A DNA stretch of 64,000 nucleotides, taken from IMG/VR virus record IMGVR_UViG_3300026549_002532, positions 1 to 64,000 of that record. One strand, written 5' to 3'. The position numbers and the translations under genes were made by a program. Below the pieces are notes generated by a model that saw only the letters and a program-made list of their open reading frames with translations, was not told the origin of the DNA and ran no database searches. The DNA comes from a virus (taxonomy: Duplodnaviria > Caudoviricetes). Below, in pieces: positions 1 to 64,000 of this stretch; the first letter of the stretch is position 1, and the number at the start of each line of letters is the position of its first letter.

Positions 1-489
1 TCATGGCTTGACGATGCGTCTGACGGTGTGGTTGCCATTGACGGTGGTGGCCTCGACCAGATAGACACCGGCAGGCAGGTGGCCCAGATGCAGCGTGGCG
101 TTGTCCGCATGGCACTTCTGCTCGGCCACACGCGCACCATTGGGTGCCAGTACGCGCACCAGCTCGAGCGGGCTGCTGGCAACCACGTTGACCACATCGC
201 GCACCAGCGTTGGGGTGATCATGATGCCGTCTTGCCCTTGCACTACATCATCCAGCTCACTGCTGGCGATGGTGAGCAGTGTGGGCTCATCAAGGTCGCC
301 GTAGATGACGTCGCTGACCCAGCGCACATGTTCGTTCATCCACAGGGTCTCGCCATCAATGACTGTGGCAAAATAGACACGCTTGCCCGCCTCGTCGGGG
401 TTGCCGGCGAATAATGCAAGCAATAAAACTGACTTTCTGGAATATCGACTGTCAAAAAGTGGATGAAAAGTGTGGCAGAAATGTCGCAC
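1..489 (-). CDS. Short or 5'-truncated T9SS (Por secretion) C-terminal-domain protein, host gene
   Basis: C-terminus 'LHLGHLPAGVYLVEATTVNGNHTVRRIVKP' matches the T9SS type A CTD pattern (GxYxV...K-x-x-K); no clear signal peptide, start uncertain. Confidence 0.6.
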   Translation of the reverse strand: MRHFCHTFHPLFDSRYSRKSVLLLALFAGNPDEAGKRVYFATVIDGETLWMNEHVRWVSDVIYGDLDEPTLLTIASSELDDVVQGQDGIMITPTLVRDVVNVVASSPLELVRVLAPNGARVAEQKCHADNATLHLGHLPAGVYLVEATTVNGNHTVRRIVKP

Positions 490-575
490 TGGACCCCAAA
501 AACAGCACCAGAATCAGCTCAAACAGGCAAAAAACACCCAAAAAAGCACTTTTTTCAAAAAAAAACGCCAAAAAA

Positions 576-607
576 TTTGCACAGTCCGACAAATGGCAGT
601 ACCTTTG
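576..607 (+). promoter_or_regulatory. Bacteroidetes sigma-70 promoter of the tRNA
   Basis: TTTG (576-579) - 20 nt - TACCTTTG (600-607), the canonical -33/-7 Bacteroidetes consensus, 37 nt before the tRNA. Confidence 0.8.
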
Positions 608-644
608 CATCGCTTTTCGGAAAAATAAGCCGATTGGCACAGTT

Positions 645-719
645 CGGGATGTAGCTCAGTCCGGTTAGAGTACGCGTCTGGGGGGCGTGGGGTCGCTAGT
701 TCGAATCTAGTCATCCCGA
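645..719 (+). tRNA. tRNA-Pro (anticodon GGG); probable integration site
   Basis: Acceptor stem CGGGATG/CATCCCG, D arm AGCTCAGTCCGGTTAGAGT, anticodon arm CGCGT-CTGGGGG-GCGTG, T loop GTTCGAAT; CCA not encoded. Confidence 0.95.
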
Positions 720-726
720 CTGAAGT

Positions 727-776
727 AAAAAGGTACTGAAAATTAGCAAGATAGCTAATGAATCAGTGCCTTTTTT
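727..776 (+). terminator. Hairpin/terminator after the tRNA
   Basis: AAAAAGGTACTGA...TCAGTGCCTTTTTT inverted repeat with inner ATTAGC/GCTAAT. Confidence 0.6.
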
Positions 777-862
777 CGTACCTAAATGGTACAAAAATCG
801 CCAAAAAAAAACAGCAATTTTGCAACATTTTGGTGTCATTCGCAACCCTTCGCAACATTCCA

Positions 863-1016
863 CTTGCAAGTACGCTTGCAAGTATGCTTGCAAGCAAAAA
901 CACTGGTTTTTTGCTTGTTTCAAGCGATTCTTGCCCCTCGGAATGGAGCTTGTTGCAATGGGAAAAGAGAGGAATTTGCAAGCGAAATTTGCTCAACTTG
1001 CAAGCGAACTTGCAAG
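863..1016. repeat. CTTGCAAG repeats at 12-bp periodicity (probable integrase arm-type sites)
   Basis: CTTGCAAG at 863, 875, 887 and 997, 1009; TTTGCAAG at 975. Confidence 0.7.
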
Positions 1017-1066
1017 CGCCACTCCGCAATGCGCTGATTTACTGCAAAATGCCACAAGTTTTTATT

Positions 1067-2293
1067 ATGGCAAATACAAGATTTTTTCTTGATGAGCGTG
1101 GCTCGAAAGCCGGCTCACCGTGTGTGTTGAAGGTCGCAATAGCGCATAAGCAGAAGACTGCTTACCTGTCGCTAAGCGCAAAGTTGCTCCCATCGCAGTG
1201 GGATAACGCGAAAATGAGGGTTGTCAACCATCCAGACCAGATGCTGCTGAATGTTTACGTTTCAGGCATCAAGCAGCAAGTTGACACCCTACTTCTTGAA
1301 CTGGCTCGTGATGGAAAGTTGGATTCTATGACTGCCGCTCAAATCAAGGCTCATTGTGAACTGGCACTCAACCCCGAGAAAGCTGCCGCAGAACGAAAGA
1401 AGAACTTGTTCGTGACTCGCTTCTTGAAGTTCGCCGAGAGCAAGCGAGCAAGCACCAAGCGAATTTATATGGAGACATATAAGCGCATGAAGGAGTATGC
1501 TGGTGCGAGGCTTGATGACCTCAGCTTTGAGGACATAACCAAGGAGTGGATAATCGGTTTTGACACCTATATGGAGCCACAATCGCCGTCGCGAAATGCC
1601 CGAAACATTCACCTGCGTAACATCCGTGCCGTGTTCAACGAAGCCCTTGATGATGAGATTACTACTTTCTATCCGTTCCGCCGTCTGAAGATTAAGAATG
1701 AGGCTACTCGCAAGCGCAACCTCAAAGTTGAGGACTTCCGCACGTTCATCAACTTCCCTTGCGAGAAGCACGCCCAGCAGTACCTCGACATGTTCAAACT
1801 GATGTTTATGTTGCTGGGCATCAACGCTATCGACTTGTGCAATCTCAAAGAGATTGACCATGATGGTCGCATCAACTTCCACCGTGCCAAGACTAATCGC
1901 CTTTATTCTATAAAGGTGGAGCCCGAGGCACTGGAGATCATCAACAAGTACCGCGGCGAGAACTGGCTGCTGAACATTCTCGACCGCTATGCTGATTACA
2001 AGGACTACACCAAGCGCATGAACCGAGCCTTGAAAAAGATTGGCCCGGTGAAGCGTGTGGGTCTCGGCGGCAAGAAAATATATGAGCCGCTATTCCCCGA
2101 TATATCAACGTATTGGGCGCGTCACACATGGGCGACTATCGCTGCAAGCCTTGACATTCCCCGTGACACCATTGCCCATGCTCTGGGACACGGCAACAAC
2201 ACTGTCACGGACATCTACATCGACTTTGACGAGCGCAAGGTCGATGAGGCCAACCGCAAAGTGTTGGATTGGGTTCTATATGGTAAACGTTGA
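1067..2293 (+). CDS. Tyrosine recombinase/integrase (Bacteroidetes arm-binding + SAM-like + catalytic domains)
   Basis: Likely start MANTRFFLDER at 1067; catalytic motifs 'HRAKT', 'YWARHTWATIA', 'LGHG', 'TDIYI'; adjacent to tRNA. Confidence 0.92.
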   Translation: MANTRFFLDERGSKAGSPCVLKVAIAHKQKTAYLSLSAKLLPSQWDNAKMRVVNHPDQMLLNVYVSGIKQQVDTLLLELARDGKLDSMTAAQIKAHCELALNPEKAAAERKKNLFVTRFLKFAESKRASTKRIYMETYKRMKEYAGARLDDLSFEDITKEWIIGFDTYMEPQSPSRNARNIHLRNIRAVFNEALDDEITTFYPFRRLKIKNEATRKRNLKVEDFRTFINFPCEKHAQQYLDMFKLMFMLLGINAIDLCNLKEIDHDGRINFHRAKTNRLYSIKVEPEALEIINKYRGENWLLNILDRYADYKDYTKRMNRALKKIGPVKRVGLGGKKIYEPLFPDISTYWARHTWATIAASLDIPRDTIAHALGHGNNTVTDIYIDFDERKVDEANRKVLDWVLYGKR

Positions 2294-2410
2294 CCCTACC
2301 AATCAGCTTGCCAATGACCCTGCCGATGAATATACCAATGAGTGTATCGTGCCATATTGACTATTGCCCTGCCAACGTCATAGACAATGACCTTACCAAA
2401 GACCTCACCG
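2291..2410 (+). repeat. Degenerate 12-bp tandem array (consensus about TGACCYTRCCAA) directly after the integrase stop
   Basis: TGACCCTACCAA TCAGCTTGCCAA TGACCCTGCCGA TGAATATACCAA ... ATGACCTTACCA. Confidence 0.55.
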
Positions 2411-2619
2411 CTTACATAAACCATGTGTGAAGGTAGATGACAATCTAAAATTGCAAAGCATTGAAAATCAAGCATCTTGTAACGAGCGGCAAGGTGCTTG
2501 ATTTTTTTCAATAATTTCGGCTTTATGTCGAAAAAACACTTATGCTTGTGGTCAAAGATTGTTTGTATTCATACAATCTTGTAAACTTGCGACTCCTTTT
2601 CGTCTAAAATGTCACAAGA

Positions 2620-2717
2620 CTTGCGCATCGGCTTGCGCATTGACTTGCGCAAGTTCAAGCCCAACAAGTTAAAAGGCAGATGTTTAGAAAAAACACCTGC
2701 CCTGTATGGCTTGCGCA
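2620..2717 (+). repeat. CTTGCGCA repeats at 12-bp periodicity (second arm-type array)
   Basis: CTTGCGCA at 2620, 2632, 2644 and 2710. Confidence 0.65.
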
Positions 2718-2730
2718 AGTGACGCTCTTT

Positions 2731-4749
2731 TCAATCGGTCTGCACTTTGTAGAAGTCGCCTTTGAGAAGGTTGCTCATGCCGTCCTCGGTGAAGGTGGCC
2801 GTGAGCTTGGCGCAAAGGTAGCGTTTGCCGTCGATGTGGAACAGCGAGCGGACATTGGGGATTTCATCGCAGAGGAAGGAGAAGGTGTACTTCTTCTTGC
2901 GTTCAACTTCGGTGTAGGTAGTGCGCTGCACGCCCTGGCCGTAGGCTCGGTTGTTGATGCGCAGCGACAACTGCCGTCCGCTGTAGATTATGCCCCATGT
3001 GATGGTGAGCTTGCTTGTGTCGGTGAGCACCGCCGGCACAGCGTATGAATAGGTCATGTCGAAGGTGTCCGTCCATGGGTGCGGCAGCCGAGGCTTGCAT
3101 TTGGTGTAGTCGCCCCACCAAAAGGCGACAAAGAGTTTGTCGAACACGGCACCCGACTTGTCCTGCTCGCCATTGCTCACCGAGGGGAACGCTCCGAACT
3201 GAATCACCACATCGGGGTCAACGACCTCTACACCCGGGCGCCGCCCTGTGTGTGTCTGCGAGGCGTTGGCCTCATCGTCCTCGCCGGTCTCTCCGCAGTC
3301 GAGGAACACGAGATTGCCGTAAGTGTCATCCGTCTCATCGATCCATGCCGGAACGATATTCATTTCCTCCACCTCATCGGGGTGCTCGCGGTCGAGCATC
3401 AGCGTGCCGAAGCGGTTGACGGGCACCAGTCGGCACACATTCCCCCACTTTAATGCCTCGGAGTTGATGGTGAACGGCGTGGTGCGATACTCCACACGCT
3501 TCATCACTTCGAGGACAAAGTAGGTGTCAATGTCACGCACATAGTGCAGCCCCCATTTGCCGCCCGGGTACTGGGCATAGTCGCTGCGTCCGCCGCCGGT
3601 GTCAAGCACACTGTCTTGCGGCAGGTCGCTGGCGAACAGGTCGGCGAGCGTAGCCCACTCGGTACATTTGACCGTGCCGTCGGCTCGTGTCATTCGCTCG
3701 ATGTACCATTGGGCGTTATAGATATTATCGAGGCGGTGGCCACCATCGGCGAAGCCCTGGTTGAGCATTGCCTTATAATTGCTGTCGCTATCCTCCTCGC
3801 TATTCACCTCCACGCTGAAAGCGTCAATCACCTTGTCGATACACACAAGCCCTGCACCGCTGACGTTCTCGGCAGTGACCGAGCAAGTGACCTTGTTGCG
3901 TGCGTGGTCAATGTCAAACTCCATGAGTAGGAATTTTTCAAGTTCCATGAAAAATTCATTGACCGTCCAATGAGGCAGCGCAGCCGCCCATCGGCGGTTG
4001 CTCCATGAGTACGGCAGCGTGTTGCACACAAGCAGGTACTTGTATTCAGATTGCTCCCACTTGGCGAAGTCGTAGGCGTAGCCGAGCGCGTCGCAAATCT
4101 TCTTGGTGAGCCATAGAAGATTGGGCTGAAACGAGAAGCCTTTGGTGAAGTCCGTGTCCTCGTCATCATCGCCCACTACTTTCCATTCATACTTATTGGC
4201 ACTGGCGTTCCATCGGGCGCAGTTCTGCAGATTGCCGCTATAGTTGTTCACCCACGGCAGAGCCGTATAGTCTTGCCATCGTGCCCACATTTGGGCAGGA
4301 GTCATATAGACCGCATCCTCCCAACCGGGGCGAGGTCCCGACATTCCGCCCGATGAGATATTGTCGGGGTGAATGTGTGGCCACTCGCCCAAATCCAGCT
4401 CGTCGATATAAGTTTCATCGAAGTGCGGATAGAAGTTCTGATAACTCCTTTTTTCAAGGAACTGCACCTTGACGCTTTCATTGGTGATGCCTGTGATGAC
4501 CACGGCACCCACCTTGCGGAACTTGGTGTCTTGCAGGACTGCATTGAAAAAGATTTTGTCGGTGTCAACATCTTTTCGTGTGAGGTGTCCGAACACGGCG
4601 ATGTTCTGCGGACACTCGGCAAGCGGCAGTTCAATCTCCAGCGAGTAGTCGTCCGCGTCAGTAAAGATACGGTTCTCCGAAACGTATTCTATTGACGAGC
4701 CTTTCTTCAAGGCAGCTTGCTTGCCGTCGATTTGTAGTGATATAGCCAT
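2731..4749 (-). CDS. Phage tail protein (distal tail/baseplate-type)
   Basis: 672 aa, first phage gene downstream of the tape measure; N-terminus 'ISLQIDGKQAALKKGSSIEYVSEN' is typical of Bacteroidetes siphovirus tail proteins. Confidence 0.6.
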   Translation of the reverse strand: MAISLQIDGKQAALKKGSSIEYVSENRIFTDADDYSLEIELPLAECPQNIAVFGHLTRKDVDTDKIFFNAVLQDTKFRKVGAVVITGITNESVKVQFLEKRSYQNFYPHFDETYIDELDLGEWPHIHPDNISSGGMSGPRPGWEDAVYMTPAQMWARWQDYTALPWVNNYSGNLQNCARWNASANKYEWKVVGDDDEDTDFTKGFSFQPNLLWLTKKICDALGYAYDFAKWEQSEYKYLLVCNTLPYSWSNRRWAAALPHWTVNEFFMELEKFLLMEFDIDHARNKVTCSVTAENVSGAGLVCIDKVIDAFSVEVNSEEDSDSNYKAMLNQGFADGGHRLDNIYNAQWYIERMTRADGTVKCTEWATLADLFASDLPQDSVLDTGGGRSDYAQYPGGKWGLHYVRDIDTYFVLEVMKRVEYRTTPFTINSEALKWGNVCRLVPVNRFGTLMLDREHPDEVEEMNIVPAWIDETDDTYGNLVFLDCGETGEDDEANASQTHTGRRPGVEVVDPDVVIQFGAFPSVSNGEQDKSGAVFDKLFVAFWWGDYTKCKPRLPHPWTDTFDMTYSYAVPAVLTDTSKLTITWGIIYSGRQLSLRINNRAYGQGVQRTTYTEVERKKKYTFSFLCDEIPNVRSLFHIDGKRYLCAKLTATFTEDGMSNLLKGDFYKVQTD

Positions 4750-4838
4750 ATTAAATTCGCACTTCGTGCGAGGTTTATAGTTTAGTGTTTAGAGTTTATA
4801 GAAACCACTACCGCAAAAATATAGCGGTTGAGATACTG

Positions 4839-4873
4839 CAAAAGTAACTCAACCGCTTAGACGTTGAAAAGAC
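4839..4873 (-). promoter_or_regulatory. Phage module promoter copy 1 (GTCTTTT-N20-TACTTTTG)
   Basis: Plus strand CAAAAGTA 4839-4846, AAAAGAC 4867-4873. Confidence 0.65.
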
Positions 4874-4879
4874 GAATGT

Positions 4880-5275
4880 CTAAACTCTATTAGATGCAAC
4901 TATCAAGTGTAAAATTTCAATCAATCTCTCAGCACTGCCACTTCGGAACTTCAGTGGTAGAGTTTTTATCTGTTCTTCAGTTATAAAAAAAGAGAATCCT
5001 TGTAATCTTGAAAACAGACTTTCATAGTTAATTTTAACCTGTTCTTCCATTTTTTTACTCAATGCTTCATTATTATCTTCAACAAGATGCATGTATAAAG
5101 CATCATCTCTCATTGGACCATGAGGTGCAAAAACAGTTCCCTGAGGTACTATGCATTTATCTCCGCCAGTAAACGGAGCAGCAAAATGCACAAGATATTC
5201 TAATTCCGTATCTTCTGCTACTTCAAAAACATTTTCGTCTATCTTTAAAGACTCGATATATTCACGTGTTGCCAT
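4880..5275 (-). CDS. AT-rich moron, hypothetical protein
   Basis: 131 aa, low GC, own -7 box (TATTTTTG on minus strand near 5293-5300). Confidence 0.7.
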   Translation of the reverse strand: MATREYIESLKIDENVFEVAEDTELEYLVHFAAPFTGGDKCIVPQGTVFAPHGPMRDDALYMHLVEDNNEALSKKMEEQVKINYESLFSRLQGFSFFITEEQIKTLPLKFRSGSAERLIEILHLIVASNRV

Positions 5276-5312
5276 AGGATTTTTTTATGCCACAAAAATA
5301 GTGAAAAATATT

Positions 5313-8300
5313 TTACTTGCGTCTATTTTTGGGGGATTTGTTATTCATCAACCTTTGATAATCGTCCTGCGCTTGCTTGATGCCGAGATCGCCGGTCACG
5401 GTGTTCACGGTGACAAACGGCTCGTTGAGCCTTTCATTCAAGCGAGCGAGCGTTTCACGCAGGGCTTTGTTCTCTTGAACAATGACTGTCGGGGCCTGAG
5501 ACTGCGCCAGCACTGCGGGAGCAGTGATCGTGCGGCTCACATCGGTTTGCCTCAGACTGCCGATAGTGTTTGTCCGCTGCGCATAGTCCAGCGCCTCAAT
5601 CAATGGGCGAGCCACCGGCGAGGCGAGCAGTCGCTGCGAAGCCACCCATTCCCCTGCGTGCACCACACCTGCCACCTCATCGACTCGCCCGGGACGGGTG
5701 AAGCCGCCCTCGGCGTAGCCCTGTGCCTGTGATGCCTGTTGCTGCTTCTTGATGGCGGCCACCTGCATCATTCCAGCGGCCACGGCCATAGCCGCCGCAA
5801 TCGGGGCGATGACGTAGCCCACCACCGGGATAGCCGCTGCCGATGAGTAGGCGTTGAGCGCCGCCGTTGCCGTTTGCGCCACGGCTTGGATAACTTGCAT
5901 GGCAAACAACTTGCGGTTCGCCTCGTCCTTGACTTTGGCGACCTCTTTCTGCTTCTGCTTCTCCAGTTGCTTCGTCTTGTACTTGTTGCCCTCGGCCATG
6001 CTGACCTCACGCTCGTAGCGCTTCTCAATGGCGGCAGTCTCAATCTCCATCTCAGCCTGAACCAGTGAAGAAAGCTGCGAGAAGATTGAGGACATTCCGC
6101 TGGTCAGAGCCTCAACCGACTTGGTGAGTGCCTGCCCCCCGTCACCATTGAGCCAATCGAGCAGGTCTTGGTTCCACTTCTCCAGCGCGTTGCGGTCTTC
6201 CTCGCTCCCTGCCTGGTTGTACTTCTTCTTCAGGGCGAGCTTCGCCTTTTCGTAAGCCTCATCGATGCGCAGTTTCTCTGCGGCATTGTCGCCGGCAGCC
6301 TTGACTTCGGCTTGGTACACATCATCGAGGTTGGCCATAGCCGCATTGTACTGCTCCAGATTCTCGGCTGCGTTGTTGCCGAAATACTCCTCTTTCAGTT
6401 TCTTCAGCTCGTCTTGGTGCTTCTTCTCGGCATCCTCGGTCTCCTTGCGTCGCCGCTCCATGTCCTGCATGAGCCGTTGGCGGTAGTTCGCCTCGGCTTG
6501 CAGCCGTTCCTCGGTGCCTTCCTCCTGAATTTCCACAAGAGCCCGCAGGTGGGCGAACTCGATGTTCTCCATCTGCATGTCGTAGGCTTGCTTGGAGAGT
6601 TTGCCGTCGAGGTAGTCCTGCTGCGTTTCCGCTTTCAGTTCCTCGTAGCCCTGTTTTTCATCGGCGATGCGGCGTTTCAGGTCAAGCTCGTCGCGTTTCT
6701 TCATCTCCTCGGCATATTGCGCCGATATGGTCAGCCGCTCATTCTCCGACAGGTCGGTGTGAGCCAGCTGCTTTTGATAGAACTCCGCCGTTATCTCATT
6801 CATGCGCTCGGTGTACTTCTGGTAATCAATGACCCCGGTCGCGTATGCGATACGGTTCAAAGCCTCCTGCCTCTCTCGCCACTCCTTTTCCGCCTTGAAC
6901 TTGTCAACCGTGGCGGTTGATCTGCCGCCACGTCCGCCACCATGTCCGCTGCCGCTGCCCGTAGCACCGCCGGTCGGTGTGTAGGGCGTGAAGTCCACCG
7001 TCTGGTTTTCGAGGTCTTTGGCGGAAATCTCGTATTTCTCGGCAAGCGTCTGGTTGGCCTTGTTCAAGGCTGCGATTTTGCTCTCCGTCTGCTTGCGTGC
7101 CGCGGTGGCGGCATTCGCCGCCGCCCTTGCCTGGTCCACCTTTTCGTTTTCTCTGTTATAGACCTGCTCACGCTCGCGCTGCGCCGTGTTCGACTCCCTG
7201 ATGTCTCCCAGAGCGTAGCCTTGCGCCTTTTCCCGTGCTTGCTGCTTCTTCTTGTCGGCTTGCCGCTGCACCTGTTCAGCGTGAGCCGTCTTCTTCTGCT
7301 CATCCTCACGCTGCGTTTCCAGCGTACCCTCCAGTGCCAGCAGTTCTTTCTCGTTCTCCTCAATCTTGGCGGCCGCCGCCCTCGCCCTCGCCGAAGCGAT
7401 GATGGCCGAGGTGAGGTCGCGGTACTGCTTCGCCGCCTGCCCAGTGAGAATAGCCTCGGTGGTGAGGTTTCCGAACACCGACGGGTAGAGCTGCTGCAGC
7501 CGTTTCGCCGCCTCGATGCGCTTCTCCTTTGAGAGTGCCTCGTTGGTGGCTTCCTTGTAGAGCGCTTTCAGTCGGGTAATCTCATTGGCCGAGAACTGCG
7601 CCGAAGCCTCGTCTATGTTCGTCAGCGACTGCTTCCATTTCGCCATCTCCTCGCGCTGCTCACGGAGCCTTTGGTTCGCCTCGCGCGTCTTGTTGACGAA
7701 GTGGGCGATACCGGCTATGACTGCCGATAGAATAGAGAGCAGCAGTCCCCATGGTGATGACTTCGTGAGCAGGTGGAAAGCGGTGTAGGCAGCTTTGGCC
7801 TTGCCAATCTGCCCGGTCAGCCCGAAGAAGGCCACTTTCAAGGCCAGCGTCGCCGTGGAAAGCGCCTTCATCGTCCCCTGCGAGATCACGAGCCAAGCGT
7901 AGTGCGCACGCAGGGCGATGGTGCTGGCGTTCACCGCCACCTTGTAAACCGTCCAAGAGATGGCAAACGTGATGATGGCCGCCTTGTATTTGATGATGAA
8001 ATCGACAAATACCGACATCACGCGCATGAGCGCCGAAGTGCCGCTGATAGCGTAACGCATCACCGGCATGAGTTTCTGCCCGAGCGCGGCAGCCATCTCG
8101 TTGAAGCCCTTGCGAGCCTTGTCGAGTTGGGCCTGAACCGTGTTGTTCTGCACATTGTATTCTTTCGTGACCGATGTCGCCTGGTCAAAAGCCCTTGAAG
8201 CCTCCTGCTGCTGTTTCTTCACCATGTCGATATTGCCGGCAAGTGCGGAGATCACCTGCGCCGCACGTGCTCCGTTCTCGCCCATGTCCTTGAAAACAGG

Positions 8301-9473
8301 GGCGAGAACGTCGATGTTGCCGAGTTCGTGCAGCCGTTCGAGCAACATCAGCAAACCCTCGTTGGTGTCTCGTGTCAGTGCCTCCTTGAACTTGGCTGCA
8401 TTGATGCCGGTCGCCTTGATGACCTTGTCCTGCTGCTTGAACATATCCATGACCAACTTACTGACGGCGGTCGCCGACATTTCCACCGCCTGGCCCTGCG
8501 AGTCAAGCACAGCCGCGAAGCCCATGATTTGCGGAATCGTCATCTTGGCTTGCGCTCCCACGCCCGCCATTCGCTGCGCGAAGTTGGCGAGGTATGGAGC
8601 CGACGCGGTGCAGTTCTGCGACAGCTCATTGATGACCGAGCCCACGGCAAGCAACGACTGCTCCACGCCGAGGCGTTGCTTGTCGCCGAATATGTCGGTC
8701 AGTTTGGAGAGGGTAAGCGTCGCTCCCTCGCCCAGGTCGTCAAGAGCCACATTGATTTGGTTCGCCGCCTTGACGAAGCCCAGCACGTCCTGCTCCGACT
8801 GCAAGCCGAGCCGTCCAGCTTCCTGCGCGAGTTTGTTCAAGTCCTCCCGGCTGGTTCGTGTGTCAATCTTCTTGAACTGCTCGTTCAGTTTCTCCACCTC
8901 CTCGGCTGTCATGCCCGTAAACTTGCGGACAGAGGCCATTTCAGCGTCAATGTCCGCATAGACCTGCACAGCGGCTTTGCCGGCCATGACGATGCCGGTC
9001 ACGGCGGCAGCCGCGCCCATGATACTCATCTGCCAGTCGTTGAGCACCCGATTGAAACGCTGCCATTTCGATTCAGAGAGCGTAAGTTCCCCGTTGACTT
9101 TAGCCAGTTCCTCTTTGACCAGTCGGATTTTAGCGGTGTGTGCGTTCCACGCCTCGCTGCCTCGTTCCATGTAGTCCAGCTGCCGGTTGAGTGTTTGGAG
9201 TGTCTTGTTCAGCTCTTTGGGTGTAGCACGGTCGAGGCGCAGCATGACCCGCTCCACCTGCTGTGTGGCGGTCTCGATTTCCCTCATCTGCCTACGGGTG
9301 TCGCCGAGTTCACGGCGCAGTTTCCGCAGCTCCACCTTGTTCCCTGCCATAGCCGCTTTTGCGATGGCATTCTCCAACTCCATTGCACGCTGCTTCAGCA
9401 TTTGCAGGACTTGGAGGGGTTGCTGACCGTTCACGGTCAGGTTGACCGTTGCTTGACTGTTTATGTTGCTCAT
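5313..9473 (-). CDS. Phage tail tape measure protein
   Basis: 1386 aa, Ala/Glu/Lys-rich coiled coil; TP901-type core 'ASVRKFTGMTAEEVEKLNEQFKKIDTRTSREDLNKLAQEAGRLG'. Confidence 0.92.
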   Translation of the reverse strand: MSNINSQATVNLTVNGQQPLQVLQMLKQRAMELENAIAKAAMAGNKVELRKLRRELGDTRRQMREIETATQQVERVMLRLDRATPKELNKTLQTLNRQLDYMERGSEAWNAHTAKIRLVKEELAKVNGELTLSESKWQRFNRVLNDWQMSIMGAAAAVTGIVMAGKAAVQVYADIDAEMASVRKFTGMTAEEVEKLNEQFKKIDTRTSREDLNKLAQEAGRLGLQSEQDVLGFVKAANQINVALDDLGEGATLTLSKLTDIFGDKQRLGVEQSLLAVGSVINELSQNCTASAPYLANFAQRMAGVGAQAKMTIPQIMGFAAVLDSQGQAVEMSATAVSKLVMDMFKQQDKVIKATGINAAKFKEALTRDTNEGLLMLLERLHELGNIDVLAPVFKDMGENGARAAQVISALAGNIDMVKKQQQEASRAFDQATSVTKEYNVQNNTVQAQLDKARKGFNEMAAALGQKLMPVMRYAISGTSALMRVMSVFVDFIIKYKAAIITFAISWTVYKVAVNASTIALRAHYAWLVISQGTMKALSTATLALKVAFFGLTGQIGKAKAAYTAFHLLTKSSPWGLLLSILSAVIAGIAHFVNKTREANQRLREQREEMAKWKQSLTNIDEASAQFSANEITRLKALYKEATNEALSKEKRIEAAKRLQQLYPSVFGNLTTEAILTGQAAKQYRDLTSAIIASARARAAAAKIEENEKELLALEGTLETQREDEQKKTAHAEQVQRQADKKKQQAREKAQGYALGDIRESNTAQREREQVYNRENEKVDQARAAANAATAARKQTESKIAALNKANQTLAEKYEISAKDLENQTVDFTPYTPTGGATGSGSGHGGGRGGRSTATVDKFKAEKEWRERQEALNRIAYATGVIDYQKYTERMNEITAEFYQKQLAHTDLSENERLTISAQYAEEMKKRDELDLKRRIADEKQGYEELKAETQQDYLDGKLSKQAYDMQMENIEFAHLRALVEIQEEGTEERLQAEANYRQRLMQDMERRRKETEDAEKKHQDELKKLKEEYFGNNAAENLEQYNAAMANLDDVYQAEVKAAGDNAAEKLRIDEAYEKAKLALKKKYNQAGSEEDRNALEKWNQDLLDWLNGDGGQALTKSVEALTSGMSSIFSQLSSLVQAEMEIETAAIEKRYEREVSMAEGNKYKTKQLEKQKQKEVAKVKDEANRKLFAMQVIQAVAQTATAALNAYSSAAAIPVVGYVIAPIAAAMAVAAGMMQVAAIKKQQQASQAQGYAEGGFTRPGRVDEVAGVVHAGEWVASQRLLASPVARPLIEALDYAQRTNTIGSLRQTDVSRTITAPAVLAQSQAPTVIVQENKALRETLARLNERLNEPFVTVNTVTGDLGIKQAQDDYQRLMNNKSPKNRRK

Positions 9474-9492
9474 AATTTGTTGAATTTTTCAA

Positions 9493-9527
9493 CAAAATTA
9501 GAAACGGCTATCGAGCGGTTAAAAGAC
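9493..9527 (-). promoter_or_regulatory. Phage module promoter copy 2
   Basis: CAAAATTA 9493-9500, 20 nt, AAAAGAC 9521-9527; 20 nt upstream of the tape-measure ATG. Confidence 0.7.
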
Positions 9528-9588
9528 ATCCTAACAACACAATAAAATTGTGGTTTTATCGTTTGTATATTTATAACAATCAAAGGAT

Positions 9589-10203
9589 ATGGAATCAATA
9601 TATAGCAAAGATAAATATGGAATTGTCAGGAATAGATATGGCAATTTCCACATTGGTAAATATAACTTTCGGTATCAAGGTAGGAAACCAAGGTTTGATA
9701 TGTATGGAATAACTACCAAGAAGAGAGGGATTGGAGTGAGTTCATATATTCAATGGATTGAACAAATGCTTCCAACCGATTATCCTTTTGAAATTAGTGA
9801 GGAAGTATTTAATAAAATCAACATCATCATAAGGAACAATGTGGCTGAAGTCAAAAACATTTTATCCCTTCAACCAGAACAAGAAATGAGCCATCAGTTA
9901 AACAGCAAATTCTTCATCAAAACTGATAGGTTCTATTCTGCCCATAGTATCACATTAATATCTTCAACGTCAGGTTCAGAATTTTATGATGAAATATTAA
10001 TTGGAGAAAATGAATTTCTTGAATTGAACTATATTTCTACTTCATTAACACCATCATATCATATTAACAAAGGGGAATGCTTTTATTTAAGTGATTTCAT
10101 ATTTGATTATATAAAGGAAAAGACACTTCAAACATCAGCATTGCTTAAAAACCTTTGTGCTTCTATTTACAAGCCATCCCCTTTGGATGTACCATCTCTA
10201 TAA
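9589..10203 (+). CDS. AT-rich moron, hypothetical protein
   Basis: 204 aa, very low GC, oriented against the phage genes. Confidence 0.7.
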   Translation: MESIYSKDKYGIVRNRYGNFHIGKYNFRYQGRKPRFDMYGITTKKRGIGVSSYIQWIEQMLPTDYPFEISEEVFNKINIIIRNNVAEVKNILSLQPEQEMSHQLNSKFFIKTDRFYSAHSITLISSTSGSEFYDEILIGENEFLELNYISTSLTPSYHINKGECFYLSDFIFDYIKEKTLQTSALLKNLCASIYKPSPLDVPSL

Positions 10204-10399
10204 ATAACCCGTGACATTTCTTGCAAATAGACATAAGATTTGAAAAATCATAAGCCTATAAAAGACATTGTCAACCTCGCCTATTGGCGAGCGAAATTTT
10301 CAATCCTTTGCAGGAACTTTGCCAATGTGCAACATTGTGCAAGAAAGTGAAAAAATCGAAGTGCGTAAATGGCTGAAAATCAGTCGATATTTCGACGAA

Positions 10400-12070
10400 T
10401 TTTCAGCCTCGATTTACGGAAATACACGATTTGTTAAGGATTGAAGAAATTAAAATGCTGTATATCAGCATTTTCTGGGGTACGGGGCTGCGCCCCGTTG
10501 CTGTCTGCAAAGACCCCCCGACCACCCTACGGAGCGATTTAGAAACTCGCCTTTTAGCCCGAGCGGAATGTGCGGTAAAATCGCCAATGTGAGCCGATGA
10601 ACCGAAAGGCACTTTCGGTTTCGGCGGCCCACTTTGGCTTCCGCTTTTTCCGAGATTTTCGGCGAGCCGAAAATCGTGTGACGAAATTGTGCCTCGAACT
10701 CGCTTCAAGGCTTGATTTTAGATAATCACGGCTACGGCTCGGCAGAGTTCAAGCGAGCTTGACTCTGCACTCGCCTTGCACGTGATTTGTGATTAGACGA
10801 TGTCGATGTGCGGTGGAGCGCAGGCAAGGGAGCAAGCGATTGAGGCGCAAGAGTGTGTGCAGGTGAGCCATAGGCGTTGCCCGAGAACTTGTTGAGCATT
10901 GGCTTTTGCAGTGACCGCAATCGGGTGTCAGCGCGGCGAAGCAAGCCGACCCCCGACTTGCAACGGAGAAAGCGCATGCGCTCGGGCAAACGCCGTCCAT
11001 AGCGAGCCGATAACCGCAGGTGTTACACTTTCTTGCGCCGATTGAGCGCGACGGACGCAGCCGCAGCGGAGCGGCACATCGAAATCGGGGCTTGGGGTTG
11101 GGGCATAAAACAATGTGTTTACACTTCTCTGTCCTCGCACAGCAGGTAGTGGGCATGGGCAGCGACCGGAGCAAAGAGTGAGAGTGAAACGTGCCGCAGA
11201 CCGGCGGCAGTGTGGTGCGACTGTCCTTTCCTCTTGACAGCGCAACTCGTTTGCGCGTAACGGAGAACCAATCGTGGCAGCGTGTGGCTCATCGCTGACG
11301 ACCGACCGCAGGGCGGTTTGTCAGCGATATGGCAGGAACTGCGAGCCACTTGGACCGGGCAAATGTAGTGCAGCGAATGAGTGTGTCAATGGCAGTCAGC
11401 GGCGATACCCCTTTGCGGCACGCAAAAGGCGTGGGCTTGCTTATGATGTCGAATTGGGGTTGGAGCGCAGCGCATACCCCAATATACTCGAACATCAAGA
11501 GCGAGCCGAAGCCGTGGGGTGTCGGCGCGAACAGACTGCCATGCCAGACACTTTCAGCAGCGCAACGAAATGCCGAACAGTCCAACTTGCGCCACGATTG
11601 ATGAGCGGTAAGGCGCAAAGCACATAACGCAAACAACCGCAGCGCAGCGGAGGTTGGCTTGCGTGTGAAGGCTGCCGCTTGCAAGGACACCCCATAAGCG
11701 CAGTCTTGGGGTGTCCCTGCAAGCACGAGGCCAGCCTGTTGTGCCTTGCGTCCTGTGAGCGAATGAAGTTCGTAGTGTAAAGGTCCAGAGGAAAATCAGG
11801 ACACAGAGAGGTGGTCTCAGCGCAAGCCGAGACCGCCGAGCGTCAAGCACCATGTACTGCCGACAATCAAGTGCCGAACTTTTTGTGCAGGGAGCGTAGT
11901 CCACGCCCTGCGTGCCGTGTGAGGGTGCTTTTATTTGGCAATGCTTACATTGAAACAAAGGGCGGGTTTGTGGGGTTTTCAGCGGCTCGATCCGCTGATG
12001 ATTGAGACGAAAAGGCCTCGCCTCGCGGCGAAGCCTTCACCATTAACATAAACCTTAAAAACTTCATTTC
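10400..12070 (+). other. Long ORF-less, hairpin-rich tract (candidate structured RNA or ssDNA element)
   Basis: No credible CDS over about 1.6 kb; 16/17-bp stem 11678-11723; long-range pair 10844-10852/11031-11039; GAGCCGA at 10591, 10664, 11004, 11503. Confidence 0.4.
10747..10781 (+). repeat. REP-like dispersed palindromic repeat
   Basis: 27/35 identical to the reverse complement of 23370-23404. Confidence 0.55.
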
Positions 12071-12079
12071 ATGAAAAAA

Positions 12080-12628
12080 TTATTTACCTCTTTCTTTCAG
12101 CCAAATGATGATGATTGTACCAACGAGCAGCCCTGTGAGCAGGAGCCACGGCCACCACGTCACGTCGGGAGGCTTCATGATACCCACGTTGTCACGGGCG
12201 TAATGGTCTGCCTTGTCGATTGAGCGGTGAGCCGACAGTGTGTCCACCTGTTCAGCAAGACGCGCAGCGTCGCGCTGAACGATGTCGGCTTTGCCCAATC
12301 GTGCGTGTTTGCCCCGCAGGACAACCGAGCGCAGCGTAGGTTGTACTGCACCAAGGGCAAACTGTTCAGGCAGATCCATCGCCGTGTCACCGACCATTTT
12401 GCCGATTTCAGCAAAATGGTGAGTGGGTATGATAATCTCGAAGCTGTCGATGTCGAGGGAAATGCGGCTCAACCACTGCGACCGCGAAGTGGTCGCAATG
12501 GAACTTGAGCCAGCCGCCTCGATGTCGTACTGCTCTTTCGTGGTAGCCGTGGTTTCCTTATGACTTCGGCAAGCCACGAGCAAAACCACAGCAAGCATTG
12601 CCGTGGTTGTCGCGCGTGGTGTTCTCAT
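12080..12628 (-). CDS. Lipoprotein with C-terminal TM helix; candidate unimolecular spanin
   Basis: Lipobox 'LLVAC', C-terminal 'WWPWLLLTGLLVGTIIIIWL'; directly downstream of the endolysin. Confidence 0.6.
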   Translation of the reverse strand: MRTPRATTTAMLAVVLLVACRSHKETTATTKEQYDIEAAGSSSIATTSRSQWLSRISLDIDSFEIIIPTHHFAEIGKMVGDTAMDLPEQFALGAVQPTLRSVVLRGKHARLGKADIVQRDAARLAEQVDTLSAHRSIDKADHYARDNVGIMKPPDVTWWPWLLLTGLLVGTIIIIWLKERGK

Positions 12629-13248
12629 AGTCCGAAGTGTTTAGCGATGCAGGTGCGGTGCAGTTCTACAATCTTTGCCTTGCCCTCTGGTGATGAGAGA
12701 AAATCCACGTCCTCGTGGTTGTCTTGGAACAAGTTTTCTGTCAGCACCGCAGGGCAAGCTGTGTTCTTCACCACATAGAAATTGGCTTGCCAATAGTGTT
12801 CGCTGGGGATGGAGCGGTTGCCGCGCAACCCCATGGCGATTGCGGTATCGCAAAACGATTTGGCGAGCCTCTTACTCGCTGCGGAGCATTGTCGAGCCAC
12901 ATAGACCGCGAAGCCTCGTGCTGTGTGCCACTGCCCGTCAGAACCTGCGGCGTTGACGTGGATGCTCACGTAGACGCAGTTCTGCGTGCCGAACTTTGAG
13001 CAAATTCCGTTGACGTACCGGCAACGGAGCGAAAGTTCGGTGCTGCCCGGTCGTGGCACCTCGTCGCCTGGCATATCGACAAAGACGAGCAAGCCGAGTG
13101 CTTCGAGTTGTGGCTTGAGCAGGTTGATGACTTCACGGCTGAACCTGTACTCACGGAACTTCTTATCGGGCGAGCATTTCCCCGGCACGTTGCTGCCGTG
13201 CGCCGTGCCGAGGATGACTACTTTATTGGCGGTTGTGTTCTGCATCAT
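12625..13248 (-). CDS. Endolysin, N-acetylmuramoyl-L-alanine amidase (Amidase_3)
   Basis: Zn-binding motifs 'GTAHG', 'EYRFSRE', 'SIHVNA', 'VLTENLFQDN'. Confidence 0.9.
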   Translation of the reverse strand: MMQNTTANKVVILGTAHGSNVPGKCSPDKKFREYRFSREVINLLKPQLEALGLLVFVDMPGDEVPRPGSTELSLRCRYVNGICSKFGTQNCVYVSIHVNAAGSDGQWHTARGFAVYVARQCSAASKRLAKSFCDTAIAMGLRGNRSIPSEHYWQANFYVVKNTACPAVLTENLFQDNHEDVDFLSSPEGKAKIVELHRTCIAKHFGL

Positions 13249-13727
13249 GATTTCTGAGTTGTGTATAGTCTAATTTGATTTTCTGCGACCATCACCGAGG
13301 CGGTGCAATTAAAGCCATGGTTCTGTGAAATTTCTCCAATTAGTCTAACGCTACCATTCGATGTTACTTGATCTACTTTCAAAATAGCAGTAACAGAGTA
13401 TGATAGATTGTCCGGGTTGGCATTATAGATGACCGTGGTCTTGGGGTCGTCTTTCAAAATCTGCGCAAATTGCGCCACAGTGATTTCGGTCTGCGCCTCA
13501 TCGCAAGTAACCGCCTTGTAGAGCGGTGTTCCTCTGTAGTTTTCTCCGTTAAGCATCAGCTCGTAGGCATCGGGATTGTTCTCGATGGCATACGACTTTT
13601 GCGTGTATTCCGGTGTTGTTTCGGGCGCAACATTGTGGAACTTTCCGTCGCTGCCCTTGTAGCGCAGCGACCGCTCTTCGCCCTCGGTGACTTCCTGCGG
13701 TCTGATGTTCATTACTCTCTTTTTCAT
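13245..13727 (-). CDS. Hypothetical phage protein, paralog A
   Basis: N-terminus MKKRVMNIRPQEVTEGEERSLRYKGSDGK shared with 13731-14207. Confidence 0.75.
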   Translation of the reverse strand: MKKRVMNIRPQEVTEGEERSLRYKGSDGKFHNVAPETTPEYTQKSYAIENNPDAYELMLNGENYRGTPLYKAVTCDEAQTEITVAQFAQILKDDPKTTVIYNANPDNLSYSVTAILKVDQVTSNGSVRLIGEISQNHGFNCTASVMVAENQIRLYTTQKS

Positions 13728-13730
13728 AAC

Positions 13731-14207
13731 TTATGCGTTGTTTATGAACAGTCTAATCTCATTACTTGTCTTGTTGACGTATGCGTCAATGACATCTGTC
13801 TTATTACCTGCAAGTGTTCCCTCAAGCCGCACCTCACTCAAATCCGCATGGATTTGATTGGGACGCAGCAGGACAATTCTCTCATACGAGCCGGAACCTT
13901 TGGTGCGGAAGATTATCGTTGTGTTCGGGTCGGCAACGATGATGTCAACCAGTTCGCTTGCCGAGATTTCAGTCTTTGCCTCGTCGCAGGTGTAGGCGTT
14001 GAACTTTTTCTGTCCTCCGCCTACATATTGGCCGGAGAATACGAGTTCGTAGGCATTGGGATTGTTTACGACCGCATAGGATTGTGCGGTGTTACCGCCA
14101 TCGGGTGCGATGTCGTGCATCTTTCCGTCGCTGCCTTTGTAGCGTACCGACCGCTCACCGCCATCGGTGAATTCCTGCGGTCTGATGTTCATCACTTTCT
14201 TTTTCAT
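13731..14207 (-). CDS. Hypothetical phage protein, paralog B
   Basis: N-terminus MKKKVMNIRPQEFTDGGERSVRYKGSDGK; DNA 14101-14207 resembles 13621-13727. Confidence 0.75.
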   Translation of the reverse strand: MKKKVMNIRPQEFTDGGERSVRYKGSDGKMHDIAPDGGNTAQSYAVVNNPNAYELVFSGQYVGGGQKKFNAYTCDEAKTEISASELVDIIVADPNTTIIFRTKGSGSYERIVLLRPNQIHADLSEVRLEGTLAGNKTDVIDAYVNKTSNEIRLFINNA

Positions 14208-14692
14208 TGTTCTTCGGTGTTTGTAAAGTTAATAGTGGGACGTTTTCTCTCAAGTTCTTGCTTCTTGGCCATCATCTCCATTGCCTGGGTGACGATGGCT
14301 GCGATGTCGTCTTTGTTCTTGACAATGACGTTGAAGGTGTTTGCCGCCTCGCGCAACTCCTGCTTGTCGTGCGTGCTTTCAAGCACCGACTTCCATTCGC
14401 AGAAGATGTTGAACGCGCCCATGAGCAGCGTGAAGAACGGTGCGGGCAACACGACGGAAGTCAGCACGTCGATGCAGGAAAGGCACAACATGGGGAGAAA
14501 GTACTTGGTTGCTTTCTCGGTGGTCATTTTCAATGCCCGGCTTGTTGTGACTTTACCTGCGAGTTTCGCCTTGCGCAGTCCGGCGATGAAATCGACGGTC
14601 ATCGCCAGTATCACGGCGATGTATGCGATGGCGAGCCACACGGCATGGATGTGTAGTGAGGCGTTTTTGAGTGTTTCGATAAGAAAATCCAT
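14204..14692 (-). CDS. Phage holin
   Basis: 2-3 TM segments, 'VDFIAGLRKAK...TSRALKMT.EKATKY' Bacteroidetes holin-like pattern, charged C-terminus, upstream of the amidase. Confidence 0.75.
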   Translation of the reverse strand: MDFLIETLKNASLHIHAVWLAIAYIAVILAMTVDFIAGLRKAKLAGKVTTSRALKMTTEKATKYFLPMLCLSCIDVLTSVVLPAPFFTLLMGAFNIFCEWKSVLESTHDKQELREAANTFNVIVKNKDDIAAIVTQAMEMMAKKQELERKRPTINFTNTEEQ

Positions 14693-14784
14693 AGATTTCA
14701 GTCTGATTATTTGGTTGTTAAAGAAATTGTTTGTACCTTTGTAGCATTCAAACGATAGGGCCGCTGCTCTGTCCGTATATATGG

Positions 14785-14928
14785 ATGTCGCTCTTGCTCA
14801 TCCTTGTCTTTATAGGTGTGCTCTCGCTCACCTTTTTTTGTGCCTACCGCTCGAAAATCCATTCGAAGCCCTCCGCTGTAATAGCATTGCTGACGTGGAA
14901 CGGCACGATTGGCGTGACGAGGTTTTGA
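14785..14928 (+). CDS. Possible small membrane protein (moron)
   Basis: -7 box TACCTTTG near 14733 followed by MSLLLILVFIGVLSLTFFCAYR; overlaps the 3' end of the tail-fibre gene. Confidence 0.25.
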   Translation: MSLLLILVFIGVLSLTFFCAYRSKIHSKPSAVIALLTWNGTIGVTRF

Positions 14929-16331
14929 GCCAGCAGCCTCTGCCGCTTGCGAGCCTTTTGGTTGGCGAAAGCGAGTCCATAGAGCAAGCGCACTTTGCGG
15001 TTGACAAAGTTGCCTTGTTCGTTCTTCCTCATCAGCTCCACTCTTGACTTGCCGTATGGCACATAAGGGCGACCACTACTTATGTCCGTCGCTTCGTTTA
15101 TGAAGAAGCGTGCTTCACACTGATAGTCTTCGAATTCATCAAGTTCGAGATTGTCATGAGGCAGCACTTTCTTGGAAATTTTCACTTCCTCGAGTGGCCC
15201 GAATGTGATGGTGTCGCAGTCACCGACCACATTCCAGCCTTTGCGCAGTTCGCCATGATCCTTGATGCCATTGATTTTTCTCCTGTTCCGTTTTCTTGAA
15301 TATCGGAACAGATATGGCGTGTAGCCTTGCCGCACGAGCGCGAGTGCGCCATGCAGACGCAAGGCTTCAATGCCGCGGTTGATTTCTATGGCGAGAGGGA
15401 AATAAGTCTTGTTTACGGTGTAGCCGTCGCTGCCGAACACGGCTTGCCGCAGTGCTTCCAACTGCTTGCAGTGCGCTGCAGTCATCACTCCTGCGCCATG
15501 CTGCGAGGCTGCCGAGAGAAAGAACTGCTGCAATTCTATCTCTCGCTCGCCAGTGGCGAGGTTGTAGCCGAACAGCTGTATGCCGATTCTGTTGGTGTCG
15601 ATGAGGCATACCGATGCTCCGTCGACCACAGCCCCTGCGCCTTGCACGGTGCGCATCTTGGCTTGCAGGGTGGAGATGTCGGTCTTGGCGTTGGCGAGCG
15701 ACGTGACGTGCGCCACCGTCATTGCTCCCGCCTGGCTGGTGTTGGCAGCAGCGATTGAGCAGGTGCCCAGCCCAGCGAAATCCTCACCTGTTCGCACATC
15801 GTGCTTGGTGAGGGAAAGATTAATCTTTGAGGCATTGCCTGTTCCCTGGCGAATGTCGGTCACGACATAGCCAGCCGCTTGAATCGCCGCCAACTGCCAT
15901 CCGTGCTGTTGAGCGGTGGACTGCAAGGCGGTAACCGCCGAGCGCACCTGCGGCAGCGAGGCCTGTAACGACATGATGGCTTGCACATGGCTTGCTGACA
16001 TCACCCCGGCTTGCATGTCGGTTGCCGCCGACAGCGGCACCGACGAGGTGAAGGTCGCGCCGTTGCGCAGACTTCTGCCTTTTAGTGTGAGAAACATGTG
16101 CTCCATGTCGACCATGCCGGTAGCGTGGGCGACATCATAAACGACGACGTATTGCGAGAGCATCGTTTTCCAGTCATCGAGGATTTGCCGCTCCGCGTCC
16201 GTCGATGCGGTGGCGAGCAGGTCGACAATATCTTGCAGCAGCTTGCCGACAGTCTCTGGCGAGATGGACTCCTTTTCTGTCTCGACCCGAAAAGCGGAAA
16301 CGAGTGAGGTGAGTTGTGAAATATCAATCAT
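14844..16331 (-). CDS. Tail fibre / receptor-binding-like protein
   Basis: Likely start MIDISQLTSLV at 16331; three internal repeats of 'AA..xQAGxM(T/S)AxH' with coiled segments. Confidence 0.55.
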   Translation of the reverse strand: MIDISQLTSLVSAFRVETEKESISPETVGKLLQDIVDLLATASTDAERQILDDWKTMLSQYVVVYDVAHATGMVDMEHMFLTLKGRSLRNGATFTSSVPLSAATDMQAGVMSASHVQAIMSLQASLPQVRSAVTALQSTAQQHGWQLAAIQAAGYVVTDIRQGTGNASKINLSLTKHDVRTGEDFAGLGTCSIAAANTSQAGAMTVAHVTSLANAKTDISTLQAKMRTVQGAGAVVDGASVCLIDTNRIGIQLFGYNLATGEREIELQQFFLSAASQHGAGVMTAAHCKQLEALRQAVFGSDGYTVNKTYFPLAIEINRGIEALRLHGALALVRQGYTPYLFRYSRKRNRRKINGIKDHGELRKGWNVVGDCDTITFGPLEEVKISKKVLPHDNLELDEFEDYQCEARFFINEATDISSGRPYVPYGKSRVELMRKNEQGNFVNRKVRLLYGLAFANQKARKRQRLLAQNLVTPIVPFHVSNAITAEGFEWIFER

Positions 16332-16351
16332 AATCTTTTGCGATTTTGTTG

Positions 16352-16386
16352 CAAAAGTAGATTGATACGGTTGCTCAGCAAAAGAC
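16352..16386 (-). promoter_or_regulatory. Phage module promoter copy 3
   Basis: CAAAAGTA 16352-16359, 20 nt, AAAAGAC 16380-16386. Confidence 0.7.
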
Positions 16387-16424
16387 ACGATTTTTGGCGA
16401 AAAAATTGTACCTTTGCAGCCACT

Positions 16425-16748
16425 ATGACACGAGAAGATGCGATAACTTTTTGCCGTTATTATAAAGGTGAGGATGAAAGTCCTTATTCAGACCAAAACG
16501 AATCGATGCTTTGGTTTTATGAACGTGCATGGGTATATAAAATGTTTCATGAAGATACTGATAGTTTTGGAATAATGTTGGAAGAATACTTATTCTCAGG
16601 GCTTTCAGACTTTGAGAAGTTTGATGATATACCGATAACTCTAAAGGCTTTATTGTTCAATCGTTATTGTAAGACTGCTCAATCTATGTTGTCCGCAGTA
16701 GAACCTTTCAAAAAATTTTATCATAAGTATTACACTGACCATCAATGA
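16425..16748 (+). CDS. AT-rich moron, hypothetical protein
   Basis: Own -7 box TACCTTTG just upstream; MTREDAITFCRYYKGEDESPY..., opposite orientation to the phage genes. Confidence 0.7.
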   Translation: MTREDAITFCRYYKGEDESPYSDQNESMLWFYERAWVYKMFHEDTDSFGIMLEEYLFSGLSDFEKFDDIPITLKALLFNRYCKTAQSMLSAVEPFKKFYHKYYTDHQ

Positions 16749-17179
16749 TTGCGCCCGAAATCTTTTGATAAAGCAGAACATAGGATGCCCGTGAACGAGC
16801 GTCCTATGTTGTCTTCATAGAACTCTTTGATTCGCATGACCGAAGCGTAATACTTTCGCGAGAACCAACGGCGGCGTTTGCGCTTTTTGGCACGGCCGAG
16901 ATCGCCGGAGTTTCCACGAGGCGTTTCTCTGCCGGTGCCGTAGTCCTGCCACAAGCCGTATTCGAGAAAGGCTTGTGAGAGGCCAACCTCGAAAAAGCGA
17001 CCGTCGGCACGCACCGGGAACGCCTTTGGCGATGCCAGCAGTGCGCCGGTGTCGATGACACCAAGCAGCGTGATTTGCTCCTGCCAAATCTTCAGCATGG
17101 TGTCATTGAAGCCGTTGACGAACTTCTGTCGCTGTTCAAGGGCTTGTTGCTCGGTGATGTTATTCCCACTCGTCGGCAT
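16742..17179 (-). CDS. Phage neck/tail-completion-like protein
   Basis: Basic 145-aa protein in the head-tail joining position. Confidence 0.5.
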   Translation of the reverse strand: MPTSGNNITEQQALEQRQKFVNGFNDTMLKIWQEQITLLGVIDTGALLASPKAFPVRADGRFFEVGLSQAFLEYGLWQDYGTGRETPRGNSGDLGRAKKRKRRRWFSRKYYASVMRIKEFYEDNIGRSFTGILCSALSKDFGRNH

Positions 17180-17660
17180 TGTATCTCAAATCGGTATAGA
17201 CATCGACGGCGATCTGAAAAAAAGCGCAGGCGCAGCCCGAGAAAAAATATCGGTCAATTTCGTTGAACGATATTCTCGGGTCAAGGTAGATGCACTGCTG
17301 CTCCAGTTTGGTTTTCTCCAAAATGAGCAGCGACATGAACTGGCGGAACAACTCGCGCATGGTGTCCATGCAGGTGTTGCGAGCCTTCATGTCATCAATC
17401 TTGTGGCGCATCGCCATGAACACTGTCTTCACACGGCGCGTGCGCGGTGTGTTGTTCAGCTCGGTGAAGCCGTTGGCGATGTCGCTCACGCAGACAAATG
17501 CCAGCGACTGCTGCATATTGTCAAGCGCCTCCTCGAACCCGTCCAGACCGCTGACACGGCAAAAGGTGAAATGTTCACTTTTTGCGAGGCGGTTGGTCGC
17601 GGTGAGGTGTTCAAAAAACTCGGTCGCGTTCCAGCGACCATCGGGAAACAGATTGATCAT
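17160..17660 (-). CDS. Phage head-tail joining/terminator-like protein
   Basis: Overlapping operonic gene in the connector block. Confidence 0.5.
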   Translation of the reverse strand: MINLFPDGRWNATEFFEHLTATNRLAKSEHFTFCRVSGLDGFEEALDNMQQSLAFVCVSDIANGFTELNNTPRTRRVKTVFMAMRHKIDDMKARNTCMDTMRELFRQFMSLLILEKTKLEQQCIYLDPRISFNEIDRYFFSGCACAFFQIAVDVYTDLRYNADEWE

Positions 17661-18433
17661 TTCGTTGGGAATTTACGATTTAGTTCTTCATACTCGCGTG
17701 CTTGCGCATCGAGTTCGGTGAGTGCCCGCCAAGTGTCGAGCGAGAGCACTTCTTTCTCTTTGGTGATGTCGCCTTTAGTGAGGGCACGAATTTGAGCGTT
17801 GACGGCGTTTTGCAGCATTTCATACTGCGAACCGCCGTGCTCAATCATATTGCCGTCGGCACCGCTTGCGTTGCCGGCCGGCTGAAAGAAGTGCTTGAAC
17901 ACTTTGGCGAAAAGGGCTTTGATCGAGGCGAACCAATAGAAAACAGAAACCCTTTCTTTGTCACAAAGTTGAATGTTTTCAGCATCGTAGAGCTGCTTTG
18001 CCATCTCATCGAGCAGGTTGTCCTGCTTGGTGGCTAGATAACCCTGATAGAGGTTATCGCAGACGATGAACGTCTCAAACGGCACTCCCTCGAAGTCCGA
18101 CGGCACGGCTCGGTGTCTGCCGATCCGTGCGATGCGGACGGGCATAGTCGGCAGCGTGTCAATCCAATCGAGCGAGGTAATGGCGGCGATGATTTGCGGA
18201 GCAAATATGACAAATTCGTCTTTAGCGAATTTGCAGTACCAGCCTTTGCCGTAGCGGTGCATTACCTGCATACCCGACCATCTGAACAAGCAATAAGTCT
18301 TGACTTGTTGCGATGGGAAATTCAACGAGAGCAGACCGAACAAGTAACGGAGTTGCTTGTCGGTCAAAACTTCCCATCCTGTGGGAAGTTTGAGGTCGAT
18401 GTTGACCACGGGTAAATCAGAAGAAGTAGCCAT
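17657..18433 (-). CDS. Conserved phage structural hypothetical protein
   Basis: Likely start MATSSDLPVV; translationally coupled with its neighbours. Confidence 0.6.
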   Translation of the reverse strand: MATSSDLPVVNIDLKLPTGWEVLTDKQLRYLFGLLSLNFPSQQVKTYCLFRWSGMQVMHRYGKGWYCKFAKDEFVIFAPQIIAAITSLDWIDTLPTMPVRIARIGRHRAVPSDFEGVPFETFIVCDNLYQGYLATKQDNLLDEMAKQLYDAENIQLCDKERVSVFYWFASIKALFAKVFKHFFQPAGNASGADGNMIEHGGSQYEMLQNAVNAQIRALTKGDITKEKEVLSLDTWRALTELDAQAREYEELNRKFPTK

Positions 18434-19271
18434 GCGCTTGTTTTTTGTTCTCGAAGATGGGTGGTTCAAAAAGTTTGTAGGTAGCGGATTGCCGGAACTC
18501 GGGGAATAGCGCATCGTGCTTACGCATGTAATCCACGATGTCGCGCAGCGACGGCACGTTCAGGGCGTTGCCCTGCAGTGCCGCCACCACGACCGAGCGT
18601 AACCGCTCGATGACTTGGGCGTGGCTTCGCTGCGTGAGCGAGAAGTCCCACGACATGGCGAACACCTCGTCACGGAACACGGCGAGTTGTTCCGGCGACA
18701 CATATTCCTCGGCGATGCGCTGCTCAATGTCGATGGCTTTAGTGCGCAAGCCTAAGTAGTTCGCCCACCGATGGTCGGTGAAACCGCAGAGGTTGGCGAG
18801 GTCGATAAATGGGAACAGCGTGGCGGTGAACCATCGGCGAATGGTGGTGTCGTACCATTCCGTGATGCGGAACAGGTACGCCACCAGCTGCTCTATGCAG
18901 TCGTCTCGGCTGGCTTCGAGCGAGGCGATGAGCCGTGCCACGCGGTCACGGCTTGCCGGTACCACGTTCTGGTTGCTCACAATGCCGAAGCCATTGGGCG
19001 TGAGCACCAGGTCGAGGCTCGGCACGGCACGCATCATCGCCTCATGCGTCACGACGCACGCGGCGGTGACGCGCACCGGCTCGTCGGGGTCGAGCGTGAG
19101 GAAGGTGTCGGCGAAGCCGTCACCCACGAACTGCGAGAACAGCCACCGCTCAGCGGTCTGGAGCCACGGCAGCACGCGGTCGAAAAAAGGCGTTTCGCCT
19201 CTCGCTGTGGCGAAAGCGTTGGGCAGGTATCTGCGCAACTGCTCGTCATTTGTTATCAGTCTTGTTGCCAT
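18417..19271 (-). CDS. Head-tail adaptor-like protein (DUF6712-like)
   Basis: Follows the portal; motif 'VPSLDLVLTPNGFGIVSNQNVVPASRDRV'. Confidence 0.6.
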   Translation of the reverse strand: MATRLITNDEQLRRYLPNAFATARGETPFFDRVLPWLQTAERWLFSQFVGDGFADTFLTLDPDEPVRVTAACVVTHEAMMRAVPSLDLVLTPNGFGIVSNQNVVPASRDRVARLIASLEASRDDCIEQLVAYLFRITEWYDTTIRRWFTATLFPFIDLANLCGFTDHRWANYLGLRTKAIDIEQRIAEEYVSPEQLAVFRDEVFAMSWDFSLTQRSHAQVIERLRSVVVAALQGNALNVPSLRDIVDYMRKHDALFPEFRQSATYKLFEPPIFENKKQAHGYFF

Positions 19272-20607
19272 TGTTATCGGGATTGATGGTTACACTTTTT
19301 GCATCCATGTGCTCGTCAAGTGTCGTGAGTTGTATGAACGGCACATCGACTTTGCAGCCCTGCCAGCCGTTGAAGCGTATGATCATTTGATGGACGGTGA
19401 AAAGCAGGTCGTGATACGGCTTTTGCAGGGCCTGGGCGATGGTGTAAAGCTCGCGCTTGTCGCTGCCGCTGTTGTTGGTCTGCGTCTTGCCGGGCACCGA
19501 ACCTACGAGGTTTGAGTGTACGCGCATGGTGAAGCAGACCATGTTCACGGCCTCCTGAATGTCGGTGCTCCAGTCGCCGCCCTCTTTGGTGTCGGAGTCA
19601 ATCTTGTTGATGACGACCTCGTGCTGCACCTCGCCTGTGGGAGCCACATAGAATGTGGAGAACCACACCTTGCCAGCGTTCTCAACGCCGGTGAGGAAGT
19701 CGAGGATCTGCTGTTTCTCACGGACTATGCGTTTCTGTTGCTGGTGGCGGTCGGTGATGCCCTCGGCCTTGAAAATCGAATCCCAATATTTGTTGGAGAT
19801 TTCGATTTGGTACTTGATGGGTGCGTTGTTCTTCAGTTTGGCCTCTTTCGCCATGCCGATGAGCTGCTTAATGTTGTACCACTTTCCGCGGAACAGCGAG
19901 CCGTAGTACGGTATCGGGTAATACGTGCTGTCGGGTGTAGGAACACGTGTCAGCACGGCGAACTTGCGCGACTTGGTGCGGACGCGCTTGCGCCCGTCAT
20001 CGCCGGGGATGCGTCCGAGACGAATGGCGAGGTCGCGCCACGGCGTGTTGATGTCGAGCAAGTCGATTACCTCGATGTCCTCAGGGCGTGCTACGGACTG
20101 GCGCCAGTTGGCATAGAGGATTGAGCGGATTGCGCCGTCTTTGTCCGCAGGGGAAAGTCGGCAGTAGCAAGCCTCTTTGCGGAGCAAGCGCACAATCCTC
20201 GTGCCCTCGGTGTTCAGTATGATCACCGAGACACAAAAGGCGAAGTGCTTGAAGTCCTGGCAGACCCCGAGGAAATAACTGGGCAGCGCGTTGTCGAGCA
20301 GGAAGTCCTCGACCTGCTGCTTGACCGTAGCGGTGCACGCCTCGGTGTCGTACTTCAATCCGCTGCCGTAGCACACTTCTGCATTGAACTGCTGGCAAGT
20401 GGAAAGCGTCTCATCGTCCTCAATCAGTTTGAGGATATTATAGGGCATCATGTTGTCGCCGCCCCACGGCATATAGGACAGCGACTTGTCGATGATGGTT
20501 GGCACCATATCAACATCTTCCTTGAATACCTTGCCCGAATCCACCTGAAACGCCGCCGAGGCGTTCAGCGAGGGAATGTTCTCTACACTATTAAAATTTA
20601 ACTCCAT
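19246..20607 (-). CDS. Phage portal protein
   Basis: 453 aa; 'WGGDNMMP', 'YYPIPYY', 'GVENAGK', 'SGSDKRE' typical of Bacteroidetes phage portals. Confidence 0.75.
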   Translation of the reverse strand: MELNFNSVENIPSLNASAAFQVDSGKVFKEDVDMVPTIIDKSLSYMPWGGDNMMPYNILKLIEDDETLSTCQQFNAEVCYGSGLKYDTEACTATVKQQVEDFLLDNALPSYFLGVCQDFKHFAFCVSVIILNTEGTRIVRLLRKEACYCRLSPADKDGAIRSILYANWRQSVARPEDIEVIDLLDINTPWRDLAIRLGRIPGDDGRKRVRTKSRKFAVLTRVPTPDSTYYPIPYYGSLFRGKWYNIKQLIGMAKEAKLKNNAPIKYQIEISNKYWDSIFKAEGITDRHQQQKRIVREKQQILDFLTGVENAGKVWFSTFYVAPTGEVQHEVVINKIDSDTKEGGDWSTDIQEAVNMVCFTMRVHSNLVGSVPGKTQTNNSGSDKRELYTIAQALQKPYHDLLFTVHQMIIRFNGWQGCKVDVPFIQLTTLDEHMDAKSVTINPDNNGNKTDNK

Positions 20608-20628
20608 AATTCTGCGATTTTAACACCG

Positions 20629-20663
20629 CAAAATTATGGAGTTAGATCCGATGCCTAAAAGAC
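20629..20663 (-). promoter_or_regulatory. Phage module promoter copy 4
   Basis: CAAAATTA 20629-20636, 20 nt, AAAAGAC 20657-20663. Confidence 0.7.
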
Positions 20664-20746
20664 AAGTTTATTTGTCTGATGAAGGAGATGCGCAAGCAAA
20701 AAGTTCTATTATATCTTTTTTTAAATCACGAAGAACAGCGGAATCG

Positions 20747-21400
20747 TTACGGCTTGACCATCTTGTGGTTCTCGGTTGTGCCGTCGGCGCGGGTGATGAC
20801 CATCACGTTCACGCCGCTGAAAGGCCTGTCGCTCACTGCGCCAGTGATACTGACGTACTTCACGCTCGCAACATCGGTCGCGCCGGTGGTGATCACTTCC
20901 TCAATGCCGGTGACGATTTCTTCGCCAGGCCGGCGAATTTTGAGAACGCGTGGCGCAGATGCAGATGTGGTTACGCTGTCTAAGGGAAGATAACACCGAT
21001 GAGCCGGCAATGTGCCCGTACGGCTAAGGATGAACTTGTCGCCGTAGAGCACATAGCCCGACGTAATCTCCGTGTCCTCAAGAGAGCCTTTCAGCATAGA
21101 GGTGTAATCCCAACTCGCTCTATTTGATTCGACCGTGGTGACTTCATCCATGGGAGTCTCGCTATAGAGCAGCACGCCCATCCTGCGCGGTATAAAAGGC
21201 GGATGGTCGCCATCAGACAAGAGTTCTTCGATTTGCACCTGGCCGGCGCGTGCCGTCAGCCCTATGCTGGGGAAAAGGTGGTGGTAGGTGCGGCTCTAGT
21301 CATCGATGCGCACGCCCTGGTTGTGTAGTAGTCGCTGGTCACGTTCTCGTTACGCAGCCCCACTCGCACTTGCCCGAAGGGTAGGTGATGAGCTGATTCA
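20747..21400 (-). pseudogene. 5'-degraded T9SS-CTD protein, paralog of the C-terminus of 21524-23137
   Basis: Shares 'YVLY.DKFIL...HRC.LP...APR.LKI..P...TG' and the CTD; upstream frame is broken. Confidence 0.55.
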
Positions 21401-21523
21401 TAGCACTAGATCAGTGCAAGTACTATTAAGCGGTTCGTGATTTGCATAGTAAACTATCATTTGAAAAAAAGCGGGTGCCTCAATCACAAGGCACCCACCC
21501 TTAGTTCATAAATAACATTGTCG

Positions 21524-23137
21524 TTATTTCACAACCTTCACAGTGCGGGTTGTGCCATCGCTCAGCGTCTCCACGACGATGTTAACACCCTGGAAGGGCT
21601 TATCGCCGGTCATTCCGTTCATGTTGACATACTTCACGCTGACCACATCGGCGGCGTTGATATTGTCGACACCCGTAATCACGCCACCCTCGTCGGGAAG
21701 CTTAATCTTGAGCGTGCGAGGTGCGCCGGCAGCTCCACTGCCATTGACAGTCTGCCAGGGCAGGCTGCAACGGTGAGCAGACACTATACCACGCATACTT
21801 AAGATGAACTTGTCTTCATACAACACATAGCCCCCAGAAGCATATTCATCAGCACTGCCCCACAGCAGGCTGGTTGCTCCAGGATCAATTTCACCGATGT
21901 ATTCGGTGGTGATATTGAACATGGGTTCCTCAAGATGTTCGGCATAGAGCAGCACTCCCGTATTCATGGGAATGATATCATACTCCTCAACTGTCACCTC
22001 GTCGTTTTCCACACCGGTAACCACGTAGGCCGTTACGCCTTCGGGTACTTCCAGATTGTAGGCTCCGTAGTAGGTAGCCCAGTGGTTGCGTCCGGGGTCT
22101 AACACCACGCCATGCAGGTAGGCTTTATATATGGGAGCCACAATGATGTTATATTCAGGCATAACGAAAGAGAAGGTGCCGTCGCTATTGGCAGTTACTC
22201 CAATGTCGGCATGATCGAGGATACCTTCACCGTCAATAAAAATATTCAGTCCGGTTGCGACAAAGTCTTCGGCAGGAGTCGCAGTGGGTGTCACTGTTAC
22301 CAGGGTACCTGCGGGTACGCCATCATTATCGGGCTGGTCGGTAGCGATTGTGCAATGCGCCAAGTCATTTCGAAGCGTAATCTTGTGTCTTATATCCTGG
22401 AACTCTGCGTTTATCCACACCCCATAGGGATATTCGGGCATAGTGAAGGTGTAGTTAGCAGGTAGGTCATGAGTGGCTACTAAGTCACCATCAGGATGGA
22501 AGGTTTCGCCAACCTGCGGTGCATGCTTTGGTGCCTGAGCTTCACCTCCGTTGATAATCCACTCGATGGTGATATTGTCTTTGTCACAAATGTAGCCATA
22601 ACCGGGGTTTACGGTGAGGGTCACGATATCGCCTTGAGCGGCTTCAGTCTTGTCGGCCTTAATGGTGCCGCCCTTGAAATTGCCCATATCATAGAGGATT
22701 ACAGGGCAAGGAGCATAATTGATTTGCAACTCTTGGTTAGCTATGTCGTAGATGAAGCGATAAGTGCCGTCCCCACCGATAATCATGTTGTCGCCTTCAT
22801 TTGGCTTCACACTGGTAAAGGTATAAGGAATGTTTATAGCCACATGGTCATATCCACCATTGTTAGAGCCTATCCACACACCCTCTTCAGCTCCATCAGG
22901 CACGAGGAAAAGCTTAAATTGGAATCCACTGACTGCTGAGAAATCAATGTAGAACTTGTCGGTAGAACCTTGGTACGGTCGTAATTGATAATTGTTAGAA
23001 CTCCAGCCAGGGCTGTCGTCTGTTACGCCTCCCCGCAAGTAATAGCGGTCGGCAGCGCTTGCGGCCATCGAGGTTGTCAGCATCATAGCCATCAGTGCGA
23101 AGGCTCTAAACCATTGTTTAGTAATACTTTTCGACAT
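21524..23137 (-). CDS. Secreted T9SS cargo protein (signal peptide, Ig-like repeats, CTD)
   Basis: Signal peptide ending AASA, repeated beta domains, CTD 'VSVKYVNMNGMTGDKPFQGVNIVVETLSDGTTRTVKVVK'; terminator GGGTGCCT/AGGCACCC at about 21473-21496. Confidence 0.8.
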   Translation of the reverse strand: MSKSITKQWFRAFALMAMMLTTSMAASAADRYYLRGGVTDDSPGWSSNNYQLRPYQGSTDKFYIDFSAVSGFQFKLFLVPDGAEEGVWIGSNNGGYDHVAINIPYTFTSVKPNEGDNMIIGGDGTYRFIYDIANQELQINYAPCPVILYDMGNFKGGTIKADKTEAAQGDIVTLTVNPGYGYICDKDNITIEWIINGGEAQAPKHAPQVGETFHPDGDLVATHDLPANYTFTMPEYPYGVWINAEFQDIRHKITLRNDLAHCTIATDQPDNDGVPAGTLVTVTPTATPAEDFVATGLNIFIDGEGILDHADIGVTANSDGTFSFVMPEYNIIVAPIYKAYLHGVVLDPGRNHWATYYGAYNLEVPEGVTAYVVTGVENDEVTVEEYDIIPMNTGVLLYAEHLEEPMFNITTEYIGEIDPGATSLLWGSADEYASGGYVLYEDKFILSMRGIVSAHRCSLPWQTVNGSGAAGAPRTLKIKLPDEGGVITGVDNINAADVVSVKYVNMNGMTGDKPFQGVNIVVETLSDGTTRTVKVVK

Positions 23138-23339
23138 ACAATTGTTGTTTTAGAGTTAATACTACTATTTAATTAGGGGCAAAATTACACATAATTTCAC
23201 AATTTACCCCCCGAATGTTAAATAAACCTAAATAGTATAAATTCAACAAAATTATGCAGAATGCTAATCAGACTGTTAGTGTGTTATTTAGCATGGTTCT
23301 GCTGGATTTGCAATCCAGCAGGATTGAGTATAAACATTT

Positions 23340-23540
23340 ATAATGCGCAAATTTCGGATTGCAAAATTTGTGCAAGTCGAATACAATGCCAAGCCTGCTT
23401 GAACATTCTTGAGACACAGCCAAATTTATCTAAATCCTTATACTCAAATGCGGTCGGATTACAACCACGAAGTGCTCGCGACCGAATGGGAGCCCGAAGG
23501 GCAAGCGCAATGCGCGCAGCAAATCCGACCGAACTAGAGC
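23340..23540. repeat. REP-like host intergenic element
   Basis: GTTCAAGC..GCTTG palindrome (23370-23404) plus CGGTCGGATT...AATCCGACCG inverted repeat. Confidence 0.5.
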
Positions 23541-23644
23541 CATAAACAAAGCAAATTCCCGAAAAGTCCAAACTTTTCGGGAATTTAGCGTTAAGACAAG
23601 TCTCCTTGTGTTCTTGAGACTTTATGTTCTTATGTCTTATCGGG

Positions 23645-24030
23645 TTACTCGGTGACGCGCTCCAGCCACTTCACCATGCTCCACATCACCACCATGGCGA
23701 TGAGGCAGATGACGAAGAACACGGCCCAGCACATCCACAGCGACGGCAGCTTGTTGAGCATCACCGGGCCAATCCAGATGAACAAGTTGCCCAGTGCCGT
23801 GGCACCCAGCCACAGACCCTGGCAGATGCCTTGCAGGTGCTTAGGAGCAATCTTCGACACAAACGACAAGCCCAGCGGTGAGATGAACAACTCGGCAACC
23901 GTGAGGAAGAAGTAGGTGGCAATCAGCACCCACCACTGCGACTTCATAGCTGTCTGTTGCGCCAAATCCATGGCACGGAAGTCCTCACCATTGGGATAAC
24001 CGTTGCTCATGCTCACCACAAGGTAAACAT
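23645..24030 (-). pseudogene. 3' fragment of a POT/PTR2 peptide MFS transporter
   Basis: 'YFFLTVAELFISPLGLSFVSKIAP...QGLW...ALGN' covers the last TM helices only; 5' part replaced by phage sequence. Confidence 0.8.
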
Positions 24031-24066
24031 TTTTCTTCAATCAGTGGACTTTGAGATGCGAAAAAT

Positions 24067-24300
24067 TCAGAGAAAAATTTCCAATCCGTTTACCTCGAAG
24101 ATGCAGCAAATTCGTGCCTGGCGAATTTGCCCGGAGTTGAGCAACTTGAACTGCTGCGTTCCCTTATAGAAATTGTATCGCAATGGGATGCAATTTTTCC
24201 ACTCCTGGATCTCTCCCGATTTGGTCCAGAGCTTGAGGTCGACGGGGTCGCCGGCCTTAAGCATCTTGCGTAGCGTGGATATGTGTATTGATTGTGCCAT
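24067..24300 (-). CDS. Small conserved phage protein (normally upstream of the portal)
   Basis: 77 aa, coupled to the upstream gene by stop/start overlap. Confidence 0.65.
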   Translation of the reverse strand: MAQSIHISTLRKMLKAGDPVDLKLWTKSGEIQEWKNCIPLRYNFYKGTQQFKLLNSGQIRQARICCIFEVNGLEIFL

Positions 24301-25436
24301 CAGTTGTAGGTGGGATTATAGGGTGAAGTGAAAATCCTGTCGTGGTCCACGGAGAGGTAATCAGTTTGCAGGTAGGTGCGCCTGTCTGCATACTGATAGG
24401 TGAACTTGACTGAGTTAAGTTCGCCGTCGCGGTCGTGGATCTCGCAGGTGAAGTCGGTGATCAGCACCTGCGGCATATAGGTGGGATTGTAGGAGCCGTA
24501 GGTCTCCTCGGAATAATCCTCTCGCTTGGTGGCCATCCTCACGTCGTGAGAATAGAAAAGTTGCTCAATCCACTTGGCTTGCTCGACTGTCAAGCCGGAA
24601 GTCTCGACCTCATACTCCTTCTCGTTCTGCTGGTTGTAGAACGTGGAGATGCGGTTCGTGACCGCGATTGAGCGGTCAACTTTCGGCTTGTGCGTGGTGA
24701 CCGCTTGCAGGTCACACCGCTCAAAGACGTTGAAGGCATTGCGGAAATAGAGCGAGAGCGGCGGCTCGTGCGGCTGCACATAGAATGTGAAGGCACGCGC
24801 CCCGGCATGCACGCTGTAGGCGTGAATGGTGATAGCGTCTCGCGGTCGGCCCTGCGCCGGACTTTCGACAAGCCCCATCATCACCTCGTAGGTGACTTCG
24901 AGCCGATGAACGCGGTCGTAGTTCGACGTGCCGCAGTTCTCGGTGAGTTGATAGACGCGCGGCTCGCCGCCGTCGATGCCGTCCACGCTGGCCACTACCT
25001 GGTAGCGGACGGTCTCTTGTGAGCCGGCCGCGATGAAGAAGTGCAGGAACTCCGTAGCCAGTGGCGACGTAAGTTTCCCTGCCATCGTGGTGAGGAAATT
25101 GTTGCGCAGAAACTCGCCGATGTCACCAGTGAAGTGCTGTTCAAGATACAGGACTTTGAAGGTGGCCAGGGTTTGCGTCGCGCCGTTATGCTTAACGCGC
25201 AGCGCAAACTCATCGAGCGAGATGTCGCGGTCGCGCAGGTAATACTCGATTACCGAGCGCAGGTCGTGAATGGTGATATTGTGGCCGTATGGAAAGTGCA
25301 CGGCGGAGAAGATGGTCATGTCTGGAACATCGAGCATGATCTCTGCCTCGTTGTCGTCGGTGACCGAAATGGAAATGTCGGGCACCTGCGACGAAAACAT
25401 CAGTTCGTCCAGCCGGGTATTTAATGTTGCTGCCAT
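24300..25436 (-). CDS. Phage structural hypothetical protein
   Basis: Likely start MAATLNTRL, 22 nt below promoter copy 5. Confidence 0.65.
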   Translation of the reverse strand: MAATLNTRLDELMFSSQVPDISISVTDDNEAEIMLDVPDMTIFSAVHFPYGHNITIHDLRSVIEYYLRDRDISLDEFALRVKHNGATQTLATFKVLYLEQHFTGDIGEFLRNNFLTTMAGKLTSPLATEFLHFFIAAGSQETVRYQVVASVDGIDGGEPRVYQLTENCGTSNYDRVHRLEVTYEVMMGLVESPAQGRPRDAITIHAYSVHAGARAFTFYVQPHEPPLSLYFRNAFNVFERCDLQAVTTHKPKVDRSIAVTNRISTFYNQQNEKEYEVETSGLTVEQAKWIEQLFYSHDVRMATKREDYSEETYGSYNPTYMPQVLITDFTCEIHDRDGELNSVKFTYQYADRRTYLQTDYLSVDHDRIFTSPYNPTYN

Positions 25437-25457
25437 AGTTGTTGCCTTTTGTTGGGA

Positions 25458-25492
25458 CAAAATTACTTTGCCACCGTAGGTTGGCAAAAGAC
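25458..25492 (-). promoter_or_regulatory. Phage module promoter copy 5
   Basis: CAAAATTA 25458-25465, 20 nt, AAAAGAC 25486-25492. Confidence 0.7.
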
Positions 25493-25601
25493 AACAATTC
25501 GGGTCATGTGTGTCCCTGGGTGCCTGGTGTCGGTCGCTCACGTTCCGCCATGAATGAGAAAAGCCGCATTGCTGCGGCTCTCTCGGAGTGGTGGGCGGTG
25601 C

Positions 25602-25835
25602 TTACCATTCCTCGCAAGGGGTGATAATGTCATTGCCGAAGGCTTGTTCTTCAATGTCGTAAAACTCATCGGAAAGGCTGGCAAGATACTTGAAATTCCA
25701 GCGATTTTTCTTCATCTTCAGCAGCACAGAAATCAGCTTTGAGGCATGCTTGATGTCAAGTGCGCTAATGTCCACCTTGCAGTAATAGGGGTGCAGCTTC
25801 TTCAGCAGTTCGATTTGTTTTGTTGTTGCTTTCAT
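25602..25835 (-). CDS. Small hypothetical protein
   Basis: 77 aa in an operon with the MutS-I domain gene; terminator-like hairpin near 25560-25590. Confidence 0.55.
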   Translation of the reverse strand: MKATTKQIELLKKLHPYYCKVDISALDIKHASKLISVLLKMKKNRWNFKYLASLSDEFYDIEEQAFGNDIITPCEEW

Positions 25836-25892
25836 TGTCTCGGTTGTTTTATGGTGGGCGGCTTGCGCTCGCCCACCTTGTTAGACTTCAAA

Positions 25893-26498
25893 TTACTTGC
25901 TCTCTTTCTTGGCGCTCTTGCGTGCGGCTTTCTTCTTGGGTGCGCTCTCGGTGAACTGCTGCGGCTCATCGCAAATTGCTACTCTCTTGCCGGCTCTCAC
26001 AATCTTGGGCAGGTATGTGTCGAGGCTTGCGGCAGGAAAAGCGGCTTGTTGGGCGGTGATGTCCTTTGCGCTTGTACGGGTGAGGGTGATGCCTAAAACT
26101 TCGCTCAATGTCTTTGCATCATCGGCAAAAGAACCATAAAAATCGCCCATGCGGAAAAGCAAAAGTGTGTCGGGGTGCTTGTGCTTCATGGCTTCAAAAG
26201 CCTTTGCCAGTGCGCTCTGCTCGGCGGCTTGCTCGGCTTCGGGTGCTGCGCTCTCCTGCGGTGCGGCTTGCTCGGCTTGTGCCTTGCTTGCCTCAACGTC
26301 AGCCATCAATTTTGTGTAAATAGCTTTGGGCAGGATTGCACCGCTGCGCTTGCGCAATAGGAAACAATAGCGTAACGCCTTGATGGGCTGGGCGAAGAAA
26401 AATTCATCGCTCTTGGTGTTCTCACTGAGGCGGTAAACGTGCCACATTTGGCTACCGCTCTTAACTTCTCGCTTGCTTGCTAAAATCAAATTTGCCAT
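25893..26498 (-). CDS. Stand-alone MutS domain I (mismatch-binding) protein
   Basis: 'HPDTLLLFRMGDFY..F.DDA...L.ITLT...A.FP...LDTYLPKIVRAGKRVAICD' is the MutS N-terminal motif; no ATPase domain. Confidence 0.8.
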   Translation of the reverse strand: MANLILASKREVKSGSQMWHVYRLSENTKSDEFFFAQPIKALRYCFLLRKRSGAILPKAIYTKLMADVEASKAQAEQAAPQESAAPEAEQAAEQSALAKAFEAMKHKHPDTLLLFRMGDFYGSFADDAKTLSEVLGITLTRTSAKDITAQQAAFPAASLDTYLPKIVRAGKRVAICDEPQQFTESAPKKKAARKSAKKESK

Positions 26499-26547
26499 AA
26501 TGGTAGAATTTAGAAATTTATGAATAGTGTTATTAACTCGGTGCTTG

Positions 26548-26826
26548 TTATTGCTCGCAATAGACATTGCAGTAACTAACTTGTGTACCTTGCGACATAG
26601 CCATTTGTGCGGCTTGCTCGCTTGCCTCATCAGCCGTGCTTGCCTCGACTTGGAAAGTGTGTACCTCATTATCGAAGTCAACCACATCAACCGTGAAATT
26701 ATTGAGTGCGGTAGAGCGGTAAGCTTTTTTACAAACTCTGCTCTCGGCTGCGGCAGAAGTGAAAAAGTACGATGTGTTGTAAGGAGCTGTCATAACTGTA
26801 TGAATTTTTAGGAGTGAATAAATCAT
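26548..26826 (-). CDS. Small hypothetical protein
   Basis: First gene below the 26881-27017 hairpin. Confidence 0.6.
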   Translation of the reverse strand: MIYSLLKIHTVMTAPYNTSYFFTSAAAESRVCKKAYRSTALNNFTVDVVDFDNEVHTFQVEASTADEASEQAAQMAMSQGTQVSYCNVYCEQ

Positions 26827-26880
26827 TGATTACGTATATCGCGTATAAGCTTTTTACGGAACTTTATAAAGTGAGGCAGG

Positions 26881-27018
26881 AAAGTGACCGGCAGCAAGGC
26901 TTGCCCAAAAATTTTCTTCCCGTAGGGCTTGCCATTTTTCGGGCGCAACCCTAAAAATTGAAGAGAAATTTTGGAGCAACTTGTATAGCCTTGCAGAGAA
27001 CGGCTGCCCTTAACTTTG
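26881..27018. promoter_or_regulatory. Long imperfect hairpin containing a -7 box (Frpo/ssDNA-promoter-like)
   Basis: AAAGT/ACTTT, GGCAG/CTGCC, GCAAGGCT/AGCCTTGC, CCAAAAATTT/AAATTTTGG and TAGGG/CCCTA nested pairs; TAACTTTG in the right arm. Confidence 0.55.
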
Positions 27019-27273
27019 TGACGGAAAAACTAATACAGGGCGATAGCAGTAATCAATTATTCACCTAAAAATCGTTATGGCGGCTCCCCACATCGTGCCA
27101 CTTCTGTAGCACCCGAGAGCAGATAAAACAAAGCAAGGAGAAGAACGGTGCCAGCCGTTTCCTCTCCTTACCCTGAAAAAATAGAACTGCCACCGGCAGT
27201 TTCTATAAAACAAAAAGGGTGAGCCATTGCTGACCCACCCACGGCTACGAAAGCCAAAGTTAAAATTTAGCGG

Positions 27274-27699
27274 TTATTTGTTGCGATAGTCGATGTCGCC
27301 GATTACATCCTCTGGTGTATAGTCGGCAGGAAAATCCTTTGTCAAGATAAAGTGCCACACATGAGACTTGCCACCCATTCCGCCAAAGCCTCCGCTCTCG
27401 GTGATGATGATAGCGTCCTTGTATTCCCAGCCACGCTTTGCCATGTAAGCGAAAACGCTCATGGGTGAGGCAAACGAATACTTCTTGTCGCGGCTGCTGT
27501 CGTAGATCCAGCCGTTGGCATACTTGGCCTTTTCGGCGATGCCGAAGTCAACCAATGCGTTCACGTCTTGCTTGAACAGGTTGTACTGGACGCACATCAC
27601 TTCGCAGTACACTTTCACTTTCTCGGTGCTCTCGCTCGTTTGAGCGTTGGCAGCTATGCCCATGACGCACAGTGCCAGGATAAGCATTACTTTCTTCAT
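27274..27699 (-). CDS. Secreted hypothetical protein
   Basis: Signal peptide MKKVMLILALCVMGIAANA. Confidence 0.75.
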   Translation of the reverse strand: MKKVMLILALCVMGIAANAQTSESTEKVKVYCEVMCVQYNLFKQDVNALVDFGIAEKAKYANGWIYDSSRDKKYSFASPMSVFAYMAKRGWEYKDAIIITESGGFGGMGGKSHVWHFILTKDFPADYTPEDVIGDIDYRNK

Positions 27700-27707
27700 A
27701 GTCGGTA

Positions 27708-28493
27708 TTATTTAATGGTGTTGTATTCTGTCTTCATTTCGGGCATGATGTCGAGCATACGCGAATATTCAGCCTTGACTTCGGCATTTGCGCCAGTCGA
27801 AGCCGGAGCAAGTTGCCGCTTCATCATCTTCATTGATTGAGATGGTGCTGAACTTGAGCCGGTGTATTTAGCGTAGCTGATAAAATACACCACTTGCGAG
27901 TTCATCGTTTCTAACTGTAAGATGATGATGTACTGCTTGTCTGCACTTAAAAAGCCGAAATAATTATTCTCCTCATCCTTTGTGACGTAGATATAACGCT
28001 CAGCCATGAAGCTGACAAGTTCATCCATACTAACAGATGTAATAGGAATAATGACGGACGAGAGAGTTAACGCCGAGTTTGTAAACGAATAACCGACGAT
28101 TGAAACAGGGTATTTACCAGTGTACAGAAGGATTTTGTCGGTTTCACTTGCCAAAGTGTAACCCGACATAAAACTCTTAACCGTAGATTTGCTCGCGCCA
28201 AATTGTAGGCACGGAATCTCATAAGTGTTGTACTTGGGAGTGACCGTGACCTTGAACGACTTGTTGCCGTTGCGAATGTAGGTCTCGCCTACATGCTCGG
28301 CCTTAACGCCAGCCGTCGAAACGCTTGCGATAAGCTCGTTGTCCGAAGTCCAGCCAGTGCTGCCGCCCGGGATTGAATACACACTGCCAACTGCCAAAGT
28401 TTGGTTTGAGTAGTTTGGCTCATCGTTATCGCTGCCGCATGAAGCAATAGCCAGCGGCAAGATAAGCAACGTGAGTAAAAGTAGTTTCTTCAT
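27708..28493 (-). CDS. Lipoprotein with Ig-like domain
   Basis: Likely start MKKLLLLTLLILPLAIASC (lipobox) followed by GSDNDEP. Confidence 0.75.
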   Translation of the reverse strand: MKKLLLLTLLILPLAIASCGSDNDEPNYSNQTLAVGSVYSIPGGSTGWTSDNELIASVSTAGVKAEHVGETYIRNGNKSFKVTVTPKYNTYEIPCLQFGASKSTVKSFMSGYTLASETDKILLYTGKYPVSIVGYSFTNSALTLSSVIIPITSVSMDELVSFMAERYIYVTKDEENNYFGFLSADKQYIIILQLETMNSQVVYFISYAKYTGSSSAPSQSMKMMKRQLAPASTGANAEVKAEYSRMLDIMPEMKTEYNTIK

Positions 28494-28535
28494 AATACAA
28501 ACGTTTTTGAAGGTGAAACATCTGTTAATTGTTGG

Positions 28536-28570
28536 CAAAGGTATGGCCCAAAAGTGCGCTCTATCTGCAC
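28536..28570 (-). promoter_or_regulatory. Promoter with palindromic operator A (putative WYL site)
   Basis: GTGCGCTCTATCTGCAC 28554-28570, 10 nt from the -7 box (CAAAGGTA 28536-28543). Confidence 0.7.
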
Positions 28571-28833
28571 AGCAAAAAATATTTTCAAAAAAAAGTGGCA
28601 AGGTCGGTTTATTTCCGTCCCTGCCATGATGCAGATAGAGACCGCAAGGGTTGTTAAATCTTTTTGATTTGTAGTTTGAACAAATCAGTCTTTCTACCGT
28701 TGAAAGTGTAGCCGATGCCAAACGAGAAATTGAAACGGCGTTTCTTTTTCTCGGTTGTAACTTCACTTGATCTGTGCTGCTCGATTACAGCAAAATTTGG
28801 TTGGGCGTTTGTTGGTTCCATGATTCACTATTG

Positions 28834-29547
28834 TTAATCGTTACAATACTTTATTAACATCGCATACATCATTTCATACAATCCTAATGAAATGAGTGTT
28901 GTGGCATCACCATCGTGATCAATTCCTACCGTTGCAGTCCTATCATGTGTCAATACTAAATTTATCATAGTTCCCAAATATGCTGCTTCTGCCGCAACGC
29001 GGTCGAGAGTTTCCCACTCCTCGCCGTCATTATATATTTTTGCCTTGGGATTTGCCCCTAGTTTGAGCAGACGCTCCATTTCTTTTACCTGCAATTTACA
29101 CACAGCGACATATAGGTCAATGTCGAGCTGTGTTGCACCAAACTTCGTGAGTTGAGATTTGTCTTTAATCCAGAACACGTCTTCTATAGATGCGTCTGTT
29201 TCATCGCTATAGATAAAACCTGCACCGCTTTGACCATAGTCAATGTATGGGATTTCGTCGTCGAATGAAAAGTTGCTGAACTTGTCGATGAGGATTTGTT
29301 TGATTTCTTCATTGAGCTTCAGCGTTTCGCGCACTTTTTCCACATAGCCGGATTGCCATCCTTCGGGTTGTTGAATGGCACGCTCTACCGACATGGTGAT
29401 GAAGTGCAACGGAATATACACACTCCATGTGTAAAGTGCCGGCATCGGTTCGCCATCGGGAATGGTGGCAAGCGTTTTCCGCAACCTTTCTGGAGCCGTA
29501 TTAAGCAATGCGAAAGCGATTTCTCGAATTTTATCTTGAAAAATCAT
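28834..29547 (-). CDS. Hypothetical protein (ankyrin-like segment)
   Basis: 237 aa, 'ERLLKLGANPKAK'. Confidence 0.7.
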   Translation of the reverse strand: MIFQDKIREIAFALLNTAPERLRKTLATIPDGEPMPALYTWSVYIPLHFITMSVERAIQQPEGWQSGYVEKVRETLKLNEEIKQILIDKFSNFSFDDEIPYIDYGQSGAGFIYSDETDASIEDVFWIKDKSQLTKFGATQLDIDLYVAVCKLQVKEMERLLKLGANPKAKIYNDGEEWETLDRVAAEAAYLGTMINLVLTHDRTATVGIDHDGDATTLISLGLYEMMYAMLIKYCND

Positions 29548-29564
29548 GAGTTATATTTTTGCCG

Positions 29565-29599
29565 CAAAGATATGGCTCAAAAGTGCGCTCTATCTGCAC
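29565..29599 (-). promoter_or_regulatory. Promoter with palindromic operator B
   Basis: GTGCGCTCTATCTGCAC 29583-29599, 10 nt from CAAAGATA 29565-29572. Confidence 0.7.
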
Positions 29600-29638
29600 A
29601 ACATAGAAAAAATGCACTGTTTAATAAAATTTTCAGCG

Positions 29639-30130
29639 TTAGTACATTGTTTGAGTGTCGCAATCACCTGACGGGGGCAATGGCAAGCCACGACCATCAA
29701 CCATAGTTAGCGGAGTGTAGCCGTCACGAAGTGCGTTTGTGTATTCGGCAAAAGCATAGATGTAATGCCCATTGTGCGCTTGCTCGACTGCGAGTTTGAA
29801 CCATTCGACATATTCGGGATCTCGACCGAGTGCAAATCGGGAGAGTTCCCGATATTCCTCGATGATGCGCAAAGCGTTTTCATGAGGAGTCATGTCGGAA
29901 TAATCCCACGGCAGATTGCAGTTGTGCGTCAATACGGCCAATTCATTATCGGTTGTATCGCAGAACAAACCGCAATCTTTCCAAGAGTTTTGCTTCACGG
30001 TTAGCCAACAGCGATAGCCAGCACCGTTTGGACTGATGTAAGCACAAACACGGAATTTCTCATAGCCTAGTTTATGAAGCTCGGCTACAGTATCGAAATA
30101 TTTGACAAACTGTTTATGATAATCCTCCAT
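29639..30130 (-). CDS. Hypothetical protein
   Basis: Likely start MEDYHKQF; last gene of the defence operon. Confidence 0.65.
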   Translation of the reverse strand: MEDYHKQFVKYFDTVAELHKLGYEKFRVCAYISPNGAGYRCWLTVKQNSWKDCGLFCDTTDNELAVLTHNCNLPWDYSDMTPHENALRIIEEYRELSRFALGRDPEYVEWFKLAVEQAHNGHYIYAFAEYTNALRDGYTPLTMVDGRGLPLPPSGDCDTQTMY

Positions 30131-30135
30131 AGTGT

Positions 30136-30654
30136 TTATGCGATTAGTTGGCATAGGCACGTGGCGAGCAGGACTACCTGCGGTAGTGATGGCAGCGACG
30201 TGTCGGTGCGGTTAGCGAGGTAAGTGTCAACGAGGACTTTGCGAAGCTGTTGGGCGGTAGCCGGCTCTTTCATCAGCTCGAAAAGTTCGTGGTCAATCTC
30301 TGCGCACTTGTAGAAGTTACGCAGGGTGGAGATGGCATAACTACTGGGCGAGTTGCCCGGAACACGGGGAACGAGCCGCCAGAACGGCTCACCGCTCATG
30401 TGGTAGTACGGCATCCCGATATTGGGCTTGAAGTGAGCGATGTGACGCGTGTAGCGCAAATCGTTCAACTTGAAAGCCGTGAGCAGAGCCTCGCTCAGCT
30501 CAATCTGAGGCGAGCGAATGATGCCGCACTCCACCAGGTCGATGACTGCCAACAGCAGCAGCGGCTTGTGCGGTGCCAGCTGCCCACCTTTCTTGTTCAC
30601 CGAAAGGTGGTCAAAGCACTGCAGATAATATGCCAAACCCTTATCGCCCATCAT
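30136..30654 (-). CDS. SBD/McrA-N-like modified-DNA-binding domain without a nuclease domain
   Basis: 'APHKPLLLLAVIDL...PYYHMSGEPFWRL' resembles the N-terminal domain of phosphorothioate-dependent HNH endonucleases; ATGA overlap with the helicase stop. Confidence 0.6.
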   Translation of the reverse strand: MMGDKGLAYYLQCFDHLSVNKKGGQLAPHKPLLLLAVIDLVECGIIRSPQIELSEALLTAFKLNDLRYTRHIAHFKPNIGMPYYHMSGEPFWRLVPRVPGNSPSSYAISTLRNFYKCAEIDHELFELMKEPATAQQLRKVLVDTYLANRTDTSLPSLPQVVLLATCLCQLIA

Positions 30655-33600
30655 TCAACGTCCTCAATCGCGACATCATACTTGATGTCCTCGGTACGGG
30701 TCAATTCGATGTTATCAGCGGTAGATGTATCATCGTTGGTGAAAAATCGGTTGTTTTGACCGATTTTCCAACCGTTCAAGAAACCGCCATCGGGGTAGAT
30801 TGAAAGTTTCTTTCCTGCAAAAGAAATCGTCAACTCGCGCCAATGCGTGAGCGTGCGACGCTCTTGCGACACGATGGGTTGAAGTGTGCCCTCGTACCTG
30901 TCGCCATGCTTGTCGTTGAAGTCTTCAAGCCAGCGCTCTGCAATATCTTTGAGATATTGGTCACGCAGATAGCTACCGGCAAGTGCGGCTTGAATACTTG
31001 GTTTCATATTCGGCTCGTCGTACTTCTCAATCTTGAATGAGAGTGAGAAGTCTTTGCCGATTAGTTTGACAAAGTGTTCCACAGTCTGCAGGGCAAGTAC
31101 GATGGCAAGCACGCTTTTGAGGTGTTCGTCCTGATAGAACACTTCAATCTTTCCCTTGTGCTGCTTGCAGTGTGCGAGGAACTGCTCAACAATCCCCTGG
31201 GCATTCTCTTGAATGATTGCGCCCAAAGTCTTTGAGTTGATATTGCGTGAGCGGTTTCCGCTAAGTCTGAAAATCTTGGTGGTCGGTTTCGGTGACGTGT
31301 CAACCGAAACGGCATTGATGGCCGGATTTTCAACCTGTGCGCAATACATCGTTTCGTTAGCCCATTTGTCGTTGAGTGAAGCAAATTCGGCATTGTTGGT
31401 CACATAGAGCAGACCATCAATGTAAGCGATAGGATAAACGCCCTTTGCCGCAAAAGGATTGTCGAATATCTTCACATCTTTTGTCCAGCCCTTGATGGCT
31501 TGCACCATCTGGATGATGGGCACATTCATGGGCGCATGGCCCTCGGCAGCGATGCAGAATGTGGGTTCAAGCCCTCGACCGGCGAAGTTGTTGAGGTGCT
31601 GGCCACGCCAACTGTTTTCAGCATCGCTGTAGTTCCATGTCGAGAAGTCATTGGTGACAAACAATGTCGGTGCGGTGCTTGCCTTTCTGAAAGCACGCTC
31701 CAGCTCTTGAATCGACAATTCATGAGCGTTGGGCAGCAGCGCGGCGATTTCTTTAGGCAGATTTTCAGCCGATTCTTCTTCCTCCTGAATCCACGCAAGC
31801 GCCAAATCAATGTCGATATATTTCATAAATCGCAAAGTGAACTTGTCAAGGATTACATCCTTTGTGTTGCGCTGCTTGGCTTCAAGCAACATTCGCTTTG
31901 CGATTTTCACGACTGCGTTCATGATAACCACGCTCGACAACTGATTGGCATAACCCGCGCCGCCGGGGTTGGTGTCGAACACGCAGAGGTGGCCGTTGGG
32001 CATGATGGCGAAGTCCACCGCTCCGCGCTCTTTGCCGAGGTGTTCGACAAGTGCTTGGGTAAACACCACGCCCAGCGTGAACAACAAGTTGGTTTCGGCA
32101 TCACGCTCCGAGATCCAACTGTTGCTTCCCTTGTGGCGCAAACGGATTTCGGCAAAATCGGTTTGGATTAGTCCACCAATGATGACGTTTCTTCTGATTA
32201 AAGATGGGTCATAAGAGCCGTGGCATGGTCTGCGCTGCCCCACATCTTTTCCGCTGATGACGTAGTGGAAACGAGGCTTGTCCGGGTCGCGTGGGAAGAC
32301 GGGATTCATGTCATGCGGCAGTTTCAGCGGATTCTCGCGGTCAGCGACTTCCGTCTCTATCACCGCACGACCGCATCGCTGGCAGTAGCAATAGCCGAAG
32401 CCCTGTCCCTCGTTGTAGTAGAGAATCTTGGCATAGCCCGTGTCGCGGTTGCTTCTCACCGAGAACAAGTGCGGGTCTTTCGGGCCCGAAGTCCAGTCAT
32501 CGGTGTCGATGAGCTGTGCGCTGACATGGGTATAGACATTGTTGTCAAGGATGCGCGTCTTGTCCTCATTGATGTCGGGCATGAAAGCCGCAGGCTGAAT
32601 GAGCGTCAATGCCTTATCGTCATTCACCGGCCAGTTTATCATGTGGTCGAGTGCGTTGGCATCATCAATGACGGTCTTGTTTCGGTTATGATAGATTTGC
32701 ATGAATACCCTCGCGTCCTGGTACTGGCTTGACGTTTGCACGCCACGCACGGTGTAAACGACACCATCAACGACTACCGCATTGCCGGGCGCATATTGTG
32801 CGATGGCCTCGCGCAGCGAGTAGGTCGGATTAGATGAGCTTGAACTGTTCACGTAGTCACGTTTGCCGCTGGGGTCAAGGTCAAGCGACAGCACGTTGAC
32901 CGGCATATTGGCATTCGGCGAGAAGCGATGCGTTGCCCAATAGGTAATCAAGCGAGCGTTCAACTCGTCGAAATATTGCCATTTTAACTTGTTGCGGAAT
33001 CTTGTGTTGGTCGCCGTGCGCAGAGCCACCGCATAGTCTTCGAGTTTGAGACTCAACTCGGAGTAGCAACGGCGGTTGTGCTCTGCCGCTTTTTGCACCA
33101 CATAGTTCAACTGCCCCTCAAAGATGGTGCCATCGAGCAATGCGGTCAACCCGCTGCGTAAGTCTCCGCTCAACGGCTCGGAGCATTTGCGATTGAACAA
33201 TTCATACATTGTGCCCTCGGGTTCTCCCAGCATCTGGTCGGGGCTAACGGTAGCATTGTTTTGGTCAACGATTTCTTTGAAGCCACTTGGGGTGGCCTCG
33301 ATGCGGAATGGCGTGAAGTAGTCCACTACCTTTTGGTTGAGACTACCGCCATGTGCGCCCTCGGTGAAAACTCCAAAGGCACGCACGAGGAATGAGTTGA
33401 CGTGACGCTGCACCACTTGCGGACTTTTCAGATCGACCGACGGCACTTCGACGGGTCGGCTGATAATAGTCGGGATAGGATTATACAATGTGCGCAGACC
33501 GATAGCGTCAGAGCCGCACAAGGTGATGCACACGCTGCGCACTTTGTTGTTACGTCCGCTTCGTCCGGCACGCTGCTTGTAGTTCGACGGCATGGGTGGC

Positions 33601-36600
33601 ACCGAACTCAACATCACCACTTCAAGATTGCCCAGGTCAACACCCATTTCCATCGTTGTCGAGCAAGCGAGAATGTTAATCAAGTGCTTCTTGAAGTCAA
33701 GCTGCATTTTTCTCGCAATCGCCTTATCGACTTGGGCGGTATGCTCTGCCTGAATGAACAGTTTGGGAATAAGGTGGATTGAATACAGGCGGTCGGCAAA
33801 CACGCCGTCGTTTCCCCACAGGTTGTGCTCATAGAGCAGCTTGCGATTTTCTTTTGCCCACGCTTCGAGTTTTTCGGGCGTGGGTTCACCGCTTGCCGAG
33901 CCATGATAATATGGATATGGCGCCCAGTGTTCATGCAAATTCTCGTCAAGGTCAACCGGGATGCCACCCGAAAGATAGGGCGAGAAGTGTTTGAAGTTAT
34001 TCTCGATGGGACGCAGGCTGAATGTGTGACGGTCGGCACTGTCGCTGGTCGTGTCACACAGATACACGTTCTCATAGAGCTTGAAACTGATGTTGGTGAG
34101 ATTCATACGAAGCACATCACCGCGCTCGGGAACGTGCCTTGCGTCGTCCTCATCGTAGTTCGTGGCCGTTTCCAGAATCTTGTTCTCGGGCACTTGAACG
34201 GTCTCCCACAGGGCATCGACCACATTGCTGATGCTGTCGAAATATTCGTTATAGGCATCGTTCAATGTCATGGTGTTGTCGTCGCGCACAATGAGCTGGC
34301 ACAAGTAGCGTGCCACACGCGACTGCGTGAGTTTGCCCTCCTCCATCACAGGCTTGCGGGCCGGACGGCGACGCGGCCTCTCGGTGGCGAAACGCTGGCA
34401 CTTGAAGATGTCGATGGGGTCGGTGTCGTTGATGCGCAGGAAGAACGACTGGTTACTCCTGATGTTGTAGTCAATGAACACTTGAATGAGATTGCGCCAA
34501 TCTTCGAGGGTGATGGTGTTCGCCTCATTCTCCATGAGTTCATTGAACTGCTCCACGGCTTTCGGCAGTTCCTTGATGTTCATGAGCTGCGGGTAGCAGG
34601 TCTGGAACAAGCCCATCGTCTCGAACGATGCCGCCGAGGTGAGGTGCTTTGCCAAGTACATCATCATGATGCTTTGCACATATCGCCTGACGATGATGTC
34701 GGGGATTGTGCCGTCGTCGTTCAGCTCGTCGCTGTCGCTCGACCGTTTGATGAATTGCGAGCAGAATGTTGTGCAATGGCGGTCGTTTTTCAGCAGTTCG
34801 GCAATCTCCATCCACGAGATGCTGTCTTTGAGCTTTGCCCTTTCTTTCTTGCGCTGCTGGAACAATGCCTCATATTCATCGGATTCATCGTCATATTGAC
34901 GCATTTTCTTCGTCAACTCGTCCACAATCTTCTTCTGTTTCTCGGCCTCGGCTTTGCGGCGGCACAATTCGGTGTAGATGGTGCTGTATAGCCACATCCT
35001 TTCTTGCTCAAGGTTTTGCTTGAGCGTGGCTTTGGCGGCTGCCTGACGGCTATCGACAAAGCTGATGAATTGCTGTCCGTCATGTAACATAATCGAGCCA
35101 TCGGTGGGCGGCTCGGCTTTGTCGAGCTGGTCAAGCACCGATGGAGCGAGCAGACGGCTGATGAAGTCGGCCGACAAGCGGAACTTCATCATTCGGGTGT
35201 CTTCCAGATTGCCCGAAGCGTCGTTCTCCATGTCTTTCTCGTTGGTGCGTGCGCGCGACTGCTTGCTGTTGCAATAGGGGCAACGGCACTGGGTGTTGCC
35301 CACCACGTGCCACTCTCCGGGCTTGATTTCTCCGGGCTGCACTTGGATGAGTTGGTCGCCATCGACCTTGAACTTCACATTGTTATCGCCATGGTTGTTT
35401 GCCTGGTTCGACAATGCGAAGATAATGTATTTCAAGTCACCGTCCTCATCGTCGGGGTCGGGCAAGTCGAACATATCGCTGTCATCGGTAGCGACTGACT
35501 TGTATTTCCAGTCGTTGGTGTCAACCATGCCCACTGCCACATATTCGCCGCAATTCTTGCAGCGGCTCAACTCCAGCAGCGGCACTTCGTTGCCGTCGTT
35601 GGGTGTTTGCGTATAGATGCGGAACGAGCCGTCGGCGTGCTCGGTCAAGCGCACAAACAAGCCATTGTTGGGCACGCGGTAGAAATAATGCACTTTGAGC
35701 TTCATGTCGGGCACAGGTTGTCCTGCGGCACGATAGCGCACTTCCTCTCGCTCGCACATTTCATCGACGAGCCGAAGCTGTGTTTCAACATCTGTGGTCT
35801 CGGGGAACAACTCATTCAGCGGAACAAAATCTTTGGCGAAGATGGTTTTCCAGCGTTGCTCGTCTTCGCCATGCGGAATGTTGTCCTCGCCCACGCGCTT
35901 GCCGCCTATCACCTCAACTTGCTTGGTGCTCAGTCCTGTTATGCCGGCGATGAATTTGCGCAGTTTCTTGGTTTCTTCTTTGGCTTTCTCCGGGTCGTCG
36001 GTGTTGCCGAAAGTTGCCGATGAAGTGGCAAAGCGCACATCGGCGGCGTCCACATTGAAAGCCAGCAACACACGGCGCAGCAGCAATGCCAACTCGGCGG
36101 CGCCCGCACCGGTGTAGGTGTGGGTCTCGTCGATGGCCACCCAGCGCAGACTTTGCTGCTTGGGGTCGATGAGCGCCGCGTCGGTGCCACGAAGCAGGAT
36201 GTATTCGAGCATCGTTGGGTTAGTGAGCAGGATGTCGGGCGGTGTCTGCCGCACCTGTCTGCGGGTATAGAGCATTTTGCCGAAACGGTATTTCGTCTCG
36301 CCGGTCGCCTCGTCAACATATTCGCCACGCAGCTGCTTGATGCGTGCGCGAAGTCGGTTGGCCTCGGTTGAATTGTCATCGGCTTTCGGCTCGTTCTCGG
36401 GAAGGTCGCCATTATACACCGTGTAGGTGAGATTGGTGCCTTCGAGCAGTTGTTCCAGTCGCTCTTTCTGGTCTTCCATGAGCGCGTTGAGCGGATAGAG
36501 GAAGATGGCCTTGATGGTGCGGCTTTGCACCACATCACCAGCTCCTTGTTGCAGCAGGTCATAGACCAACGGCAACATGAAGCACTCGGTCTTACCCGAA

Positions 36601-36977
36601 CCTGTGCCCGTGGTCACACAGATTGACTTGGGCTTCTGCTCGCCCTTTATCTCAACCGTGCGGCGCAGCAGGTTGTCCCACGATAGATACTGGTGCTCGT
36701 AGGGGGCGTAATACTTGCCTTTTGGCAAGATCTTGCGCCACAGGTTGCCCACGATGGCCTCGGCCTCGGCAGCCGTCACGCTGTGCACGGGCAGGTAGCT
36801 GTTCATGCACTGCACCACCGGCTCGGCGTTGTGGGGAGCGAACAGGTCGCCAATCAGCTTGCGCAGTTGCGCGATGTAGCTGGCCTGGCTGTCGTTGCTT
36901 GACTCACCGCACCACATCGAGAGCATGGTTTTCTCGACTGCGATGCGATTATTTTTATATAACTCGGCAAAGTTCAT
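30651..36977 (-). CDS. druE: Giant SF2 helicase with DUF1998/MZB-type C-terminal region; Druantia DruE-like
   Basis: 2108 aa; TGTGSGKT, YPLNALMEDQ, PPDILLTNPTMLE, DETH, STTMEMGVDLG, QRAGRSGR, 'FDTNPGGAGY'. Confidence 0.75.
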   Translation of the reverse strand: MNFAELYKNNRIAVEKTMLSMWCGESSNDSQASYIAQLRKLIGDLFAPHNAEPVVQCMNSYLPVHSVTAAEAEAIVGNLWRKILPKGKYYAPYEHQYLSWDNLLRRTVEIKGEQKPKSICVTTGTGSGKTECFMLPLVYDLLQQGAGDVVQSRTIKAIFLYPLNALMEDQKERLEQLLEGTNLTYTVYNGDLPENEPKADDNSTEANRLRARIKQLRGEYVDEATGETKYRFGKMLYTRRQVRQTPPDILLTNPTMLEYILLRGTDAALIDPKQQSLRWVAIDETHTYTGAGAAELALLLRRVLLAFNVDAADVRFATSSATFGNTDDPEKAKEETKKLRKFIAGITGLSTKQVEVIGGKRVGEDNIPHGEDEQRWKTIFAKDFVPLNELFPETTDVETQLRLVDEMCEREEVRYRAAGQPVPDMKLKVHYFYRVPNNGLFVRLTEHADGSFRIYTQTPNDGNEVPLLELSRCKNCGEYVAVGMVDTNDWKYKSVATDDSDMFDLPDPDDEDGDLKYIIFALSNQANNHGDNNVKFKVDGDQLIQVQPGEIKPGEWHVVGNTQCRCPYCNSKQSRARTNEKDMENDASGNLEDTRMMKFRLSADFISRLLAPSVLDQLDKAEPPTDGSIMLHDGQQFISFVDSRQAAAKATLKQNLEQERMWLYSTIYTELCRRKAEAEKQKKIVDELTKKMRQYDDESDEYEALFQQRKKERAKLKDSISWMEIAELLKNDRHCTTFCSQFIKRSSDSDELNDDGTIPDIIVRRYVQSIMMMYLAKHLTSAASFETMGLFQTCYPQLMNIKELPKAVEQFNELMENEANTITLEDWRNLIQVFIDYNIRSNQSFFLRINDTDPIDIFKCQRFATERPRRRPARKPVMEEGKLTQSRVARYLCQLIVRDDNTMTLNDAYNEYFDSISNVVDALWETVQVPENKILETATNYDEDDARHVPERGDVLRMNLTNISFKLYENVYLCDTTSDSADRHTFSLRPIENNFKHFSPYLSGGIPVDLDENLHEHWAPYPYYHGSASGEPTPEKLEAWAKENRKLLYEHNLWGNDGVFADRLYSIHLIPKLFIQAEHTAQVDKAIARKMQLDFKKHLINILACSTTMEMGVDLGNLEVVMLSSVPPMPSNYKQRAGRSGRNNKVRSVCITLCGSDAIGLRTLYNPIPTIISRPVEVPSVDLKSPQVVQRHVNSFLVRAFGVFTEGAHGGSLNQKVVDYFTPFRIEATPSGFKEIVDQNNATVSPDQMLGEPEGTMYELFNRKCSEPLSGDLRSGLTALLDGTIFEGQLNYVVQKAAEHNRRCYSELSLKLEDYAVALRTATNTRFRNKLKWQYFDELNARLITYWATHRFSPNANMPVNVLSLDLDPSGKRDYVNSSSSSNPTYSLREAIAQYAPGNAVVVDGVVYTVRGVQTSSQYQDARVFMQIYHNRNKTVIDDANALDHMINWPVNDDKALTLIQPAAFMPDINEDKTRILDNNVYTHVSAQLIDTDDWTSGPKDPHLFSVRSNRDTGYAKILYYNEGQGFGYCYCQRCGRAVIETEVADRENPLKLPHDMNPVFPRDPDKPRFHYVISGKDVGQRRPCHGSYDPSLIRRNVIIGGLIQTDFAEIRLRHKGSNSWISERDAETNLLFTLGVVFTQALVEHLGKERGAVDFAIMPNGHLCVFDTNPGGAGYANQLSSVVIMNAVVKIAKRMLLEAKQRNTKDVILDKFTLRFMKYIDIDLALAWIQEEEESAENLPKEIAALLPNAHELSIQELERAFRKASTAPTLFVTNDFSTWNYSDAENSWRGQHLNNFAGRGLEPTFCIAAEGHAPMNVPIIQMVQAIKGWTKDVKIFDNPFAAKGVYPIAYIDGLLYVTNNAEFASLNDKWANETMYCAQVENPAINAVSVDTSPKPTTKIFRLSGNRSRNINSKTLGAIIQENAQGIVEQFLAHCKQHKGKIEVFYQDEHLKSVLAIVLALQTVEHFVKLIGKDFSLSFKIEKYDEPNMKPSIQAALAGSYLRDQYLKDIAERWLEDFNDKHGDRYEGTLQPIVSQERRTLTHWRELTISFAGKKLSIYPDGGFLNGWKIGQNNRFFTNDDTSTADNIELTRTEDIKYDVAIEDVE

Positions 36978-36995
36978 ATATCGTAGTTTATGTGG

Positions 36996-39527
36996 TTACT
37001 GAATTATTTCCTCGGCAAACCGCTCGAAGCCGTCAAGGTCTTCGTCGGTGAGTTCGTCGCCGCGCAGTTCGAGCAGCGGCTTGCGGATTTGCTCCTCGAA
37101 GTCTCGCTTCGAGAGCCGACGCAGGGGCATGAATACGAAGAAGTACATATTGTGCTTCACGGCTTGCCGGAAGCAGTCGAGCACCGAAATGTAGTCATAT
37201 TCTTCGGCCCATGTGTCTGTATCATTCATCAGGGGGAAACGGCAGGTCAGCGACTTGGCGTTTCGCAGGTCTTGGAAGATGATGCCCCAGCGGTCGCGCA
37301 CGGCGGCATCATTGTAGTCCACGTCAATCGGCTCGGTGCCCTCGGCGTAGTTCCAGAACAGGAACCGCTCGTCGTCGGCTGGCTTCTCACCCTTTTTGTT
37401 GCCGAAAACCAAGTACAGAAAATCGGGCGCGAGCGCGTCGAGTGCCGTGGCAGGGTATCTCATGCCTTTCTCCCATGCCGCCAGTGCCGCCATGCCTTTG
37501 TCGGGATTGCCACTGATGTTGATAAACGGCTCGGCAAACAAGCCGGCGAGGTTGCCGCACGAGTAGTAACGGTAACCTTGACGGCTGAAATCGGCGATGG
37601 CCACGCGGCGGCGGTAGATGACCGGCAGGTTCAGTTGCTCGCCGTCGTCAAGATAGTTGATTACCTTGCCATCAAGATACACCTCTTTAATCAGCGTGGG
37701 ACGAAAGACTTCCACCTCGGCGCTGCCGATGTGCAACGTCACGGTGGGGCGCAACGGCTCGAAGTCAAGCGGGATTTCATCTTGCTTGACGGCCTCGGTC
37801 ACGCTGCCGTCGTCGCCGATGGTGGCGTAACGGATGGCGCAATTGTAGAAGTCGCGCACGATGGGCTGCGCCCCGTCAAGGCGTGGCAGGTAGCAAGCCT
37901 CAAAGTTGGGCAGTTGCCGCCCTTTCACGGTGAGGCGCAGCGTGACTTTGCCGTATGGCGGTCGGCTGTCGGCCGTCCATTCGGTGAAGTACGCGCCTTG
38001 CTTGTATTCCAGCAGCTCAATCTCGGTGTCTTCATCGGGATTGGCCCGGGTGATATCGTCTTTGGTGGCGAAGTGGCGGGCTATCACGTCGTCGCTGCCG
38101 AAAATGAGCGGCAGCAGTTCCTCGTCGCCATACTTTTCGTCAATCCACTTCACATAGCCGCCGTCCTTATAGTGGATGGTGTCGTGGTAGAGCCGTGTGG
38201 CGATGCGGTCATAGCCCTGGCGGTTGTAGAGCGTCAGCTCACGGTCGCCGCTTGTGAGTGTGGCTTTGTCGTAGATGAGATACCAGCCCCACGGCTCGCT
38301 CTTGCCGTGACGCTTCGAGCGGAACGGCTTGAACTCCACCGGCTCGCTGGTCGAGGCGAGGTGCAGGTGCCACTGGCCGCTGAACACCACGGCGGTTTCG
38401 CGCTGGGCGTTCTGCAGGCTCGTCCATTGGTCAACGCTGCCACTGATGCGCCACAGCTGCAGCAGGTCAGGCGAAGCCTCACGCTGCAACTCATATTCCT
38501 TGCCGTTATTGTCCATGGCCACGATTGCCAGACTGTCGAACTGTGCCGTGGGCACATCGCCGCAGTTGGCAGAACGTTCCACACCTACGGCCACAAAGCC
38601 GGTTTCCTCATCGCCGGTGTTGGAGAAGGTGATGGGCGCATGGCTCCAGTCCACATCGGCCACGGCATTGCCACCGTGCAGAAAGCGCACTCCCACCTTG
38701 AGCGATTTCAGTTGCTCGGGGTGCGCAATGCCCCACAACGACATGCGGTCGTAGCGCAGGTATTGGTGCAAGCCGCCGCGCACTTCCTCGGGGCGCAGCC
38801 ACAGGCGCAGCGTGCGCGACATGGCGGTGTAGCCCGGGGCGTTGGTGATGACCCATTCCAGACGGAACTTGTCACGCAGCACCTTGTCGTTGGCGGTGCG
38901 CATGGCGGTCACGAAGCGGGTCACCTCGCTGCCGCCGGCAAGGTCTTCGTCGTTGAACGGCAGTTTGCCGTTCAGGATTTCCTGCATATAGTCGTGCAGA
39001 CTGTGCCGCTTCACGCTCTGGCGGAAACTGATGGCGCGTGAAGCGTCCTCGATGTTTTCGAGGGTGTAATCGTCGTGGTGGTAGATGCGGCACAGTGCTT
39101 TGAGGAAGCGCAGCTTGTCGTTGCGCCCCAACTCATGGCGAATGGCGAGGCCGCCCAGCACGTAGGCCGAGTAGAGCCAACGGCGGTTGCCGCCCTCGTC
39201 GCTATAGACGAGTCGCCGCCAAGCGAAGCCCGACGTTTTCCAAGCGGTTTCGAGCTTGATGTCGGGGCGAGCGTCGAGTAGCGGACACGAGTTGCCGCTT
39301 TGATAGCGCCGCTTGTACCACTCGGCGAGATAGACAAGCAGTGCTGCGGCCCACGGCTGCTCACCATGCAGCCTGTCGGTGCTTTGGGCGGTGACTGCCG
39401 TCTCCAGCTCGCCAAACTCGCTTGCGCTCAACCGCAGCTGCCACACCCAGGGGCGTGCGGCGTCGAGCGCGGCGATTTTTGCAGTCAGTTCGCTGCTCAG
39501 TCTTCCATCTTTGTTGCTATCTCCCAT
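36996..39527 (-). CDS. DruH-like (STY4851/ECs_5259-type) partner of the helicase
   Basis: About 843 aa directly upstream of DruE; N-terminal 'LLVYLAEWYKRRY' and 'LGGL' recall the DruH N-terminal motif. Confidence 0.55.
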   Translation of the reverse strand: MGDSNKDGRLSSELTAKIAALDAARPWVWQLRLSASEFGELETAVTAQSTDRLHGEQPWAAALLVYLAEWYKRRYQSGNSCPLLDARPDIKLETAWKTSGFAWRRLVYSDEGGNRRWLYSAYVLGGLAIRHELGRNDKLRFLKALCRIYHHDDYTLENIEDASRAISFRQSVKRHSLHDYMQEILNGKLPFNDEDLAGGSEVTRFVTAMRTANDKVLRDKFRLEWVITNAPGYTAMSRTLRLWLRPEEVRGGLHQYLRYDRMSLWGIAHPEQLKSLKVGVRFLHGGNAVADVDWSHAPITFSNTGDEETGFVAVGVERSANCGDVPTAQFDSLAIVAMDNNGKEYELQREASPDLLQLWRISGSVDQWTSLQNAQRETAVVFSGQWHLHLASTSEPVEFKPFRSKRHGKSEPWGWYLIYDKATLTSGDRELTLYNRQGYDRIATRLYHDTIHYKDGGYVKWIDEKYGDEELLPLIFGSDDVIARHFATKDDITRANPDEDTEIELLEYKQGAYFTEWTADSRPPYGKVTLRLTVKGRQLPNFEACYLPRLDGAQPIVRDFYNCAIRYATIGDDGSVTEAVKQDEIPLDFEPLRPTVTLHIGSAEVEVFRPTLIKEVYLDGKVINYLDDGEQLNLPVIYRRRVAIADFSRQGYRYYSCGNLAGLFAEPFINISGNPDKGMAALAAWEKGMRYPATALDALAPDFLYLVFGNKKGEKPADDERFLFWNYAEGTEPIDVDYNDAAVRDRWGIIFQDLRNAKSLTCRFPLMNDTDTWAEEYDYISVLDCFRQAVKHNMYFFVFMPLRRLSKRDFEEQIRKPLLELRGDELTDEDLDGFERFAEEIIQ

Positions 39528-40231
39528 GTCGGTCCTTTGTAGCGGTTGCGTAATTCTTTCAATGTCATGGTGCCGTTTTCGCCGCGGTGGATCATCGAGT
39601 GGCAGTTGCTGCACAGCGGCACCAGGTCGGTGAGCGGGTTCACCTCATGCTCGCCGTCGTAGGTAGAGATAGGCTTCATGTGATGCACCTCAATGAAGCG
39701 TGTGCCGGCTTCGCCGTACAGCGCCTCGAAGTCCATGCCGCAGCACTGGCACTGGTAGCCGTAGTGGGCGAGGCAAGCCTTGCGCAGTTCTGGATTGCGC
39801 CAGGCTCGCTCCGTTTCGATATGTTTCTTCGTGCCCTCGGTCAGCTCACGGGGCTGTGGCTCGGGCGGTGCCGGTGGCGGTGTGGGTTTCGCCTTTTTCT
39901 TGGCGGGAAACTTCTCCTGGAAGTATTTCGTCTGCAAGAAAGCGGCGTACATCTTCAACGCTTGCGAGAGGCGGCTGCCGCTGGCGGTGTTCGCCTCACG
40001 CAAGGCGGGGTCGGTCTGCACACGCGAGCGAGCGTCTTCAAGTGCACGGCGGTCGCGGAGCGCATACACCTCGGCGCACTGCACGCCGAAGTAGATGCGC
40101 AGCACCTGCGGCAACTGCTGCTCGGCATACTCCATCAGGCCGTCCACATCGCCCGTGTGGGTCGCCTCCAAAAACTCACGGAACCTCGGGCGCAAGTTCT
40201 CAGCCGTGTATTTCTTTTCCTCGCTCGCCAT
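39497..40231 (-). CDS. HNH endonuclease (McrA-like)
   Basis: 'RNPELRKACLAHYGYQCQCC...IEVHHMKP...LVPLCSNCHSMIH'. Confidence 0.9.
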   Translation of the reverse strand: MASEEKKYTAENLRPRFREFLEATHTGDVDGLMEYAEQQLPQVLRIYFGVQCAEVYALRDRRALEDARSRVQTDPALREANTASGSRLSQALKMYAAFLQTKYFQEKFPAKKKAKPTPPPAPPEPQPRELTEGTKKHIETERAWRNPELRKACLAHYGYQCQCCGMDFEALYGEAGTRFIEVHHMKPISTYDGEHEVNPLTDLVPLCSNCHSMIHRGENGTMTLKELRNRYKGPTWEIATKMED

Positions 40232-40241
40232 GATAATTAAT

Positions 40242-41480
40242 TTATCGACATATTGCGTTTCGACAATTATTTATGATTTGTTTAATTTTATCATTATCCA
40301 ACCCCATAAATTTCAGAATGCAACAAAGCAAAAGAATACGTAGTTTCTTGAAATGCTGGAGCAATTCTCTACCGTCAACAACATTTTCTTTCTTTCCAAT
40401 TGGCAGAAGATGCGAATAATGATTTCTTGAATCTACAATTTCGTTTATTGCATCATCGCCAAAATCAACTTTGTTGATGCTATTAAATTCTGAACATAAA
40501 TTCCTCAAAATGATATTAAGTTTCTTATTATCTTCTATAAAGCGACAATAATAACCCTCAATGGCTTGAACAACGGCTAAAAAATTAGCACTAGAGAAGA
40601 CATGTGTGTTACCTATGCTAGATATGAGATGACTTCGTATTTGGTAAATATCTTTAGGTTCTTGAAACCATTTAGTAATTACTTTCTGATAATTATCTTC
40701 TAAGATTTTGTAATCAAAAAGATAATATTCACCATTTAATTTTGGCGAATATTCTTTTCTGAAAAAATTATGAAGTAGAATGATTTTAGAACTATTTTCT
40801 TCTTCACATAGGCTGATATTTTTACATTGCACCTGTGATAACGTTGCAATCGACAAAAATTGTTCAAATTGTCCATTTATATTCAAAACTTCTTGTATGC
40901 TAATTTTGTCATCAGGCTTTATAATGAAATCCGTCCTTTGCTCGACAATCATTCGCACTCGTTGTCTTTCTGTATTTAACAGCGCTTTTGGTTGTAGCGT
41001 AATCGAAACAGTATCGACTTTTGTCGTAATAGCAAAGTTGTCATCGTAGTTATTTGTGATTCTGTCCCACGTTTGGTTATCCTTCAAAAAATAAGATATT
41101 ATACTCGGGCAATACCAAAGTGAAAGTTCATCAAATTGCACAGTTGCTTTAGTGAAAACCATTTCCTCTAAAGAATCAATGTGCTTGCCTATAATTACAT
41201 AACAAACACTAAATTTTAATAAAGAGAATGAGCAATTTGAATGCCATGATAATGAAGAAAAGCAATCTATTAAAGTGATGTCTTTACCATCTGAAGACTC
41301 TCCCCAGATTATGGGTTGCCGTCTATCAGAATTAAACATTGCTAAGTCATCGTCATAAAAACTGCCGATGAGCTCAAGCTTAATAGATTCAGTTGGTATA
41401 TAATTCACTATTCCCGCAATTTTTTTATCTTCGTTGTCGGGAAGCCACCAAATACCTCTTATCTCGATTTGTTCTGTCAT
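40242..41480 (-). CDS. ApeA-like HEPN domain anti-phage protein
   Basis: N-terminus 'IRGIWWLPD...GIVNY...KLELIGSF' (ApeA NTD) and HEPN RX4H motif 'RNHYSH'; AT-rich. Confidence 0.75.
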   Translation of the reverse strand: MTEQIEIRGIWWLPDNEDKKIAGIVNYIPTESIKLELIGSFYDDDLAMFNSDRRQPIIWGESSDGKDITLIDCFSSLSWHSNCSFSLLKFSVCYVIIGKHIDSLEEMVFTKATVQFDELSLWYCPSIISYFLKDNQTWDRITNNYDDNFAITTKVDTVSITLQPKALLNTERQRVRMIVEQRTDFIIKPDDKISIQEVLNINGQFEQFLSIATLSQVQCKNISLCEEENSSKIILLHNFFRKEYSPKLNGEYYLFDYKILEDNYQKVITKWFQEPKDIYQIRSHLISSIGNTHVFSSANFLAVVQAIEGYYCRFIEDNKKLNIILRNLCSEFNSINKVDFGDDAINEIVDSRNHYSHLLPIGKKENVVDGRELLQHFKKLRILLLCCILKFMGLDNDKIKQIINNCRNAICR

Positions 41481-41487
41481 CGTCTTT

Positions 41488-42453
41488 TTATAGTTTCTTG
41501 ATAATAGGCTTAAAGAACTTGATAAAACGCTCGGTATAGTCCTTATACCAAACGAATATATCTTGATACTGTTTGGGGTCGGTGAAGTCGCTATTCAAGC
41601 GATAAAGGTCAATGCTTGATGTCTTTTTGCCATCAAGTCGCCGCCAATCAAGGGTAGCACCTATTGATGCTTCGGCATTTTCCTTATGTGTTAGCAGGGC
41701 ATCAAAAAATTTCTTGTCCGGGTCATCAGAAATCCACAGTTGTATGGCAACTTTATTCTCTCTTGAATTTACAGTGAGATTGATTTGGAAATTGGCACGG
41801 CCTATTGCTATGCTCATCCAATGGTCGCGTGACGGACGGTGTGGGCGGAAATGACTTGATGGATTGTTGTCCATAAATTCCCTGAAAGCAGTCCAAAAGC
41901 TCAATTTGGCATTTTGCCCATCAGTATAGTTGTCTGATGCGTTTTTGGTTGAATTCCGCACATCTCTTGACCAGTCGTTGGGCTTGGCGATGACATTAAA
42001 TCTCGGTGCCACATCGCCACTTGTACCAATCTTCAATAGTTGGATTTCAATGCCGAAGAAATTGAAGTCACTATCGGTGATGCGGTTGAGCCAGTCGATG
42101 GCGGCACGGTGTTCCTCGGTGAATCGCTCGGCAATCCAGATGATGGTCACAGCATCAAGACCGGCAGCATAGGTGAGGATTTGTCCGAGGTGGTTGTGGT
42201 CAGTTTTTTCAAGTTGGTTCTCGATGAGAACATAGTGGTCATTGCTGGAGTCCTTGCATAAAATGTCGGCACGGAAAGGTCCGACAGGTTTCTCCTGCGA
42301 TTCAACCACAAGTTCCGACAGACCGATTGACTCGGCAAGTTGAGCGATATTCTTTTCCTCGGCAAGCCACGGAGTGAAGTCGCTCGCCTCATTGTCCCAG
42401 CAGTCTCGCAAAGGAACAATCTCTATATTTGATAAATTCAGTTTCGTTGCCAT
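41488..42453 (-). CDS. NucS-like PD-(D/E)xK endonuclease fused to DUF4268
   Basis: 'EASDFTPWL', 'GPFRADIL', 'IENQLEKTDHNHLGQILTYAAG'. Confidence 0.8.
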   Translation of the reverse strand: MATKLNLSNIEIVPLRDCWDNEASDFTPWLAEEKNIAQLAESIGLSELVVESQEKPVGPFRADILCKDSSNDHYVLIENQLEKTDHNHLGQILTYAAGLDAVTIIWIAERFTEEHRAAIDWLNRITDSDFNFFGIEIQLLKIGTSGDVAPRFNVIAKPNDWSRDVRNSTKNASDNYTDGQNAKLSFWTAFREFMDNNPSSHFRPHRPSRDHWMSIAIGRANFQINLTVNSRENKVAIQLWISDDPDKKFFDALLTHKENAEASIGATLDWRRLDGKKTSSIDLYRLNSDFTDPKQYQDIFVWYKDYTERFIKFFKPIIKKL

Positions 42454-42457
42454 AGAT

Positions 42458-43237
42458 TCATATTTTATTCATGTCTATACTAATGCCTGCATTTTTCATC
42501 TCTTTTGCAAGTTGAAATTTCCATGAGTCATTTTTATCTATTGAGACATATAAAACACCTGAAAGATCACTGGGAATTTCAACACCATCTTGCACAAGTG
42601 CGCAAACTCTGTTGCGACCTAATCTTGCATAAAGATACCCATGCTCAAAAATCACATTTTGGCGTGCACGAGGCTTCAATGTTGCATTATCTTCATTGAC
42701 AGAACCTCTATCGCAATTAGTGTATATTACAACTCCAAAATCAGCATCTGACAATTCTTCAAATTTCTCAATTATGGTTTTACCAGAATTAGGTTGCTCT
42801 TTTAGAATTATAGGTTCGCACTCCAACTTTTCAAGAAAACGTGCAACTTTCTCAATATACTCTTCATTGTGTCCATGAACAATGAAGACTTTTGTTGTTC
42901 CAGTTGAGTTTTTTATAGGGGAACTTTTAACTTCCACGGAATCAACAATTTTATTTAACGCATTTAATATGCCTAAAATTTCTTGAATAATTTGAGGACG
43001 ATAGCAGTATTTTTCAAACCTTACAAATAGGTCTCTAACTTCTTGCTCATAAGAACCTACCTTGATACAAGATAAATAAAGATTAACAAGTCCTTTCCAA
43101 TCTGCATAAGCCTTGCTATCTTTCAAAGTATAAGCCGTGTATGTTCTAATGACACCTCTTTGTGGAGGAACAAAAGAAATACCTTCACGAATTTCATCAC
43201 CTGTACGAATAAGTTCGTCTAATGTAATATTACTCAT
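42458..43237 (-). CDS. TIR-like domain protein (CAP12/PycTIR family)
   Basis: 'KVFIVHGH', 'GKTIIEKFE', 'RARQNVIFEHG', 'IPSDLSGV'. Confidence 0.85.
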   Translation of the reverse strand: MSNITLDELIRTGDEIREGISFVPPQRGVIRTYTAYTLKDSKAYADWKGLVNLYLSCIKVGSYEQEVRDLFVRFEKYCYRPQIIQEILGILNALNKIVDSVEVKSSPIKNSTGTTKVFIVHGHNEEYIEKVARFLEKLECEPIILKEQPNSGKTIIEKFEELSDADFGVVIYTNCDRGSVNEDNATLKPRARQNVIFEHGYLYARLGRNRVCALVQDGVEIPSDLSGVLYVSIDKNDSWKFQLAKEMKNAGISIDMNKI

Positions 43238-45750
43238 TTATTCCATTGATTGAATGTGGGATTCGATAAACTCTTGCTCAAACATATCAAGGCCATACTT
43301 CAAATAGAGCTGGCGGTCGATGTCTGATATTGACCGTGACCAGTCTATATCAGAGTTGTCTGTGAAGTCCTGAATTGGAACATATGCCCATACAGCTGGT
43401 GGGGTATGTTGCGTGATTTTTAAGGTACCCACTAGGCATCTTAAAAATTTAGTTCTTAGATATTTCGCGCAATTAATCGCCTCTTTTTCTGTGTCAAAAG
43501 CACCAATACTAATAAATGTTGATGTGGCAGAATCCCCTGGCTTACCAATTTCAGACTTGCCAATTATTCGTGCTGGCACTGGATTGCCTACAGTTCCAGC
43601 GGCTCCGTCTGCCTCAGAAATAAAGACTTTATGTTTTTCTATATTGTTGTTTTTAGGATAACGAGGAGATAAGTATTTTCTAAAAACATATTTCCAAACA
43701 CGATTAGAGCCAACAAGACCTAAAATGCGATAAAAATCACTTTCATTATCAACAATATCATGAAATACGTATGGCAGGGCTTCAATCGTTGATGTTTTAA
43801 GCTCGTATTCCTCGTTCGGACCTAATTCAGTTACGGCAGGGCGTTTAGATTGAATGTATCTTAAGCGATCCATTGCGCTGTTCGGAAAATCAGTCAAAAA
43901 AATGTCATTAAATTTTAAATCAGATCTTCCTCCAAACACTAATGATTTAAGACTCTCCGAATCTTTGAGATCAAATTTTGAAGCAATTCCTCTTAGAGTA
44001 TCATTTGGGAGAAATTTTTTTATAGGGGAGTATTGAGCATTTGCATTGCGCAAAATGATTACAATACCGCCATTAATACTCACACTTGGGAAACAAACGC
44101 TTGAGTCTTGAGAAAAAAATGCAACTCTAAGATGAGGATCGTTTAACATTTTTTGATTCCATATTGCAGGTGTAAGACCTGCATTAAATAAGAATCTAGC
44201 TGGCGAAATCAGAGTATATAAATCGCACAATGCTTCAGCCAAATTATAGAAATAATGATAAACTGGAGCTTGGCGATTATTTACATTATTAGTTTCTTGA
44301 TATGGTGGGTTGCCCACTACAGCATCAAAATTTATCATAGCTTTACTTGTTGTGCCATTCCAATATCCGAGAGACTTAATTGCTGCTACAAGACCGTCTT
44401 TGTCTGTTTTGGCACGTTCAATTAGTTTATCTGCTTTAATATTTAGTTTTTTGTCAGGTTCACGGAAGCCCATAAGGGTGCGACGTGTGATGCTCGCCGC
44501 CATCGGGGTGTTGCAAATCACGTAGATGTTTTTGCCCACCACGTCGTCCCACGCGGCTTGCTCCTCGCCAACCGAGAGGTTGTCGATGGGGTTGTCAAGC
44601 AAGCCCACCTCCTCGTAATACTTCAACAGGCGGCGGTACATCGTGTAGGTGACATAGAGCGGATAAAGCCCCGTCTTGGAATTAATCTCCAGCACACGCG
44701 AGGCGATGCCTTCGCCCTCGGCAATCTTGTGGAACACGTTCTCGGTCACGTCGCCGTGGTCCACAAAGCGAGGCTCGGTGGTGTCGATAAACTCGACCAC
44801 GTTGCCGTCCTCGTCGAGCACGGCTCGCTGGTTGTCGCCGTCGAACTTCTCGTTGAAGAAACAGTAGCCGCCCAATGTGTCGCTCATGTGCATATTCACC
44901 ACGCGCCACGGGGTGAGCACCGTCTCCTTGTCGGGATTGTGGAAGGTAGAGAATATCCAGGCGATGCGCTTGATGCGGTCGTCGATGTGCATCGAGTCGG
45001 CCTCACGGGCAAGGGCACGGATGCGCTTGCCGGCAGCGGTGAACACCGCCGGATTGTAGCACTTCTTGAACTGGTTGAACTTTTGCTTGGTCACGCCACG
45101 GGGCATGAACTCTTCCCATGAGGCGGGATCGACCAGCGATGTGAAGTTGTCGATGGTGATGCCGGTGTCCTCGTCGTCGAGCTTGGCACCGTAGATGAGC
45201 AGCGGTATGCGCAGCGAGATGCCGCGCAAGATGGTGATGCGCTTGTCGCGCTCGTCGCGTTTTTTCTTCTTCTCGGCACGCTCACGCTCCAGCTCGGCAC
45301 GTTCCTCGGGCGTAAGATCTGCTTCAGCTTCCTTGCCTTTCTTGCGAGCCTCACGCATCTTCTGGCGGATTTCGGCACGCTTTTCTTCCAATTTCTTGCG
45401 TTGCTCAGGGGTGAGGTTGTCAATATCCAGGGCCGAAGCCTTTTTGGGCTTTTCCATGTTGGTAGTCTTGGCAATCTCAGCTCCCAGCTCATTCAGCTCT
45501 TTCAACTCGTCGCCGGCGATGTCGAGCAATGCGTCCACATCGTAGAGGCTGGTGTCGTTGAAGCCGTTGCGCACCACGCGGTCAACATAGACCTGCTGCA
45601 AGCGACCGAACAGTTCTTCGGCATCATAATCCACCATCTTGCCACCTTTCAGCGAGATGACGTTGCAATATTGCAGGAACTCATCCATGTTGAGGATGTC
45701 CTGCTGCCTGTCGGTGGTGGTGGCGCTGCGCTTCTCCTTTTGGGTGAGAG
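43238..45750 (-). CDS. Eco57I-type N6-adenine methyltransferase/TRD half of a frameshifted helicase-MTase fusion
   Basis: 'VLEINSKTGLYP' (motif I) and 'FDAVVGNPPYQ' (motif IV); joins the helicase ORF via a frameshift near 45750. Confidence 0.8.
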
Positions 45751-47204
45751 GCGAATTTTGCGGTCTCGGCGATGGCATTGAGGGTGCGCTCAGGCGCGAA
45801 GTCGAAGACGTAGCACTCGGTCTTCATCTTGCCCTCGCTGTTGATGTAGGGCGACTGCACACGGAAGATGGTCTGCATATAAGTGGCCGCCGAAGTGGTG
45901 TCGCTGCCTTTCATGTAGAAGACGGCAGTCCACGGTTTCACGGTCACGCCGGTAGTCAGGCGACCGCAGGAGATGGTGATGGTGCTGGTGGCTTCGGGGC
46001 GGTCGCCGATGGCACTAAGCACCGCGTCGAGGGCGTTGGAGCGTGTCTCGTCGTCATCACCGTCACCAGCCACATTCTTGATGGTGAAACGCTTGAAAAT
46101 GCGGTGCTTTTCGAGCAACGCTTTCATGGCCTTGGCCTCTTTAACGCCCGGCACGACCCACAGGGTGTGACGGAAGCTACGACGGAAGGCATCAGTTGAA
46201 TAAGGATAGTTGTTGCTATCGTCTTTTGTGCAAAGCAAGTCAAGGAACGAAAGTACATCGTCCTCATGTACGAAACGGCCTACATGTTCGGGCGAAGGAA
46301 GATCTGCGAGGTCTGCTTTCTTGTTGCCCGTCCACACACGGAAAAACTCACTAAACTTGAACGTCTGACCCTCCTCAACATAGCCGCTGACGAGCTTACC
46401 GAGGTCATAGGTGTATATGTTCATACGCGGCAGTTCAGCGTAGGGGTTGGGTTCGCCCGGGTACTTCTTGTCCCACTCGCGTTTGGCTCGCTGTTCCTTG
46501 GTGTAGTCCCAAGTGTAGATTTCGCTGTCCTCGAAGTCCTCGTAGAGGTTGAACGGCGTGCCCGAGAGGTGGAGCAACTTGGTGCGCTCTTTGGTGAGCC
46601 ATTGGTCAATCACTCGCTTGCCAAGCGCGGTGCGCGTGCCCTCGTGCGCCTCGTCCACCACAACCAGGTCCCAGTTGGTTTTGAGGATGTCCTGTTTCAA
46701 CTGCTCATCGTTGTCGCCGCCAACGAGCGTGGAACGGCGCAGGTACTGCATCGACACGAAGAACACCAGGCGGCATTTGCCGTCGGTCACACGGCGATTG
46801 AGGCTGTAGAAGTCGCCGCTCGACTCATCATCGGTGCGTGTGGCATAGCGATAGTCGGTGCCATCGAAGATTTTCTTGAAATCCTCGTGCCAGCCCTTAT
46901 CCACCACGGGGCGGTGGGTGACGATGAGCGTGCGCTTCACGCCCATGCGCCGTGCCAGTTCAAGGGCGCACAGTGTCTTGCCGAAGCGCATCTTGGCGTT
47001 CCACAAGAACTGGCGGAACTTGTCGAGCGGAGTGTAGGTGCGGTCTTCACTTCGGCCTGTGCTGGTGCAGAACTGCCTCAACGCTTTAGTGATGGCCTCA
47101 ACCTGCTCGGGTCGAAACTCGATGGCTTCAACGGTCTCGTCGCCAAACAAGCTGTCGCTCTTGGGTTTGCCTTGATATTGTCCAAACGTTTGATATGTTT
47201 CCAT
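45681..47204 (-). CDS. ResIII-type SF2 helicase, N-terminal half of the fusion
   Basis: 'NAKMRFGKT', 'VVDEAH', 'LSGTP', 'QTIFRVQ'; ends in nonsense-like residues after the frameshift. Confidence 0.8.
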   Translation of the reverse strand: METYQTFGQYQGKPKSDSLFGDETVEAIEFRPEQVEAITKALRQFCTSTGRSEDRTYTPLDKFRQFLWNAKMRFGKTLCALELARRMGVKRTLIVTHRPVVDKGWHEDFKKIFDGTDYRYATRTDDESSGDFYSLNRRVTDGKCRLVFFVSMQYLRRSTLVGGDNDEQLKQDILKTNWDLVVVDEAHEGTRTALGKRVIDQWLTKERTKLLHLSGTPFNLYEDFEDSEIYTWDYTKEQRAKREWDKKYPGEPNPYAELPRMNIYTYDLGKLVSGYVEEGQTFKFSEFFRVWTGNKKADLADLPSPEHVGRFVHEDDVLSFLDLLCTKDDSNNYPYSTDAFRRSFRHTLWVVPGVKEAKAMKALLEKHRIFKRFTIKNVAGDGDDDETRSNALDAVLSAIGDRPEATSTITISCGRLTTGVTVKPWTAVFYMKGSDTTSAATYMQTIFRVQSPYINSEGKMKTECYVFDFAPERTLNAIAETAKFASHPKGEAQRHHHRQAAGHPQHG

Positions 47205-47215
47205 ACTTCCGTTTA

Positions 47216-48313
47216 TTATTTGTTTACCTTTTTACTTTTATTCTCGTTGATCACGTCGAGGAATTTCTGCTGACGTGTTCCTTTGTCCTTGAAACTTTGG
47301 TTGGTCAGATTGTCACGATGCAGGTCAATCTTTCCGATAAAGTCCTTGATGCGGCACAGCCGCTCACGGGGCTTGATGTTCTCGGGTTTCAGGGCTTCGA
47401 GGACATCTTCGTCGGGGAACAGGCTTGCCGACTGCTCGGCCTTGATTTTCTTAATCTCAGCATCGGTCTTTTCGGTCGGGTCGTAGCCCGGCAAGCCGTA
47501 TTTCAAGCCGTCCATCTGCCACAAGTTCCACGAAATGATATAGGCCGCGCCTTTCATTTCGCCCTCGCCAAGCAGCGTGTCGAACTTGTCGAAGTAAAAC
47601 TCCATAAAGGTGACAAACAACGCCTCGCGAGCGAGGAGCAGGTTGTCGCCTTGCCACTCGAAGCCGTAGGTGGCACGCAGGGCAATCTTTGCCCACAGCA
47701 GCCACTCGGCAGAGGTGGTGGTGTTCTGCCCCACAACAATAAGCTTGCGGTCGAGCAAGCCGATGCGGTGGCGCAGGTTGCGGATGGGTTCACCGCTCAC
47801 GGTGTCGTAGCGGCTCACGAGGTACGGGGCTTCACCGCAGGTGATTTCAATACGGCGTGCGGCGACGTAATCTTTCCACGTCTTGCCCTCGGTGTCGGGG
47901 AACACGATGTCGCCCTCGGTTTCAATCCACTCATGGGGATTGTCGGGGTCAGGGCGGTTGAACACGTCGGGGCGCCCGAACCACGCCTCATCGACGAGGT
48001 TGTTCTGTGCGTTGCACACCCACGATGGGGTGAACACCTCGGCCTTGTCCTTGACGCGCCGCGTCTGTTCTTCGAGCGACTTGCGGGCGCGAGGGCGCAC
48101 AATTTCGCCATTGTCGCCAGTGACTGCCTCAATGGTGATGGGGTCGGAAAAACCATAACCGGCTCCTCGCTCGGCGTAGGAGTCGGTTGCCCAATAGATG
48201 TTCTCTTGGGTGGTATGGTCTTTGAGAAGCCGCTGAAAACTTTCGGGATAGTTTTCGGCTAACCAGTTCTCTCGGATGTCAACAGGTATGTCTAATGGTT
48301 TCTTTTTCGCCAT
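47216..48313 (-). CDS. R-M associated methyltransferase-like protein (SAM-binding half)
   Basis: 'AEVFTPSWV', 'EITCGEAPY', 'YGFEWQGDNL'; no NPPY motif. Confidence 0.7.
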   Translation of the reverse strand: MAKKKPLDIPVDIRENWLAENYPESFQRLLKDHTTQENIYWATDSYAERGAGYGFSDPITIEAVTGDNGEIVRPRARKSLEEQTRRVKDKAEVFTPSWVCNAQNNLVDEAWFGRPDVFNRPDPDNPHEWIETEGDIVFPDTEGKTWKDYVAARRIEITCGEAPYLVSRYDTVSGEPIRNLRHRIGLLDRKLIVVGQNTTTSAEWLLWAKIALRATYGFEWQGDNLLLAREALFVTFMEFYFDKFDTLLGEGEMKGAAYIISWNLWQMDGLKYGLPGYDPTEKTDAEIKKIKAEQSASLFPDEDVLEALKPENIKPRERLCRIKDFIGKIDLHRDNLTNQSFKDKGTRQQKFLDVINENKSKKVNK

Positions 48314-48324
48314 ATTTTATATTG

Positions 48325-49323
48325 TTATCTCATGCCTAAGCGTTCCATTTCGAACACCATTCCAAAGATGTACATTGCTTGCATGAACTCCAGAGTTTCA
48401 TCACTATGATAGAAATTGTTTTTGTCAATTTTATCCTCAGAGTGTAATAATGCTAATGCTTGGAACTGCGCATTCAATTTTTTAGCGGCCTCGGTGTCAT
48501 AGCCAATTCCAATTATGTCAAGCACATATTCGTCCATGGCATAAACTCCACGAGGCTCAAGTAGAGTTTGAGGTATGCCCTTTTTTTGCAAGCTATCCCA
48601 GTCAATATGCCAATGATATACTGCTCCAATACCTGCATAGATAGGCCACAGGTACCATACTAAAGGGAATAATGCGTCTTTATGGGTTTTTCCACGTTCC
48701 AATAGTTCTTGCCTTAATGCTAAACAAGTGCGTTTCTTTTCGACCATTATCTCTGGAATATGGGGCATTTTCTCGTTAGGCTCGAGAATTCCCATTCTTC
48801 TTGCTTCAGAGATAATGTTCATAGCCATTGCTATATCATTGTCGCGACGTTTGATTTTGCCAGATTCTTGAGCTTCGCGAACAGATTGTCTCAACACTTC
48901 TGCCTCTTTGCTATCTCCCACATTATTCTTGAAGATGTCGCAGAATTGAAATGCCTCTTCAAAATGCCCCATATTTTTGTATGAGGCGATAACGCCTCTA
49001 ATGGCATTAGCATAGTTGTTGTCCAGCTGATATGCCATAAGAAAGGCTTTGTTTGCCTCGATATGGTTGCCTTGTTGCCCATATATAGAAGCCATATTGA
49101 CCCAAGACTCTTTGTAGTCTGGGGCGATTGAAAGTGATTCGTTGAAGAGGGCTATTGCATCATCAAGCTGTCCAATTTGCAATGCACTAACTGCCAATGT
49201 GTGGCACCAAATTGGGCAGGATTTATCACATTCTTGTGGGCATGAGTCTCCTGGGCAATCTATTTGTCCATCAGAGTCACGCCAACAAACGCCTTTTTTC
49301 TTTAAGAAATCAAATAATCCCAT
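48325..49323 (-). CDS. Tetratricopeptide repeat protein
   Basis: TPR-like helices 'AIALFNESLSIAPDY..SWVN.ASIY...G...EA...F..AYQLD'; AT-rich. Confidence 0.7.
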   Translation of the reverse strand: MGLFDFLKKKGVCWRDSDGQIDCPGDSCPQECDKSCPIWCHTLAVSALQIGQLDDAIALFNESLSIAPDYKESWVNMASIYGQQGNHIEANKAFLMAYQLDNNYANAIRGVIASYKNMGHFEEAFQFCDIFKNNVGDSKEAEVLRQSVREAQESGKIKRRDNDIAMAMNIISEARRMGILEPNEKMPHIPEIMVEKKRTCLALRQELLERGKTHKDALFPLVWYLWPIYAGIGAVYHWHIDWDSLQKKGIPQTLLEPRGVYAMDEYVLDIIGIGYDTEAAKKLNAQFQALALLHSEDKIDKNNFYHSDETLEFMQAMYIFGMVFEMERLGMR

Positions 49324-49332
49324 AATTCCAGT

Positions 49333-50361
49333 TTATTTATCGGTGCTTTCTGCTTGCACTGGTGTGTATATTTCATAGAGCTTTTTCACTTTCTCAGCAA
49401 TTTGGGTTCGATAGTCTTCGGGAGCGATGACTTCGAGGTCGGGGCCGAAGGAGAGAATCTGCTGCTCCAGCTCCAGGTTGGGGCGCACCTCGATGGAGAA
49501 GATGCACTGCTTACGGTCAACCACCTTTTGCGACGGGTGTAGCGGCTTGCTCTCCAAGTAGGGATAGCGCATAGGATTGGCGCGGAGCATGATGGACTGC
49601 GCCGTTTTGTGCCGATGAACGGTGACGCCCACCACATCGTCGAAATGGTGGTCAAAGTCTATCTCGGTGTTGATGTAGTATTCCACACCGGGCATCGGCT
49701 CAAGGCTCACGATGCGGTCGAGGGCGAGGTTGGTAATCTCGCCGGTGGCATCGTTGCGCCCAAAGGCGAACCAGCGGTTGTTGTACTGCTTCAGGTAATA
49801 AGGATGGACGACAAACTCAATGTCACGGCCACCGTTCTTATAGGTGTGATAGCTGATTTTGAGCACTTTGTGGGCGGTGACGGCATCAATAATCTGCCCT
49901 AAGTATTCCAGCCCTTTGAGTAAGGGGTTCTGCTCAAAGCACACCACACCGGCACTCTTGCCGTCGAGGTTGAAGCGGCATTCGAGGTTGGTAATCACCT
50001 CCTCGATCCATTCATATTGCGACAAGCCGCGGAAACGGGTCAGCATGATGACAACTTGCTGCAGCTGCTGCGCCTCGGCCTGGCTCAGCGGTTGCTGATT
50101 GATGCTGAAGCTCGGGTCGGCATAGCGGTAGTAAACCCGCTTGCCGTCGCGGTGCTTCTCTAGTTCGATTCCATAGCTGTCTTCCATGAAATTGATGTCG
50201 TCGAAAATTTGCCTGCGACTCACACCGCCCTTGATGTTGTAGTCAATAAGGGCTTGCTCGCACGCACTGATGAGGTCGTCGATATAGAAGCGTCGATGGG
50301 TGTTGCGGAAACATGCATCGAGCGTGCGGTAACGAATATTTGCGTTCTTATTTATCGGCAT
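49333..50361 (-). CDS. WYL-domain transcriptional regulator
   Basis: N-terminal HTH 'RRQIFDDINFM', WYL 'HPYYLKQYNNRWF...LALDRI', WCX C-terminus. Confidence 0.92.
   Translation of the reverse strand: MPINKNANIRYRTLDACFRNTHRRFYIDDLISACEQALIDYNIKGGVSRRQIFDDINFMEDSYGIELEKHRDGKRVYYRYADPSFSINQQPLSQAEAQQLQQVVIMLTRFRGLSQYEWIEEVITNLECRFNLDGKSAGVVCFEQNPLLKGLEYLGQIIDAVTAHKVLKISYHTYKNGGRDIEFVVHPYYLKQYNNRWFAFGRNDATGEITNLALDRIVSLEPMPGVEYYINTEIDFDHHFDDVVGVTVHRHKTAQSIMLRANPMRYPYLESKPLHPSQKVVDRKQCIFSIEVRPNLELEQQILSFGPDLEVIAPEDYRTQIAEKVKKLYEIYTPVQAESTDK
49343..49359. promoter_or_regulatory. Operator-like palindrome inside the WYL 3' end
   Basis: GTGC-TTTCTGCTT-GCAC, same GTGC-N9-GCAC geometry as sites A-D. 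Confidence 0.4.
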
Positions 50362-50553
50362 ATTGTTCTTGCTACTTTTTTCGCAGGCTCAATAAGATTG
50401 AAAATCTTATTGTAACAACCTACAAAGTTACTAAATTATATTTTATATAAAGTGTGGTTATTTCGAAAATGTGGAAAACTTGCACGAAAAATCGCCGAAA
50501 GCCGCATTTTCAAAGCTATTTGAGCCCGTTTTCAGCGATTTTTTGAGCGAAAA

Positions 50554-51333
50554 TCACTTCAACTCGTCGCCCCACATGAAGTATGCAATCCACCTTTCGG
50601 CTCCGTCGGGATTGAGCAACGAGAAAAACAAGGCGGGATTCTGGTCTTCGCCGCCGTCAGTGAAGTATTTCGCTTCGGTCTCGGGTTTGAGACGGAACTT
50701 GCGCAGCTCACTGCCGCTGAAGAAAGTGATGGTCTCAATCGGCTTGAGGTCGTATTTCCCGGGTTGGCATAACTCGTCGCCAAGCATGCCAATCTCCACG
50801 GCAAGCGACTGGTTGGGCTGCAAGTTCGCCAAGTGTGATTGAGTGAGTGGCACGTTTACATTAGTGCCCTCAACGGTGAGGCTGGCCAGCTCCACCTTGT
50901 GGGCGGGCGGCAGGTTGTTCTCGTCAATGTCGTAGTCCCAGAGCCACAGTTTGCCTTTCACATCTGTTATCGGCTCGTCGAAAATGTGTGCATCGGTCAG
51001 GTGCCAGTAGTAGAGCTTATCATCATTGCTCTCACCGGCAGCCCAGATGCTGCGGGCGTTGTCCTTATCGATGCGCTCCACGGTGACGTAGCCGATGATG
51101 GCGTTGCCCGGCATATCGGGGAAGTCGGGCAGGTTGCCGAAAATCTGTTCGTTGAATATTTCCTGCACCCACTCGATGGGTTCGTTATTCATCATGCGCT
51201 CAGAGGTTTTCTTACTGGTGTGAATGAGGATGCGGCCCGGCAGTCGCTTGGGTTGCCAAGTGCGGTTTTCAACGTCTTTGATACCAGCAACGATTAACGA
51301 AGCCCACGGTTGCTGAACTGATAAAACTTTCAT
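50554..51333 (-). CDS. ASCH domain protein
   Basis: 'MKVLSVQQPWASLIVAGIKDVENRTW'. Confidence 0.85.
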   Translation of the reverse strand: MKVLSVQQPWASLIVAGIKDVENRTWQPKRLPGRILIHTSKKTSERMMNNEPIEWVQEIFNEQIFGNLPDFPDMPGNAIIGYVTVERIDKDNARSIWAAGESNDDKLYYWHLTDAHIFDEPITDVKGKLWLWDYDIDENNLPPAHKVELASLTVEGTNVNVPLTQSHLANLQPNQSLAVEIGMLGDELCQPGKYDLKPIETITFFSGSELRKFRLKPETEAKYFTDGGEDQNPALFFSLLNPDGAERWIAYFMWGDELK

Positions 51334-51376
51334 ATTTGAAGCAGTTTTTTGAGGGGAATAATCCATTTAACTGCCG

Positions 51377-51411
51377 CAAAGGAAAAACCTAACTGTGCGC
51401 TCTATCTGCAC
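51377..51411 (-). promoter_or_regulatory. Promoter with palindromic operator C
   Basis: GTGCGCTCTATCTGCAC 51395-51411, 10 nt from CAAAGGAA 51377-51384. Confidence 0.7.
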
Positions 51412-51481
51412 AGCAAAAACTTTTTTTCAAGAAAAGCACAAAAAAAACACTCAAAGAGCGATTTCTGTGCAGCCAATATAT

Positions 51482-51682
51482 AAAAAAGCGCAAACTGCGC
51501 ATTATACAAATTGAAGGTCTTAGGACAAACCTAGCAGTCGATAATGATAGCAGTTCACGCCTATGCGGCGAGAACCACTATACTTCCGTGACTGCTTAAA
51601 ATTGAAAGTGTCCTAAGTTCTCAATTTGTCAGGAGTATAATGTTCCCTTGTTTCCTCGATGTCTGTCAAACTTGACGTTTGA
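51482..51682 (-). ncRNA. Candidate structured small RNA
   Basis: -7 box TAATTTTG (51688-51695), nested stems CTTAGGAC/GTCCTAAG and AGCAGTC/GACTGCT, terminator GCGCA-AAC-TGCGC followed by T6. Confidence 0.4.
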
Positions 51683-51734
51683 CGCTGCAAAATTAGGAAA
51701 ATTTTTCTAATTGGCAGGTGATTACGAGGAAATT

Positions 51735-52475
51735 TCAACTGTTGAGCGGATAGTTGCACGTAAGCAACAGTTTCGCTCTGGGTGCTTTGCCCGACTTGTT
51801 AAACACGCTCGGGTAGAGAACCAGCTCGTCATCGTTGGGGCGTTGCTCCCAAAGAATGTCGCAGCCTTTGTTCCAGAGGAAAGACTTCGACTGCTGGCCG
51901 CAAATGACGGTGAACCGCTCAAAGTCTCTGAGAAGTCCGTCATTTTCGAGCGCACAACCAGCGAGCGTGCCGGTAAGCTCGAAGGTGATGTTGCCTCCTC
52001 GCGATGCGAAGCGATAGAACTTTTCATTCACTGGAATGACAAGTTCTTCGTCGTGGCGGAAAGCATAGGGCAGTTTGGCATGAAACACATGACTGGGGAT
52101 GTCATCCGCGTCATACGGACTGCGAAGCTCCTTGCCCAGTGGTGTGTCAAACTCATGAGCTTTGGTCAGCAAGACTGAAGGCTCATGGACGGCAGCCCAC
52201 TGGCTCTCGGTGCCATCGGCTTTGGCCAGCACATCGACGAAGCCGACACACTTGCCGGTAGGCAGGTCGGCGGTCGGCGGCAGGTTGCCGAACAGTTGAT
52301 GGTTGTTGACTGCCTGGAACCATTCCAAAGGAACGTCAGACATCAAGAAACATGGGAGCGCATAGATGTAAAGGCGGCATCCCTTTGAGAAATGGTCGCC
52401 GAAGATCGCATTTCTCAAGCCTCGTACAAGCATTGTAGCGAAAGGCTGCTGAATGAAAAGATTTCTTGTTTCCAT
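51735..52475 (-). CDS. Divergent ASCH-like paralog
   Basis: 'NLFIQQPFATMLVRG', 'PLEWFQAVNNHQLFGNLP' parallel the 50554 protein. Confidence 0.65.
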   Translation of the reverse strand: METRNLFIQQPFATMLVRGLRNAIFGDHFSKGCRLYIYALPCFLMSDVPLEWFQAVNNHQLFGNLPPTADLPTGKCVGFVDVLAKADGTESQWAAVHEPSVLLTKAHEFDTPLGKELRSPYDADDIPSHVFHAKLPYAFRHDEELVIPVNEKFYRFASRGGNITFELTGTLAGCALENDGLLRDFERFTVICGQQSKSFLWNKGCDILWEQRPNDDELVLYPSVFNKSGKAPRAKLLLTCNYPLNS

Positions 52476-52534
52476 TACAGTTTTTTAGTTGGTTTAACTT
52501 TCCCCCTCTTTAGTTTGGGGGCTAACCAAAACTG

Positions 52535-52569
52535 CAAAAGTGGGCATAAACAGTGCAGCCTATCTGCAC
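52535..52569 (-). promoter_or_regulatory. Promoter with palindromic operator D
   Basis: GTGCAG-CCTAT-CTGCAC 52553-52569 (perfect inverted repeat), 10 nt from CAAAAGTG 52535-52542. Confidence 0.7.
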
Positions 52570-52664
52570 TTCAAAAATAATTTCTTATCGCCGGTTTTGC
52601 TTGCAAAATGCCAATATTTTGAAAGCAAATTACATACCAATGCCGTGAATGTGACATTTTTTCA

Positions 52665-54302
52665 CTACAGTACGCCACTACTGCTGATGCTGAAAGCATT
52701 GCGGTAAGGGAACTTCTCGCAGCCGATGTAGAGGGTGTCGAAAGCGTCGGTGCCATCGGTGCGGTGTTCGAGCAGGTTCTCCTCGTTTTCCGCGAGTTTT
52801 TCGCCGCCTTTGTCCTTTCGGAAGCCGTTGCGCCCACGAACTACTCCTGCCGTTTGAATGGCAAGGATCAGGTCGTCGTTGTTTTGGCGGTTGAACATCG
52901 GCATGAGCCGTTGTTTACCGGCAAAACCCTGGTTGATGAGCAGGTACTTCTCATCGTGGCGCATGGGATTTCCGAGGTTGATGTCCTCCACCTGCCAGCC
53001 GTGCCGCTCGAACTCGTGGCACACCACCCAGTGGAAGTCCTGCTCGTTGACGGCATAGTTGCCGCCGAGCGCGGTACTGTCGTAGTAATAGACCACGACC
53101 TTGCATTGGTGGTGGGCGTAGTAGCGGCAAAAGTCGTCAATGAGCGCAGGTATCTTGCGCTCGAACTTCGTGTAGAACGACTTGATGACGTTGAGCCGTC
53201 GGCCTGTTGGCTGCCCGGCCACAATCCAATTGATGTTGGCATTGTAGTCCATGCCGATGCAAATGGGCGCAAACGGGTTCAAGTCCTTGTCGGCTCGGCA
53301 GTCGAGTTGGGCCTCGTTGAAGTCGTAGCCCAGACTGTCAAGGTATTCAAAATCGCTGGCGTTGTACTTGTGGCCCTCACGCATCGACGAATAGAAGCCG
53401 TCTTTGGCGATGCCTATTCGTTGACAAAGTATTGACGTTTGGAAAGTCTTTGGCGTGAGGTCGCGCTTCATCTGTTTGATGTAACTTTCGCCCAGTAGTT
53501 GTAGATTTTCAATGCTGCTGTATTCTTTGTAATACACCGCCACGGAGCGCATTTTGTTCAAGTCCTTATCGAGCCGTCGCAGATAAGTTCTAAGGTGCTT
53601 CGGCACGGTCGCGCCCTGCGCATTATAAGCACGGATGCGCTCTTTGACTTTCCAAATCTCATAGATAGTGGCCTTTATCGTCTCGATTAAGTCCACGTCC
53701 ATCTTATCTTGATAGTGGAGAAACCACGAGCCTTTTTGCGTCTGCGGCATATCGCTCAAAATCATGACAGAATGATTAAACGAGTGATGCCCGAAGTAAG
53801 ACTTGATGCCGCCGTTCGCCGGTAGCGTCTCATCTTTAAGCCGTTCATAATCTATGAACTTGGCCTCGTCAATGAGCAGCCATGAGAGCGTGAGCGAGTT
53901 GGAGCTGCCCGGTCGGTCTTGCGAAATGATAATGGCGCAAGAGCCGTTGTAGAACGTGATGACGTGCTCATATTCGGCAGGCTCGATGATGGGCTTGCCG
54001 AAAGACTTGGGCGGTCGCCGTCCAATCACATAGTGAACACCTCTGATATAGCCCCATCGTTTCCACGCGGCGAGCAAGCCCGGGATGGTGTTCGTCAGTC
54101 CGTGCTTGTAGGTCGGCACCACGATGCCGCCTGTTGAGCCGGCCATGCGTTGCATATTACGCAACACAAAAGGCGAGGCGATAGAGTCGGTCTTGCCTGT
54201 GCGTCGCCCTGCGACAATGACCGTTGTATTGGCACCAATCAACTGCGTCAGTCGCTGCGGCGTATTAAAGTATATTTGTTTCTTGGGATTTTCCATCTTC
54301 AA
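52665..54302 (-). CDS. Terminase large subunit
   Basis: Walker A 'AGRRTGKT', Walker B 'LIDEAK', nuclease acidic motifs 'GMDYNA' and 'DGTDAFD'. Confidence 0.88.
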   Translation of the reverse strand: MKMENPKKQIYFNTPQRLTQLIGANTTVIVAGRRTGKTDSIASPFVLRNMQRMAGSTGGIVVPTYKHGLTNTIPGLLAAWKRWGYIRGVHYVIGRRPPKSFGKPIIEPAEYEHVITFYNGSCAIIISQDRPGSSNSLTLSWLLIDEAKFIDYERLKDETLPANGGIKSYFGHHSFNHSVMILSDMPQTQKGSWFLHYQDKMDVDLIETIKATIYEIWKVKERIRAYNAQGATVPKHLRTYLRRLDKDLNKMRSVAVYYKEYSSIENLQLLGESYIKQMKRDLTPKTFQTSILCQRIGIAKDGFYSSMREGHKYNASDFEYLDSLGYDFNEAQLDCRADKDLNPFAPICIGMDYNANINWIVAGQPTGRRLNVIKSFYTKFERKIPALIDDFCRYYAHHQCKVVVYYYDSTALGGNYAVNEQDFHWVVCHEFERHGWQVEDINLGNPMRHDEKYLLINQGFAGKQRLMPMFNRQNNDDLILAIQTAGVVRGRNGFRKDKGGEKLAENEENLLEHRTDGTDAFDTLYIGCEKFPYRNAFSISSSGVL

Positions 54303-54906
54303 GGGTGTCGGGTGGGAATAGTGCGTTTTCTTCGAGGTCGGCTTCCTCGAACTCGATATCCTCTATGTCGATATTCTCGGCCTGGTACTTATGCAGCAGC
54401 TCCGCAATTCGCTCATTGAGGTTAGGCATGGGTTTGATGCCGAGCACTGTCGGGTCGTCGGTGGCGGTGAAGGGCTGCACCACGATCAGGTCATACGGCA
54501 CGGCTTGCTCGTCTTCAAGGTCAACACGGTTGAACTTGGCGTAAGAGCTGGCCGCCTTTTCCATTGTCTTCGAGTCCTTGCGGCTCTTTGCCATCTGATA
54601 CGTCTCCAGTATCATCTCGTTGAAGCGATAGCGGTGGAAATCGCGCGTCGCTTGCGAGAGGTGCGGCAGCAGTGCCTTGACAATGGCAAGGTCGCTGTAG
54701 GCTTGGGTCTTATTGATGCCATGGCGTGAGATGGCGTTATCGACAAACTGGCGGTCTTTAGCGTCGGGATTGGAGAGAAACCAGTTGTATTCCTCACGAA
54801 TACGCAGCACCCGAAGCACGATTGCCTCGGTGTACTTCTGCCGCAGCTCGTCCTCACTGGTGAACAGGTCGAGGCGGCAAGCGTCTATGGGCTTCAACTG
54901 ATGCAT
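54265..54906 (-). CDS. Probable terminase small subunit
   Basis: Helical 213-aa protein overlapping the terL start. Confidence 0.45.
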   Translation of the reverse strand: MHQLKPIDACRLDLFTSEDELRQKYTEAIVLRVLRIREEYNWFLSNPDAKDRQFVDNAISRHGINKTQAYSDLAIVKALLPHLSQATRDFHRYRFNEMILETYQMAKSRKDSKTMEKAASSYAKFNRVDLEDEQAVPYDLIVVQPFTATDDPTVLGIKPMPNLNERIAELLHKYQAENIDIEDIEFEEADLEENALFPPDTLEDGKSQETNIL

Positions 54907-54909
54907 AGT

Positions 54910-55185
54910 TTATTCGTCGTCTTCCATGTCAAGCAGGTTGCGATGCACATTGTCGATGGCAAGCGGTGAACCCACCTGCGCCAACATCATTTCCTGGTGC
55001 AGGAGTTTCACTTTTGAGCCGGCCTTGCCACGAAGGTAACGTTGGCTCACCTCGGTAGAGCGGTTGCCAATGTCTTCCCTCAGGATTTCGGCAGGAATAC
55101 CGAGTATTACTGCCATGTCCGAAATCTTCAAGTAGATGGAAGCGAATTGTTCGACTTGCGTCAGTTGTTCTTCAGTGTAGGTCAT
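54910..55185 (-). CDS. Small phage protein (HTH-like)
   Basis: 91 aa in the packaging operon. Confidence 0.6.
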   Translation of the reverse strand: MTYTEEQLTQVEQFASIYLKISDMAVILGIPAEILREDIGNRSTEVSQRYLRGKAGSKVKLLHQEMMLAQVGSPLAIDNVHRNLLDMEDDE

Positions 55186-55700
55186 AACGTCAATTTTTGA
55201 GCTAACAGGTCGTTCAGGGGAACGGAATGATTGCGGATTAAATCTTCAATTTGGGTGTGCAAAGTGATGAACAATTCGGGGTCGGTCGTGACCACAGCAC
55301 TCTCGCTTCTGTTACCTCGTGTTAGATTTTGAGATGTGATGATGCTCACCACTTCGCCACGCTCGCTGCGTACCAGCAGCACCTTGCTGTGGTTGTCTGC
55401 AAGGTAGGTGGTGGTGATAACCTGCGTGATGAACGCCCACAGTTTGAGCGTCTTGTTGGTGGCCTTGTGGTCGAGCACGAGGTTGAACCGAGTGACGAGG
55501 CCGGACTTCTCGATGAAGAACAATCGGCGAATGAACTCCTCGCTGATTGAGAATGAGGTCTGCCACACCTCGGACTTGCCGAGTTGTTGCAGCACCCAGT
55601 CGAGCACGTCCGCCACCTGCAAGGCGTTAGAGAGATAAGCCTGATAGGGCTTTTCTCGCAGTGGCTTCAAAAAATCTTCTATTGAGGCACTACGTTTCAT
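55182..55700 (-). CDS. Phospholipase D-family (single HKD) nuclease-like protein
   Basis: 'NHSKVLLV...SIITSQNLT' = HxK...S.N PLD motif. Confidence 0.7.
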   Translation of the reverse strand: MKRSASIEDFLKPLREKPYQAYLSNALQVADVLDWVLQQLGKSEVWQTSFSISEEFIRRLFFIEKSGLVTRFNLVLDHKATNKTLKLWAFITQVITTTYLADNHSKVLLVRSERGEVVSIITSQNLTRGNRSESAVVTTDPELFITLHTQIEDLIRNHSVPLNDLLAQKLTL

Positions 55701-55846
55701 CTATTTGAAGTAATTTTGCAGCGTTAATGAGAGGTCTAACGAGTGGGGCGACCACGCCTATTCGTATTCGTCTGTTTTTACAGAGGCTTCTCACATCGGC
55801 GGCAGGTGAGTCCTGGCCGTTTTTTCATGTACTATAGATGCCTGTA

Positions 55847-56563
55847 TTACAATATTTCCAACTCTTTGAGGTCCGCGGTGAGCTTGTCGGTGGGATTGAT
55901 AACCTTGCTGTAAAGCGCGAGGATCTGGGCTTTCAGTTCCTCGCTGGGCTTTTTGGCGTAGCGTCCTTTGGCAAGGTTAATCATGCGCACCGCCTTACGG
56001 CTTTCCTCACGGGCTTCATTCTCCATGACCGCTGCGCCGTCTGTGCCGGTGTAGTGGTCGTAGGTCTCCCAGTTCGAGTGGAGCTTCTTGTCGAGGTCGA
56101 TAAGTTCTTTAAGGAACGGATAACGGTCACAGTCGCGAGCCGGATTATCCTCTGTCGATAGCGAGCGCAACTTCAAGTGCAGTTCGCGCATCCGTTGCAC
56201 AATGCCCAGGTTCTCGACATAGAGAGCCTGAATCTCATCGGGCAGCAGGTCGTGGTCATCACGCTTGCCCTGTTTGAAACTCTCGCCGGTGTTGGGGGTC
56301 AAAACTTTTTTGGCAATCACGTTTACCTGTGATTGCATCTCCTCAACCTGCGCGTGCGTGAGCTTCTGCAAGCGGAACGAAAGTCGTTTCTGCAACTGGC
56401 GTTCAATGAACTCGGCGTTACGCCGCGGGTTCGCCATCAGATTGCGGTACTGGATTTGATTGCCCGTGAGTTGTAGCAAGTAGAGTGCTCCTTTGGCGTA
56501 GTCGCGCTGCTCATGGGGCAAGTACAGCCAATCTTGAATTTCTTTCGTAAACTCTTGGTTCAT
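55847..56563 (-). CDS. Hypothetical phage protein
   Basis: 238 aa helical, operonic. Confidence 0.65.
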   Translation of the reverse strand: MNQEFTKEIQDWLYLPHEQRDYAKGALYLLQLTGNQIQYRNLMANPRRNAEFIERQLQKRLSFRLQKLTHAQVEEMQSQVNVIAKKVLTPNTGESFKQGKRDDHDLLPDEIQALYVENLGIVQRMRELHLKLRSLSTEDNPARDCDRYPFLKELIDLDKKLHSNWETYDHYTGTDGAAVMENEAREESRKAVRMINLAKGRYAKKPSEELKAQILALYSKVINPTDKLTADLKELEIL

Positions 56564-57200
56564 AGCTTATTATTCACATTTGAAAAGAATATGAGATTCT
56601 TGTTATAGCCTTGAAGCAGTTTCTTCATGGCGAGCAAAGTCTGTCCTGTGGTCACAAAGTCATCAAAAACTATGATGTTAGGCTCTTTCGGCAAGATATT
56701 CAGTTCAAAAACCGCGTTCACCCGCTGCTTTGTGTGGCAAAACGCCACATCCTCGTAGAACGGAATATCGAGCTGCCGCCCAATCTCCTCACTGATGAGC
56801 GTGGCGAAGTTCTTCACTTTGTGCCTACGTTTGGGCGAGGTGCAGATGCACCAGCCGCCCTTATCGAGGTGGAAGCCCAACATCTCCCTAATGACCGGCA
56901 CGATGCTGTCGGCAAAGAACCGCACCATGTCGGGGTCGGCCTTGATGTCGGTGAGTGTTCTGCCGTACACCGACTTCTGCCAGATGGAAACGAAGTTCAC
57001 ATTCGAGCGGCGCGTCAAGCGCAGTTTGTAGGAGAAATCACACCTTGCCTCGATGGATTTGTCCCACGACTTGCGCTTCTGCACGGCAAACAAATCCTTT
57101 TGTTGGGCGCGGCTCTGGGGTGCAGCGTCGCCGCCGGAATGAAAGTCGAGGGAACTGAGGTCGCTTACAGGAAAGGTCATGTCGCGCAAGACCTCTCCCA
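56560..57200 (-). CDS. Phosphoribosyltransferase (ComF-like type I PRTase)
   Basis: PRPP-binding loop 'IIVFDDFVTTGQT'; 'SPKRRH'; start uncertain. Confidence 0.8.
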
Positions 57201-57248
57201 TATCGACGGCAGCACCCTCGACCCGCGAGTGACTGTCAGCCATTCCGG

Positions 57249-58034
57249 TTAAGGATTGGCCGCAGCCGCTTGTTTCCAATCGGCGATTCTCTCGGTGAAC
57301 TCGTCAGCCGCCATGGTGTAGTCACCTGCGTTGGCAGCGACTATCTGCTCATAGACCGCCTCCACCTCTGCCGGTGTCTTGTTGGTGTCCTCGGCAACAG
57401 CGATGAACAAGTCATCGAAATTGTCCGTCGTGTAAACGGTGCCGTTGTACTCGATGGCGGCAGTCGAGGCCTGTTCAGGCTGGATGCTTCCGTCCTCGGT
57501 CTCAATCTTGCCGTAGTAGAACGGAGCGGGGCATTCGTCGGTGGCCTCCACCGAGAGCGTGGTGCTGGTCGTTCCCGTCGGGCCTTGCCCGAGGTCTTGC
57601 GCCACGGTCGATTTGACGAGCCATGCGTCGCTGCCGACCACGCGGAACTTGCCCGGCACGGTCTCGACGAGATAGACGCAATCGTTGTTGTTGACGTAAG
57701 CGGCGAGCGCCGAAGCGTCCACACCCACGCCCGGGTGAACAGCGGTCAGCTTGTTCAGCTGCGTCATCGAGGGGTATTCACCCTGCGCCTCGCTGGTGAG
57801 CTGCGACTTGTCGGGCAGGATGTCGATATACTTCCAAGTGGCATCGGCTGCCAAAACGAAATTGCCGACGTAAGCGGCGGTGGTCAGTCGCCCGCGGTTG
57901 TCATGTGCGAGCGTGGGCCACTTGACGATTTGGTCTTTGCCGATGTAGTAGATGCGGCGCTTGATGCCGGGGAGCTCGGGAGTTCCCTGACACCAAGCGA
58001 GCGATTTCAATATACTGGTACAATTCGTTGCCAT
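57249..58034 (-). CDS. Major tail (tube) protein-like
   Basis: Follows the capsid gene; beta-rich core 'PGIKRRIYY...SKSQLTSEAQGE...' with an acidic C-terminal extension. Confidence 0.5.
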   Translation of the reverse strand: MATNCTSILKSLAWCQGTPELPGIKRRIYYIGKDQIVKWPTLAHDNRGRLTTAAYVGNFVLAADATWKYIDILPDKSQLTSEAQGEYPSMTQLNKLTAVHPGVGVDASALAAYVNNNDCVYLVETVPGKFRVVGSDAWLVKSTVAQDLGQGPTGTTSTTLSVEATDECPAPFYYGKIETEDGSIQPEQASTAAIEYNGTVYTTDNFDDLFIAVAEDTNKTPAEVEAVYEQIVAANAGDYTMAADEFTERIADWKQAAAANP

Positions 58035-58066
58035 GTTTTTACTTCGTGATTAGTGGTGAATGACTA

Positions 58067-59035
58067 TTAGGCTGCCAGTTCGATGACTTTGAGCTTTCGG
58101 TAGTCGATGGACTCGAACTGCACGCCGAAGAACATGGTGGCGATGTACGAGAGTATGAACGGCTCGTACTCCTTGACCATGACGCTCTCCACGTCGCCCA
58201 TCTGGTCGTAACCCACGAGCATGTTGCTCTTGGGCGTGACGTGGATGAACTTCGAGTCGGCCTTGTTGAACAGCGGCACGATGTGGAGCTTGCCGTTGCT
58301 GCCCTCCACGGTGTTCTGCCCGAACTGGTTGTAGTAGTTGATACCGGCATGGGTGAGCAGCATGGCCTCGTTGTACTTGTCGGCGAAGTCCTGCGAGCAG
58401 TACATGTTCAGCTCCTGGGCACGCAGACGTGGGTCGAGCGAGTAGAGGATTTCCTTTGCGATGTCGAGCGCGTTGGCGGTGGTGATTTCCTCGGTGAGCT
58501 TCATGTAGTTCTTGTTGGCCACGCTGATCTTGTCGGCGGCGATTTCAGCAGCGGTGATGGTGTCGAAGCCGTCGAACAGGTCTTTGGTGGTGTCGCCGCT
58601 TGCGTTGCGTACACCGCTCCAAATAGCGTCATTAAGGCTTTCCGAAAGCCCTTTGGCGATGAGCGTGAGCACATGGAGCGCCGTGGGTGCCTGCATCTGG
58701 CCGTCACCTTTGGTGGCCGCCATGTAGCCGAGAATGGTGGATGCTGCGGAGTTCGGCTCGAACTTGCAGTGCACGGAGCCCATGAACGTCTCAAGGGTTC
58801 TGTATTCCACATTGAGATTGAAGTCGGTGGAGCGCGAGGGCTTGTAGGGCCCGAACTGCGCGTTGCCGCTGATGGCTCCCACGTTTTCCTTGTAGCGGAT
58901 GCTGGGGCGAGGAGTCATGTGCTGGATGGTGTCCTGGCACCCGATGATGGGCTGCATGAGCAGTTCGGGTCGCCACTTGGTGGCGGCCTCCTGGAACTGC
59001 TCCAGCGAGGGGGTGATGTTGAGTTGTCCTGCCAT
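58067..59035 (-). CDS. Major capsid protein
   Basis: 322 aa directly after protease/scaffold; HK97-like size and P-loop-region pattern. Confidence 0.7.
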   Translation of the reverse strand: MAGQLNITPSLEQFQEAATKWRPELLMQPIIGCQDTIQHMTPRPSIRYKENVGAISGNAQFGPYKPSRSTDFNLNVEYRTLETFMGSVHCKFEPNSAASTILGYMAATKGDGQMQAPTALHVLTLIAKGLSESLNDAIWSGVRNASGDTTKDLFDGFDTITAAEIAADKISVANKNYMKLTEEITTANALDIAKEILYSLDPRLRAQELNMYCSQDFADKYNEAMLLTHAGINYYNQFGQNTVEGSNGKLHIVPLFNKADSKFIHVTPKSNMLVGYDQMGDVESVMVKEYEPFILSYIATMFFGVQFESIDYRKLKVIELAA

Positions 59036-59063
59036 ATTACTTTGAGATTAGAGATGAGCGAAT

Positions 59064-60149
59064 TTAGGGAACTTGGTTGAACAGCTTCTTGGCGTTGTTC
59101 ACCTTGTCGGCGAACACGTCAAAGGGAGACTTGGCGGTCTGTTGCGGAGCATCGACCACCACTTGTGACTTTTCGGCAGGGTTGGCTTTCAATGCCTGAA
59201 CCTGCTCGGCGAGTTCGGTGTTGCGCTTGTCGCGGTCAGCGATGGCACGCTCAACGGCGAGCGCTTGCTCTGCGGTGAGCTTCACACCGTCCTCGCCCAC
59301 AGCGAAGCCCTCGATGTTGAGGACTTCGCCAAGGAGCGAAAGGGACTGGAGCATGGTTGCGGATGGTTTGAGTGTTGGGGAAGATGGATGATTATTTTCG
59401 TTATGACTAGCTTTTTCTTTCATTTCAGCTTGGGGATTTCCGGCGGATATTTGTTCGTGTTCGGCCTCCTTGGCGGACTTGAACAGCGAGGCAATGGCAG
59501 CGATGAAACGCTCGATGAGCGTCTCATTGCGGCTGTAGGCTGTGGGTATGTTCGGAATGGGCATACCGGCAGCCGCCATCGCCGAAGCCACCGCGTCGGT
59601 GAGCACCGGCTTGGTCTCGCCCAGGTCGGTGATCTCATCGACAAAGCCCCAGGCCTTCGCCTCTTTAGCGGTGAGCCAGCCGCCTACTCGCATGAGGTCG
59701 AGCAGGTCGGCCTCGGGCTTGCTGCACTTGGCCGAATACATCGCGGCAACATTGTTGTCGAGTTTGTTGAGGTCTCGGATTGCCGCCTCGCAGTTGTCGC
59801 GGACAGTTGCGAGCTGGTCGGCATTCAGGCTTCCCCACTCGAAAAACTCCGCGCTGCACTTGTGCACGAGGTACATGGCCGATGCGTCGATGCTGATGTG
59901 CCTGGCACCGAGCGAAGCGATGGTCGCGGCACTGGCATTCATGCCCACGAAGTGGACGGTGACATCGCCATGACGTTTGAACGCCGAGGCGATGGAGATG
60001 GCGGTCGCCAGCGAACCGCCGAGGCTGTCGATAAGCACGTGGACCGGCTTGCCCTCGTTCTTGGCAAGCACATAGTCCACATAGTCGCGGTCGAAGTCGT
60101 AGCCTCCGACGTAGCCTTTGAGGTGGAGATTGTATTTAGTCTGTGGCAT
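59064..60149 (-). CDS. Clp-type head maturation protease with scaffold tail
   Basis: 'IDSLGGS', 'NASAATIASLG', 'YLVHK', 'WLTAKEAKAWGFVDEI'; coiled-coil C-terminus. Confidence 0.88.
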   Translation of the reverse strand: MPQTKYNLHLKGYVGGYDFDRDYVDYVLAKNEGKPVHVLIDSLGGSLATAISIASAFKRHGDVTVHFVGMNASAATIASLGARHISIDASAMYLVHKCSAEFFEWGSLNADQLATVRDNCEAAIRDLNKLDNNVAAMYSAKCSKPEADLLDLMRVGGWLTAKEAKAWGFVDEITDLGETKPVLTDAVASAMAAAGMPIPNIPTAYSRNETLIERFIAAIASLFKSAKEAEHEQISAGNPQAEMKEKASHNENNHPSSPTLKPSATMLQSLSLLGEVLNIEGFAVGEDGVKLTAEQALAVERAIADRDKRNTELAEQVQALKANPAEKSQVVVDAPQQTAKSPFDVFADKVNNAKKLFNQVP

Positions 60150-60169
60150 AATCGTACTGATTTTTGCCA

Positions 60170-60204
60170 CAAAATTATAAAGGTGCAAGTGCCGCATAAA
60201 AGAC
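60170..60204 (-). promoter_or_regulatory. Phage module promoter copy 6
   Basis: CAAAATTA 60170-60177, 20 nt, AAAAGAC 60198-60204. Confidence 0.7.
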
Positions 60205-60266
60205 AGGAAAATATACCCTCTGTTTCAGATATTATTTTTACCTTTGCAGTCTAATAGATGCAAAAT

Positions 60267-61673
60267 ATGGCTGAAAATCAGAACATAGAGTACAAAGAAT
60301 CGTGGCGCGACGAATATCTGAAATGGATATGCGGCTTCGCCAATGCGCAAGGTGGCAGGATATACATCGGTATTGCCGACGATCAGAAAGTCGTGGGTGT
60401 CAGCAATTCCCACCGCTTGCTGGAAGATATACCCAACAAGATTGTAACAACGCTCGGCATCGTGTGTGATGTCAACCTGCTGGAGCGCGAAGGCAAAGAC
60501 GTTATCGAGATAGTCGTTGAACCGAGCAATATGCCCATCGCATATAAAGGCGAGTATCACATACGCAGCGGTGCGACCAAGCAGCAGTTGCGTGGCGTAG
60601 CCCTGCAGCAGTTCATCCTGAAGAAAATGGGCTTGTCGTGGGATGAGATTCCTACCGAGGTTGGGATTGACAAAATCGACCGTATAGCCATAGAATATTT
60701 CTTGCGCAAAGGTATCTTCCACAAACGCCTCAGTCCTGAAGCCATCAATTATACGACCGAAGAAGTATTGCAGAACCTGCAACTAATCAACGATGAGGGA
60801 AAACTTAAAAATGCCGCATTGTTGCTGTTCGGCAAAGACCCACAACGCCATTTTGTCTCGGCTATATTCCGCATAGGTCGTTTTGGCGGAGAAAACAATG
60901 ATTTGCTATCCCAAGACACTATTGAAGGGAATATTCTTCAGATGGGTGACAAAGTGGTCGAAATCCTAAAGAACAAGTATCTCATTTCTCCAATTCATTA
61001 TGAGGGAATGGTAAGGGTCGAGACGCTTGAAATTCCCGAAGATGCCCTACGAGAGATATTGTATAATGCTATTTGCCACAAGGAGTACACAGGCGCACAT
61101 ATCCAAATGCGCGTTTATAATGACCGCATCACTATATGGAATCAAGGTGGATTGCCATTCGGTGTTACCATTGACTCTCTTATGGAACAACACTCCTCTC
61201 ACCCTCGCAACAAAAATATTGCCAACACATTCTTCAAAGCCGGTTTCATTGAGGCTTGGGGTCGTGGTATCGGGAAAGTTAACGATGAATTCAAGAAAGC
61301 TAACCTACCTCTGCCGAAGTATGAGGAGCGAGAAGGTGGTTTTATGGTGACAATACAACGTCCTGAAAATGTGCGCAATATGTTTTCAGGCCCCTCAAGC
61401 ACTCCCCAAGTACCCCCCGAGTACCCCCCAAGTACCCCCCAAGTTGACAATCTTGTTTCACGAATGGGAACGGAATACTTATCAATAACTGAATTGTTAA
61501 ACTTGATGGGACTTCGTGACCGCAAATATTTCAGAGCAAATTTCTTAACGCCAGCCATTGAAAAAGGATTTGTCGAGCTGGAAATTCCTGGGCAGATACG
61601 AAATCCGAAACAACGTTACAGATTAACAGGATTAGGTCTGGGCTATCATGGATTTATGAAAGGAGCAAAATAA
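60267..61673 (+). CDS. AlbA_2 (Schlafen-like) + HATPase + HTH protein, moron
   Basis: 'ENQNIEYKESW...ICGFANAQGGRIYIG', 'ALREILYNAICHKEY', 'PRNKNIANTF...IEAWGRGI'; own -7 box near 60239. Confidence 0.85.
   Translation: MAENQNIEYKESWRDEYLKWICGFANAQGGRIYIGIADDQKVVGVSNSHRLLEDIPNKIVTTLGIVCDVNLLEREGKDVIEIVVEPSNMPIAYKGEYHIRSGATKQQLRGVALQQFILKKMGLSWDEIPTEVGIDKIDRIAIEYFLRKGIFHKRLSPEAINYTTEEVLQNLQLINDEGKLKNAALLLFGKDPQRHFVSAIFRIGRFGGENNDLLSQDTIEGNILQMGDKVVEILKNKYLISPIHYEGMVRVETLEIPEDALREILYNAICHKEYTGAHIQMRVYNDRITIWNQGGLPFGVTIDSLMEQHSSHPRNKNIANTFFKAGFIEAWGRGIGKVNDEFKKANLPLPKYEEREGGFMVTIQRPENVRNMFSGPSSTPQVPPEYPPSTPQVDNLVSRMGTEYLSITELLNLMGLRDRKYFRANFLTPAIEKGFVELEIPGQIRNPKQRYRLTGLGLGYHGFMKGAK
61409..61444 (+). 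repeat. 11-bp tandem repeat AGTACCCCCCR x3 inside the CDS
   Basis: Units start at 61409, 61420 and 61431. Confidence 0.7.
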
Positions 61674-61803
61674 TGACCGAATAAAAGCCGTGTGGGTCGT
61701 TATGACCTCACGGCTTAATTTTTGTGGGTTGTCGGATGCTCACGTTTCGTTGCAAAAAAAGGCGAGGCTTTTACACCTCACCCCGAAGCGAAAGCCTCAG
61801 TGG

Positions 61804-62466
61804 CTAATCGCGGAAGACATAGCCATTCCAGAAAGTGAAGCCATCCAAGAAAATATCTCTTGCGAAAGCCTTGATGTCAAAGTAATTACGCAGGTACGAG
61901 GGCATCTCAGCGTAATAGCCGCAATCCTCGGCAAGCTGCTCGGCGTAATCTTCTTCGCTGTCGAACTTTCCGCAATAGGCCTCACGGAACTCATAAAAGA
62001 GATTGTCGCCGTCAGTGTAACTGCCGTACTTGCAATCAAGGAAAGCCTCGAAAGCCTCCTGCTCATCCTCATCAAGCCCGGCGAACTCGCGTACATTGTC
62101 GAAATCCTGTTCTGTGAAAGAGCCCTCGCGGTAGAACTGACCCGGGAATCCCATGTAATCTTGGAACATGTACTCCGGATCCTGCTCAAAGCGGTGAATC
62201 CAGCGGCAGACCATCATGAACTCCTCGTAATCGGCGCAAGCCTCGATGGAGACCCATGCTCCGCGCAGCGACCCCGAGGCGTATGCCCCGTATGACCCCA
62301 CGTAGATAGCCGCTACTTCCTCATCGGGGTGAGCGATGAACTGCTCCAAATCCACTTCCTCAACCCCGTAGGGATTGTTGATGTTCTCGACAGCCTTTAC
62401 AGGCTCTTGTGCCTGGGTGCTTTGAGCACCGCTCGCAACTTCTGAAAATTTGTGATTTTTCTCCAT
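61804..62466 (-). CDS. ardA: Antirestriction protein ArdA
   Basis: 'AIYVGSYGAYASGSLRGAWVSI', 'EYMFQDY', 'FDSEEDYAE', 'YFDIKAFARD'; very acidic DNA-mimic composition. Confidence 0.85.
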   Translation of the reverse strand: MEKNHKFSEVASGAQSTQAQEPVKAVENINNPYGVEEVDLEQFIAHPDEEVAAIYVGSYGAYASGSLRGAWVSIEACADYEEFMMVCRWIHRFEQDPEYMFQDYMGFPGQFYREGSFTEQDFDNVREFAGLDEDEQEAFEAFLDCKYGSYTDGDNLFYEFREAYCGKFDSEEDYAEQLAEDCGYYAEMPSYLRNYFDIKAFARDIFLDGFTFWNGYVFRD

Positions 62467-62537
62467 GACAGTGAAAAATTTATTGTGAAACAATCGAGTG
62501 AACTTGTAATCGCTCTTATTTGAGCTTTTACACTGCC

Positions 62538-62696
62538 TGCAAAGTGCGACGGCGAACACTTAGCAAGGATTGACCGAAAAAAATTACCCCTCGCGGGCCC
62601 GAAAAATTTTAGCCGGCACGGTCTCAAATTTTTTCATTTTTTTCGACCGTCAACATCGCCTGTCCTTGCGTGTTAAGACGGTGCATTAACTTTGCA
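62538..62696. promoter_or_regulatory. Long imperfect hairpin with -33/-7 boxes (Frpo/ssDNA-promoter-like)
   Basis: TGCAAAGT/ACTTTGCA and GCAAGGA/TCCTTGC pairs, A-tract/T-tract core; TTG-N19-TAACTTTG in the right arm. Confidence 0.6.
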
Positions 62697-62699
62697 GCG

Positions 62700-63430
62700 T
62701 AAAAGCCAAAAAGAGCCGATGCCCACAAGGAGCGAGTGTGCAGCGATAGATTTTGTCATGGAGAGCGCAGCAATCACATCAAGAAGTGAGCGATTGCGTC
62801 CAACAAAGCACCGGCCATGAGGCGTAAAGCCGAGAACACAATCCCGAAGGAGAACAATGAAGGTGTGGATTGGGGCAGTCGCCCACCCGAGGAAGTGCCG
62901 CTGCGTGGGGGCGTTCGCTGCACGCACCCAGTGCGCCACGGAGCACTCCATTGAGCGCAGTCGCCGATTAGTTCAGAAAGTCTGCCGTTCACCGCATTGA
63001 GCAGAGGAGTACACCAAGATACAAGGGCAACCGAGTCAGTAAGCGAGGGTTCAAGGAGCAGGATTCAATGCACGCCGCCGAGCCGATTAGAACCAAGATG
63101 GGCAGGAAGCCGAGGCTTTTCCGCAATACGGCAGACTGACAGCGACAATCAATGAGAGCCGTGATATTGCGTAAAGTAGGCGAAGAATAGCCGAGCGGTG
63201 ATGATTGTGTGCGTCCATTACGCTTTGCCCGACACCATTCCATAGTTACACAACGACATCAAGGCAATCAGCAAGAGACTTGGACGGCTCCACGGAATGG
63301 CTGCTCCGCCACCAGTCACGTGCCACATCGGGTGAGGATGAATCACTTATTGCCCACCGATGATGATAAAAAGGCGACGGCAAGCGTTTCCCAACGACTG
63401 CCGCCTAAAGTAAAAAGGTATTTCTTTGTA
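62700..63430 (+). other. Long ORF-less structured tract (candidate ncRNA)
   Basis: Starts just below TAACTTTG; 10-bp long-range pair 62979-62988/63128-63137; GAGCCGA at 62713 and 63080. Confidence 0.4.
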
Positions 63431-63450
63431 TGAAAAAAATCTACATAGTT

Positions 63451-63879
63451 CTATCTGGTGATGCTGCATGGGATTAACGCTTTCTGCGCGTAGAGCGTGA
63501 TTTCGACCGTCCAGACCGCAGGATCGCCGTTAGGCGTTCCTGTGTCGCGCGTGACTTTCACGATAGGTCGGGGCTTCTCACGCTGCCCGATGATGTACGA
63601 CTGGCCATTGCAGTCGGTGACGATGTAGGCGACGTGCCGCTGCAGCGGCAAGGCATCGAGGGTCTTGAAGCGCAGAGTGACCTGCTCAATCCTGCCGTTG
63701 TTGTTATAGATGGATTCCGCCTCGCAGGTGGGCACGCCGCAGAACGCGATAGGTGTAATGTCGGTGAACACGCCCACAGGAATACCGGCGAGGTGCTTAT
63801 ACATTATCTCACGCTGCAAATTCACCGAAGGCACATGCCCGATGAATTTGATGCCCGGAAGTGATTGAGTCTGTCTCAT
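63451..63879 (-). CDS. Phage hypothetical protein
   Basis: 142 aa, co-oriented with the structural genes. Confidence 0.6.
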   Translation of the reverse strand: MRQTQSLPGIKFIGHVPSVNLQREIMYKHLAGIPVGVFTDITPIAFCGVPTCEAESIYNNNGRIEQVTLRFKTLDALPLQRHVAYIVTDCNGQSYIIGQREKPRPIVKVTRDTGTPNGDPAVWTVEITLYAQKALIPCSITR

Positions 63880-64000
63880 AAAACTGTGGAACTTTTTGGA
63901 AAGTGTGGAATATTTTGGAAAGTGTGGAGAACTCTGCTGTTTTTGGGGTACTTTGTCACGTGGCTATAACTTTTATTAACGGAATTAAGATTTGTAAACA

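Follow-up and report, generated by a model that had tools for sequence, protein, structure and literature searches.

A long imperfect hairpin lies directly upstream of ardA in a tailed prophage of gut Bacteroidales. On the balance of the sequence evidence, we judge it slightly more likely than not to be a single-strand promoter akin to Frpo/ssi, active in hairpin form and suited to the primary sigma factor of Bacteroidota. The two boxes of the main host promoter are reconstituted in its stem as TTG-N18-TAACTTTGC, and the spacer in its relatives is 17–19 nt. We found no published description of Frpo/ssi single-strand promoters for Bacteroidota or for phages, and the evidence given below supports a Bacteroidota version of them.

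Results

The ardA locus and its hairpin

The window analyzed here is a stretch of 64,000 nucleotides, positions 1 to 64,000 of the 76.7-kb provirus record IMGVR_UViG_3300026549_002532. The provirus is a tailed dsDNA phage in prophage form, and its genes include those for capsid, protease, terminase and tape measure. Integrase genes lie at 758–2293 and 67338–68363 of the full record. At four-fold degenerate sites the coding strand shows C>G but also T>A, a mixed skew that points to neither strand as the one more often single-stranded.

The ardA gene (61804–62466, minus strand) encodes a full-length anti-restriction protein of 220 aa (Pfam PF07275, 5e-31; PHROG 2059, 4e-26). An intrinsic terminator at 61759–61784 on the minus strand follows directly 3′ of the gene, so that hairpin, ardA and terminator form a self-contained cassette. 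The hairpin is situated just downstream of a replication module (DnaD/O-like and DnaC-like genes), and its neighbours are ardA and a 142-aa gene without a family match.

When folded as DNA by minimum free energy, the hairpin occupied 62509–62720 of the plus strand, the template strand of ardA, with 212 nt, 84 pairs and −54 kcal/mol. The first-pass annotation had described a hairpin of about 160 nt at 62466–62700. Its existence was borne out by the fold and by covariation; its size and limits were not. The left arm begins at 62509, the right arm extends 20 nt beyond 62700, and position 62466 is the ardA start codon. The folding prediction suggested by that annotation was made for 62440–62730 and compared with dinucleotide shuffles. 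A stable hairpin was found, with z-scores of −7.06 on the plus strand and −6.48 on the minus strand, and none of 200 shuffles folded as well as the native sequence. The two strands of this region were nearly equal in stability (−58.8 versus −59.3 kcal/mol). The apical part (∼62575–62655) is branched and A/T-rich and varies among relatives; an A/T-rich apical region is present in all hairpin families. Rfam gave no match at the gathering threshold in the window, and its sole match in 62400–63450 was terminator-like with an E value of 0.77.

Promoter boxes in the stem

The consensus of the Bacteroidota primary sigma factor, sigma-ABfr, is TTTG at −33 and TAnnTTTG(Y) at −7 (PMC7366714, PMC8748976). 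As had been claimed, a consensus promoter can be read directly on the plus strand of the right, or distal, arm. The −33 region is CCTTGC (62664–62669, with TTG at 62666–62668), and the pair list of the fold places it opposite GCAAGG (62563–62568). The −7 box is TAACTTTG (62687–62694), which together with the C that follows fits TAnnTTTGY. In the fold, CTTTG of this box (62690–62694) is paired with CAAAG (62540–62544), and T62686, T62687, A62688 and A62689 are bulged. The spacer between TTG and the −7 box had been given as 19 nt; direct reading of the sequence corrects this to 18 nt. Bacteroides promoter spacers are usually quoted as 19–21 nt, and the 17–19 nt of the hairpin family are slightly shorter.

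The strand that faces ardA has only a degenerate box, in agreement with the earlier reading. This is the mirror promoter CCTTGCT-N-GCACTTTG on the proximal arm (62540–62569, minus strand), where GCACTTTG follows CCTTGCT, lies at plus-strand coordinates 62540–62547 and has GC in place of the "TA". The proximal box read [GTA]C[AT]CTTT[GA] in all ten sequences of alignment A2, and non-TA bases were found there in all relatives.

Among 37 family representatives, CTTGC of the −33 region was paired in 33–34 and the "TA" of the −7 box was unpaired in 32. The −33 CTTGC was invariant in alignments A2 and A3, and the A of the −7 box was unpaired in 23 of 24 distinct viral sequences. The strict pattern TTG-N17-20-TAnnTTTG occurred only 9 times on both strands of the whole 76.7-kb record. 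Sigma-70 boxes were absent from the hairpin region, where sigma-70-like matches occurred at chance level only.

Conservation, covariation and strand bias

The hairpin stood before ardA in all ten distinct relatives retrieved with ArdA, from 98% down to 42% protein identity. These relatives share a phage context in which CI, HTH_17 and replication genes are followed by a gap, ardA, a ClpP protease gene and a capsid gene. In alignment A2, 93% of cells were paired compared with 85% in shuffles, and 0 of 500 shuffles reached 93%. Slid-alignment controls gave 36–51%. Compensatory changes on both sides were seen in 12 of the 38 pairs of A2, which was likewise matched by 0 of 500 shuffles. Pairing with compensatory changes spans ∼70 bp of each arm, and the spacer covaries with its partner strand over 37 sequence classes. 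These comparisons indicate that the hairpin is conserved and that its structure is maintained by selection.

Strand bias was assessed on 80 viral ardA loci that were picked by protein profile alone, without regard to promoter. Within 450 nt upstream of ardA, TTG-N17-20-TAnnTTTG was found antisense at 28 loci and sense at one, where we estimate a chance expectation of ∼0.7 per strand over the 80 loci. Taking the ten ArdA-retrieved loci (10/10) and the motif-bearing viral loci (28/29) together, 38 loci had the same orientation. Fold z-scores of the 24 distinct antisense-motif sequences were mostly −3 to −14; two were weaker and one was only −0.5. Of the two strands, the template strand gave the more stable fold in 32 of 37 representatives and 23 of 24 viral sequences, an asymmetry that is partly compositional, as shuffles yield −2.1 of the observed −5.3 kcal/mol. 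When each sequence was compared with its own shuffled control, the template-strand excess held in 46 of 55.

By blastn, 62467–63450 had no match in the phage collection and the hairpin had none among plasmids. An exact 39-nt pattern was found in only one of 401 sampled Bacteroidales genomes (G001), in two copies, both before ardA. Either the hairpin is rare in species-representative genomes, or it is too diverged for the exact 39-nt pattern.

The tract opposite ardA and the gene content of the provirus

In duplex DNA the consensus promoter points away from ardA, into an ORF-less tract (62721–63370). The first-pass annotation had proposed that the boxes fire into this tract. The outward direction follows from the sequence, but the tract is not a conserved partner. 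It was found at 83–93% identity in L003, L004 and L006. L015 and L021 lack it; there the hairpin borders directly on the upstream gene with its terminator, and the promoter faces this terminator of a converging gene ∼130 nt away. The tract is a clade-specific insert outside the conserved unit. No divergent gene is conserved opposite the ardA hairpin among relatives. Beyond the tract, a terminator-like hairpin with a T-run (63376–63416, minus strand) ends the upstream early-region gene (63451–63879). It was read from the sequence and had a weak terminator-like match in Rfam, and a homologous terminator is present in L015.

A relaxase search over the rest of the element had also been suggested. 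Profile searches of the 76.7-kb record gave no relaxase (PF03432), coupling protein (PF02534) or SSB (PF00436), and so no single-stranded stage is known for this provirus. On gene content the hairpin does not lie in the leading region (near oriT, on the T-strand) of an element transferred as ssDNA; an oriT could escape recognition by sequence alone.

Other members of the hairpin family

A regex scan gave a second hairpin of the family in the same phage at 26825–27056 (plus strand), with TTG at 26991–26993, a 17-nt spacer and TAACTTTG at 27011–27018. Its DNA fold had a z-score of −4.2, and its sequence resembles the L014/L036 class. The cassette behind it (25893–26793, minus strand) consists of an ∼81-aa gene (26548–26793) and a MutS-domain-I gene (Pfam PF01624, 2.4e-22). 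The latter spans 25893–26498 if the conserved start is used, or extends to 26690 as the longest ORF. The same pair of genes is found behind a like hairpin type in L108 and L065. Two further candidates, each with an antisense promoter and a stem (55690–55850 and 51360–51740), were rejected as family members because their architecture differs; the first also folds weakly.

The family also precedes ssb in a small integrative element. Within ∼10 kb on either side of this ssb we found ParA, an integrase, an HTH_17 protein and defence-like cargo, and no T4SS or relaxase. Megablast of this locus against plasmids gave no match. On Bacteroides plasmids, ssb is preceded by hairpins with the same basal helix and with TAnnTTTG on the distal arm, and one such plasmid, pBUN2, carries conjugation genes. 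An origin shared with conjugative elements, as the first-pass annotation had suggested, gains support from the kinship of the phage hairpin with these ssb hairpins of conjugative Bacteroides plasmids. The cargo behind the hairpin family comprises ArdA, SSB and a MutS_I-domain protein, in keeping with the establishment and anti-defence genes, such as ardA, ssb or psiB, that Frpo/ssi promoters drive.

Some contigs end at the hairpin. These ends were considered as a physical genome end and this was rejected, since they are scattered on both sides of the hairpin and inside it. The scatter fits assembly breaks at an inverted repeat beside a variable insert.

Discussion

Proposed mechanism

We propose that 62509–62720 would fold when the plus strand, the ardA template, is unpaired. 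The distal arm would then serve as the non-template strand, with TTG at −33, 18 nt and TAACTTTG at −7, and the proximal arm as the template. Within the −7 box the "TA", held unpaired, would be pre-melted. RNA polymerase would start near 62531, proceed leftwards through a leader of ∼65 nt into ardA and stop at 61759–61784. In duplex DNA the consensus boxes would point away from ardA, with a predicted start near 62699, and only the degenerate box would face it, with a predicted start at ∼62535. Hairpin, gene and terminator would make up a portable cassette, common to a family of temperate Bacteroidales siphophages (with ardA, or with the small gene and the MutS_I gene) and small integrative elements (with ssb).

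Covariation, the 28:1 antisense bias and the unpaired TA all support the Frpo-like geometry put forward at first reading, in which the folded plus strand aims at ardA. The occurrence of the same family before ssb and before the MutS_I cassette also backs a hairpin promoter. The anatomy of the hairpin, its conservation and covariation, its orientation bias and its gene associations are observed. Two steps of the scheme are inferred: polymerase would act on the folded hairpin, and the strand in the phage would at some point be single-stranded, most plausibly during replication, when DNA enters the cell or thereafter. Against the scheme, the element sits in a tailed dsDNA prophage with no relaxase, coupling protein or SSB, and in duplex DNA its consensus promoter should fire outwards, which could be its actual function. 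A wider proposal is that a temperate tailed Bacteroidales phage family routinely expresses its anti-defence cassettes (ardA, and the small protein with the MutS-domain-I protein) from promoters that are present only in folded ssDNA. We regard this as possible and lean somewhat against it.

Alternative explanations

The alternative that survives best, which we still consider unlikely, is that the plus-strand hairpin is the ardA promoter and is extruded as a cruciform from negatively supercoiled duplex, much as the hairpin promoters of coliphage N4 are, with no true single-stranded phase. The host is a dsDNA phage without conjugation genes, every family has an apex rich in A/T, and the strands of the ardA hairpin fold about equally well in this window. 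Transcription outward from the duplex promoter would also leave negative supercoils in its wake, which would promote extrusion. However, with its many mismatches and bulges the stem would be costly to extrude. The advantage of the template strand over the sense strand in folding exceeds the compositional control across the family, as if folding of a single strand were all that is needed. The family also stands before ssb in the integrative element, and for the related hairpins before ssb on Bacteroides plasmids such as the conjugative pBUN2, transfer of ssDNA is the simpler explanation.

It is improbable that only ordinary duplex elements are involved. The outward promoter would then make a ncRNA, or an antisense or insulating transcript that counters read-through out of the early operon; expression of ardA would come from the weak proximal box or from read-through; and the palindrome would be a protein-binding site or incidental. 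In its favour, the consensus boxes do face outward in dsDNA, in this window into a 650-nt ORF-less tract, and a degenerate promoter does face ardA. This explanation must contend with the loss of the tract from L015 and L021 and with the lack of a conserved divergent gene. It leaves unexplained ∼70 bp of compensatory pairing per arm, the conserved unpaired TA, the scarcity of the sense consensus (1/80) and the association with ardA, ssb and MutS_I, and the hairpin belongs to no Rfam family.

A primary role as an ssi/sso-like single-strand initiation site is more improbable again. In this case RNA polymerase would prime complementary-strand synthesis, and transcription of a gene would be secondary. 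For Frpo, PMC12672017 and PMC11541004 cite a role in both transcription and primer synthesis. A replication module lies just upstream of the ardA hairpin, and ssb is among the cargo of the family. Yet the hairpin always points into a particular cassette that has a terminator of its own, an orientation that priming does not need, and two copies stand at unrelated places in one phage. An initiation site of this type overlaps with a single-strand promoter as a reading of the element and is compatible with it.

Promoter invertons with flanking inverted repeats are plentiful in Bacteroidales (PMC8748976), and the locus could be read as an inverton in the OFF orientation, whose basal inverted repeats recombine to turn the consensus promoter to ardA. 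A flip between CTGCAAAG and CTTTGCAG would indeed give TTG-N18-TAACTTTG facing ardA. We hold this to be very improbable, as only one orientation was seen in 10/10 ArdA-retrieved and 28/29 motif-bearing viral loci. Moreover, inversion would scramble two conserved differences between the arms, a 4-nt indel and TA versus GC; an inverton has no need of interior pairing and covariation; and, in contrast to the invertons of PMC8748976, the locus has no invertase gene beside it. It is hardly credible that a MITE-like palindromic mobile element with an outward promoter landed by chance upstream of these genes: the unit is portable, fully palindromic, ∼200 nt long and found before different genes, but it always has one orientation towards the gene downstream, the exact 39-nt pattern was in 1 of 401 sampled Bacteroidales genomes with both copies before ardA, and the compensatory changes point to selection on pairing.

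Implications

To our knowledge, experiments have demonstrated single-strand promoters in conjugative plasmids of enterobacteria only, where they drive a burst of anti-defence expression ahead of the copying of the incoming strand. If the ardA element is a single-strand promoter, it would extend their range to a phylum whose sigma factor and promoter grammar differ. The more surprising extension would be to tailed dsDNA phages, for which we know of no single-stranded entry stage. The template strand of these phages would have to be unpaired at entry, in early replication or by supercoil-driven extrusion. With extrusion, a consensus outward promoter would "flip" into an inward hairpin promoter. 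As far as we know, neither a single-stranded stage nor such a promoter-flip switch has so far been recognized in tailed-phage biology.

A single-strand promoter here would also supply a rule for finding early anti-defence genes in the mobile elements of gut Bacteroidales: an antisense TAnnTTTG in a long hairpin with a bulged TA. Cargo so found would include the uncharacterised 81-aa protein and the MutS-domain-I protein. One small cassette would make the timing of single-strandedness or extrusion in the phage genome directly testable.

Comparison with known systems

The known systems closest to the ardA element are Frpo1 and Frpo2 of plasmid F, and ssi1–3 and the class 1–3 ssDNA promoters of ColIb-P9 and pESBL (PMC9849209, PMC12672017, PMC11541004). 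Masai & Arai 1997 is cited in these same sources. The classical targets of Frpo/ssi promoters are ardA and ssb (PMC9849209, PMC6294495, PMC12672017). Like these promoters, the phage element lies in non-coding DNA as a long imperfect hairpin, immediately upstream of genes for establishment or anti-defence (ardA, ssb). In both, the template strand folds, the host's promoter boxes are rebuilt in the stem, the duplex form is not aimed at the gene, and the cassettes are portable and repeated. In contrast to TTGACA/TATAAT, the phage boxes are the Bacteroidota −33 TTG and −7 TAnnTTTG, and judged by these boxes the two kinds of element are not alike in sequence. Frpo/ssi promoters are found on conjugative plasmids, whereas the phage hairpin is in a tailed dsDNA prophage without oriT-associated genes. 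As a duplex, the phage element is by sequence a perfect outward consensus promoter; Frpo is reportedly inactive as duplex.

The invertible promoters of Bacteroidales (PMC8748976) also carry TAnnTTTG between inverted repeats, pointing away from the gene in one state. They differ from the ardA hairpin, whose interior is fully self-complementary with covariation, whose arms are asymmetric and which has no adjacent invertase gene.

Both the ardA-hairpin family and the ssoA/ssoU origins of rolling-circle plasmids are folded ssDNA with promoter-like boxes, but the family is always aimed at a coding cassette. The ssoA/ssoU origins, like the minus-strand origin of filamentous phages, offer their boxes to host RNA polymerase, which makes short primers there, and they are not placed to express a downstream gene. 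Coliphage N4 is a dsDNA tailed phage whose early promoters are extruded hairpins with stems of 5–7 bp, used by a phage-encoded virion RNA polymerase. The phage described here is likewise a dsDNA tailed phage, but compared with the 5–7 bp stems of N4 its hairpin is 212 nt long and carries the consensus of the host sigma factor.

Hairpin and promoter boxes upstream of ardA

The ardA gene (61804-62466, minus strand; Pfam ArdA, 5e-31) is followed by an intrinsic terminator at 61759-61784. Immediately 5′ of ardA lies a long imperfect hairpin, in which 62509 pairs with 62720 on the plus strand (84 pairs, -54 kcal/mol). Over 62440-62730 the plus-strand fold exceeds dinucleotide shuffles in stability by 7 standard deviations; a folding prediction had been proposed in the first-pass annotation. 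The minus strand gives a fold of about equal stability.

The distal (right) arm carries on the plus strand TTG at 62666-62668, an 18-nt spacer and TAACTTTG at 62687-62694, followed by C; the spacer had previously been given as 19 nt, which is off by one. These boxes agree with the consensus of the Bacteroidota primary sigma factor sigma-ABfr, which is TTTG at -33 and TAnnTTTG(Y) at -7 (PMC7366714, PMC8748976). Read in the ardA direction, the proximal (left) arm has CCTTGCT and then merely GCACTTTG. The predicted fold pairs the TTG and CTTTG of the distal arm and leaves T62686-A62689, including the “TA” of the -7 box, bulged. In a folded plus strand the right arm would serve as non-template and the left arm as template, so that polymerase would move leftwards into ardA. 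This is the geometry proposed in the first-pass annotation, and on this point it was correct.

The pattern scan used for the wider family sees only the “outward” form, so viral ardA loci were re-collected by protein profile alone (n = 80). TTG-N17-20-TAnnTTTG was sought on both strands up to 450 nt upstream of each gene. It was antisense to ardA in 28 of the 80 loci and sense in 1, against a chance expectation that we estimate at ∼0.7 per strand across the set. Among the 28 antisense loci there are 24 distinct sequences, which fall into about nine classes by promoter sequence. Fold z values lie between -3 and -14 for all except two of these 24. Every base of the TTG is paired in 22 of them, and the A of the TA is unpaired in 23. 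The 28 to 1 distribution and the folds indicate that ardA of Bacteroidota-type phages lacks a consensus duplex promoter and has an opposite-strand one inside a hairpin instead.

Conservation of the hairpin

ArdA relatives with 98% to 42% identity were followed back to their contigs. Most of those with enough context share the layout of repressor, HTH_17 protein, replication genes, non-coding gap, ardA, ClpP protease and capsid. The hairpin is present in all ten distinct sequences, and is missing from L023, a locus of other context whose ArdA is 33% identical. Among close relatives nucleotide identity is higher in the hairpin than in ardA itself; in distant ones the hairpin sequence is very different and the architecture alike. 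On an alignment of the ten sequences RNAalifold found 38 pairs, 12 of them changed on both sides. Paired cells reached 93.2%, compared with 85.4% in shuffles, and none of 500 shuffles matched this value, the number of doubly changed pairs or the covariation score. When partners were slid by 1-3 columns, pairing fell to 36-51%. One Prevotellaceae MAG (G001) has two different ardA genes, on contigs L150 (C45) and L151 (C58), and the hairpins that accompany them belong to different sequence classes.

The pattern scan of metagenome contigs gave at least 120 loci. The matches listed, with other loci, were grouped on the 39-nt promoter segment into 43 sequence classes, and one representative with enough flank was folded for each of 37 classes. 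The -33 CTTGC pairs with the proximal arm in 33-34 representatives and the CTTTG of the -7 box is paired in 27-30. In the -7 box, T is unpaired in 32, A in 32 and the base after it in 28. Spacer positions show several Watson-Crick pair types (position 14: TA 12, GC 5, AT 2, CG 2; position 15: CG 20, GC 8). Together these counts argue that the promoter stem is maintained through compensatory change and that the TA bulge is conserved.

Numerous contigs, both metagenomic and viral (L019, L020, L025, L053, L073, L074, L084, L088 and others), end in the hairpin or a few tens of bases away, at varying positions. Most likely the assemblies break where an inverted repeat adjoins a variable insert, so assembly-based surveys will under-count the element.

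Of the two strands, the template strand folds more stably in 32 of 37 class representatives and in 23 of 24 viral ardA sequences. In a set of 55 sequences the mean difference is -5.3 kcal/mol. Shuffled controls lean the same way by -2.1 kcal/mol, so the preference is partly compositional. Of the 55, 46 surpass their own shuffled control (Wilcoxon p = 6e-8, on sequences that are not independent). The asymmetry is not present in the window's ardA hairpin and is large in the ssb class described below (-32 vs -16 kcal/mol).

Cargo genes

Downstream in the folded-promoter direction, an ArdA profile match was found at 59 or more metagenome loci. A further class of at least 11 loci has a diverged ArdA, confirmed in two members. 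At a minimum of ∼47 human-gut loci the gene downstream encodes a 125-aa SSB (PF00436, 2e-14; TIGR00621). These loci (L097:9192-9830, L048, L052 and L117 among them) belong to a near-clonal small integrative element. One side of it reads hairpin, SSB, (Metallophos), 128 aa, ParA, 114 aa and 168 aa; the other has defence-like cargo (AAA_21/RloB), a multi-HTH_17 protein and a tyrosine integrase. No transfer genes were seen within ∼10 kb.

In the third cargo type, a small protein of ∼70-80 aa comes first and a MutS-domain-I protein second. The window holds such a cassette behind a second family hairpin at ∼26825-27056 (fold z -4.2), with TTG at 26991-26993, a 17-nt spacer and TAACTTTG at 27011-27018 on the plus strand. 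The small gene spans 26548-26793 (∼81 aa), and a stand-alone MutS_I gene (PF01624, 2.4e-22) covers 25893-26498 from its conserved start, or extends to 26690 as the longest ORF; both are on the minus strand. The same pair follows a like hairpin type in contigs L108 and L065, and could be a cassette directed against defence or mismatch repair. On the minus strand of L108 two cassettes stand in tandem (∼9357 and ∼11377), hairpin-small gene-MutS_I and then hairpin-ardA, which resembles the anti-defence islands in plasmid leading regions. L014:6211-8765 has the same order upstream of its hairpin-ardA, known there from gene order.

Host element

The window covers the first 64 kb of a 76.7-kb IMG/VR provirus. 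This element is a tailed prophage, with a tRNA (645-719), an integrase (758-2293), a tape-measure protein (5313-9473), a large terminase (52665-54302) and a capsid gene adjoining a head protease of the ClpP type (59064-60197). The genes right of the hairpin are a 142-aa gene, a DnaC-like loader, a DnaD/O-like initiator, an HTH_17 protein and a divergent CI-like repressor. The first-pass annotation had proposed a search for a relaxase in the rest of the element; none was found in the 76.7-kb record, nor was a type IV coupling protein or an SSB. Strand composition at four-fold degenerate sites gave mixed signals on which strand is more often single-stranded, the coding strand having C>G but also T>A.

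Defence and anti-defence genes are both present in the prophage. The segment 43238-47204 encodes a protein with an Eco57I-type methylase domain (846 aa) and a ResIII/SNF2-like helicase (507 aa). Between ardA and the head protease, on the opposite strand to ardA, a plus-strand gene (60258-61673) joins Schlafen/AlbA_2 and HATPase_c_4 to a Fic-like C-terminal domain; this gene is a moron-like insert, which relatives including L006 and L021 lack. In L017 an AlbA_2 protein of different build sits within a type I R-M operon adjoining ardA. Just past the CI-like repressor is a truncated second tyrosine integrase of 341 aa without a catalytic-domain match (L002:7338-8363, record 67338-68363), which may be the right prophage end or a relic of an older insertion.

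Alternative explanations

Two alternatives remain serious, because both retain the same promoter logic: the hairpin could be extruded from supercoiled duplex DNA, or it could serve mainly to prime synthesis on replication intermediates.

The consensus promoter does face outward, into a G+C-rich ORF-less tract (62721-63370), but making a non-coding RNA from the duplex is probably not its conserved function. The tract, 650 nt long, is confined to close relatives: it is an insert in L003, L004 and L006, L009 retains a 50-nt trace, and L015 and L021 are without it, their upstream gene's terminator almost abutting the hairpin. The tract has no match in Rfam or phage databases. The hairpin is also unlikely to act as an RNA structure, as neither predicted start site puts all of it into a transcript, a T-run 3′ of it is absent and Rfam gave no match. 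With an inverton one would expect to see both orientations, an invertase gene next to it and terminal repeats that are nearly perfect (PMC8748976). A single orientation was seen in 38 loci, no neighbouring invertase gene was found, a conserved 4-nt indel distinguishes the arms, and pairing and covariation run through the hairpin interior. Fixed orientation and scarcity in host genomes, one of 401 sampled Bacteroidales genomes having the exact 39-nt pattern, make a MITE unlikely.

Comparison with known systems

In a full-text literature search, descriptions of single-strand DNA promoters were limited to enterobacterial plasmids and relatives of these, with none for Bacteroidota or phages. The ardA hairpin is probably unrelated to Frpo in sequence, and its promoter grammar is different: the sigma-70 boxes that define Frpo are absent, and sigma-70-like matches in the region are at chance level. 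It also differs from the Frpo/ssi hairpins in not residing in the leading region of an element transferred as single-stranded DNA; the phage setting is the surprising aspect. Four features are shared with them: the position and strand of the hairpin, the promoter boxes rebuilt in its stem, a structure under selection, and the cargo. On these it appears to fit the Frpo/ssi class by function. From anatomy and comparison, we infer that polymerase would use the folded single strand.

Hairpins of ∼330 nt also precede ssb genes on Bacteroides plasmids (two plasmids checked), one of which, pBUN2, also encodes a TraM-recognition-domain protein and PcfJ/PcfK. The plasmid hairpins have the basal helix TTTTAC.GTGC / TTTGCA.CGGAAAA in common with the phage family and carry TAnnTTTG on the distal arm, and, as in the phage family, the stabler fold is that of the template strand.
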